Positions 1 through 39,137 of a stretch of 39,137 nucleotides of DNA are shown piece after piece. Source of the DNA: a virus (taxonomy: Duplodnaviria > Caudoviricetes). The stretch covers positions 1 through 39,137 of IMG/VR virus record IMGVR_UViG_3300033406_000017, one strand, 5' to 3'. A program made the position numbers and the translations under genes. The notes below the pieces were generated by a model. It saw only the letters and a program-made list of their open reading frames with translations. It was not told where the DNA came from and did no database searches. The number at the start of each line of letters is the position of its first letter. Position 1 is the stretch's first letter.

Positions 1-69
1 CTGTTCCCAGTTCAGTACGTACCGTCCCTGGGCCGTATTCAACCAGCGATCGAGGCCGGGAATTGACAT
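1..69 (-). CDS. Host class I SAM-dependent methyltransferase (YafS-like), N-terminal 23 codons; runs off the left edge
   Basis: Reverse strand reads MSIPGLDRWLNTAQGRYVLNWEQ from ATG at 69 with AGGAG upstream; resembles the W-x-x-T-x-x-G-x-Y-x-L-x-W-E N-terminus of YafS proteins, which are normally divergent from gloB. Confidence 0.7.
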   Translation of the reverse strand, partial: MSIPGLDRWLNTAQGRYVLNWEQ

Positions 70-91
70 CCGCTGCTCCTGGCTCGATAGT
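63..91 (+). promoter_or_regulatory. Host sigma70 promoter for the gloB-like gene (probably leaderless)
   Basis: TTGACA (63-68), 17 nt, GATAGT (86-91); ATG at 98. Confidence 0.5.
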
Positions 92-97
92 TCCGGC

Positions 98-126
98 ATG
101 TTTACGATCTCACTCATTCCCGCGTT
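98..126 (+). pseudogene. gloB: 5' fragment of host hydroxyacylglutathione hydrolase, interrupted by the prophage (attL region)
   Basis: MFTISLIPA matches the GloB start (M-x-x-I-x-x-I-P-A-F-x-D-N-Y-I-W); similarity stops after IPA; divergent from the yafS-like gene as in the conserved gloB/yafS locus. Confidence 0.6.
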
Positions 127-165
127 AGTTTGTAGAAGACTTGTAGCACAAGGCTTTCAGGCGTC

Positions 166-201
166 GTTCAATATCCAGTTCAATAACTAGTTCAATAACT
201 C
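166..201 (+). repeat. Three tandem 12-bp repeats, putative integrase arm-type sites (P'1-3-like)
   Basis: GTTCAATATCCA / GTTCAATAACTA / GTTCAATAACTC directly after the int stop codon, the position of the P' arm in lambda. Confidence 0.6.
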
Positions 202-202
202 G

Positions 203-1324
203 CTATGCTGAAGCTGGCATTTTAACCTCTGACCATCCGGCTCGCGGGTCGCTGTAAATCTTTGCAGTTTTCTCGTCGTCGTGACCGAGTAGCATCAGCG
301 TGTCAATCCCATTTTCCGTATGCAGTGCCTTCGATAGTGCGCGGATTTCATGGAATGTCGGCGGTGTTCCTTCTTCGAACTTTGTCAAATGCTTACGAAC
401 AAGCGCTGTAAATCCTCGGCTAATCGTGACGCTGAGTAGCGCATCACCTGGCGAGCTTCTACCAGTGCTTTCCGTTTGATGTACGATGGTTTTTGCCCCC
501 ACGATCTTGCGGCTTTCCTTAATCACATCGCCAAGTTTGTAGCCGAGCAGAGAAATGGCAAGCGGAATCTTGATCCGTTCGCCGGTCTTGATCTGCTGTA
601 CCCACAGGAAACCGCCGCTAACATTCGCGTATTCAAGTGCTGCTATATCGCTCACTCGCTGTCCGGTGATAATCGCCAGAAGCATGGCAATCCTCTGCCA
701 TCCGTTCGAACGATCAAGAACAGTCTTGAAGTGTTCCAGGCTAAGCCGGTTGCGTTTTGTTTCTGGCGCATTGGCTTTGATGATTTCTGCGGGGTTGGTT
801 CCTCTAGGAATCCAGCCTGCAGATTCGGCCTCATTGAAACAATCCACCAGATACGAGCGGACATTGACAGCCTGCCGGTCGTGTCCTGCATCCCGATACT
901 TCTGGATCAGCGCGAAACAGTCCTTCGTCGTGACCTTAATAATCAGATCATCTTTGAAGTGATCGCGCAGCACTGAAATCATCTGGCCGTCTTTCATCTT
1001 GGTAGATTCTGCACGCTCCTTGCCGCCTTTCTTCTTGCTCTTCCGTTTCGATAGCAGATCAGCGAATACATCCAACCAGGCAGACATCGTATTTACGTCA
1101 GCCCCATCAATGCGATCAACCAGAGTTGCCTTATTGGTCAAGGTTGAGAGAATCTTGAGGTTTGCCTCTCTAGCCTGCATTGCTGCATGCTGGAACGAGT
1201 AACCAAGCCCGAACTCTTTACCTGACTGTGGATGCTTCCATGTGTAGTACATGCCGCCTGCTTTCGGCCTTCCGATCAAGTAGTCAGGCCAGTGCCGGCG
1301 GTCATGTTTGCGTGGCCTGTTCAT
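203..1324 (-). CDS. int: Lambda-type tyrosine integrase
   Basis: N-terminal arm-binding domain (YYTWKHPQSGKEFGLG); catalytic motifs GQRVSDI, QIKTG, FHEIR, LLGH and Tyr in KIYSD. Confidence 0.95.
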   Translation of the reverse strand: MNRPRKHDRRHWPDYLIGRPKAGGMYYTWKHPQSGKEFGLGYSFQHAAMQAREANLKILSTLTNKATLVDRIDGADVNTMSAWLDVFADLLSKRKSKKKGGKERAESTKMKDGQMISVLRDHFKDDLIIKVTTKDCFALIQKYRDAGHDRQAVNVRSYLVDCFNEAESAGWIPRGTNPAEIIKANAPETKRNRLSLEHFKTVLDRSNGWQRIAMLLAIITGQRVSDIAALEYANVSGGFLWVQQIKTGERIKIPLAISLLGYKLGDVIKESRKIVGAKTIVHQTESTGRSSPGDALLSVTISRGFTALVRKHLTKFEEGTPPTFHEIRALSKALHTENGIDTLMLLGHDDEKTAKIYSDPRAGWSEVKMPASA

Positions 1325-1326
1325 GG

Positions 1327-1557
1327 CTATATCCTTTCGGCTAAACGAAGAGTCCTATTTTCGCGCGTCAGGTCGGGTCGTTTCGGTGCTTCCATCTTGT
1401 CTGCGATGTACTTTGCTGAAGACTCAACATAGTAAGCGCGACCGATAAAAACAGGCATGGGCGAAATGCGCCCAGCTTTAACCCAGTTAGACAGGGTATT
1501 CCTGCAAGGGGCAGGGCTAAAGTTCAGCCGGCCCCATTCCTTGAGTTGTATTTTCAT
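1327..1557 (-). CDS. xis: Excisionase (lambda Xis-like)
   Basis: LKEWG...PAPCRNTLSNWVKAGRISPMPVFIGRAYYVE pattern; directly upstream of int. Confidence 0.85.
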   Translation of the reverse strand: MKIQLKEWGRLNFSPAPCRNTLSNWVKAGRISPMPVFIGRAYYVESSAKYIADKMEAPKRPDLTRENRTLRLAERI

Positions 1558-1569
1558 GTTTTCTCCATG

Positions 1570-1595
1570 AAAAAGGCCGACTATTTGAGCCGGCC
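1570..1595 (-). terminator. Intrinsic terminator-like hairpin upstream of xis
   Basis: GGCCG/CGGCC stem followed by a U5 tract on the - strand. Confidence 0.45.
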
Positions 1596-1613
1596 GGTTT
1601 GTTTGCCTTGCGA

Positions 1614-1808
1614 CTAAAGATAAAGGCGGACGCGACGACCAAGGTTTCCACCATCGCGCACAATAAGGTTCTCAACGGTTGTTTCAAAAACGTCAGGAAC
1701 CAAGCCACCATGCCCATCCTCAAGGAGGCATCCCGTGCAGGTTACTTCGATGTCGCCTTCTTTAACATGTACTGCACGCAGGTCTTCTATCAGCTCGCTT
1801 ATCTTCAT
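1614..1808 (-). CDS. Hypothetical phage protein
   Basis: 64-aa ORF in early operon orientation. Confidence 0.6.
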   Translation of the reverse strand: MKISELIEDLRAVHVKEGDIEVTCTGCLLEDGHGGLVPDVFETTVENLIVRDGGNLGRRVRLYL

Positions 1809-1856
1809 TTTTTGCCAACCTTTTCCTTTTACTTGTCCAGATGCAATAAGGGCCGC

Positions 1857-1958
1857 TTACTTGCGGCCCCATGTTGCGAGAGTGATGATTGATTCCCATA
1901 GTCTGAAGAGTCGCCATCGGTGGGCTGGCGTCCAGAATAGGCGGCGGTTATCGGTCAT
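1857..1958 (-). CDS. Small hypothetical protein (33 aa)
   Basis: MTDNRRLFWTPAHRWRLFRLWESIITLATWGRK; ATGA overlap with upstream gene; not in the ORF track. Confidence 0.4.
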   Translation of the reverse strand: MTDNRRLFWTPAHRWRLFRLWESIITLATWGRK

Positions 1959-2275
1959 TGGCTGCTCCTTACGCGGATGGCGGCGGAATCATTGGCGACA
2001 TCTTCGTAATCGTCATACTGAACTCCAGGGTTTGACCCGAAATACGAATAGCCTTCCATCTCGCGAGTGTTAGCCTTGCACGCCTCAATAATCGCCGGCT
2101 TCATGGCCTCGCGCTCGGCTGCCGCTACCAATTCGGCGAATCGCTCAAGCTCGACAAGGCACGTCGAACCGATAGGATCAACGAAACGCATCTGTTCATC
2201 GCCGGATGCAAGGTCTGTGTATCCTGTGCGGAATCCAGCATCGCGTGCCATTCTGATGATGTCTTCGCGGGTCAT
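1955..2275 (-). CDS. Hypothetical phage protein (MTREDIIRMAR type)
   Basis: Paralogous N-terminus and LERFA-LVAAAERE motif shared with the adjacent ORF. Confidence 0.75.
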   Translation of the reverse strand: MTREDIIRMARDAGFRTGYTDLASGDEQMRFVDPIGSTCLVELERFAELVAAAEREAMKPAIIEACKANTREMEGYSYFGSNPGVQYDDYEDVANDSAAIRVRSSQ

Positions 2276-2571
2276 TTCACGCCACTTGCTCTGATTTCCG
2301 CTGCGATATAACCGGCCTCCCTTGCACGGGCAAACATACGGTCACGGCTTTCTCTATCCTCCGGGTGTTGGCGGCCGATCTTTTCCGCTTCTTTTGAAGC
2401 GTTGTCTGCCACCTTCGCGCATTCTTCGCGCTCGGCAGCAGCAACAAGGGCGGCGAAGCGCTCAAGCCCTCGTGGCGGAATCCAACCGACCATGATCCCC
2501 TCGCCGATGTTTGCGGCCTCAACAGCCAACCCAGCCTCGCGCGCCATACGGATAACGTCTTCCTTGGTCAT
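2272..2571 (-). CDS. Hypothetical phage protein (MTKEDVIRMAR type)
   Basis: Paralogue of 1955-2275; GGAGG SD; coupled stop/start with the downstream gene. Confidence 0.75.
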   Translation of the reverse strand: MTKEDVIRMAREAGLAVEAANIGEGIMVGWIPPRGLERFAALVAAAEREECAKVADNASKEAEKIGRQHPEDRESRDRMFARAREAGYIAAEIRASGVK

Positions 2572-2607
2572 GCAGCCTCCTTGATAGGATTGATTGAGAA
2601 GTACAGC

Positions 2608-2784
2608 TTATGTAGCTGTCAGTCGCCTCCAACTCGACACCGCTCCGAAGAGCGTGATGGCAGAAGCGATAAACGGCGCAACAGCACCGGGATTCCCGTC
2701 AATGGCGAATACGACCCCAGCGGTCAGCGTCACGCCAGAGCAAAAGGCTTGGGTGCCGAACAATACGAGTAGCGATTGCATCAT
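2608..2784 (-). CDS. Small two-helix membrane protein
   Basis: MMQSLLVLFGTQAFCSGVTLTAGVVFAIDGNPGAVAPFIASAITLFGAVSSWRRLTAT; AAGGAGG SD; not in the ORF track. Confidence 0.55.
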   Translation of the reverse strand: MMQSLLVLFGTQAFCSGVTLTAGVVFAIDGNPGAVAPFIASAITLFGAVSSWRRLTAT

Positions 2785-2824
2785 TCCTCCTTCTCAGTCG
2801 CCGGCTCGGCGGCGGGTTTGGTTT

Positions 2825-2998
2825 TCATTGCCAAATTGCACATAGCGTCCCAACAAACACAAGAAAAATCCCGACGAATCCTGTTGTCAGAACGATTGCC
2901 TTGAACCATGATGGAGGATCGCTTCCTTTCAATACAGCAGGCAAAAGCAGCAGAAATGAAAGCACAAGTCCTGAAAAAGCAATTTTAAAACCCATCAT
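2825..2998 (-). CDS. Small two-helix membrane protein
   Basis: MMGFKIAFSGLVLSFLLLLPAVLKGSDPPSWFKAIVLTTGFVGIFLVFVGTLCAIWQ; AAGGAG SD; TAATG coupling. Confidence 0.6.
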   Translation of the reverse strand: MMGFKIAFSGLVLSFLLLLPAVLKGSDPPSWFKAIVLTTGFVGIFLVFVGTLCAIWQ

Positions 2999-3267
2999 TA
3001 CTCCTTCTCAGTCATGGCCAGATCGACTCCAGCCCTTGAAACATCAACCAGGCGCAGAACAGATACACCTACATCCCAAGGCGGCGTCGTTCCGCGCAGC
3101 ATCGCATAGACCCACTCGCGTGTAGTGTTGGCAGCCAAGGCAATCTGCATCTTGGCGTATCCGCTTCGCACCAGTTCGTTGATCATTGCCGGCCAGTCAG
3201 GCTCCGTTACTTCGCGATGCACTCGCGGTGCCGTCTTGGTCTTTCGAGCGTATGCGCCGCGTTTCAT
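2998..3267 (-). CDS. Small HTH-like DNA-binding protein
   Basis: DW..MINELVRSGYAKMQIALAANTTREWVYAMLRGTTP resembles an XRE-type HTH. Confidence 0.6.
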   Translation of the reverse strand: MKRGAYARKTKTAPRVHREVTEPDWPAMINELVRSGYAKMQIALAANTTREWVYAMLRGTTPPWDVGVSVLRLVDVSRAGVDLAMTEKE

Positions 3268-3449
3268 CCTGCCCTCGCGACTTTGTCCAGCGAGTCATGA
3301 TGGCGGGCTTCCTCTTCGCCTTCCGGTTCAACCGGAGCGTGGGAAGGCTTTCCGAATATCCGGTCGAAGTTTTGATCGAACAGCCGCTGAGATTCAGAAT
3401 CGCCTAGCTTTGTGCGGATGGCGTCTCCGGTGATTGCGTTGTGGCTCAT
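3264..3449 (-). CDS. Hypothetical phage protein
   Basis: NAITGDAIRTK...FDQNFDRIFGK; coupled at both ends. Confidence 0.65.
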   Translation of the reverse strand: MSHNAITGDAIRTKLGDSESQRLFDQNFDRIFGKPSHAPVEPEGEEEARHHDSLDKVARAG

Positions 3450-3940
3450 GCTGCACAGCCAGTCTTGGGGGCGGCGATTGCCGAGTCAAAACCACGACAC
3501 AGTTTCTCGCGGTTAATCTGGTCAGAAAGCTGCTCGGATTTGAAAGTTATGGTCATGCTATTGAACGAGCCGTCTTTGTTGTTGCGGATGTCGGCGGCAG
3601 ACCAATGTAGTTCGATGAACCTCCAGCGCTCTGCATCAGCCATTGCGCCGTCGCGCTGCTTCGTGAGTTCGGCAATGCGTTTCCCACCATCATCGAACAC
3701 CTGTTCGTAATACTCCTTAATCGTGGAGGCGCTCGCCTCCAACTCGGCGATGCGGTCGCGCAGCGGCTTGGCTGCGGCGAGGATTGCGTCGGCGGTGTAG
3801 AGGTCGCAAATGATGTCTTCTTCGCTCGCCATCTTGTATTTGAAGATGGCTGCTGGATACATTAACTGCTCGCCTTCATCGTCCTTTACGACGTGCGCCA
3901 CCGGCTCACCAGCCGCCGCAATGATTTGTTCGTCAGTCAT
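3446..3940 (-). CDS. Mosaic early protein (coiled coil, DAERWR motif)
   Basis: EPVA, RIAELE and DAERWRF segments typical of lambdoid Ea-region mosaic proteins. Confidence 0.7.
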   Translation of the reverse strand: MTDEQIIAAAGEPVAHVVKDDEGEQLMYPAAIFKYKMASEEDIICDLYTADAILAAAKPLRDRIAELEASASTIKEYYEQVFDDGGKRIAELTKQRDGAMADAERWRFIELHWSAADIRNNKDGSFNSMTITFKSEQLSDQINREKLCRGFDSAIAAPKTGCAA

Positions 3941-4538
3941 GATTCAAATCCTCCAGCGTCACGCCGGGAAGGGCTCGGATTGATTCGGCGTATAGGCGTC
4001 CGGAAAGCTTGTTGTGCCCACCACCGCACCTTGTGGAACACCGCTCCCGCATCACCTCCCCAGCCTTGGCGATCAGTTCGTTGAGTGCTGTGGCGTCGGG
4101 TGGAGCAGCAAGTGTTTCTTTGCTAAAGGCTAGGCAAGATTCAGCAGACTCTCGCTGATCTGCATCCCATTCCCATTCTTTGCAATGCAGTGCGCCTTCA
4201 ACCCAGAAGTTTTGGTTACGCAAAGCCTCACGCCACTGTGCTTCGCGCGCCTGACTCTCGGCTAGTTGCGCCTTGTAGTCTTGCGGGATTGGTTGGGCTT
4301 TGTATAAATAAATGTATCCGTCTTCTGGGCTGTATGCATCATCAACCATATGCTCCCAACGCTCCCCCAATGCTGGGAGAAGGGCATTTACGTTGGCGAA
4401 TACGCCAACCGGCTCACTATTCGGCAGCGCGTCGAGGAAGCGTTTGATGACAATCAGTTCGAACTCTCCGCTTCGGTCTGGATTTATTCCTTTCGCAACC
4501 TTCAGAGCAATTTCTTTCAGTTCATGTGTGAGTTTCAT
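3933..4538 (-). CDS. Mosaic early protein
   Basis: 201-aa ORF coupled to both neighbours. Confidence 0.7.
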   Translation of the reverse strand: MKLTHELKEIALKVAKGINPDRSGEFELIVIKRFLDALPNSEPVGVFANVNALLPALGERWEHMVDDAYSPEDGYIYLYKAQPIPQDYKAQLAESQAREAQWREALRNQNFWVEGALHCKEWEWDADQRESAESCLAFSKETLAAPPDATALNELIAKAGEVMRERCSTRCGGGHNKLSGRLYAESIRALPGVTLEDLNHD

Positions 4539-4759
4539 TTCCCTTGCTCCTGAATTGCGGCGTCGATAGTTGCATCAAGTAAATGCAGATATTGGTATCC
4601 GATGTTTTCCCAGTCTGCTGGCTCAGCAACATCACGCAACCACCGATACCGCTCAGCATCCTTCTCCGCTTTCTCCAGTCGCTCGATTAGTTCGAGGACG
4701 GCATCTGGATCAGTAACCTTGGCCTGTGCAGCAGCTTTCAGCTTTTCAATGTCGATCAT
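4535..4759 (-). CDS. Ead/Ea22-like protein
   Basis: MIDIEKLKAAAQA...DPDAVLELIERLE...DAERYRWLR; start moved to ATG 4759 (GGAG SD). Confidence 0.65.
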   Translation of the reverse strand: MIDIEKLKAAAQAKVTDPDAVLELIERLEKAEKDAERYRWLRDVAEPADWENIGYQYLHLLDATIDAAIQEQGK

Positions 4760-4850
4760 TCCAACTCCAAATAAAAATGCCACGCGCCAATTCCCGATTA
4801 AGCGCCATGCCGAAATAGATTTAAGGATGTGTAGTGCGCGTGGCGTGAAA

Positions 4851-5429
4851 TCATTTACCAATCGGGTAGTATTCGCGCGGCCATTTTTTGGCTTCGCAGC
4901 GGATCAGCTTGTTTTCAACCAATTCTCGAAGTGGTTTTGCGTAACAGCCTACGTGATGGCCCAAATCCGCAGCGACTAGCGCCTGTGTGTTTGCGCCGTT
5001 ATTAACCGATTCCAATACTTTCTTGATTGAATCAGTCATCACGAATCGTTTGTTTCCGAATCGATACGGAATCCTGCCGCGCTTGAAGTATTTCTTCGGC
5101 GTGGATTGGTGATCGACCGTAATTCGCTCTTCTGCTTCCAGTTGGCGAACATATACACAAACCGTTGCATGAGACAGGCCGGTTTTCTTGGCGATAATCA
5201 TCTGCGTATTCGCGCCGGCATGAATCGCCTCAATGACTCGCTCAAGGTTTTCCAGCTTTATATCGTGGCTGGTTTTCTTCTTCGGTTTCGGAGGTTTTGG
5301 AGCCTTCTTGACCGCTGGTTTCGGTTCATCCTTGAGAAACACAGGATCGATCTTGAAGTTTCGGATGGTCCGCAATGTTCCTGGTGGCGGATTTAGTTGG
5401 CTCAGGCCTAGGGAGATTAGTAGGCTCAT
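4851..5429 (-). CDS. Protein with two winged-HTH-like repeats
   Basis: GANTQMIIAKKTGLSHATVCVYVRQLEAEERI and GANTQALVAADLG...LRELVENKLI. Confidence 0.65.
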   Translation of the reverse strand: MSLLISLGLSQLNPPPGTLRTIRNFKIDPVFLKDEPKPAVKKAPKPPKPKKKTSHDIKLENLERVIEAIHAGANTQMIIAKKTGLSHATVCVYVRQLEAEERITVDHQSTPKKYFKRGRIPYRFGNKRFVMTDSIKKVLESVNNGANTQALVAADLGHHVGCYAKPLRELVENKLIRCEAKKWPREYYPIGK

Positions 5430-5698
5430 AGTTGGGCGATAACTTTTACTGGGTTCCGTGATTCATGCATCTGGATCGCACGGTCAATAGCGTCTCTTGC
5501 TTCCTTTAAGTCTTGGGAAGCATTACCTTTGCCGCGAATTCCAGAGCAAAGCAGTTTCTTGATAGCGTGCTGCCTTGCTGGGCAATGAACGTCAAATGCT
5601 TCTAGTACGGCATAGACATCAATCTTGCCGCCGACCGCGCAGATAACGTCGCGTAGGTACTTAGAGCCACTTTCGTTGAACTTCGGATCGATGCTCAT
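5426..5698 (-). CDS. Conserved phage protein (DUF3310-like)
   Basis: IDVYAVLEAFDV-CPARQHAIKKLLCSG-RGK...QDLKEA; start moved to ATG 5698. Confidence 0.65.
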   Translation of the reverse strand: MSIDPKFNESGSKYLRDVICAVGGKIDVYAVLEAFDVHCPARQHAIKKLLCSGIRGKGNASQDLKEARDAIDRAIQMHESRNPVKVIAQL

Positions 5699-6084
5699 GC
5701 TGCACCGCCAGTCTTGTTGGCGGTGATGTCCGGCAAAGCTTGGAGTGGCATCCAATGGCATTTCCAAGTATTGAACCATTTTTGAGTAACGCCATGACCT
5801 GTTGTAAAACTTCCGCCAGTGTGATGACCGTAATAGATTTTCCCGCCTCCGCAGAACAGCACCTTTTCTCCGATTTGAGGTAGATACATGGATTGCGTCT
5901 TGTCATTCGGGTCTATCCATCGGTCGGCGGCTGCAGATGCGAGAGCATCGCGCTGCTTCGTGAGTTCGGCGTTTTGCTGGCGGAGCTTTTTGACCTCTGC
6001 GGTCAAATCGTCGCCTGCCTGCATGATTTCGGCCAGCATCATGTTTTTGCCGGTGCAGGCCCATTTATCAAGAGCGTCGATCAT
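5695..6084 (-). CDS. DUF551-like early protein
   Basis: RWI...LP..GEKVL...HWMPL..LP C-terminal module; start moved to ATG 6084. Confidence 0.65.
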   Translation of the reverse strand: MIDALDKWACTGKNMMLAEIMQAGDDLTAEVKKLRQQNAELTKQRDALASAAADRWIDPNDKTQSMYLPQIGEKVLFCGGGKIYYGHHTGGSFTTGHGVTQKWFNTWKCHWMPLQALPDITANKTGGAA

Positions 6085-6275
6085 GCTTCCTCCACAAACG
6101 TAGTAACCACATTGATGAACTGCACCAGATCGCAAGCGTTCGATCCTGCCGGCCGGCGCACATAAAGAGGCGCAGCCGGGAAGTCCAACGAGCGCGGCGA
6201 TTCATGCCGGGTACAGTTGCGTTTGCTCGGGCAGTCGTTTGATGTGCGTTCGCACTGGATATGGTTGGTGTTCAT
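6081..6275 (-). CDS. Small Cys-rich phage protein
   Basis: C-x5-CP-x3-C-x-R motif; coupled to downstream gene. Confidence 0.55.
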   Translation of the reverse strand: MNTNHIQCERTSNDCPSKRNCTRHESPRSLDFPAAPLYVRRPAGSNACDLVQFINVVTTFVEEA

Positions 6276-6287
6276 GTTGATTCCATG

Positions 6288-6316
6288 AAAAACGCCCGGT
6301 GGTTAGTCGGGCGTTT
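6288..6316 (-). terminator. Intrinsic terminator downstream of ssb
   Basis: AAACGCCCG / CGGGCGTTT stem with U tract on the - strand. Confidence 0.65.
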
Positions 6317-6342
6317 GGTTACTCATTGGTGCTTTGAAAATC

Positions 6343-6780
6343 TCAGAACGGTATATCGTCGCCTAGGTCGTCAAACGATGGCTTCGGCTTGTTTCGCTCC
6401 GGCGGCGGCGAAGAGTCTTTCGGCTCGTTATCGCTGCCAGAAGCATTGCGCCCGCCAAGCATCTGCATGGCGTCTCCACGGATTTCTGTGGTGTATTTCT
6501 CAACGCCGTCCTTGTCCGTCCATTTGCGGGTCCGCAGACTGCCTTCGACGTAAATCTGCGAGCCTTTCTTCAGGTACTGGCCACAGACTTCGGCGGTCTT
6601 GCCGAAGAAGGAAACGCGGTGCCATTCGGTGTTTTCCTTGCGCTCCCCGGTGGCCTTATCCTTCCAGTTGTCGGTCGTGGCGATGCTGAGATTGCAAATA
6701 GCGTCTCCGCTGGCCGAGTAACGAATTTCAGGGTCGCGGCCAATGTTGCCGACGAGGATTACTTTATTAACGCTAGCCAT
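6343..6780 (-). CDS. ssb: Single-stranded DNA-binding protein
   Basis: [21 protein letters not shown]...TEWHRV...DDIPF. Confidence 0.98.
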
Positions 6781-7526
6781 TACGCAGCCTTTCTTAGTGC
6801 CATATTCATGGCGTGTGTTTGATCAAATTCAGCGATAACGCTCTTGAAATATTCGCGGGCTACTTTGACCTTTTCGAAAATCGCCGCTTCTTTCTCAAGG
6901 TCGCGTTTGACTGTCCAAGTGGTGACGCGCATATGCTCGGGGATATGTGAAACGTAGTGCAATTCCATATTGTCAAAGCCAATCAGCCGGTCAGGCGTAT
7001 CAACAAGGCAATAATTCACTTCCCACTCTTCGGCATCCCATAGCGCCATATATCCGCGCATCTGCCATTCATACAGCTTGTCTTCACAGTCGGTTACAAG
7101 AATCGGGAATGTCTGAATAGACCATGAAGACTTGATGTCATGCCCTCGCTTGATATGGCTATCAAACAGGTCGCATTCGCCAGTAATGAAATCATTTGAC
7201 CGGCGTTCTGTGTTCTTCTTCAAAGACAAACCGCGAACCCGATTCAGCAACTGAATAGACTCTTCTTCAACTTCGATTCCCTTTTCAATCGCCTTGCTGG
7301 AAATCTGGAAATCGACGCCGAAAATCTCCTGTGCTGCGAGTTCTCGGATGTACGTCTTTGCGCCAACTGACAATGTCTTGTTTTTAAGATCAGTTATCAG
7401 AGCCTTTTCTTCGTCTGTTCGCTTCTTGCTATCTATGATCTTTTTAATTTCTGGCGTGATTAAATCATCGTCAATACTGACGGCATCAGCCATCAGCTTA
7501 CCTATAGATGAGCAACGAAATTTCAT
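6780..7526 (-). CDS. YqaJ/lambda-exonuclease-like PD-(D/E)XK nuclease
   Basis: [33 protein letters not shown] motifs; sits between recombinase and ssb. Confidence 0.8.
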
Positions 7527-8137
7527 GCTTGGCCTGCCGTTTCAGTTGAAAGCAACGTTTTCATTTTGTCTTTCGCTGCAATAATCGCTTTCATTGCATC
7601 GCGGTCTTTTGCCTCGGAAGCCATTTTGTAACGCTGCTCATAGCGCATCTTTACTTCGGCGAGGCTTGTACTGGATAGGATGTAATCAACCGAACCAACC
7701 GTATCGAATTCCTCCTGCTGATACCGGCTTTCCTCGTCTTCTCCCGTCTCGATGTTGAAGAGTTTCAGGATGGCGTACTTTGTGGCGTAGCTCATGGCCT
7801 TGCCTGGTGCCTTGTCGCCGTTGTCCAAAGCGTGCGCGTTCTGCTGCGTAACGATCCGGTCTGTCGGTTCGTCGATATTGACGAACTCGATTTGATAGGT
7901 CGCTTCGTACAGGCGCTGCTTAGCTTCTGGCTCTTTCTGGTTGAAAGTCGCAGAAAGAACCGATGGAACAATCACAACGCCATGTTCGATTAGCGCAGCG
8001 CGAACCATCCCGGTTACAGCGTCATGCGTTACCGCCTTGTACGATCCGCCCGCTCCAGCCGAAACGTTCTTGTCTTTCTGCACGTAGCCAATCGCCTTGC
8101 GAACTGCGTTGATACGTTGATAAATATTCAGTGCCAT
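7523..8137 (-). CDS. ERF-family single-strand annealing recombinase
   Basis: DNGDKAPGKAMSYATKYAILKLFNIETGED signature. Confidence 0.85.
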   Translation of the reverse strand: MALNIYQRINAVRKAIGYVQKDKNVSAGAGGSYKAVTHDAVTGMVRAALIEHGVVIVPSVLSATFNQKEPEAKQRLYEATYQIEFVNIDEPTDRIVTQQNAHALDNGDKAPGKAMSYATKYAILKLFNIETGEDEESRYQQEEFDTVGSVDYILSSTSLAEVKMRYEQRYKMASEAKDRDAMKAIIAAKDKMKTLLSTETAGQA

Positions 8138-8250
8138 TTTTGTTTCTCCTTAGCCATTTCCCGCAGTTCATCCATCACAAACCTGCATGCCAGTTCTGTA
8201 TTGACATAAACGCTGTGACGGACGCGCTCTAGTTCGGCGGTGATGTTCAT
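8128..8250 (-). CDS. Small hypothetical protein (40 aa)
   Basis: MNITAELERVRHSVYVNTELACRFVMDELREMAKEKQKWH fills the gap; ATGA overlap. Confidence 0.45.
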   Translation of the reverse strand: MNITAELERVRHSVYVNTELACRFVMDELREMAKEKQKWH

Positions 8251-8441
8251 GCGACTTGCCTCAACTCGACTCCACCGGATGGAGCGTCAAGAAGTTCGTA
8301 AATCTCGTCGGCGAACTTGCGGGCCTCTTCCTTTGAGATGACCGTCGATCCACTGGCCGGGTACTGGCAGAAGCTAACTAACACTTCGCCCGAGTTGGAA
8401 AACTGCGCGTTGATGTATCCGTTTGATTGAGTATTGATCAT
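8247..8441 (-). CDS. Hypothetical phage protein
   Basis: 64-aa coupled ORF. Confidence 0.6.
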   Translation of the reverse strand: MINTQSNGYINAQFSNSGEVLVSFCQYPASGSTVISKEEARKFADEIYELLDAPSGGVELRQVA

Positions 8442-8623
8442 GGGTATCTCCTGCAGAGTTGTTTCGCCGCAACTTCCTTGGCGACTTCTTCCTGATAATC
8501 AACATCGCTGACGAACGCATAGACGATCAGGAAAGCTAGGATGTAAAGCGTGGTCTTCAGAGCTTCGTTGATTGGCTTTCGACCTAGGCGAGCTTGGCGA
8601 ATGCGGCATGCGTGATCGGTCAT
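8438..8623 (-). CDS. Small single-TM protein
   Basis: TLYILAFLIVYAFVS hydrophobic segment followed by DVDY. Confidence 0.65.
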   Translation of the reverse strand: MTDHACRIRQARLGRKPINEALKTTLYILAFLIVYAFVSDVDYQEEVAKEVAAKQLCRRYP

Positions 8624-9153
8624 GCTGCACCGCCTTTGTCTTCAGCGAGCGCGACCTGCACCGTCTTGATGATGCGGCACAGGTACTCATAATCCGGATT
8701 CGACTTCTCCGGCAGGCGATACCACCACTCGTCGCCAAGTAGCTTGACCATCTCCTCATTAATCGACCAGAGGCCGTCAACCGTCTCCGGAAAATCGGCT
8801 TCCTCGATCTCGTCGAACTGCTCGCGGGCTTCTTCGTGAGACAGCAAGCCGCGCTTGCGCTCTTTGATTATCGTCCGCTTGAGCGAGTCTGAGAGGTGTT
8901 CCGGATCGAAGATGTTCGCAGGCAGATTCGGGTCCAGATTGCCGGCGAGATAATGGTCGCTGCACCAGCAGAAGAACTGCGCGATGGTTTGCTTACCCAT
9001 TCCGCCCCAGTACGACGCCCACGACTTACCCCAGCATTCGATGTTGATGCGGCCTTGGCCAGGCCCTAGGTCGCTCAGCATGACGCGGATCGGATCGAGG
9101 CCTTTGACTTCTGTGATCTCGATCTGACGGACGGTGCTCTCGGTTACCTTCAT
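8620..9153 (-). CDS. Conserved hypothetical phage protein
   Basis: LDPIRV...GRINIECWGKSWASYWGGMG pattern recurrent in proteobacterial prophages. Confidence 0.75.
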   Translation of the reverse strand: MKVTESTVRQIEITEVKGLDPIRVMLSDLGPGQGRINIECWGKSWASYWGGMGKQTIAQFFCWCSDHYLAGNLDPNLPANIFDPEHLSDSLKRTIIKERKRGLLSHEEAREQFDEIEEADFPETVDGLWSINEEMVKLLGDEWWYRLPEKSNPDYEYLCRIIKTVQVALAEDKGGAA

Positions 9154-9377
9154 GCTGCACCTCCTTCGACTACTCGGTAGGCGATGATGTCGCCATCATG
9201 TCCGCCGTGCTGCCAGTCAAGCCAGTAGTCGTCGTCACCAACCGGGCATTCATCGCCATCACGAAATCTGATCCACACCATCACCCCTTCTGCAACCGGA
9301 CACTCGCCACCATTCCACTCGATCCAGCCGTCAGCATCATTAGAAAACAGAGCCGCCGATGTATGCTTTGCATCCAT
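9150..9377 (-). CDS. Hypothetical phage protein
   Basis: GWIEWNGGECPV...RFRDG...W.H....GDIIAYRV module; start at ATG 9377 with GGAG SD. Confidence 0.7.
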   Translation of the reverse strand: MDAKHTSAALFSNDADGWIEWNGGECPVAEGVMVWIRFRDGDECPVGDDDYWLDWQHGGHDGDIIAYRVVEGGAA

Positions 9378-9498
9378 ATCGTTCTCCAAAAAGATCCCGC
9401 CAGCCCTACAGGTGCTTCGATACTCAGCCTGTGGCCTGTTCTCGTCACTGTAGAAGCCGGCGGGGTTAAGCCGATTGGATCGGCGAGGGGAGGAAACT

Positions 9499-9582
9499 TG
9501 AAGCGGGTTTGAGGAATCGAACCTCGGCCTATCGGCACGCCTTTAGGTTAGTAACCTAATGCTCTCCATGAGCTAAACCCGC
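9499..9582 (-). tRNA. Atypical tRNA or tRNA-like RNA, anticodon ACT, tRNA-Gly-like body
   Basis: GCGGGTT TA GCTC ATGGA GAGC A TTAGG TT-ACT-AA CCTAA [16-nt variable] CGAGG TTCGATT CCTCA AACCCGC T TCA; 7/7 acceptor and 5/5 anticodon stem, short D loop, no encoded CCA. Confidence 0.6.
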
Positions 9583-9588
9583 ATGTTG

Positions 9589-9663
9589 TGGAGCAGGGCG
9601 CGGGAATCGAACCCGCTTAACTGGAATGGAAATCCAGGCCACAACACAATATGTCAGCCCTGC
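9589..9663 (-). tRNA. tRNA-Gly(TCC) with degenerate D arm
   Basis: GCAGGGC TG ACAT ATTGTGTT GTGG C CTGGA TT-TCC-AT TCCAG TTAA GCGGG TTCGATT CCCGC GCCCTGC T CCA. Confidence 0.75.
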
Positions 9664-9671
9664 GTGTTGAA

Positions 9672-9776
9672 GTTGGTGGTAGGTGCTGATCTCCTACTTT
9701 GGCAACCGCGCACGGATAGCTTGCCTGCCATATCCACGCTCTACGTTTAGCGCATCAGCACTGCGCATACACCAAC
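9672..9776 (-). ncRNA. tRNA-shaped RNA with complementary D and T loops
   Basis: GTTGGTG/CACCAAC closing stem; GCGC-AGTGCTGAT-GCGC arm; GTAGG-AGATCAGCA-CCTAC arm; loops TGCTGAT/ATCAGCA are complementary. Confidence 0.65.
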
Positions 9777-9870
9777 ACGGGAGGCGGCTGTCAAGCTGAC
9801 TAATCAGCAATCTCTCGATTTGTCACAACCGCCTTTCGTGTTCCACCTGCTCTTACCCGGCAAGGGGTTT

Positions 9871-9968
9871 AGGTGTTTGGCAGGAATCGAACCCACTACC
9901 TCGGTCATTAGCTAAAGGAATATTTCACCCTGCCAGCCCGCGATCTAACCAGTGATCTACACCAACAC
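9871..9968 (-). ncRNA. Degenerate tRNA-like RNA with expanded central arm
   Basis: TA GATC ACTGGTTA GATC D arm; GTGGG TTCGATT CCTGC T arm; bulged GGTGTT/AACACC closing stem; no 7-nt anticodon loop. Confidence 0.5.
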
Positions 9969-10100
9969 CAAGGCGGGCCGGGCTTGATTCCGGCTCATCG
10001 CGGTCCCCTAGAAGCACTCGCAGTCTGCTGGCCGATGCACACCTACCGCGAACCCCATCGGTCGTGCGTTTCCTTCAACGCCGCCGCCTTGGTGTTGGTG
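9960..10100 (-). ncRNA. tRNA-like RNA with 17-bp closing stem and large central insert
   Basis: CACCAACACCAAGGCGG/CCGCCTTGGTGTTGGTG perfect IR; GCGTT-GAAGGA-AACGC arm; GCCGG-AATCAAGC-CCGGC arm; internal TCGCGGT/ACCGCGA stem. Confidence 0.55.
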
Positions 10101-10193
10101 CGGGAACTTGGCATCCCGCTCTCCGTCCCGGTTCTCCGGTATAGCCCGATGACTACCTACGGGCGGCACTGCTGACTGCTACTGCGACCAACA
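10093..10193 (-). ncRNA. Highly degenerate tRNA-like RNA
   Basis: TGTTGGT/ACCAACA closing stem stacked on a GCGGGA-TGCCAAGT-TCCCGC T-like arm. Confidence 0.35.
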
Positions 10194-10299
10194 GTGGTGG
10201 AATCTAGCCCTGCGCAGGTTGCTACCGACCAGCCTCACAGGTCCAATGCCTTGGTAATCTGCTTATCTGGCAACTCGCACTAGATTCCACCACTGTTGG
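10188..10299. repeat. 20-bp perfect inverted repeat enclosing 72 nt
   Basis: CCAACAGTGGTGGAATCTAG (10188-10207) / CTAGATTCCACCACTGTTGG (10280-10299). Confidence 0.85.
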
Positions 10300-10374
10300 C
10301 CCCGGTCTATTCCCGAGCGCCAGATGGATACGACCCATCCTCTCCGCGTCATGACCCGCTTCGAGCGTTAGCGA

Positions 10375-11382
10375 CTAGACTTCAACAAAGTTTCCGTTGT
10401 CGTCCAATTGGTAAAACACGCCATCCTTGATTCCGTTTTCTCCTTCGTAAGCAACCGATACGCGATAGCGTTTTTCCGATTCGACCCAGCGCGTCAAAAC
10501 GATGCATCCGTTTTTGCCTACGCTTGCGGTGCAACTTAGCGCAGCAGCGCACGCGAGGCTGGAGTCACCCGAAGCAGCCAACTGGCTGTAGTCACCCGAA
10601 GCAGCCAACTTGCTGTAGTGACCCGAAGCAGCCAACTTGCTGGAGTCACCCGAAGCAGCCAACTGGCTGGAGTGACCCGAAGCAGCCAACTGGCTGGAGT
10701 AACCCGAAGCAGCCAACTGGCTGGAGTCACCCGAAGCAGCCAACTTGCTGTAGTCACCCGAAGCAGCCAACTTGCTGTAGTGACCCGAAGCAGCCAACTT
10801 GCTGGAGTGACCCGAAGCAGCCAACTGGCTGGAGTGACCCGAAGCAGCCAACTGGCTGGAGTCACCCGAAGCAGCCAACTGGCTGGAGTCACCCGAAGCA
10901 GCCAACTGGCTGTAGTCACCCGAAGCAGCCAACTTGCTGTAGTGACCCGAAGCAGCCAACTTGCTGGAGTCACCCGAAGCAGCGGGAGCATCCGACGAAC
11001 AAGCATCGGATATGAACTTGATGGCTGATTTAATGAAGCTTGGAATAGAAAGCTCGGCTTCAATCGTCAGTTTTGCTGATGCGATTTTTGAATCATCGCC
11101 ATGACGCGAAATTGATCCGGATGCCTTGACCGTTGCGAAGCGATTAAGCCGCCCGTCATCGCCGATTAGTGGGTAGTAGTTCAGAACATCGAGCGGGTTT
11201 TCGCAGGAATGGAAGCCGGAGTTACACGCTTTCACGGCGCCTTCATGCTCGAAAGTTTTGCCGATTTCGAACTGATAGCCACGGCATTTCAAGTCTTTGT
11301 CGAAGCCCTTGAATGCAAGCACAGTTTCAACTTGCTGGATTTCGTTGTCGTTATTTTCAACGCCGACCGATTCTTCGTTCAT
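10375..11382 (-). CDS. Phage protein with DUF7666-like N-domain and 9-aa tandem repeats
   Basis: AFKGFDKDLKCRGYQFEIGK...CNSGFHSCENPLDVLNYY; AASGxxSxL repeats; C-terminal GENGIKDGVFYQLDDNGNFVEV. Confidence 0.85.
   Translation of the reverse strand: MNEESVGVENNDNEIQQVETVLAFKGFDKDLKCRGYQFEIGKTFEHEGAVKACNSGFHSCENPLDVLNYYPLIGDDGRLNRFATVKASGSISRHGDDSKIASAKLTIEAELSIPSFIKSAIKFISDACSSDAPAASGDSSKLAASGHYSKLAASGDYSQLAASGDSSQLAASGDSSQLAASGHSSQLAASGHSSKLAASGHYSKLAASGDYSKLAASGDSSQLAASGYSSQLAASGHSSQLAASGDSSKLAASGHYSKLAASGDYSQLAASGDSSLACAAALSCTASVGKNGCIVLTRWVESEKRYRVSVAYEGENGIKDGVFYQLDDNGNFVEV
10558..10983 (-). repeat. Coding 27-bp tandem repeat, ~16 units
   Basis: GCTGCTTCGGGT(G/C/T)ACT(C/A)CAGC(C/A)AGTTG repeated head-to-tail with no spacers. 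Confidence 0.95.
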
Positions 11383-11406
11383 GGTTTCCTCCGTTTATAT
11401 ACTGAT

Positions 11407-11470
11407 CACATCGGAGCAGTCTGGTTACACACACGGCCTGTTCCAGAAGCCGCCAGACCGCTCCGATGTG
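11407..11470 (-). repeat. 18-bp intergenic stem-loop
   Basis: CACATCGGAGCAGTCTGG / CCAGACCGCTCCGATGTG; the single mismatch is a G-U pair on the - strand. Confidence 0.75.
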
Positions 11471-11508
11471 CCCACTGTGGTCAATGGGCTTGCTAAGACG
11501 CTTTTCTA

Positions 11509-11796
11509 TTACTTCTCAATCCCTGCAAGTTTTGCTTCGAGTTCTGCGACCCTGGAACGAAGCAAAGCTATCTCTTTCTGTTCGTATCCGTCATCAAGCA
11601 TCTCTTGACCGGACTCGTCATAGACAATGACGCGGATACAGTCGCCGATATTGATATTCCCGGCGCACTGGTGGCACACAGAAACAGAAGCCTCGTCAGA
11701 GTTGTACGCCTGATTTGCGGCATCCTCCGGCGACTCCGCTTTGACTTCAACACCCCAATCTGCGGAGAAAATCAGAGACACGTTGTATTTGTTCAT
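11509..11796 (-). CDS. Hypothetical phage protein
   Basis: VEVKAESPEDA...CHQC; coiled-coil tail. Confidence 0.7.
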   Translation of the reverse strand: MNKYNVSLIFSADWGVEVKAESPEDAANQAYNSDEASVSVCHQCAGNINIGDCIRVIVYDESGQEMLDDGYEQKEIALLRSRVAELEAKLAGIEK

Positions 11797-11818
11797 AACC
11801 GTTTCCTAGTTGTCACAT

Positions 11819-11896
11819 CAAATCGAATGAGCCGGTTTTGGTTGTCGACACCGGAACACTTCCTTTCGTAAAAGTTAGTCCGGCTCATTCGATTTG
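11819..11896. repeat. 17-bp perfect intergenic inverted repeat
   Basis: CAAATCGAATGAGCCGG / CCGGCTCATTCGATTTG. Confidence 0.8.
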
Positions 11897-11920
11897 CCGC
11901 CTCGTTAGAAGCGGATATTT

Positions 11921-12112
11921 CTACCAGGCGCCGATCCAGACGCCGGTTCCATGAACCCAAGCTACCGGAAAAAAAATCGCGCCAGCAATGAGAAAACCCC
12001 ACGAACTGGCTTTGAGGCAAACAACAACATGGGTAATCCAAGCGGCAGCAACCCAAGCCAACAGCGCGATTGCGACAACATACCCGCTGCCTTTTTGATA
12101 ACGGACATTCAT
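11921..12112 (-). CDS. Small membrane protein, first clear gene of the PL operon
   Basis: AAWITHVVVC...WGFLIAGAIFFPVAWVHG.G.W; GGAG SD. Confidence 0.75.
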   Translation of the reverse strand: MNVRYQKGSGYVVAIALLAWVAAAWITHVVVCLKASSWGFLIAGAIFFPVAWVHGTGVWIGAW

Positions 12113-12132
12113 ATTTTCTCCAGTTGGTTAAT

Positions 12133-12274
12133 CACATTGAAGGCGGCTGGCGACTTGCTTAAGGTCGCTAGGTTTTTCGGGCTACATCGTTTCAGGGTTG
12201 CGCCCCTACTTCCATCACTGGCTAATGCTCGTCGTGCCTTACCACGGTCATATAAGCCAGCCGCCTTCAATGTG
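12133..12274. repeat. 19-bp perfect inverted repeat enclosing 104 nt in the PL leader
   Basis: CACATTGAAGGCGGCTGGC / GCCAGCCGCCTTCAATGTG. Confidence 0.8.
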
Positions 12275-12437
12275 CCGCCTGTTGCCAAGCGGCTTGCACA
12301 TCAACTCCCTTGTCTCGTCCTCTGCGTTAAGCACTCGGCATCCGTTCCCATAACGGCGCATCAGAGATGTGGATTTGATGGTTACTTCGATCAACTTGTA
12401 CCGGGCCACGCTGTTCTGTGGATGGGTGCCATCTGGC

Positions 12438-12446
12438 TAAAGAGCG
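12438..12446 (-). promoter_or_regulatory. boxA antitermination element (nutL-like)
   Basis: CGCTCTTTA on the - strand about 115 nt downstream of PL. Confidence 0.55.
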
Positions 12447-12567
12447 GTGCTGCTGATTTGCTACCAACGTCGGCTTGGAGTCTCGGTATCTTGGCTCTCT
12501 CCACCCCTGGCGCCCTGTGTTCCGGTGCGTTACTGGTTGCGGACTGTTGTTTGCTGCGATGGAATGA

Positions 12568-12628
12568 ATTATCCATATATGGCACGGCTATGTCAATACG
12601 TTACGGCAAATAAATTCCAGATATGGAT
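12568..12628 (-). promoter_or_regulatory. PL promoter with two operators
   Basis: TTGACA (12596-12591), 17 nt, GATAAT (12573-12568); operators TCCATATATGGC (12572-12583) and TTCCAGATATGGAT (12615-12628). Confidence 0.85.
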
Positions 12629-12640
12629 TTTACGGGCGAC

Positions 12641-12662
12641 AAAAAACCCGCCGAAGCGGGTT
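12641..12662 (-). terminator. Intrinsic terminator insulating PL from immunity-region transcription
   Basis: AACCCGC-TTCG-GCGGGTTTTTT on the - strand. Confidence 0.85.
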
Positions 12663-12687
12663 GTGTGGTTATGCGTCCTGCTTACAG

Positions 12688-12969
12688 TCAATATGACGGG
12701 CGATATGGGCGCTGATACTGGCCTTCGTTGTTACCTCTTGGCGGGGCATATTCCTGTTGCACTTTGTACGGGTCTCGCGTCCCTTGTTGCCCAGTGTAAG
12801 GATTGGAGTTGCCCTGCGAAGAGTAGTTGTTATACGGGTTCCTGTCCGGTCCTGACTGGTAGTGCGGAGCTACGTACGTGCCGTCTTTGCGGATGTATCC
12901 ATTGTGCAGGTTGTCAGCCAGGACAGACGTTGAGGCCAGTATTGCTGCTGCAATAACTATGTTTTTCAT
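12688..12969 (-). CDS. Small secreted/periplasmic protein in the immunity region
   Basis: Signal peptide MKNIVIAAAILASTSVLA; GYIRKDGTYVAPHY...NN...GNSNPYTGQQGT motif. Confidence 0.75.
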   Translation of the reverse strand: MKNIVIAAAILASTSVLADNLHNGYIRKDGTYVAPHYQSGPDRNPYNNYSSQGNSNPYTGQQGTRDPYKVQQEYAPPRGNNEGQYQRPYRPSY

Positions 12970-13195
12970 GTTGAGCGCTCCATTTGTTCCCGATGATGTG
13001 ACTAAAAGCGTGAAAAATTCCACATTCCGGCGCGTTTTGATAAAACCTGAACTTAGTTTTGTAAATATTTGTATCGAATCGAAAAACGACGAAAATCAAT
13101 TTCAATGTCATTGAAAACTATGCGGTTTGTGTCAATTGCAGCCAGCCGCAACAAGGCCCATAATCTATTTACAGTATTTCATACAGTACATAAAA

Positions 13196-13351
13196 ATGGG
13201 TAATGACCAGGGAACATCACTGCAGGATATTGTCGATCTTCACCAGAGCGGAGATGCTGTTCGCGTCTATGTCGTCGTGCAGTCAAAAGACGGCGCGCTA
13301 AGTGAATTTCAGTTTGATGCTATTCAGGAGGAAGACCTTTCTTCATCCTAG
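13196..13351 (+). CDS. Small acidic protein convergent with the repressor
   Basis: 51 aa from ATG 13196; upstream TTGCAG-17-CATAAT promoter; 3' end overlaps the repressor 3' end. Confidence 0.45.
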   Translation: MGNDQGTSLQDIVDLHQSGDAVRVYVVVQSKDGALSEFQFDAIQEEDLSSS

Positions 13352-13685
13352 CGAATGCCAGCTTTGAAGAGATGAAGAACGAGGCCTCGCTTTGATCTTT
13401 ATCGTCTAGCTCTCTGAACTTCTGCAGCAGAACGATCTCTGCTGCGCTGAGTCCTCCTGCCTCGCCGGGTGGGCTGACGAACTCAGCAAGCGATAGGCCA
13501 AACGCTTTGGCTATCGCCTCCACGTTGTCAATCGATACATTGACATCGTCAGCAATCTTTATGCGCCTGATCGTGTTCTTACCGACACCGGATTTTTTGC
13601 TGACTTTTTCCAGGTTGTCGAGCGCTGGTGTTACCCGCATTAGGTAATCCAGTCGATCAGCCATCACTTCTTTTGTAGTTTTCAT
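13320..13685 (-). CDS. cI: Prophage repressor (XRE HTH, no peptidase domain)
   Basis: HTH LEKVSKKSGVGKNTIRRIK...VSIDNVEAIAKAFG; divergent from cro across shared operators. Confidence 0.8.
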   Translation of the reverse strand: MKTTKEVMADRLDYLMRVTPALDNLEKVSKKSGVGKNTIRRIKIADDVNVSIDNVEAIAKAFGLSLAEFVSPPGEAGGLSAAEIVLLQKFRELDDKDQSEASFFISSKLAFARMKKGLPPE

Positions 13686-13691
13686 CTCGCG

Positions 13692-13767
13692 ATTTTCTAA
13701 TAAAACAATTTCCAGATGTGGCCGTTGATTCGATTCCAGATATGGAATAAAATGGCCACATGTGCAA
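13692..13767. promoter_or_regulatory. OR region: PR, PRM-like promoter and operators
   Basis: PR TTGATT (13725-13730), 17 nt, TAAAAT (13748-13753); operators TTCCAGATGTGGCC (13710-13723) and TTCCAGATATGGAA (13734-13747), core CCANATRTGG as at PL. Confidence 0.8.
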
Positions 13768-13954
13768 AGAAACCATGCTCCAGTTCGTTCTCGGTCGTCT
13801 TGACGCGTGTCGCGGCAAGCATCGTGAGGTTGCCGCTAATTCCGGCGTTCCTTACTCGACCGTGAAGAAGATTGCCTGTCGCATTACGCCGAACCCTGGC
13901 GTTAATCACGTCCAGACGCTGAGCGACTACTTCAAATCCAAGAAGGCTGCGTGA
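13760..13954 (+). CDS. cro: Cro-like HTH protein
   Basis: REVAANSGVPYSTVKKIA...PNPGVNHVQTLSDYF; first gene from PR. Confidence 0.8.
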   Translation: MCKETMLQFVLGRLDACRGKHREVAANSGVPYSTVKKIACRITPNPGVNHVQTLSDYFKSKKAA

Positions 13955-14041
13955 AATGTTTGCTGTGTTCATGCAAAAAATTTTCGGCCTGTTTGTACCT
14001 GTAACGCTACGTGGAACACATAGAACATTTCAGGAGGAAGT

Positions 14042-14404
14042 ATGAAACAGCGCGACTTTGGATGGTTAGCTGAACTCAAGGCTCCCGTTCTTACCGATAG
14101 CGTTTTGCTATCTCATTGCAACACGTCTCATGACGCAATTCTGCTCACGTGGAACCAGCGTCGAGTCAAGTACAGCCAGGCTGATGCTGCGGCAATGCTC
14201 GAAATGCCGAAGTCTCACCTGTCGAACATTCTCAGCGGCCAGAAGTATCTACCAGATGACCTGCGTGTTCCGTTCATGTGGCTGTGTGGTTCGCTAGCTC
14301 TTCGTCAGTTTGAGGATAAGCAAATGGCTGACCTCGGCATTGACATGGAGCTTATGGAAGCCGAGCGCAAGCTGAGCGAGCTAAAGGCACGGAGGGCAGC
14401 ATGA
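14042..14404 (+). CDS. CII-position HTH transcriptional regulator
   Basis: YSQADAAAMLEMPKSHLSNILSG HTH; follows cro; AGGAGG SD. Confidence 0.7.
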   Translation: MKQRDFGWLAELKAPVLTDSVLLSHCNTSHDAILLTWNQRRVKYSQADAAAMLEMPKSHLSNILSGQKYLPDDLRVPFMWLCGSLALRQFEDKQMADLGIDMELMEAERKLSELKARRAA

Positions 14405-14526
14405 GTTCAGTTCAAGTTGAAGAACTAATCATGTGCGCGATCTGCGTTATTCCGCTGCTCATTGTTGGCGTTGGCGTTCTCCATCTGCTGCTGTCTGGCG
14501 ATCCGTGCGAAGAGGTCGGCGAATGA
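14401..14526 (+). CDS. Small single-TM protein
   Basis: MSSVQVEELIMCAICVIPLLIVGVGVLHLLLSGDPCEEVGE; ATGA coupled at both ends. Confidence 0.5.
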   Translation: MSSVQVEELIMCAICVIPLLIVGVGVLHLLLSGDPCEEVGE

Positions 14527-14717
14527 TGTTCGACACCTCCGCGCAAGTCCTGGCACTGAAGCGCATCGCTACGGACGAGAGCCATTCAAAGATGGCCGGC
14601 ATCAACCATATTCCTGCCCTATCTCTGTGCTGCTCTTGTGGCAAGCGCCGCACTTCATCGACCGGCAAGTTTAAGCGGTCTGGTGCGTTCGTCTGTAATG
14701 GATGTGGCCGCAAATGA
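14523..14717 (+). CDS. Small zinc-ribbon protein
   Basis: CSC..K...FVCNGC; start moved to ATG 14523. Confidence 0.55.
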   Translation: MMFDTSAQVLALKRIATDESHSKMAGINHIPALSLCCSCGKRRTSSTGKFKRSGAFVCNGCGRK

Positions 14718-14929
14718 AATCCACCCAATGCGAACGCCTTCTGCAGTGGCTTGAGCGCGCCCCAATCGATCCGATGATGGCCTGGGTCGAACTCGGTATT
14801 TATCGCCTGTCCGCACGCTGCTTCGACCTGAAGGAGCAGGGCCACAACGTTGTCTCGAAGACCGTGGAAGTGACCAACCGTTTCGGTGAGTCCTGCCGGG
14901 TTGCTCAGTACAGCTTGGAGCAGAAGTAA
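14714..14929 (+). CDS. Small winged-helix protein
   Basis: TQCERLLQWL...IDPMMAWVELGIYRLSARCFDLKEQGHNV. Confidence 0.75.
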   Translation: MKSTQCERLLQWLERAPIDPMMAWVELGIYRLSARCFDLKEQGHNVVSKTVEVTNRFGESCRVAQYSLEQK

Positions 14930-14956
14930 ATGATTCGTCCAAATCCAATGGACAAG

Positions 14957-15042
14957 AAAAAACCCACCTTGGATGGCCTTGCAGGGCCGGTGGGCTGTGT
15001 AACGTCTGGAGTGATTATGCAGCACATAAGAGTCGAGGTCAA
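14957..15042 (-). ncRNA. OOP-like short antisense transcription unit (promoter plus terminator)
   Basis: - strand TTGACC (15042-15037), 17 nt, CATAAT (15019-15014); about 50 nt ending in a CCCACC/GGTGGG stem plus U6; immediately upstream of the initiator gene, as lambda oop. Confidence 0.6.
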
Positions 15043-15044
15043 TC

Positions 15045-15815
15045 ATGGCCGGTGACTGGATCAAGATGCGCGGCAATCTTTGGGATGACCCAAGGGTTGC
15101 AAAGATATGCGACCTAACGGACGCAGGAGAGGCGGCAGTGGTAGGTGGCCTCTATTGGCTATGGGCTACTGCTGACCAGCATAGCGAAGACGGGATCATG
15201 CTTGGATTAACTCTTCGCGCCATCGACCGGAAGACAGGTATTGCTGGATTTGGTGATGCGCTTGTGTCCGCAGGATGGCTGATCGATAACTGCGATGGCG
15301 TGCAGATTGTCCGCTTTGAAGAGCATAACGGTAAGTCAGCAAAGCGCCGTTGTTCCGAATCTGTACGAAAAATGTCCGCACGCGATGCGGACAAAGCGCA
15401 GCAAGTTTGCGGAACGCTTGAGGAAGGTGAGCAGCAATCTTGCGCACCTAGAGAAAGAGAAGAGAAAGAGAATAAAGAACAAGATCAAAAACAAAAGACA
15501 CGCGCTCCGCGCTTTGATGCGCAAGCGCATCTTGTCGAATTGAGCGTTGATCCTGTTATCGCTACAGACTGGCTTGCCCACCGCAAGGCAAAGAAGGCAA
15601 CCGTAACGCCAACCGTCATTGAAGGTATCAGAAGCGAAGCTGAAAAGGCTCGCATTGCTCTGTCTGACGCATTGGCGATGTGTTGTCAGCGCGGATGGAC
15701 TGGGTTCAAAGCCGAGTGGGTTGCCGATGCAATCGGCTACAAGCCGCAGCCTGTAAAAACTCCAGCGCCTGAAAACTTCGCTTCCCGCGATTACGGAATG
15801 GGAGGCCGGCTATGA
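15045..15815 (+). CDS. Replication initiator protein
   Basis: MAGDWIKMR N-terminus; C-terminal W..HRKAKK...RGWTGFKAEW; directly upstream of helicase loader. Confidence 0.8.
   Translation: MAGDWIKMRGNLWDDPRVAKICDLTDAGEAAVVGGLYWLWATADQHSEDGIMLGLTLRAIDRKTGIAGFGDALVSAGWLIDNCDGVQIVRFEEHNGKSAKRRCSESVRKMSARDADKAQQVCGTLEEGEQQSCAPREREEKENKEQDQKQKTRAPRFDAQAHLVELSVDPVIATDWLAHRKAKKATVTPTVIEGIRSEAEKARIALSDALAMCCQRGWTGFKAEWVADAIGYKPQPVKTPAPENFASRDYGMGGRL
15373..15500. other. Candidate replication origin inside the initiator gene
   Basis: TGTCCGCA/TGCGGACA IR; GCAGCAAnnTTGCG twice (15398, 15431); then a purine/A-rich tract. Confidence 0.35.
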
Positions 15816-16576
15816 ACGCTATCGACCGGCTGCACATCGAATCTCGTCAGGCATCCTGCGAAGTGCATGGCGAATACCAGAGCAGAAACCTGTTCGGAAT
15901 TATCTGGTCGCATTGTCCTACCTGCGAAACCATTCGCCGCGAGAAGGAACAAGCCGAGCAGGCAGAGCGTGACCGTATCGAAAAGCTGCGCCGTTGGGAA
16001 AGCAAACTAGGCCATTCAGGCATCCCGGATCGCTTCAAGACCCGCACGCTTGAAACCTATGTTGCCGACACGGCGCAGAAGAAGCGGGCGCTGGATTTTG
16101 CGCTCATCTACGCGCTTGACTTCGGGTGGGGAAAACAAACGCAAGGACGTTCCGCGCTGTTTGTTGGCAAGCCAGGTACGGGCAAGACGCACCTTGCGGT
16201 CGGAATTGGCCTGTCGCTGATGGCCAATGGCTATTCCGTTCTGTTCTTTACTGTCATGCGCGCCATTCGCCGCGTGAAAGACACGTGGAGCCGCGACAGC
16301 AAGGAATCGGAAAGCCAGGCCATTGCAGCGCTGGTTGAGCCGGATCTGCTGATTCTTGATGAAGTCGGTATCCAGTTCGGTAGCGAAACCGAAAAGCTGA
16401 TCCTGTTTGACATCCTCAACGAGCGTTACGAGAAGCGCCGCGCCTGCATTCTTCTTTCGAATCTGTCAATTGAAGAGGTCAGCGCCTTCCTTGGAGAGCG
16501 CGTGATTGACCGCTTGCGTGAAGACGGTGGCGAGGTCATTCCATTCACGTGGGAATCGCACCGGAGCAAAGCATGA
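15812..16576 (+). CDS. DnaC/IstB-like AAA+ helicase loader
   Basis: Zn motif CEVH...CPTC; Walker A GKPGTGKT; Walker B LLILDE; LLSN; R-x-x-DRL. Confidence 0.92.
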   Translation: MNAIDRLHIESRQASCEVHGEYQSRNLFGIIWSHCPTCETIRREKEQAEQAERDRIEKLRRWESKLGHSGIPDRFKTRTLETYVADTAQKKRALDFALIYALDFGWGKQTQGRSALFVGKPGTGKTHLAVGIGLSLMANGYSVLFFTVMRAIRRVKDTWSRDSKESESQAIAALVEPDLLILDEVGIQFGSETEKLILFDILNERYEKRRACILLSNLSIEEVSAFLGERVIDRLREDGGEVIPFTWESHRSKA

Positions 16577-16743
16577 ATTACGAAGTCACGCTAAAGCGCC
16601 GCCAAACGCTCAGCCCGGTACAGAACGCCCGCCAGCTTCGGGTAAATGTCTCTGCTCCGGACGAAAACACGGCCAAGGCCATTGCGCTATTCAAGGATAA
16701 CAACGGCAAATACTTCGTTGTCTCGCACGTGAGGAAGTCATGA
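16573..16743 (+). CDS. Hypothetical protein
   Basis: ATGA-coupled 56-aa ORF. Confidence 0.55.
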   Translation: MNYEVTLKRRQTLSPVQNARQLRVNVSAPDENTAKAIALFKDNNGKYFVVSHVRKS

Positions 16744-17036
16744 ACGACCTACTAACTTCAATCGAAGAAGCCAAAGAAGAGCGCCAAGCGATTCAAGAGG
16801 CTGACGGAATCACGACGACGGTAGAAGAACTACACCGATGCGAAGTCGTCGGGATTGTTCGCCGCTACTTCCCGAACGGTGATCCGAATCCGTTCTTCAA
16901 GATGGTTGAAGAAAAGCGCGGCAAGGCTGCGGCAGAAAAGCTGCGGACTGATTGTCGGGCTGCTTGGAAGGTTGAAATCGACCGTCACCGCGCCATGCGT
17001 AGCAATGTAGCCAAAGACTCGGCGGTGAATAAATGA
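16740..17036 (+). CDS. Hypothetical protein
   Basis: HRCEV...VEEKRGKAAAEKLRTD motif seen in phage nin-region proteins. Confidence 0.65.
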   Translation: MNDLLTSIEEAKEERQAIQEADGITTTVEELHRCEVVGIVRRYFPNGDPNPFFKMVEEKRGKAAAEKLRTDCRAAWKVEIDRHRAMRSNVAKDSAVNK

Positions 17037-17470
17037 CCGCAATCGTAATCAACAGCGATCTATCTCTGCAGTCCGCGCTAGGCATGTTGCGCGAACTGTA
17101 CCAACAGCATCGGTATGTGAAGATCAGCGCCAAGACCGGCAAGGCTCGCAGCATTGATCAAAATTCGATCAGTCACGCCTGGTACGAACAACTGGCCCGC
17201 GAACTCCGCGAAGACGACGCACTCGGCTGGAAGTCGTATTGCAAGCTCCATCACGGCGTCCCGATCCTCCGCACCGAAGACGAAGAATTCCGCGAAGCCT
17301 ACGACGCCACGATCAAAGGCATGACCTACGAGCAGAAGCTGAAGGCCATGCGCCTGCTGCCGGTTACTTCGTTGATGACCAAGCCGCAGCTATCGAAGTA
17401 TCTGGAAGCGATGCAGGAGGATTTCGAGCGGCGCGGCGTTCGGTTGGAGTTTCCGGAGGTGACGGAATGA
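17033..17470 (+). CDS. NinB/Orf-like recombination protein
   Basis: RSIDQNSISHAW...TSLMTKPQLSKYLEAM...GVRL. Confidence 0.7.
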   Translation: MTAIVINSDLSLQSALGMLRELYQQHRYVKISAKTGKARSIDQNSISHAWYEQLARELREDDALGWKSYCKLHHGVPILRTEDEEFREAYDATIKGMTYEQKLKAMRLLPVTSLMTKPQLSKYLEAMQEDFERRGVRLEFPEVTE

Positions 17471-17559
17471 TCTTGATCATCGCATTCATTGTCGCGTTAT
17501 TCGGAGGTGATTTAGATATCGTCTTTCTTCTGTTGCTGCATTGGGCATTCAGCATATGA
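17467..17559 (+). CDS. Very small hydrophobic protein (30 aa)
   Basis: MILIIAFIVALFGGDLDIVFLLLLHWAFSI; GGAGG SD; coupled at both ends. Confidence 0.45.
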   Translation: MILIIAFIVALFGGDLDIVFLLLLHWAFSI

Positions 17560-18134
17560 CGCTCAAACCTCGCACCTGCAAATGGTGCAAACAGAAATTC
17601 ACGCCAGATCGCCCGAAGCAAACCTGCTGCTGCATCGAGTGCGCTGAAAGCTACGGCAAGAAGACGACCGCCAAGGCCGAGGCCATTCGAAGCGCTGCTG
17701 ATCGCAAGACTATCCGCATCCGCAAGGAAGCAATCAAAACCCGTCCAAAGCTAATTGCTGAGCTTGGTGTTGAGTTTCGCGCATGGGTTAGAGCAAGAGA
17801 TGAAGGTAAGCCGTGTATCTCATGCGACAAGCCGCTTATAAAGACAGGAAAGCTAGGCGGCGACTATGACGCAGGGCACTACAGATCAGTAGGAAGCGCC
17901 AAGCACCTTGAGTTTGACGAACGCAACGTACATGGACAGTGCAAATACTGCAACGACCAATTGAAGAGCAATCCGCAAGGATATAGGCCGCGTTTGATTG
18001 AGCGTATTGGTCTTGAAGCAGTTCTAGCGCTAGAGGCTGACCATGAGCCAAGGAAGTACAGCAAGGACGACATTCGCCAGATGAAAGAAACCTACAAATC
18101 CAAGCTAAAGGAGCTTCGAAAGAATGGGGCGTAA
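17556..18134 (+). CDS. ninG: NinG/Rap junction endonuclease
   Basis: RARDEGKPCISC...DAGHYRSVGSA.HL.FDERNVHGQCKYCN. Confidence 0.9.
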   Translation: MTLKPRTCKWCKQKFTPDRPKQTCCCIECAESYGKKTTAKAEAIRSAADRKTIRIRKEAIKTRPKLIAELGVEFRAWVRARDEGKPCISCDKPLIKTGKLGGDYDAGHYRSVGSAKHLEFDERNVHGQCKYCNDQLKSNPQGYRPRLIERIGLEAVLALEADHEPRKYSKDDIRQMKETYKSKLKELRKNGA

Positions 18135-18390
18135 ATCAACCATTGGATCAGTGATCGTCCAGTCGGCTCAGTTCAATCGGACGGTGGCTGACATTGTCCG
18201 AGCAACTGGCGCCAAACCGAATACCGTTCGCGTCGTCCTTCAGCGTGCAGCAACTCGCGGAGATATTCACATCAAGCGATTTGCTAAAGGGAAGGGCAAT
18301 CATCGGATTCACGTTGATTGTCACGATGCAGGCGTTGAGGTTAGGTTGAATGGATTGATTTGCGGATTGTGTGGAAACTCGAAGGGATAA
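18124..18390 (+). CDS. Small HTH protein at the Q position (candidate late regulator)
   Basis: TVADIVRATGAKPNTVRVVLQR HTH-like segment. Confidence 0.55.
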   Translation: MGRKSTIGSVIVQSAQFNRTVADIVRATGAKPNTVRVVLQRAATRGDIHIKRFAKGKGNHRIHVDCHDAGVEVRLNGLICGLCGNSKG

Positions 18391-18392
18391 AA

Positions 18393-18584
18393 ATGAAAAA
18401 AGTAACGCTTGAATTTGACGAATCAAAAACGTTTGAACATGAATTGTTCCGTGCATGCATTCAATCGGCTGTTGCTCTGGAGCAAGAAGGATGGAGCAGG
18501 AATTCACAAAAGGAACAGGCGCAACGATTGAGAGAGATTGCTATTCGATATGTTGGGCCAGGTGTTTTCGTGGAGGAAAAATGA
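18393..18584 (+). CDS. Hypothetical protein
   Basis: 63 aa from ATG 18393; coupled to terS. Confidence 0.55.
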   Translation: MKKVTLEFDESKTFEHELFRACIQSAVALEQEGWSRNSQKEQAQRLREIAIRYVGPGVFVEEK

Positions 18585-18985
18585 GCCTGACACAGAAACA
18601 GGAAAACTTCTGCATCGCGTACATTGAAACAGGCAATGCGAGCGAGGCGTATCGTCGCGCATACGATGCAGAAAATATGAAGCCAGAAACGGTTACTAAG
18701 CGCGCAAGTGAAATGCTTATTGACGGGAACATTGCGGGGAGGGTAGCTGAGCTTCGCGCCCCGGTAATTGCCAAGGCACAGATAACACTTGAGCAGCACT
18801 TGGATGACCTGAAACGATTGCGCGACCTTGCTGAGGCAGCAGCTAAGTTCGGTCCAGCAGTGCAGGCTGAGATGGCTAGAGGAAAGGCATCTGGTCTATA
18901 TGTCGATAAGACTGAGCTAACCGGAAAAGACGGCGGGCCAGTTGAAGTAGTAGCACCTAAGCTAGAAATCATCCTGAACAAGTAA
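18581..18985 (+). CDS. terS: Terminase small subunit
   Basis: LTQKQENFCIAYIETGNASEAYRRAY...ELTGKDGGPV; start moved to ATG 18581. Confidence 0.9.
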   Translation: MSLTQKQENFCIAYIETGNASEAYRRAYDAENMKPETVTKRASEMLIDGNIAGRVAELRAPVIAKAQITLEQHLDDLKRLRDLAEAAAKFGPAVQAEMARGKASGLYVDKTELTGKDGGPVEVVAPKLEIILNK

Positions 18986-20433
18986 TGCGCCTAGAGCTAC
19001 ACGCCAAGCAGTCTTTCGCATTCCAGAGCGATGCAACGGAAATCCTATACGGTGGCGCAGCAGGCGGAGGAAAATCGCACTTGATGCGATGCTGCGCTAT
19101 TGCATGGGCTGTTGATATACCTGGTATTCAGATATACCTGTTCCGCCGTACCTATCCTGACCTGTGGAAGAACCACATGGAAGGCCCGAGCAGCTTCCCG
19201 GCATTGCTTGCTGAATGGGTGGCAAGCGGATTCGTAAAGTTGAATCTTTCAGATGGTCAGGTAATTTTCAACAATGGATCAAAGATTCATCTTTGCCACT
19301 GTCAGAATGAGAAGGACGTTTTCAAGTACCAGGGCGCTGAAATTCATGCGCTTCTGATTGATGAGCTTACGCACTTCTCTGAAACAATTTACCGCTTCCT
19401 GCGTGGCCGTTGTCGTCTCGGTGCGTTCTCTAAAAGCATTCCAAATAAATGGATAGGTCAATTCCCTCGCATTATGGCCGGTGCAAATCCTGGCGGCATT
19501 GGTCATCACTTCGTAAAGGCGACGTTTATCGATGGCGTTGTTCCGCTAACAAAGCGACTGATGGACAAGAAAGATGGCGGCATGTTGCGCCAGTACATCC
19601 CGGCAAGGCTTGATGACAATCCGACGATGGATGAAGGATACGCGGACAAGCTGTCTGGCCTCGGCAATGAATCGCTAGTTCGAGCCATGTTGGACGGTGA
19701 TTGGGAGATCGTCGCAGGGGCATATTTCACTGAGTTTAGCCGTGATAGGCACGTTGTTAAGCCGTTCTCAATTCCGCTGCACTGGACACGTTACCGCGCA
19801 TTCGACTGGGGTTCAGCAAAGCCGTTCGCGTGCTACTGGATAGCCGTATCAGACGGCAGCATACCGAAATATCCGCATGGCGCATTGATCGTCTATCGCG
19901 AGTATTACGGCATGAAAGAAGGAGAGCCGAATACAGGGCTAAAGATGCCAGCCGACAAGGTTGCGCTAGAGATTAAGAAGAAAGACCAGAGAGAAACGAC
20001 GGAAGGAATGGGATGGGGCGTTGCTGACCCTGCGATATTCTCAGAGGATGGAGGGCCATCTATTGCTGAGTCTATGCGCAAGGAAGGCGTCAAATGGAGA
20101 AAGGCAGACAACAAGCGAAAAGCAGGATGGGAACAGGTTCGCATACGTCTGAATGGCGATGATGATGGGCTTCCATTGCTGTTCGTGTTTGAGACTTGCG
20201 TACATTTGATTCGCACGCTTCCTGCTTTGCAGCACGACGACCACGACCCAGAAGACGTTGATAGCGATCAGGAAGACCACGGACCCGATGCGCTGCGTTA
20301 TGGGTGCATGGCAAGGCCAATCGTCAGGGAAGAGTCGAAGGCAAGCAAAGGACCAAAAGTCGGAACATTCGCCCACCTCCTAGAGATAACCGACGAGCGC
20401 AAAGAGCCAAGCAAGTACCGTTCTCTGCGCTGA
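18985..20433 (+). CDS. terL: Terminase large subunit
   Basis: Walker A GGAAGGGKS; Walker B LLIDE; ANPGG; nuclease AFDWG and DHGPDALRY. Confidence 0.95.
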   Translation: MRLELHAKQSFAFQSDATEILYGGAAGGGKSHLMRCCAIAWAVDIPGIQIYLFRRTYPDLWKNHMEGPSSFPALLAEWVASGFVKLNLSDGQVIFNNGSKIHLCHCQNEKDVFKYQGAEIHALLIDELTHFSETIYRFLRGRCRLGAFSKSIPNKWIGQFPRIMAGANPGGIGHHFVKATFIDGVVPLTKRLMDKKDGGMLRQYIPARLDDNPTMDEGYADKLSGLGNESLVRAMLDGDWEIVAGAYFTEFSRDRHVVKPFSIPLHWTRYRAFDWGSAKPFACYWIAVSDGSIPKYPHGALIVYREYYGMKEGEPNTGLKMPADKVALEIKKKDQRETTEGMGWGVADPAIFSEDGGPSIAESMRKEGVKWRKADNKRKAGWEQVRIRLNGDDDGLPLLFVFETCVHLIRTLPALQHDDHDPEDVDSDQEDHGPDALRYGCMARPIVREESKASKGPKVGTFAHLLEITDERKEPSKYRSLR

Positions 20434-20463
20434 TTTATCACATTCATTGATGCAGCGTAAATA
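20433..20463 (+). promoter_or_regulatory. Putative phage late promoter, copy 1
   Basis: ATTTATCACATTCA-N11-TAAATA. Confidence 0.55.
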
Positions 20464-20489
20464 GTGACTATCTATTGATGGAGGTCGCT

Positions 20490-21887
20490 ATGCTGCGCCA
20501 CGCAACGTACAAACGTAACGAGAAGGACTTTGCAACAAAGGTTATCGAGGATGATTCGACTGGCGATGTGACGCTATACGTAGGTGATAATCCGGTTGCT
20601 ACAGCGGATGTTGATGGTGTTTCAGGTGGTGTAGAAATTTACGCTGGAACACAGAAACTAGGACCAATGAAGCGCAGAATTGCTCGTTCGCTGATCGGTT
20701 CGCGCTCAGTGTTCCACGGCGCAGGCTTTACAGCTATTGGCGCGGCATACACGATTGCACATGAAATCGAAGCCCCGGCTCCGTTTGACTTTGTGCGCGC
20801 AATCATTTCAAACGGCGGCGCATCTGCCTATACGCTGGGTAATATCAAGTTCGCTTCTGCAGCCAACTTCGGTGACGATGGTGCTGCGCTGACCTGGGTA
20901 CAGGGTTCGTTTTCGGCGAATGGCTTGAAAAGCATGCCGCCGGCTACCGCGCAGACGCCGACATCGTTTTCAATTCCGGCCAAACAGTCAGGCTCTGGCT
21001 CCAATGTCGTGCCGGGTATCGCCCTGTCTGACTGGGCGCAGGTATCAAGCCTTGATCGCGCTGATGGTGGGAAAAATCACATCATCCAGTGCCGAGTGGC
21101 CTTGCCATCCGGCGCAAACGTTATCTCTGTATCTGGCGCAAACGAAGCAGCGGTGTTCGATGCCCAGGCGGCTGCATATTGCCTTCGCTTCCGGTCATCG
21201 CTGGCGGCAGGAGATAACGTAACCACCATCGCCGCGCAGGCGGCAATTGCAAGCAATGGCTGGTTTGGAATTCAAGGTATCGAATTCCTGCACCGCTCGG
21301 CTGCCGTGCAGATCAGCGAGTTCGGAGACTCGACGCAGCGCGGCCAAGGCTGGACTGACCAGAACACTGGGCACGTATCGCCAGGGTTCCTCGCTCAAGC
21401 ATCAATGAGTTCGCAGAGCAACCCGCTGTTTTACGCCAATCACTGTGTTTCCGGTCAAACGTCAGCCGCTTCCAGGGCTACGGCGAAGTGGCACATTACC
21501 AATGCAAATATCGATGTCGCTGTTATCCCGTCGTGGTCGGCAAACGACACCGGTTCAGCAATCCTGTCGCAGTGGCCTGATATTCTTGCGACGGTCAATT
21601 ACGCGCTGTCGCTCGGTGTTATTCCTGTTGTCGTAAGCGCCTTACCTGAATACACCCTGACCTTGGCACAAGACAACGAGCGCAAGACGTTGAACGCTCG
21701 ACTGCTCGCGCTTCGCACAATTGGAGCGCTAGTGATTGACCGCGATTCTGTCATTACGGACAACGGCGCGCCTGCCCGCCAGATCGCTGCTCTGACAAAT
21801 GAAGGTCGCCATCCAAATGCTGCCGGATATCAGTTGATCAAGAACCAGTACATCGACGTGTTTGGACAGATTCAGGCCGCAGCCTGA
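20490..21887 (+). CDS. SGNH/GDSL hydrolase-domain protein
   Basis: Block I FGDS; block II VSGQTS; block III SANDT; block V EGRHPNAAGY; beta-rich N-terminal domain; GGAGG SD before ATG 20490. Confidence 0.8.
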   Translation: MLRHATYKRNEKDFATKVIEDDSTGDVTLYVGDNPVATADVDGVSGGVEIYAGTQKLGPMKRRIARSLIGSRSVFHGAGFTAIGAAYTIAHEIEAPAPFDFVRAIISNGGASAYTLGNIKFASAANFGDDGAALTWVQGSFSANGLKSMPPATAQTPTSFSIPAKQSGSGSNVVPGIALSDWAQVSSLDRADGGKNHIIQCRVALPSGANVISVSGANEAAVFDAQAAAYCLRFRSSLAAGDNVTTIAAQAAIASNGWFGIQGIEFLHRSAAVQISEFGDSTQRGQGWTDQNTGHVSPGFLAQASMSSQSNPLFYANHCVSGQTSAASRATAKWHITNANIDVAVIPSWSANDTGSAILSQWPDILATVNYALSLGVIPVVVSALPEYTLTLAQDNERKTLNARLLALRTIGALVIDRDSVITDNGAPARQIAALTNEGRHPNAAGYQLIKNQYIDVFGQIQAAA

Positions 21888-21974
21888 TCTTTAATCCACT
21901 CAGCACAAGTATTCGTTTCACAACCGATAGGAGGTGATCCGGAGTTTCGCCGAGAGGCGATCATCCCGCAGAAG

Positions 21975-22000
21975 GAAAAGACCGCCTTCGGGCGGTTTTC
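21975..22000 (+). terminator. Intrinsic terminator
   Basis: ACCGCC-TTCG-GGCGGT-TTTC. Confidence 0.8.
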
Positions 22001-22002
22001 TC

Positions 22003-22033
22003 ATTTATCACGTTCAGCAGCTATCCGTATAAA
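22003..22033 (+). promoter_or_regulatory. Putative phage late promoter, copy 2
   Basis: ATTTATCACGTTCA-N11-TATAAA; ATG follows after 6 nt. Confidence 0.65.
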
Positions 22034-22039
22034 ACGCGC

Positions 22040-22354
22040 ATGGAAGAACTATTGCGCGTATGCAAGGGCTTGAGCGCGACTCGCCCGTCTTTAGACCTTG
22101 AGCAATTGCTGGCTCTGGCTTCGCCGTCTGCGGAATTTGAGGCGCACATTCCAGCCGATGAAGGCCGGGATTATTGGGTCTATACGATCAACGGCAAGAC
22201 GCTTGACGGCGAAGTGATCGTGGTTCGCGCCTCTCTACCGAATCAGGCTGAAACGCTGGCTCAAGAGGGCCTGAATGACTCAATCGAGGCGGCGCGCAAG
22301 TTCGACATGAACACAGGTTTGCAATCTACGGTCGAAGTTCGGGGCGTCGAATGA
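22040..22354 (+). CDS. Hypothetical protein preceding portal
   Basis: 104 aa; coupled to portal. Confidence 0.7.
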   Translation: MEELLRVCKGLSATRPSLDLEQLLALASPSAEFEAHIPADEGRDYWVYTINGKTLDGEVIVVRASLPNQAETLAQEGLNDSIEAARKFDMNTGLQSTVEVRGVE

Positions 22355-24549
22355 GTTATACGGAAGAAGACAAGCAGGACGACGAGCAATCCGTTCAGCA
22401 AAAGTCATTGGCCAAGAAATGGGGCAAGCGGCTTGAGAAAGCCCTTAAGGAACACGAGAAAAAAGGCACAGAAAAGCGCTTTAAAGAGCTTCGTTCCTAC
22501 GTTCGCGGCGATGTTGGCGATGATGGCGAGTCCGGATTAGTCCGCACGAACATCATTCACTCGAATTTCGCGGCGATTCTCCCTCAGATTTACGCCAAGA
22601 ACCCTGAAATTGCCGTTACTCCAACTGAAGCAGCCGGAAAAGTCTATGAATGGGTGCCGCAGTTCTGCAAAACGCTTCAATCCGTTATCGGCCGTAAGTT
22701 CGTTAAGGAAGGCCAGCTAAAGAAGCGCGCCAAATCTGCTATTCGCTCGGCTATGACCACTGCTGAAGGATGGGCGAAGCTCAGTTGGCAGAAGGACGTT
22801 CGAACCGATCCTCTGATTGATAACCGGATCAACGATGCCCAGGACAATCTGCAGCGTATCAAGTACCTGATTTCCGAGATTGAAGAAGGCGATGATTCGC
22901 GCTGTGAGCTTGAGGCCAAGCAAGGCGAACTAGAGCAGCAACTATCCGCATTGCAACAGCAAGCCGAGCTATCCGTAGTTTCTGGCATCGCCATTGATCG
23001 CGTATTGACTGAGGACATATTTGTCCTTGACGAAACGATCTACGATTTCGACCAATACGACCAAGCAGAGGCGATTGCTCACCGTGTTTGGATGACCGAA
23101 GAGCAGTATGAGCAGACGTTCGGCAAGGACGTTCCGAAGACTTCTATCAAGTACGGCAAGGACAAGAAGGAATCGACCTCAAACAGCGAAGATGACGAGC
23201 GCACTTGTCTTGTGGCTGTGTTTGAGGTGTGGAGCAAGGCGTCCAACAGCGTTTATACGCTTTGTGCGGGTGCTGATGAATGGGCGCGTGATCCTTACGT
23301 CCCGGTCACTCTAGGCAAGCGGTTCTATCCGTTCTTTGCGCTGGCTTTCAATCCGGTTGATGGCCGGGTTCAGCCGATTTCAGATGCTGAATTGCTGATT
23401 GAGCTACAGGACGAGTACAACACGACTCGCACCAACTACGCAGAGCATCGAAAAGAGAATCTTCCTGTCCGCGTGTATCGCAAGGCCGGAGATTTGACCG
23501 ATGCGGACATCAAGGCGCTTGCAAACCGCTCGGCCAATCAGTGGGTAGGCTTGGAAGGCGATCCAGGCGCTCCGATTCAGAACGATATTGCCATTCTGCA
23601 GAACCCGCCGATTGATCCGCAGACATACGACGTTCAGCCGATCCTTAGAGACGCTGAGATGCTGCTTGGTGCAGGCGATGCAGCCAAGGGCGTGGTCAAT
23701 AAGGCCAAGACTGCCACCGAAGCCGAAATCATGGCGAACGGCCTTCAGTCTCGCGTTGCCGAACGCCAGGATGTGGTCGAGGACTGGATTGGCGAGATGG
23801 CGCAATACGCCGCCGAACTATGCTTGCAGGAAATGACACTGGCGGAGGTTCAGGAGATCGCCGGTCAAGAGTCGGTATGGCCTGAGATGGACAAGAAGCA
23901 GATTTTCAACCTTGTCCAGATTGAAATCCGCGCCGGTTCGGCTGGTCGTCCTAACAAAGCCAAGGAGCGAGAACAGTGGGGCCAGATGCTGCCTCAGATT
24001 CAGCAGTCGGTGACGCAGATTGCCCAGCTTCGCGAACAAGAGCAAAACGACATGGCCGACTCCATGATGAAGCTCATGGAAGAAACGCTGCGCCGGTTCG
24101 ACGAGCGGATTGACATTGAATCGTTCATGCCGCCAAAGAAGGAAGAAGGACAGCAGCCGAACATTCCGCCAGAACTTCAGCAGCAGATGCAGCAAGCACA
24201 GGCACAAATGCAGCAATTGCAGGCCGAGAACGAGCAACTGAAGCAGGCCATGCAAGGCAAGCAAGCCGATATGCAGATTGCCGCTCAAAAGATCGACGCA
24301 GATATGAAGGCCAAGGGCGCCGAAATTGAACAGGCCAGCATCATGTCCGAAAAGGAAATGGCTGTTCGCCTGGAAGAGGCACAAATCAAGGCGCAGGCTG
24401 ACAAAGAAGCCCGCATCTATATCGCTGAACTCAACGCACAGATCGAACGAGAAAAGATCGCATCCCAGGAACGCATTGCCATGTGCCAACACGCACATGA
24501 TGAGATTCCTGATGTCACCGTTGTCGCACAAGAACTCCCAACCCTGTAA
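22351..24549 (+). CDS. Portal protein (P22-like, long C-terminal coiled coil)
   Basis: 732 aa; position after terminase; KTATEAEI motif; Gln-rich helical tail. Confidence 0.85.
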   Translation: MSYTEEDKQDDEQSVQQKSLAKKWGKRLEKALKEHEKKGTEKRFKELRSYVRGDVGDDGESGLVRTNIIHSNFAAILPQIYAKNPEIAVTPTEAAGKVYEWVPQFCKTLQSVIGRKFVKEGQLKKRAKSAIRSAMTTAEGWAKLSWQKDVRTDPLIDNRINDAQDNLQRIKYLISEIEEGDDSRCELEAKQGELEQQLSALQQQAELSVVSGIAIDRVLTEDIFVLDETIYDFDQYDQAEAIAHRVWMTEEQYEQTFGKDVPKTSIKYGKDKKESTSNSEDDERTCLVAVFEVWSKASNSVYTLCAGADEWARDPYVPVTLGKRFYPFFALAFNPVDGRVQPISDAELLIELQDEYNTTRTNYAEHRKENLPVRVYRKAGDLTDADIKALANRSANQWVGLEGDPGAPIQNDIAILQNPPIDPQTYDVQPILRDAEMLLGAGDAAKGVVNKAKTATEAEIMANGLQSRVAERQDVVEDWIGEMAQYAAELCLQEMTLAEVQEIAGQESVWPEMDKKQIFNLVQIEIRAGSAGRPNKAKEREQWGQMLPQIQQSVTQIAQLREQEQNDMADSMMKLMEETLRRFDERIDIESFMPPKKEEGQQPNIPPELQQQMQQAQAQMQQLQAENEQLKQAMQGKQADMQIAAQKIDADMKAKGAEIEQASIMSEKEMAVRLEEAQIKAQADKEARIYIAELNAQIEREKIASQERIAMCQHAHDEIPDVTVVAQELPTL

Positions 24550-24561
24550 AGGAAAATCCGC

Positions 24562-25518
24562 ATGGATGAAGACCTGAACGTATCGGAATCGGTCGCCGAT
24601 GAAGTGGTATCGAAAGAACCGGAAATCGTTGAGTCAAACGAACCGGAATCAATGCTTGAGGCGATTCAAGAAGGACTAAAGCCCGAAGAAGACAAGCAGG
24701 AAGAACCGGCCAAGGAAGAGCAAGCAGCCGAAGAGGAAAAGCCGGAAGCCGAGGTAACGCCGGATAACGATGACGAGCCACCGGAAGGCATCAGCAAGAA
24801 GGCTCAAGAGCGTTTTCGCTCGATGGTCACGAAGGTCAAGGAGAAGGATGCCGAGATTGAGCGTCTGTCAAGCGACCTTGGCGGAATTCGTAAGGTCATG
24901 CAGGATACTGGCGGCAAGCCGGAAGACTTCGCCAAGACGTTCGAGTACATCAAGGCGCTCAACTCAGGTGATTTCCAGTACGCCAGAACCATCCTTGAAG
25001 AACAGGTCCGGCAACTCTCCGTTCTTACCGGCAAGCCGTTTGGCGAAGTTGATCCGCTGTCGCAATTCCCTGACCTTCGCGAACGGGTGAATTCCTACCA
25101 GATGGACGAGCAGACGGCGCTTGAAATGGCGCGCCATCGTTCTACGCAGCAGGCGCAGGATAACGCATACCAACAGATGCGGCAGCAGCAGGAAAGCCAA
25201 CAGGCATTCACGCAGGTTCGCCAGCAAGCTATTTCAGACATTGACCGACTTGGCACAGAGTGGGCAAAGACTGATCCTGACTACAAGTTCAAGGAGCAGA
25301 TCATCAACGAACGGGCCAAGGAAATTGCCGCACAGTTCCCGCCGCAGCAGTGGGCCGCTCAAGTTAAGTTGATCTACCAGACGCTTTCTTCTGTGCCGAT
25401 GCAAAAGCCAGCCCCGCACCAACCAAATCCGCTTCGCTCTTCCGGTCAGTCGGCCGGAAATCGCCAGCCAAATTCGATTCTGGAAGCGGTGCAGAACGGG
25501 TTGGGTTATTCCAGCTAA
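24562..25518 (+). CDS. Scaffolding protein
   Basis: Acidic N-terminus, helical coiled coil, between portal and capsid. Confidence 0.7.
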   Translation: MDEDLNVSESVADEVVSKEPEIVESNEPESMLEAIQEGLKPEEDKQEEPAKEEQAAEEEKPEAEVTPDNDDEPPEGISKKAQERFRSMVTKVKEKDAEIERLSSDLGGIRKVMQDTGGKPEDFAKTFEYIKALNSGDFQYARTILEEQVRQLSVLTGKPFGEVDPLSQFPDLRERVNSYQMDEQTALEMARHRSTQQAQDNAYQQMRQQQESQQAFTQVRQQAISDIDRLGTEWAKTDPDYKFKEQIINERAKEIAAQFPPQQWAAQVKLIYQTLSSVPMQKPAPHQPNPLRSSGQSAGNRQPNSILEAVQNGLGYSS

Positions 25519-25541
25519 ACCATCGTTAATCGAATAAACGT

Positions 25542-25567
25542 AGCCTCGCTAAATGCGGGGCTTTTTT
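25542..25567 (+). terminator. Intrinsic terminator
   Basis: AGCCTCGC-TAAAT-GCGGGGCT-TTTTT. Confidence 0.75.
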
Positions 25568-25579
25568 ACGCCTATTGGC

Positions 25580-25771
25580 TTATTGATCTCGCGAAAAACA
25601 TTTCTTAATTACATGCCACAAAGACCAATTTTTTTCTGGCTTGTATTCAGCAATTAATTCTTCAACAAGAATTTTTGACTTTTCTGACGCAGCAATTGCG
25701 TCTTCTTTGGATTCTGTAGCGTTTGATTTAGCAGGGATTGCGTTCTCTTTGGATTGAATTGCGTATTGCAT
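25580..25771 (-). CDS. Small antisense moron-like ORF
   Basis: AT-rich 63-aa ORF with GAGG SD between scaffold terminator and capsid promoter. Confidence 0.45.
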   Translation of the reverse strand: MQYAIQSKENAIPAKSNATESKEDAIAASEKSKILVEELIAEYKPEKNWSLWHVIKKCFSRDQ

Positions 25772-25799
25772 GATTGCCTCGCTATGTAGATAGACAACA

Positions 25800-25830
25800 A
25801 TTTATCACGTTCAAAACACTTGGATATAAA
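25800..25830 (+). promoter_or_regulatory. Putative phage late promoter, copy 3 (capsid)
   Basis: ATTTATCACGTTCA-N11-TATAAA. Confidence 0.65.
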
Positions 25831-25939
25831 GCCTTCAGACGTATTCGGATTCGTCACCGGATTGTTGTGAATGGCTGAATTACCCGTCGACGCCAGCGGG
25901 AAAAGTTTGTTTTTCCTAATTTCCAAGGAGCTTTGAATT

Positions 25940-27001
25940 ATGGCCTTTAGCGCCCAAGAGCTACAGGACGCTGGCAAGATTGCTCTTGACTTCTACGTCA
26001 AGAAAAATCCGATTGACCAGGTAGCCGTCGAACGTCCGTTGATGAAGGCCCTGATGGGCAAGAAGAAGTCTTTCCCCGGTGGTAAGCAGTACATCGTTGA
26101 GCAGCTTCGCTATCGTTACCAGTCGAACTTCCAATGGTTTAACGGTGCTTCCGTTGTCTCGTACAACAAGCGCGTGACCGTTGAGCAAGCTCAATTCCCG
26201 TGGCGTTCTGCCCACGATGGTTTCTCGCTTGACGAAGATCGTCTGGCACAGAACGGCATCTCCATCGATGACAACTCCAAGGGCGGCAACGCTTCCCAGG
26301 CAGAACAGGTGCAACTGAGCAATCTGCTGCAGGAATCGACCGAAACGCTGCGTCTCGGCTTCGAGGAAAAGTTCTCGATGTATCTGCATCTGGACGGTTC
26401 GTCCTCGACCGATGCCATTGCTGGCTTGGACAACATCGTTTCGCTGGCGCCGACCTCCGGCACCGTGGGCGGCATTGACCGTGTTGGTAACACCTACTGG
26501 CGTAACAACGTTTCCACCGGCCTGACCGCGCCGACGACTGCCGCGCAAGCTCAGACGTTCCTGGCGGCGATGGAAACCCAGTGGCGCGCTTGTATCAAGA
26601 ACGGTGGTCGTCCTGACCTGATCTTCGCGGGTGCTTCGTTCCTAGATGCATACATTGCTGCGCTGACGCTGTCCGGTCAGCAAATCCAGTATGCCGGTGG
26701 CGAAGTTCGCAAGCTGGATGGCGGTGTTGGTGGCGTTTATTTCAAGGGCGTTGAAATCCAATGGTGCCCGGAGTTTGACGACAACTTTGGCGGTTTTGTT
26801 TCCCCGGCCACTAGCTGGACGAAGCGCTGCTACTTCATCAACTCCAAGCACCTGACCCTGCGTCCGATGGACGGTCAGGACATGGTGACTCGCAAGCCGC
26901 CGCGCGTGTATGACAAGTACGTCTATTACTGGGCGCTGACCTGGCGCGGTGCCTTGACGACCAACCGAGCCAACGCCCACAGCGTTCTGGCGCTGAGCTA
27001 A
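25940..27001 (+). CDS. Major capsid protein
   Basis: 353 aa after scaffold; strong AAGGAG SD; optimal-looking codon usage; GGIDR..NTYWRN, PDLI, YFINSKHL motifs. Confidence 0.88.
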   Translation: MAFSAQELQDAGKIALDFYVKKNPIDQVAVERPLMKALMGKKKSFPGGKQYIVEQLRYRYQSNFQWFNGASVVSYNKRVTVEQAQFPWRSAHDGFSLDEDRLAQNGISIDDNSKGGNASQAEQVQLSNLLQESTETLRLGFEEKFSMYLHLDGSSSTDAIAGLDNIVSLAPTSGTVGGIDRVGNTYWRNNVSTGLTAPTTAAQAQTFLAAMETQWRACIKNGGRPDLIFAGASFLDAYIAALTLSGQQIQYAGGEVRKLDGGVGGVYFKGVEIQWCPEFDDNFGGFVSPATSWTKRCYFINSKHLTLRPMDGQDMVTRKPPRVYDKYVYYWALTWRGALTTNRANAHSVLALS

Positions 27002-27013
27002 GGGGAATAGATC

Positions 27014-27346
27014 ATGAAACAAGTTGATCTTGGCACCCTGACCTCGGCTGTTGCTGGCACTACCGCCAAGCCGGAAGACAGCAATGTCGAATTCCAGCGT
27101 GGCTCCAACGTTTTTGCAGTGATCCAGCCGACCAACGGTGCATTTGTTGGTACGGCGAAGATTCAAGGCACGAACGATCTGGATTCGGTGGCTGACGGTT
27201 CGGCGACTTGGACCGATCTGATGACCTTTACCGCGCCGGCTTCCAACAGCGGATCGAAGGTTGGTGTGGTGACTGCTTACCGTCGTATGCGTCTGAACGT
27301 TACCGCATTCACCAGCGGTTCCGTGAATGGCCTGCTGCTTGCCTAA
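27014..27346 (+). CDS. Putative head decoration protein
   Basis: Beta-rich 110 aa co-transcribed with capsid before a terminator. Confidence 0.55.
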   Translation: MKQVDLGTLTSAVAGTTAKPEDSNVEFQRGSNVFAVIQPTNGAFVGTAKIQGTNDLDSVADGSATWTDLMTFTAPASNSGSKVGVVTAYRRMRLNVTAFTSGSVNGLLLA

Positions 27347-27354
27347 AGCAGATC

Positions 27355-27388
27355 GAAGCCCTGCCGGTCACAAGCTGGCGGGGCTTTC
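27355..27388 (+). terminator. Intrinsic terminator after head genes
   Basis: AAGCCCTGCCGG / CTGGCGGGGCTTTC. Confidence 0.65.
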
Positions 27389-27407
27389 TCATATTTCAGG
27401 AGTGTAA

Positions 27408-27728
27408 ATGCTTGCAAAGCACGTAAAGGTTCATGTTCGTCGTGACATGGCCGAAATTATCCCTGCTGTTGTGTTCGAGCATGAAGTCGAAATCCTCCGC
27501 GACATGCACGGCGATGGCAACATTGAGGAAGTCGAAAGCGATTACCCGGCAGTTCCAATTGACGCCGCCGAAGAATTCGACCGACTGGTCAATGTCTATG
27601 GCCGCAATGACGAAGGCCAGCTTTACGCAGAGCGTTGTATTGGTCGTGGCTACAAGCAGCTTGAAGCGCTGGCTTACAAAGAGCCTGCCAAGCGTGGCCG
27701 TCCGGCTAAGGACGAAGCAGACGCATGA
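27408..27728 (+). CDS. Hypothetical virion-assembly protein
   Basis: HEVEILRDMHG...EFDRLVNVYG; AGGAG SD. Confidence 0.7.
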   Translation: MLAKHVKVHVRRDMAEIIPAVVFEHEVEILRDMHGDGNIEEVESDYPAVPIDAAEEFDRLVNVYGRNDEGQLYAERCIGRGYKQLEALAYKEPAKRGRPAKDEADA

Positions 27729-28363
27729 TTTACCGTACCCTGGGCGAACTCCGCAGCGAACTCTCCCGGCGCTTAGGATTCGGCGCTCAGGGTTCGAGCG
27801 GTATCAATTCAGCGCTGCTCGATAGCTTCCTGCAGAATGCGCAGGATCAGATTTTCGCGGCTTTCGAGTGGCGCAACCGGATCAAGTACGACGAGAAGAC
27901 AACCGGAGTCGGTCAGACGCTCTACGATTGGGCGGTTGATTGCGATCCTACTCACCTTCGCGACGTCGCCATTTATGATGGCACGCGATGGGTTCAGATG
28001 CATGAAGGAATCTCATGGGCGCAACGCTCGGACGATCAGCAGTTCCAGCCGTGCCGGTATGAGAAATACGAACAGATGGAAGTATGGCCAGCTCCTGATG
28101 CGGCCTACACAATCCGGCGCTATTACGTAGCCGTTCCTTCACGATTCACGCAAGACAATGACCGAGCATCGATTGATGACGCTTTGATCTTTCTGCACGC
28201 ACTGACGAATGCCAAGTTGCATTACAAGCAGAGCGACGGTCAAGCCTACGCCGAGCAATTGAATGCGATGCTTGACAAGCTGAAGGCTAAGAATCGCGGC
28301 CATGCGGTTGTTTCTCGCCGTGGATCGAATATCGATACGCCAGCAAGACCGCGACAGGTGTAA
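27725..28363 (+). CDS. Head-tail adaptor (tail tubular A / P22 gp4 position)
   Basis: TLGELRSEL..RLG; EVWPAPD..Y; position before nozzle. Confidence 0.7.
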   Translation: MIYRTLGELRSELSRRLGFGAQGSSGINSALLDSFLQNAQDQIFAAFEWRNRIKYDEKTTGVGQTLYDWAVDCDPTHLRDVAIYDGTRWVQMHEGISWAQRSDDQQFQPCRYEKYEQMEVWPAPDAAYTIRRYYVAVPSRFTQDNDRASIDDALIFLHALTNAKLHYKQSDGQAYAEQLNAMLDKLKAKNRGHAVVSRRGSNIDTPARPRQV

Positions 28364-28365
28364 TC

Positions 28366-29751
28366 ATCAGCGCTATCACATTCGATAATTACTCGTCGGG
28401 TTTGGATGTACGTAAGGGCGCTTCAGTGTCCGATGCGAACCGCCTTCGCCGCCTGGACAACTGCTTCGTCACGACGGGGAAGACGATCAGAAAACGTCCT
28501 GGCCTATCTGTCGTCACAACGCTGGAGCCTGGAACGCAAGGACTCCGCGCCGCAGGCGGTAAGCTGAACACGTTCCATGCTACTGGCACCGTAACGCACT
28601 CGGACGGGCGTTTTAAAGCAAACAAGATTGCCCACCCGACGCTGCCGGCAATGGAAGTCAAAACGATCCATTACGCCGATGTGTTCAACGGGTATATCTA
28701 TGTCTCTGCCGAGTACAACAATGGCGATATTCGGCACCATTACCTAGACGGCACCAGCCCGACGCATATTGTTGATACGAACTGCCCAAACACGGCAGCG
28801 GTGGTCAAAAAATCGTCAAAGATTTTCGCGGTAAAGAATGATGTTGTTCGCTTCTGCAAAACATCAAATCCTCGCGACTGGACAACGGTCAATGATGCCG
28901 GTTTTCTTGGTGTTGGTATTCAGCAAAGCGGCGCAACGAACCCTACGGCGCTTGGCGAGTATTCCGGGAATCTAGTCGTGTTCTTCAAAGACTCGTCGCA
29001 GGTTTGGACGGTTGATCCTGACCCTAGCAAGATGGTTTTCGTGCAGGGATTAGACGTTGGCTGCCCTTATCCTAAAGGCGCCGCAAACATGGCCGGCGAC
29101 GTGTTCTTTGCCAGCTATGACGGTATTCGCTCGATTACCACGCAAAGCACGACAGGGAACCTGATTGACGTTGATGTCGGTTCTCCGATTGATGCGCTGG
29201 TAAAGCAAGAATTTACGTCGACTTCCGATTTGAGCGCCTTTTATTTCCGGGGTGGCGGTCAGTTCTGGATCATGAAGGGCGATCAGGCTTGGGTGTATTC
29301 GTTCTCTCGTACATCGAAGATTTCTGCGTGGTCACACTATCAATTACCGTTCGCGATTACAGATCGAACCGAGCTTGACGGAGATTTGTATTTCCGCGCT
29401 GGTAATACGGTCTATAAGCTCGATGAAAACTCAACCACTGACGCTGGCGTACCTTTCACTGTAGGCATTGAGTTCCCATACCTTGATTTCAAGGTTCCAG
29501 GCGTCTTGAAGATGATCCATGGCATGGACACGGTGATGGTTGGCGAAGCTGATATGTCCATCAAGTTCGATGCGAGAAATCCTGATTTCGTTACGCCTTC
29601 GATTCCGATGTCTGGCGACACTAGGCCGAGCGAAATGACGGCGGTAGAGATTGTCTCTGTCGGGATAGCGCCAGTCATCGAATGCACAAACGACGGAGAG
29701 TTCGAATTGCACGCCATGACGTTCTACTTTGAATCGTTGGGCGCAATGTGA
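28366..29751 (+). CDS. Tail nozzle/hub protein (P22 gp10 / T7 gp12-like)
   Basis: Beta-propeller-like composition; LDNCFVTTGKTIRKRPGL; ISAWSHY; frame extends upstream of TTG 28402 to an ATC at 28366 preceded by AGGTG. Confidence 0.7.
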   Translation: MSAITFDNYSSGLDVRKGASVSDANRLRRLDNCFVTTGKTIRKRPGLSVVTTLEPGTQGLRAAGGKLNTFHATGTVTHSDGRFKANKIAHPTLPAMEVKTIHYADVFNGYIYVSAEYNNGDIRHHYLDGTSPTHIVDTNCPNTAAVVKKSSKIFAVKNDVVRFCKTSNPRDWTTVNDAGFLGVGIQQSGATNPTALGEYSGNLVVFFKDSSQVWTVDPDPSKMVFVQGLDVGCPYPKGAANMAGDVFFASYDGIRSITTQSTTGNLIDVDVGSPIDALVKQEFTSTSDLSAFYFRGGGQFWIMKGDQAWVYSFSRTSKISAWSHYQLPFAITDRTELDGDLYFRAGNTVYKLDENSTTDAGVPFTVGIEFPYLDFKVPGVLKMIHGMDTVMVGEADMSIKFDARNPDFVTPSIPMSGDTRPSEMTAVEIVSVGIAPVIECTNDGEFELHAMTFYFESLGAM

Positions 29752-30200
29752 TTGTCAAGGCGACATGGCCTGACATTATCGAAGTTTGCTTGAATCTTCG
29801 GGAAGACGATCTAGCCGAGGTAATGGCGACGCGATGGACGAATGACCCGTATGACTTGGCATCAGATTTCATGCATACGCCCGGTGGAAAGTTTGCCGTC
29901 ATTCACGATTACAAGCCGGTGTGTATCTTTGGCGTCGCCACTAGAACTCCCGGCGTAGGGCAGGGCTGGCTGGTTGGCACTGACGACATCGGAAAAGCAG
30001 GGGTAGAAGTTGCCCACGCCTGCCGTAAGGTGATTGGCGGGCTATTCAATGCGGATGTGCATCGCATCCAGGCCTACTCTGCTGCATTCCACACGCAAGC
30101 GCATCAATGGCTAGAACTGATCGGATTTAAGCGCGAGTCAGTAATGCATAAGTTCGGAAAAGACGGATCAGACTTTTACTGTTACGCGGTGACGAAATGA
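29748..30200 (+). CDS. GNAT-fold protein (T7 gp13-like)
   Basis: NLREDDLAEV; GQGWLVGTD; AHQWLELIGFKRE. Confidence 0.7.
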   Translation: MIVKATWPDIIEVCLNLREDDLAEVMATRWTNDPYDLASDFMHTPGGKFAVIHDYKPVCIFGVATRTPGVGQGWLVGTDDIGKAGVEVAHACRKVIGGLFNADVHRIQAYSAAFHTQAHQWLELIGFKRESVMHKFGKDGSDFYCYAVTK

Positions 30201-30622
30201 GAGCGCTGTTTCTCACTGAACCTGAAATGATTCAATCCTACTGGCCTGATGTTGAGCGATGCATTCAGCCGGTTGTCGATCAGGCCGCAAGAGGAGAATT
30301 TCTAACGGAAGACATTAAGCGCCTGTGCGATGAACGGCGCGCCTATTGCGCTGTAGTAATGGATGGCGAGAAGGTCATCATGGCGGTTGCGTTCGAATTC
30401 GTTTTTTATCCGCGCATGACAGCCTGCAACATCATGGCGCTTGGTGGCGAAAGACTGAATGAAGTCGCCAATACGTTTTTTATCACTTTCAAAACATGGC
30501 TATATGGTATGGGCGTCACGGTAATCGAGGCGTCGTGTTCCTCTGCCATGTCCAGGCTTTTAAAGCTAATTGGATTTGAGAAAACGTATGAGGTCGTGCG
30601 GTATGAGGTTCGATTACCATGA
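30197..30622 (+). CDS. Second GNAT-like protein
   Basis: IMALGG...GVTVIEASCSSAMSRLLKLIGFE. Confidence 0.6.
   Translation: MRALFLTEPEMIQSYWPDVERCIQPVVDQAARGEFLTEDIKRLCDERRAYCAVVMDGEKVIMAVAFEFVFYPRMTACNIMALGGERLNEVANTFFITFKTWLYGMGVTVIEASCSSAMSRLLKLIGFEKTYEVVRYEVRLP
30478..30508 (+). promoter_or_regulatory. Putative phage late promoter, copy 4 (internal; ejection genes)
   Basis: TTTTATCACTTTCA-N11-TATGGT; 12/14 match with identical spacing; 95 nt upstream of ATG 30603. Confidence 0.45.
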
Positions 30623-31319
30623 GGGCGAAGGCCCGCAAAGTTTTGTAGCAGTTGGCAACCGGCGCATCCTGTGCAAGGGTGGTGGCGGTGGTGGTGATGG
30701 TGGGGCTGCATCGCGAGAATATGAACGCCAACAGCGCATTGCTGCCGGAACTCAGCAGGTAAATTCAATCTTCGGCATCGGCAACGACCAAGCAGCCGCG
30801 CAGCGCGCCGCACTGTACGACACGACCAAGAACGATACCCGCCAGTTCTACACAAAGCAGCTTGAGGAAGACAAGGCAGCCGCACAAAGAGCGCTTGAAT
30901 TCCAGAAGGCCCGCCAAGGCATCATCGGCTCTTCCCAAGCAAACGACCTAGACTCTGAATTCCAGAAGCGCTACGACCGTGGCCTGTTGGACGTGGCAAA
31001 CCGCGCTGACAACGCCGCTACTCAATTCCGCACATCTGACGAGCAATCGCGCCTCAATCTTATTTCCAAGGTTGTGGCAGGCCTTGACCAAGGCACCGCA
31101 GCCCAGAACGCCATGAGCACGCTGCAGACCAACCAGAACGCGGCAAAGGAAGCCTACCAATCAGAGCGGATGGCTAACGTGTTCTCTGACCTGCTCGGCA
31201 CCTATAACGGGGTTCAGTACCAGAACGGCATGAATGCGGCTCGGATGCAAGGAACGAACCAGTACGGAAATTACGTTCCGACGCAAGACGGTGTAACAGG
31301 CACCGTGACGCAAAGCTAA
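30603..31319 (+). CDS. DNA ejection/pilot protein (P22 gp7-like leader)
   Basis: MRFDYHEGEGPQSFVAVGNRRILC-KGGGGGG; Q/A/N-rich helical body; start moved to ATG 30603. Confidence 0.65.
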   Translation: MRFDYHEGEGPQSFVAVGNRRILCKGGGGGGDGGAASREYERQQRIAAGTQQVNSIFGIGNDQAAAQRAALYDTTKNDTRQFYTKQLEEDKAAAQRALEFQKARQGIIGSSQANDLDSEFQKRYDRGLLDVANRADNAATQFRTSDEQSRLNLISKVVAGLDQGTAAQNAMSTLQTNQNAAKEAYQSERMANVFSDLLGTYNGVQYQNGMNAARMQGTNQYGNYVPTQDGVTGTVTQS

Positions 31320-31321
31320 TC

Positions 31322-32050
31322 ATGTGCGACGGATATTCATGGATTTATTACGCAGCAGCGGCAGCGGCAGCGGCATACGGGGCTAATGCTCAGGCCGAAG
31401 CCACGAATGACGCCGCCGACAAACAGGCCGCCGCAATGAATGCAGCGCTTGAGCAACAGGATCAATGGTCCCGCAAGGCTGAAGAAAAGGCCATTGATAA
31501 CGCACAAGAGTACGAAATGACAGACCGTACTCAAAAGTTTGAAGACACGCGAAAAGAGGCTGGCGACTCTCTTGTTCAGTCGCTTATCAAGTCACGCGAA
31601 CAATCGTCTTCTCCGGATCAGGCCGCAGGTCGTCTTTCTGAGTCATTCACAACTGACCGTGCCAGCAAGCTATCGGACCAGTTCCAAGAGTCTGTTGATA
31701 TGGCTCGGCTGATGGGCAAGATGCGGGGAACTCGCGACATGATCGGCAACGAAGCGATCACCAATGCTGACTACGCAAGCCAGATGGGAATTATCGGCAG
31801 AAACGCACAAGGCGATTACAGCGCTGCTCAACCGGGTATTGCACAGGCTGGACGGGTAGATGGAACAAAGATGGCAACCGGAGCGCTGATGCAGTCGCTC
31901 GGCACCTCTTATTTGGCATCTGGCCTTGGTAGTGCATTCGGTGGAACAACGACCGCCGGGGCTGACGTTGGCAATGGCGTAGGCAATGCAAATCTGCTGA
32001 GTAACGGTAACTCGGTTGGTAATTTCGCCAAGCTAGGGATGATGGGCTAA
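31322..32050 (+). CDS. Internal virion/ejection protein
   Basis: MC start, poly-Ala, Gly-rich hydrophobic C-terminus. Confidence 0.65.
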   Translation: MCDGYSWIYYAAAAAAAAYGANAQAEATNDAADKQAAAMNAALEQQDQWSRKAEEKAIDNAQEYEMTDRTQKFEDTRKEAGDSLVQSLIKSREQSSSPDQAAGRLSESFTTDRASKLSDQFQESVDMARLMGKMRGTRDMIGNEAITNADYASQMGIIGRNAQGDYSAAQPGIAQAGRVDGTKMATGALMQSLGTSYLASGLGSAFGGTTTAGADVGNGVGNANLLSNGNSVGNFAKLGMMG

Positions 32051-33441
32051 TGGCTAATCCATACGCACAAGCAAGCGCCATTGCAGCGCCTTTTGCACAG
32101 ATCGGCAATCAATTGATGAGCGGCCAAAATGCTTACGAGCAAGGCCGAACAAAGATGGCGCAGGTTATGGCGCAGGAAGCGCAGATGAGGGCGCATTCCG
32201 ACCTATTCAACGCTCAGGCAGACAAAGCCAGATCAGAAGCACAGATTGCACAACATCGCGCCCAGTATCAAACGCCTGAATTCGCCACCAAGCTCGCCGC
32301 CAATTTGGCCGGCTTGAGCGAAGCGCAGGGTGGAGAACTTGCGGGTTATCAACAGCGGGGCAATTGGGGCGTTAAACCAGGCGCCACGCTTCCTCCGGAT
32401 CAGTCCGGCCCACCAATGCCGGATATGCCGGCTTCTGTGCCTGAGTGGTACAAGCCGGACGTAGAACGTCGATTTAATCAGGCGCGTGGTGTTGCGCTTG
32501 GCAACATTGCCGGGACCGGAAACAGCAAGATCGACGACATGACAAAAGCGTTTGTCGATTTGCTAGCTCGAAACGACTACGACGCATCTAAGTCATCGCC
32601 ACAGGCATTGATGCAATACGCGCAATCGCAATATGCACAGAAGGGTGGCGCTCCGTTCCATCAAGGCGCTAACGGCGTTGCTAACGTTCTTACCGGGCAA
32701 GAGAACTTGAACGCGGTCGGTACTAGCGCAGCAATGGAAAACCGCGCCCAAGCTGGCAATGCTTCCGCAAGTGCCGCATTGCATCGGGCGCAGATTCCTG
32801 AAGTTCAGGCGCGCACAGAATTGACCAAGTCGAAAATCGGCCAAGCACAGACCATCACCATGCCGGATGGAACGGTTGTTTCTACTGGCGCACCGATGCC
32901 TAAGCTCACAGAAATTCAGGCTAAGTCGCAATTGTTCGGCTCGCGTGCCGCAGAGGCCGACCGCCTGATTCGCGAACTGGAAGGTAAATATTCTCCGGCT
33001 GCGATTAACGCCAAGATGGGTGCTGAAGGCGTTTGGGGAGTTGGTGGAGCGCTCGGCGCGGCTGGTAACGCCATGCTTTCAAAAGAAGGGCAGATGGCCG
33101 AGCAGGCGCAGCGCGATTTCATCAATGCAGTTCTGCGCCAGGAATCCGGTGCAGTTATTGGGGAGTCAGAGTTCTCCAACGCCAAGAAGCAATACTTCCC
33201 GCAGCCAGGCGACAGCAAGGAAGTTCTGGCGCAAAAAATGAACAATCGGCGGCTGGCGATTGAAGGCCTAAAGGTAATGGCCGGACCAGCTTCTAGCCTT
33301 GTCAATTACGGCGGTAAGCCTCAGCAAAACGGTAATGCTTCAGCGCTAGCAGAAGCAAAGGCAGCGATTCAGGCCGGCGCACCAAGAGAGCTTGTTATCC
33401 AGCGGTTAAAGCAGATGGGCATCGATGGAGGCGGCATCTAA
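32050..33441 (+). CDS. Ejection protein (P22 gp20 position)
   Basis: A/Q-rich; QAQRDFINAVLRQESGAVIGESEF...YFPQPGDS module. Confidence 0.65.
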   Translation: MANPYAQASAIAAPFAQIGNQLMSGQNAYEQGRTKMAQVMAQEAQMRAHSDLFNAQADKARSEAQIAQHRAQYQTPEFATKLAANLAGLSEAQGGELAGYQQRGNWGVKPGATLPPDQSGPPMPDMPASVPEWYKPDVERRFNQARGVALGNIAGTGNSKIDDMTKAFVDLLARNDYDASKSSPQALMQYAQSQYAQKGGAPFHQGANGVANVLTGQENLNAVGTSAAMENRAQAGNASASAALHRAQIPEVQARTELTKSKIGQAQTITMPDGTVVSTGAPMPKLTEIQAKSQLFGSRAAEADRLIRELEGKYSPAAINAKMGAEGVWGVGGALGAAGNAMLSKEGQMAEQAQRDFINAVLRQESGAVIGESEFSNAKKQYFPQPGDSKEVLAQKMNNRRLAIEGLKVMAGPASSLVNYGGKPQQNGNASALAEAKAAIQAGAPRELVIQRLKQMGIDGGGI

Positions 33442-35477
33442 TGGGCGCTTTCGACGATCTGATCCCGCAACAGAGCAAGGCCGGTTCGTTTGCTGATCTT
33501 GTTCCAAGCCAGCCAGCACAACAACCGCGCCAGGCTATGCCACAACAAGAACTGTCGATGGCCGAACGCGTCGTGTCTGCGCTGCCGAAAGGCGTTAAGG
33601 ACTGGTTATCGAATCCTTCTGTTGCCGGGGTGAATATCGGCAAAGGATCGGCGGTTAATGGCGCAATGATGGGCGCTGCTGATCCTGTGGTTGGTGCTGT
33701 TCAGCTTTCTACTGGCGGCCAGTCTTCCGCTGTCAATCAAGCCATTGACCAGAAGAACGCAGAGTATGAACAAGCGCGTCAAGGACTAGGAATAGAAGGC
33801 TTTGACGCTGCACGACTGGCCGGAAATATCGCATCGCCTGCAAACTTGGCAATCGCCCAAATTGCGCCGATAAATGCTGTTACGACTGGCGGAAAGATTA
33901 TCCAAGGCGCGCGCGCTGGCCTTGCTGGTGGAGTTTCTGCGCCTGTGCTGAATGCAGATGAAGGATACCTTGGCGAAAAAGCCGTACAGGGCGCAGCAGG
34001 TGCTTTAGCTGGTGGTTTGCTAACGCCTGTCGCTTCGAAAGTTGGTGATTCGATTGCTCGTAAGGCGCTCACCATGTCGCCGGCTGAAATCACTAAGCGT
34101 ACTGACGACGTGATGCTTGAAGCGGTCCAGCGTCTTCAGCGTGATGGCGTGACGATTGGTCCGTCTGACTTGAATCGTCTGCGCGCCGAAGTAGCAAAAT
34201 CATTGAAGGACGGCATTGAAGTAGATGCTTCGGCTCTTGCTCGAAAGGCAGACTTTGAGGCACTCGGAATGCAGCCGACGCTCGGCCAGATTACCCGCGA
34301 TGGCGCACAGTTCTCACGCGAAAAGAACCTTCGCGGGGTGGCTGGTGTTGGCGAACCTCTTTTGCAAAGGTTCGACTCGCAAGCACAGCGCTTGCAGGCA
34401 TTGCTAGCCGGAAAGTCTTCCGGAGCAGTTGATGAATTTTCGGCAGGCCAGAAGTTCATGCAGTCTCTACAAGGCGTAGATGACGGCATGAAAGATAAGG
34501 TCAATGATGCTTACGCCAAGGCTAAAGACCATCTAGGGCGGGCTGCGCCTATGGACTCTGCAGCTTTCAGCAAAGAGGCGAATTACTCCCTTGATAACGA
34601 GATGTTGGGCGGTGTTCTGCCTACTCAGGTACGAAACATCCTGAATGATGTGACGCTAGGAAAAATTCCGTTCAACGTCAATACAGCAGTGCAGATTGAC
34701 CAGACGCTAAGCCGTATTCAGCGAGGCGCATCTGATGCTGAAAAGTACGCTATCGGAAAGGTGCGTGATGCACTAAATAAAGCGCCGATTGCTGACAACG
34801 TTGGCGAAGATGCAAAACTGATGTTCGATCAGGCGAGAGGCATTGCCAAGAATCGCTTTGATACGCACAAGGCAATTCCAGCTTTGAAAGCTGCGATTGA
34901 TGGCGATATTTCGGCCCAAGACTTTACGCGCCGATTCCTGATTAACGGCAAGGCAGAGGATGTTGCAAACCTCGCCAAAGTTATGCCAGATGACGCGAAA
35001 CAAGAGGCCCGTCGCCAGCTTGGCTCAGCGCTTGAGCGTGCCGCCTTTGGGCAGAACACAACTGGCGATAAGGCGTTCGCGCAAGAGTCGTTCGCCAAGT
35101 TCATCAATCAGCCTGGAATGAAGCAGAAGATCGCTGCTTTCTTCTCGCCGCAAGAGGTGCAGGAGATTGAACGAATTAGCCGTGTTGGTGCGTATATGTC
35201 TAGCTTCCCGGCAAATAACACGGTGAATACTTCAAACACGGCGGGAGCAATGATGAACCTTCTAAGCCGCGTTCCTGGCGTTCCAGCAAGCGTGAATATG
35301 CTTACCGCAGCAAAGAACGCTGCGCAGAATCAGTCTGCTGTGAAATCAGCGATGGCCGCAAAGCCGGGACAGTCGCCGTTTAAGGTCAGCCCAGAACAGG
35401 CTGAACTCCTCTCCCGCGTTTTGGGGTTCGGGATGGGCGGGATCGCCGGGTCGGCTGGAACGGGTATAGGGAACTGA
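33441..35477 (+). CDS. Large ejection protein (P22 gp16 position)
   Basis: FDDLIP/FADLVP repeats; Gly/Ala-rich membrane-active segments; PTLGQITRD. Confidence 0.65.
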   Translation: MGAFDDLIPQQSKAGSFADLVPSQPAQQPRQAMPQQELSMAERVVSALPKGVKDWLSNPSVAGVNIGKGSAVNGAMMGAADPVVGAVQLSTGGQSSAVNQAIDQKNAEYEQARQGLGIEGFDAARLAGNIASPANLAIAQIAPINAVTTGGKIIQGARAGLAGGVSAPVLNADEGYLGEKAVQGAAGALAGGLLTPVASKVGDSIARKALTMSPAEITKRTDDVMLEAVQRLQRDGVTIGPSDLNRLRAEVAKSLKDGIEVDASALARKADFEALGMQPTLGQITRDGAQFSREKNLRGVAGVGEPLLQRFDSQAQRLQALLAGKSSGAVDEFSAGQKFMQSLQGVDDGMKDKVNDAYAKAKDHLGRAAPMDSAAFSKEANYSLDNEMLGGVLPTQVRNILNDVTLGKIPFNVNTAVQIDQTLSRIQRGASDAEKYAIGKVRDALNKAPIADNVGEDAKLMFDQARGIAKNRFDTHKAIPALKAAIDGDISAQDFTRRFLINGKAEDVANLAKVMPDDAKQEARRQLGSALERAAFGQNTTGDKAFAQESFAKFINQPGMKQKIAAFFSPQEVQEIERISRVGAYMSSFPANNTVNTSNTAGAMMNLLSRVPGVPASVNMLTAAKNAAQNQSAVKSAMAAKPGQSPFKVSPEQAELLSRVLGFGMGGIAGSAGTGIGN

Positions 35478-35546
35478 AGAAATGACCCATCCCCATAAAA
35501 CAATCCCTATCGGTGCCGCCAGGTATTTAAGCCACTCGTAATCCAC
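35346..35546 (-). CDS. Possible small antisense membrane protein
   Basis: GGAG SD then GTG 35546; WLKYLAAPIGIVLWGWVIS TM segment occupies the intergenic gap. Confidence 0.35.
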   Translation of the reverse strand: MDYEWLKYLAAPIGIVLWGWVISSVPYTRSSRPGDPAHPEPQNAGEEFSLFWADLKRRLSRLCGHR

Positions 35547-35556
35547 AGGACTCCAT

Positions 35557-36864
35557 ATGTCACAACCGACGCCATACACGCCGACGACTGATTTCAGTCA
35601 GCAGGAAGCAAATAACGCATCTGGCCGCAGCACGGTAAATACTGCTGCGCTTGATGCAGAGTTTGCTGCAGTAGAGGCAACTTTAGACCAAACGCTTGCA
35701 AATATCCAACTTATTCAGCGCGACGACGGAAAACTTGCTGATCTAGTCGTTGATATTCATACGCTAACGCCAGAGGTTTTGAATCTTATTGGCGGGTTTG
35801 AAATCAAGGGAGATTGGGCGTCTTCAACTGCATATTTTATCGATGACTTGGTAATCAATGGTGATTATCAATATGTTTGCAAAGAAAACCATACGTCTGG
35901 CGTTTCGTTTAACTCTACGTATTGGAAGAAGTTTGGATTTACTGCCGGTTCAGATGCGGCGCAAGCAGCGGCAAACGCACAGGCCAGCGAGAACGCTGCC
36001 GCTCTGAGCGAGGCCAACGCTCTGGCTTACAAGAACGCTGCTCAATCTAGCGCGACAGACTCAGCAAATAGCGCCTTGTCATCGTCAAATAGCGCAACAG
36101 CAGCAAATGCAAGCGCATCTTCTGCATCGTCTTCTGCTACCGCAGCAGCAAATAGTGCAGCAGCAGCGGCTGCGAGTTCTTCTTCTTCTGTTGTTGGTGG
36201 GTTTAAAAACAAGATCATCAACGGTGATTTTAGAGTCAATCAGCGCGCTTATGCATCTGCCGCGGCTGTTGGCTCCGGACTGTATGGGCATGACCGATGG
36301 AAAATGGCTGCCAGTGCTGATACATACACGTTCAGCACAACGGCAAATAAAACTACTGTGACAATTCCTGCCGGTAAGGTTCTACGCCAAGTAGTCGAAG
36401 GACTAAACCTACAGACTGGAACGTACACTCTTAGTTGGGAAGGGACTGCGCAAGGAAAGATCGGTGCAGGCGCTTACGGAGCAAGTGGAATCACTGGCTC
36501 AATAACTGGTGGAACTAATACGACCATCGAGTTTGGTCCGGGTACTGTTGCAAACGTTCAGCTTGAAATCGGAACCTCTGCAACTCCGTTTGAAGACAGA
36601 CCTATTGGCGCAGAAGAGCAACTTTGCATGCGCTACGCCGAAGCCGGTACGGCTTGCCGTGGGACGAACTACGGATCGTCAGCCCAGCGTGTCAACGTGC
36701 CGATTTACTTCAAGGTCAAGAAACGCGCAACTCCTGCTACGTTCACAATTTCGACCGGAGCAGTCGATTATGCAACAGTTGATGGGATTGGCGTTTATGC
36801 GCTCTCTGTTGCATCAGGTGGTGAATACAGCCCAGGCGCTTACTTTGTATCTGCGGACCTATAA
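35557..36864 (+). CDS. Tail fibre / receptor-binding protein
   Basis: Virion-anchor N-terminus; W.SSTAY..DDLV...YVC..NHTS module; Ala/Ser-rich shaft; NKIINGDFRVNQR...VQLEIGTSATPFE head. Confidence 0.85.
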   Translation: MSQPTPYTPTTDFSQQEANNASGRSTVNTAALDAEFAAVEATLDQTLANIQLIQRDDGKLADLVVDIHTLTPEVLNLIGGFEIKGDWASSTAYFIDDLVINGDYQYVCKENHTSGVSFNSTYWKKFGFTAGSDAAQAAANAQASENAAALSEANALAYKNAAQSSATDSANSALSSSNSATAANASASSASSSATAAANSAAAAAASSSSSVVGGFKNKIINGDFRVNQRAYASAAAVGSGLYGHDRWKMAASADTYTFSTTANKTTVTIPAGKVLRQVVEGLNLQTGTYTLSWEGTAQGKIGAGAYGASGITGSITGGTNTTIEFGPGTVANVQLEIGTSATPFEDRPIGAEEQLCMRYAEAGTACRGTNYGSSAQRVNVPIYFKVKKRATPATFTISTGAVDYATVDGIGVYALSVASGGEYSPGAYFVSADL

Positions 36865-36866
36865 CC

Positions 36867-37229
36867 ATGTTCAAGCTTAATAGATCAGGAACATTCGCCA
36901 ACAAAATTGGCACTACGGAGTGGCATAACGTAGATTCATCTACCGAATATCTGGCATGGATAGGCGCTGGAAATAATCCGGAACAACCTGACCAATACGC
37001 CGTTTATTCAGCCACTCCGTGGCAGATTCGAAAGGCGCTAACTGCGCTCTCATTGCGCCAGCAAGTTGAATATGCTGTTGCCGCAAGCTCGGATCAAGAA
37101 GTTAAAGACGGCTGGGAGTTTGCTACTGAATTCCGGTCCGACGATCCGTTTGTAATTGCCATTGGCGCAGCTGTCGGCAAAACAGCAGAAGAAACGGCAC
37201 AGGTTATCAACTACGCGAGCACTTTGTGA
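36867..37229 (+). CDS. Tail fibre assembly/chaperone-like protein
   Basis: EYLAWIGAGNNPE; TPWQIRKAL...WEFATEFRSDDP; follows fibre. Confidence 0.65.
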   Translation: MFKLNRSGTFANKIGTTEWHNVDSSTEYLAWIGAGNNPEQPDQYAVYSATPWQIRKALTALSLRQQVEYAVAASSDQEVKDGWEFATEFRSDDPFVIAIGAAVGKTAEETAQVINYASTL

Positions 37230-37561
37230 TGCCGGAAAAAGACCCAAACAACTGGAACGTAGCGCACATGTGGCCGTGGTGCCTGACCCTTGGAATAAGC
37301 ATCGCAGCGACCGTTGCCCAGTATGCGCAAAAGGTGCGAGCCGGTGAGCAATTCCTTTGGCGAAGCCTGCTGATGGATGGCTCGATCTGCATCTTCGTAG
37401 GACTAGTCACTCATATGATATGCGTCGCCTCCGGAATCGACGAGGCATGGCGCAGCGTCATCGTTGCGATTAACGCCCACATGGGAACCCGCGCCGCTAT
37501 GCAGTGGGAGCGCTTGCGGGATCGCGTACTTGGGATTGAGTCTATCGGTGATGGCAAATGA
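37229..37561 (+). CDS. Holin
   Basis: MPEKDPNNW N-terminus; about 3 TM segments; AHMGTRA; precedes endolysin. Confidence 0.85.
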   Translation: MPEKDPNNWNVAHMWPWCLTLGISIAATVAQYAQKVRAGEQFLWRSLLMDGSICIFVGLVTHMICVASGIDEAWRSVIVAINAHMGTRAAMQWERLRDRVLGIESIGDGK

Positions 37562-37983
37562 CCACGCAAATAACTATCGAAGACTACTGGATGGGCCGCG
37601 ACAAATCCTATCCGGATGACCTGACAGACACCACTCGAGCTAATGCAACCGATACCGTCAGCAAGATTAACCTTCTACTGTTCCATGCGGTTAAAGATGG
37701 CGTTGTGTTGATTTCAAGCAACAAGCGCAGCCTGGTCAATTCTGGCTGGAGACCGCCTGCCGTCAATTCGGCGACTAAAAAGGCAGCGGCCAAGTCTCGG
37801 CACATGACAGGCCAAGCCTGCGACATCAGCGATCCTACAGGAAAGTTTGGCAAATGGTGCTTGGCAAATCTTGATGAACTGGAAGCAATCGGCCTATGGA
37901 TGGAGGCCAAGGAGGCAACGCCTTCATGGGTTCATCTCCAGACGATTCCGCCAGGCTCTGGAAAGCGAGTATTTCACCCATGA
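37558..37983 (+). CDS. Endolysin, peptidase M15 family
   Basis: SGWRPPAVN; SRHMTGQACD (H-x6-D); WVHLQ. Confidence 0.9.
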   Translation: MTTQITIEDYWMGRDKSYPDDLTDTTRANATDTVSKINLLLFHAVKDGVVLISSNKRSLVNSGWRPPAVNSATKKAAAKSRHMTGQACDISDPTGKFGKWCLANLDELEAIGLWMEAKEATPSWVHLQTIPPGSGKRVFHP

Positions 37984-38435
37984 ATCCGCTACTGATTAAA
38001 GCGCTGGCAATCATCGCATTCATTGCGGCTGCATTTACTGCCGGATGCGTTGAAGGCCGCGATCAGGTGCAACACAAGTGGGATGACGCAAATGTAGCCC
38101 AAGCCAAGGTTGCTTTCGATGCGGCGATGGAAAGCCGAGCAAAAGAACAATTCATGCAGCAACAACTCAATGAGGCCATCAATGCCGCTTCTGAACGTGA
38201 AAAGAAAATCCGTGCTGATTACGCTGCTGCCAATGCTGCTGCTGTCGGCTTGCGCGACTCAGTCACCACCCTCCGTAGTAAGTTGTCCGTCGCTACCGTC
38301 GAAGCCTGCCGTGGAACTGCCGAGTCAGCGCTTGCCGTATTCAGCGAGTGCGCGGATCAATATAGAGAAGTGGCAGAAGCGGCTGACCGATACGGATCAA
38401 GCGCAACAACCTTGAATGATGCTTGGCCGGAATAA
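37980..38435 (+). CDS. Rz-like inner-membrane spanin
   Basis: N-terminal TM then coiled coil; start moved to ATG 37980. Confidence 0.8.
   Translation: MNPLLIKALAIIAFIAAAFTAGCVEGRDQVQHKWDDANVAQAKVAFDAAMESRAKEQFMQQQLNEAINAASEREKKIRADYAAANAAAVGLRDSVTTLRSKLSVATVEACRGTAESALAVFSECADQYREVAEAADRYGSSATTLNDAWPE
38182..38415 (+). CDS. Rz1-like outer-membrane lipoprotein spanin embedded in Rz
   Basis: Alternate frame MPLLNVKRKSVLITLLPMLLLSA-C lipobox; Pro-rich mature part; GAGG SD. Confidence 0.8.
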   Translation: MPLLNVKRKSVLITLLPMLLLSACATQSPPSVVSCPSLPSKPAVELPSQRLPYSASARINIEKWQKRLTDTDQAQQP

Positions 38436-38692
38436 TGGATAACTGCCTGACCTATGCGCTTCGCGTCTGGAAGTACGGACGAAAAGGCGATCATCTAGTC
38501 GTAAGACGATCAAGGTTTGGCTGGTTTCCGCATTTCTCGGTGCTATTCGAGATGTCAAACGGCGATCTGATACGAAAAGAATACGTGCCAATCAAGCCGG
38601 TTAATCGATTGATTCCTCCGCTCTTCTTCAAGGGCAAGGAAGTAACAACTACCTATCGGATAGAGAAAGTCGAGGACAATCATGGACGCTGA
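38435..38692 (+). CDS. Hypothetical phage protein
   Basis: NCLTYALRVW...RRSRFGWFPHF...PPLFFKG; TAATG coupling. Confidence 0.65.
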   Translation: MDNCLTYALRVWKYGRKGDHLVVRRSRFGWFPHFSVLFEMSNGDLIRKEYVPIKPVNRLIPPLFFKGKEVTTTYRIEKVEDNHGR

Positions 38693-38807
38693 AATTGTTG
38701 ATCTTGCCAAGTGGAGAGTCTCGCATCCTCCACATGCTAAATTCGTTCAGTCGTATCTGCGTTGCTATGTAGCATGGAGTAGGTTGTGGTTTCCTTGGCT
38801 GAAATGA
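38682..38807 (+). CDS. Small hypothetical protein (41 aa)
   Basis: MDAEIVDLAKWRVSHPP...WSRLWFPWLK; GAGG SD. Confidence 0.5.
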   Translation: MDAEIVDLAKWRVSHPPHAKFVQSYLRCYVAWSRLWFPWLK

Positions 38808-38839
38808 AAAAGCCCGGCTATCCGTGAGGACGCCGGGCT
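38807..38839. terminator. Terminator between late operon and convergent gene
   Basis: AGCCCGGC / GCCGGGCT stem with U tract on the - strand. Confidence 0.6.
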
Positions 38840-38864
38840 GTGATTTCGCGTTTTACCTGTTATT

Positions 38865-38907
38865 CAACTACTAATTTGGCTTGAATTAGTAGTTGGTTAG
38901 TAGTTGA
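38865..38907. repeat. Inverted and direct repeats resembling the left-end arm sites
   Basis: CAACTACTAATT / AATTAGTAGTTG IR plus a further TTAGTAGTTG copy. Confidence 0.6.
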
Positions 38908-38923
38908 GCTTTTTTCTTGTTGT

Positions 38924-39137
38924 TCAATTGACGCGGATTGCGAAGACATCAACCGGGTCAGGGCCAAAGTGCTGATGCGTTCGCGTCTGCAACTCAAAGC
39001 CGCACCATGGGCGTTCAATGATCCGTTCGGTATCGCCGGTTTTCGGATATCCGCGCTTGATGAAAATTCGGTCGAATGACTTTCCTTCAAGGCGTTTTGC
39101 CCACTTCGACACCAGGCGAAATTCAAACAGCTTCGTA
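38924..39137 (-). CDS. ASCH-domain protein, 5' end outside the window
   Basis: ...TKLFEFRLVSKWAKRL...RGYPK.GD.ERII..PW.GFE..T.TH.HFGPDPVDVFAIRV. Confidence 0.7.
   Translation of the reverse strand, partial: TKLFEFRLVSKWAKRLEGKSFDRIFIKRGYPKTGDTERIIERPWCGFELQTRTHQHFGPDPVDVFAIRVN

Follow-up and report, generated by a model that had tools for sequence, protein, structure and literature searches.

Results

An array of tRNA-shaped units and long hairpins behind the early left promoter

The DNA analyzed here, referred to as the window, is a complete 39-kb virus record (IMG/VR IMGVR_UViG_3300033406_000017; 39,137 nucleotides) with lambdoid gene order. It encodes integrase, excisionase, SSB, exonuclease and Erf along with replication, nin, packaging and lysis genes, and its repressor gene (positions 13320-13685) faces a Cro-like gene. 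No cultured phage is close, the major capsid protein being at most 29% identical to any of theirs. A gene of 470 amino acids with a weak match to GDSL esterases lies between terminase and portal (20475-21887).

On the minus strand, a promoter with 11 of 12 consensus bases in its -35 and -10 elements (12568..12596) lies behind a terminator (12645-12662). The palindrome CCANATNTGG flanks this promoter (12573 and 12617) and recurs in the cI-cro gap (13712 and 13736), giving four matches to the operator motif against 0.46 expected. With two copies of the palindrome at the promoter and two more between repressor and cro, this promoter is most likely PL. The array described below lies downstream of it, and the placement of the array in the early PL transcript by a previous, sequence-only reading of this DNA is thus borne out. 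The array would accordingly be expressed early in lytic development and be silent in the lysogen. The stretch 12641-12700 gave a weak RsmX-like Rfam match (E 0.045), mostly to the terminator upstream of PL. The PL leader itself (12112-12560, ∼450 nt) holds more folded stretches and, as to open reading frames, short unassigned ones only, one of the folded stretches resembles the start of unit B by eye, with an alignment that is not significant.

The sequence-only reading had described an ORF-free cassette at 9396..10370, tiled with six tRNA-shaped units. We recovered all six on the minus strand (9499-9582, 9589-9663, 9672-9776, 9871-9968, 9960-10100 and 10093-10193; below, units G, F, E, D, C and B), together with four hairpins, and the open reading frames overlapping the interval are just 50 to 85 aa long. 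The array is real, but its bounds were drawn too narrowly, as it extends upstream to ∼12274, beyond the gene that adjoins it upstream (10375..11382, minus strand), which encodes a DUF7666 protein with 9-residue repeats. Three long hairpins lie in this upstream part, all on the minus strand: one with a 19-bp perfect stem and a 104-nt insert (12133..12274; z = -5.1, no Rfam match at cut-off), one with a 17-bp perfect stem and a 44-nt insert (11819..11896; z = -7.0) and one with an 18-bp stem and a 28-nt insert (11407..11470; z = -7.1). The stem of the last resembles, by eye, the outer stems around family E units in loci L016 and L029. Within the original interval, hairpin A (10188..10299, minus strand; ∼22-bp stem, 68-nt insert, z = -7.0) reaches with its 3' arm into the 5' acceptor strand of unit B, and hairpin H (9774..9842, minus strand; two small inner hairpins, z = -6.5) reaches with its 3' end into that of unit E. 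A long hairpin with a 35-nt insert closes the array (9396..9464, minus strand; z = -5.1); a U-run follows it, and it is possibly also a terminator. The long hairpins are a second type of carrier for inserts, which the sequence-only reading had missed.

Twelve stacked pairs from a directly joined acceptor and T stem, our strict test, were found in units B, C, E, F and G, compared to a mean of 0.57 units in 300 dinucleotide shuffles (five or more in 1 of 300) and to 0 to 3 units per 975-nt tile across the window. In fold energy the hairpins stand well apart from shuffles (z about -5.1 to -7.1), as do units C, F and G (z -3.3 to -5.0) and B (z -2.3), while energy alone does not set units D and E apart from chance (z -0.6 and -0.8). 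All five inverted repeats of at least 17 bp and at least 89% complementarity in the genome lie within the PL transcript, three of them upstream of the originally flagged interval. Adjoining elements have strands in common (hairpin A with B, B with C, C with D, hairpin H with E); neighboring units therefore cannot all fold fully at the same time. A blastn search of the whole array against phages returned matches of 27 to 52 nt only, none of them to T4.

Two units are genuine tRNA genes

At most four of the six units carry variable payloads as had been proposed; those at 9499-9582 and 9589-9663 are plain tRNA genes. The check with ARAGORN and Rfam that had been suggested for the array identified both as tRNAs (RF00005; cut-off, 29 bits). 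Unit F (9589..9663, minus strand; 46.1 bits) is a tRNA-Gly(UCC) with an encoded CCA and a divergent D arm. Unit G (9499..9582, minus strand; 54.4 bits) is a class II tRNA with anticodon ACU (Ser), a long variable arm and no encoded CCA. Units B, C, D and E have no anticodon stem-loop and stand apart from the phage tRNA genes in this respect.

Codon compensation may apply to the Gly-UCC tRNA, whose codon GGA makes up 129 of 601 Gly codons. For the Ser-ACU tRNA we considered it and rejected it, since AGU is the rarest Ser codon (20 of 545 in 24 phage genes). A pattern search for similar Ser-ACU tRNA genes returned chance matches only. The wobble base of unit G is A, as in a tRNA of phage IME11 with anticodon AAU, and such a wobble-A tRNA could evade anticodon nucleases. 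The earlier suggestion that the array supplies decoys for anticodon nucleases fits these two tRNAs and a few inserts made of tRNA fragments (see below), but most inserts are not anticodon stem-loops.

Unit E belongs to a widespread family of tRNA-like shells

Unit E (9668..9777, minus strand) consists of a 7-bp acceptor, D and T arms and a 52-nt insert; its D loop is complementary to its T loop over 6 nt, compared to 5 nt in other members. A search of IMG/VR with a 22-base pattern taken from these two loops found at least 119 loci (∼220 estimated), and all 119 among the matches listed are built alike: the first acceptor strand leads through a 3-nt linker into the D arm, and the insert, the T arm and the second acceptor strand follow. 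Acceptor pairs 1 to 7 are paired in 85 to 97 of the 100 distinct units listed, compared to 44 to 91 in column shuffles, with frequent double changes, and pairing falls to chance level by pair 10. In a set of 41 diverse members, each of the seven acceptor pairs shows changes in both partners, a covariation score that 0 of 500 shuffles reached. The loop-loop pairing is nearly invariant, is partly fixed by the search pattern and is thus poorly tested; locus L190 swaps a flanking pair. A model built from 41 other loci, with the window left out, recovered unit E at 64.6 bits (E 2e-17), the next hit in the window scoring 12.0.

Family E goes unannotated in HK620, where it follows the late promoter and precedes the lysis genes, in a P1 isolate, and in IME11, where it has tRNAs as neighbors. 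A genome scan gave 103 matches, of which 75 failed the structure filter and L332 was left out by eye; the 27 kept come nearly all from Alpha-, Beta- and Gammaproteobacteria. The Sakai chromosome gave no E match under strict filters. Family E loci often lie behind a late promoter and often have tRNAs nearby, and in front of enterobacterial units there is often a long hairpin that has its own variable insert and overlaps the acceptor, the same layout as hairpin A with unit B and hairpin H with unit E. In one array (L061:1-800), two E units carry different inserts; the hairpin in front of each is the same, and three tRNAs come after them.

Several related structures were seen in other phages and prophages. 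A sister shell whose D and T loops are shorter separates dicF from dicB both in the K-12 Qin prophage (L280:13456-13584) and in the P1 isolate (L156:2776-2901); its score with the E model is weak (17 to 18 bits). Lambda carries, between the late terminator and S, a long-stem hairpin and an acceptor-like stem around a different core (L155:2444-2600), near the reported LPR2 RNA. The arrays of P1, HK620 and IME11 contain a short frame that starts with Ala-Asn-Asp/Glu and ends with Ala-stop (L156:1600-1680, L157:2250-2350 and L158:2270-2360), which we take to resemble a tmRNA tag; no such module was seen in the array of the window. Two loci (L087 and L158:2700-2780) hold 63-nt tRNA-like genes that have no anticodon arm or D arm.

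Unit C belongs to a second family with a different shell

In unit C (9960..10100, minus strand), the 7-bp acceptor (10090-9970) is lengthened to 17 perfect pairs; its D arm has a GAAGGA loop, its insert measures ∼71 nt and its T arm has a AAUCAAGC loop. A second pattern search of IMG/VR found at least 119 loci (∼210 estimated); the D motif is present in 100 matches among the 119 loci listed, and some of the rest are chance matches in coding sequence. The 92 distinct units listed share a shell distinct from that of family E; its D loop contains GG, and its T loop is 8 nt long. Acceptor pairs 1 to 7 are paired in 82 to 92 of these 92 units, compared to 35 to 87 in column shuffles. All seven again show changes in both partners (0 of 500 shuffles), and the D stem covaries as well. 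The closing stem is often longer than seven pairs, with pair 10 paired in 57 of 92 units against 39. A model from 45 other loci recovered unit C (9966-10091) at 68 bits (E 7e-15), with the next hit in the window at 11.0. The proposed test of a conserved scaffold with variable payload, covariation across prophage and phage loci, thus came out positive for both E and C. Members of alignments A1 and A2 were admitted if they had five or more of the seven acceptor pairs; the pairing counts over 100 E and 92 C units were unfiltered.

Family E was found near family C in 6 of 93 C loci. As with units C and D in the window, the C stem overlaps the acceptor of the next unit in L053 and L190. The CCA is encoded at its canonical place in 12 of 100 E units and 1 of 92 C units listed. 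That the units are new to Rfam held in part: B, C and E do not match the tRNA model at E 10 and D stays below its cut-off, but F and G belong to the known tRNA family. Unit C matched a riboswitch at E 5.8 only, and no riboswitch or ribozyme family reached its cut-off.

Units B and D and module A0

Unit B (10090..10193, minus strand) is tRNA shaped, with 6 + 6 stacked pairs, noncanonical loops and a terminal ACCA. Neither pattern nor model searches found relatives of it, the E and C models included; L400, the sole full design among 45 distinct matches to the B pattern, was rejected as a relative, being identical to the window. Unit D (9871..9967, minus strand) combines canonical D and T arms with ∼43 nt in place of the anticodon arm. 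Its acceptor is imperfect, a mismatch that excludes it under the strict test, and it scores 22.7 bits with the Rfam tRNA model (E 0.057), below cut-off. A pattern search for D gave chance matches only and the E and C models miss it, while its design, a canonical tRNA shell with a long insert, also occurs in loci L182 and L096. B and D fit the shell design without having relatives of their own, and we treat them as unproven members that may belong to it.

Module A0 (10301..10370, minus strand) ends in a recurring phage hairpin motif (at 10301-10322), in which UGGCG is followed by a stem of 5 bp that closes a GAAUAGA loop; ∼26 of 31 listed hairpins of this kind look alike by eye. A0 has no Rfam match, and its pattern search gave only chance matches. 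The A0 hairpin at 10319-10340 is complementary to the PL leader at 12420-12437 in two blocks of 9 and 8 nt, and this duplex is the best of 1205 windows by a margin of only 0.7 kcal/mol. Sites complementary to A0 in the transcript amount to five overlapping 7-mers, compared to 0.31 expected.

Inserts are diverse, folded and exchanged between shells

Among the matches listed, 122 E inserts fall into 93 clusters and 91 C inserts into 81. The eight inserts of the window have no sequence relative among 230 others, and none of them joins a cluster. Nested folding of inserts is barely better than that of shuffles (mean z -0.6 for E and -0.3 for C). Pseudoknot potential, assessed on one insert per cluster of up to 80 nt, was found in 36 of 92 E inserts compared to 19% of shuffles and in 48 of 69 C inserts compared to 42%. 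Two clusters show compensatory double changes in both pseudoknot stems. In alignments A3 and A4, the structures were drawn from the same sequences and are favored over slid controls, and the misaligned rows (L321, L354 and the window) count against the structure. Selection on insert structure is seen in the sampled clusters, to which the window's own inserts do not belong. An H-type pseudoknot is predicted for the insert of unit E (0 of 15 shuffles), a prediction made for this insert without covariation.

Inserts are also exchanged between slots. A single acceptor 9-mer carries 20 insert clusters, and different acceptors accompany 9 of the 13 multimember clusters of family E and 5 of the 9 of family C, part of which point changes could explain. 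Raw reads of a related prophage (run X24; 48 of them joining 402 to 491) show the slot of locus L016 with its E core replaced by what looks like a canonical D arm of a tRNA. The inserts of L015 and L234 consist of the D and T arms of tRNAs and have no anticodon.

The inserts matched no antitoxin, CRISPR repeat or other Rfam family, tRNA fragments excepted, and three inserts searched against plasmids gave nothing significant, with no match below E 1. The proposal that they serve as antisense guides against the phage's own genes was not supported, as the window's inserts show no excess complementarity to the rest of the phage. Complementarity to their own flanks was equally at the level of chance (8.3 against 8.1 nt for 68 E inserts; 8.1 against 8.1 nt for 53 C inserts). 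Nor did a fixed partner gene emerge: 67 downstream ORFs are scattered in kind, including 10 lysis and 3 terminase genes. A tRNA was nearby in 0 of 35 relatives of the DUF7666 gene, which is thus not a fixed partner of the array, and in 1 of 39 scanned relatives (of 64) of the downstream flanking gene, with an E or C motif upstream in 0 of 64.

The locus of a relative occurs in 16 RNA runs, among 20 runs from 7 studies, which reveal neither the strand nor the ends of an RNA. Of four raw RNA runs, one (X24) contained reads of a related locus; these showed no clear discrete ends, in a run that seems unstranded and in which DNA is not excluded. Contig ends were considered as RNA ends and rejected; they reflect branching between related prophages.

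Discussion

Relation to known RNAs

The antisense RNAs P1 C4 (RF01695), P4 CI and Qin DicF are processed from phage or prophage polycistrons, and a sister shell lies beside dicF. However, the array has no C4 or DicF match in Rfam, units B to E have no paired target sites above shuffles, and no ant- or icd-like gene was recognized downstream.

The closest known kind of RNA to the shells is the skipping-rope type of tRNA mimic, together with the T4 species 1 and 2 RNAs. A 5- to 8-bp acceptor directly joined to a T-like stem-loop, as in the tLRNA class, was found in B, C and E, with covariation for C and E. In skipping-rope (tLRNA-1), a 7-bp acceptor is likewise joined directly to a 5-bp T stem with a variable region replacing the anticodon arm, and the portion of its description covered here includes Watson-Crick pairing between D and T loops, as predicted for family E. 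Its described member is, however, a stand-alone Clostridioides difficile transcript, and that same portion mentions neither phages, nor arrays, nor any exchange of long folded inserts. The RF02924 model matched nothing in the window or in five phage records, and the 14 control genomes contained no true positive control for it. T4 species 1 and 2 (rnaC and rnaD) are stable non-tRNA RNAs of 119 to 139 nt within a phage tRNA cluster, and rnaC ends in a canonical T arm; in contrast to families E and C, they are single fixed genes rather than variable-insert families as far as tested, and the E and C models do not match them (L282).

A precedent for the inserts is the pseudo-ToxI RNA of PhiTE, a phage pseudoknot RNA that blocks a defense toxin by mimicry, described in the covered part of PMC3475682 as tandem 36-nt repeats without a tRNA shell. 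The window's inserts differ from it in being single copy, with no tandem repeats and no Rfam antitoxin match.

Our literature search found no description of the two families, and six motif strings matched no paper. It partly covered two large catalogues of candidate RNAs, Fremin 2023 (PMC10690425) and Weinberg 2017 (PMC5737381), either of which may list the motifs; the portion of the former that was searched gave no motif match.

A cassette of exchangeable folded RNAs

The locus is real, selected and modular; it is of the tRNA-mimic kind, with exchangeable inserts for which our search found no description. We favor, with a probability of roughly 45%, a modular early-left RNA cassette, in which host-processed shells and hairpins would carry exchangeable folded inserts whose shape would make them decoys or ligands. 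Long stems are substrates of RNase III, which would cleave them here, and the ends would be trimmed at the 3' side. RNase P, which recognizes the stacked acceptor/T helix according to the part of the tLRNA preprint covered, would cut the shells at the acceptor 5' end. The inserts would be released as stable small RNAs, with the shells serving as processing and stability devices; the 12-pair helix with its predicted elbow is exactly what selection keeps in both families, and the CCA is mostly unencoded. Action by shape is favored over base pairing because inserts keep their fold over their sequence and have no complementarity to the phage. The released inserts may act on RNA-binding proteins of the host, among which toxins and nucleases directed against phages are the most plausible. 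Insert diversity and exchange fit an arms race, and together with action by shape and the pseudo-ToxI precedent they are what this last step draws on, with no target matched; the identity of the putative decoy targets is the least supported part of the explanation.

Alternatively, the products of the shells might be small RNAs that work by base pairing, either regulating mRNAs of host or phage or sponging small RNAs of the host, as C4, CI, DicF and the EHEC anti-sRNAs do. In the K-12 Qin prophage, dicF is immediately followed by the sister shell, and the PL leader is weakly complementary to A0. Family E often sits behind the late promoter, which is also the site of anti-sRNAs with variable ends (PMC4104026, in the part covered) and, according to the covered part of bioRxiv 2024.10.31.621285, of lambda LPR2. 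Yet related inserts change sequence while keeping structure, complementarity of inserts to phage or flanks is not in excess and no C4 match was found, so that we consider this account unlikely, if the most serious competitor in kind to action by shape. That the units are cis elements which cut, stabilize or antiterminate the long early mRNA, the inserts being secondary, would agree with their location in leaders and gaps of strong lytic transcripts, and the overlapping stems could be folding switches. A processing site, however, needs no pseudoknotted insert of 35 to 110 nt, and neither the ∼170 insert clusters nor the two E copies with different inserts in the L061 array are explained by it; we regard it as rather improbable.

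Compact pseudoknots and conserved single-stranded cores would also suit aptamers or small ribozymes, such as sponges for nucleotide alarm signals, but with the riboswitch and ribozyme families below cut-off and the match of unit C at E 5.8, we give this idea little credence. Decay was the alternative raised at the outset, with the units as functionless pseudo-tRNAs or recombination relics in a tRNA hotspot. It would account for B and D, which are without relatives and of which D has an imperfect acceptor, and for inserts elsewhere that are tRNA fragments (L015 and L234). The strong covariation and near-invariant loops of two families across Alpha-, Beta- and Gammaproteobacteria, and structured inserts with compensatory changes, speak against it. 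The covariation refutes the pseudo-tRNA reading for families C and E, B and D excepted, and for the locus as a whole decay is very improbable.

Extended from this phage to proteobacterial phages in general, the cassette of shape-acting inserts would become an RNA-cargo system in which several independent shells, both tRNA mimics and hairpins, would be processed by the host and serve as slots for the expression of hundreds of unrelated folded RNAs; traded by recombination, these would neutralize defenses by mimicry, comparable to hotspots of anti-defense proteins; this wider claim is tentative and, in our view, doubtful as it stands. HK620, the P1 isolate and IME11 carry unannotated family E members, which makes the proposal directly testable. 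The shells are natural counterparts of the tRNA scaffolds used for RNA expression in bacteria. If the inserts have a function, a large class of RNA effectors, as yet unread, would reside in phage tRNA clusters and seemingly "empty" leaders; this would bear on why phages keep tRNA-like genes and on how they counter RNA-based defenses.
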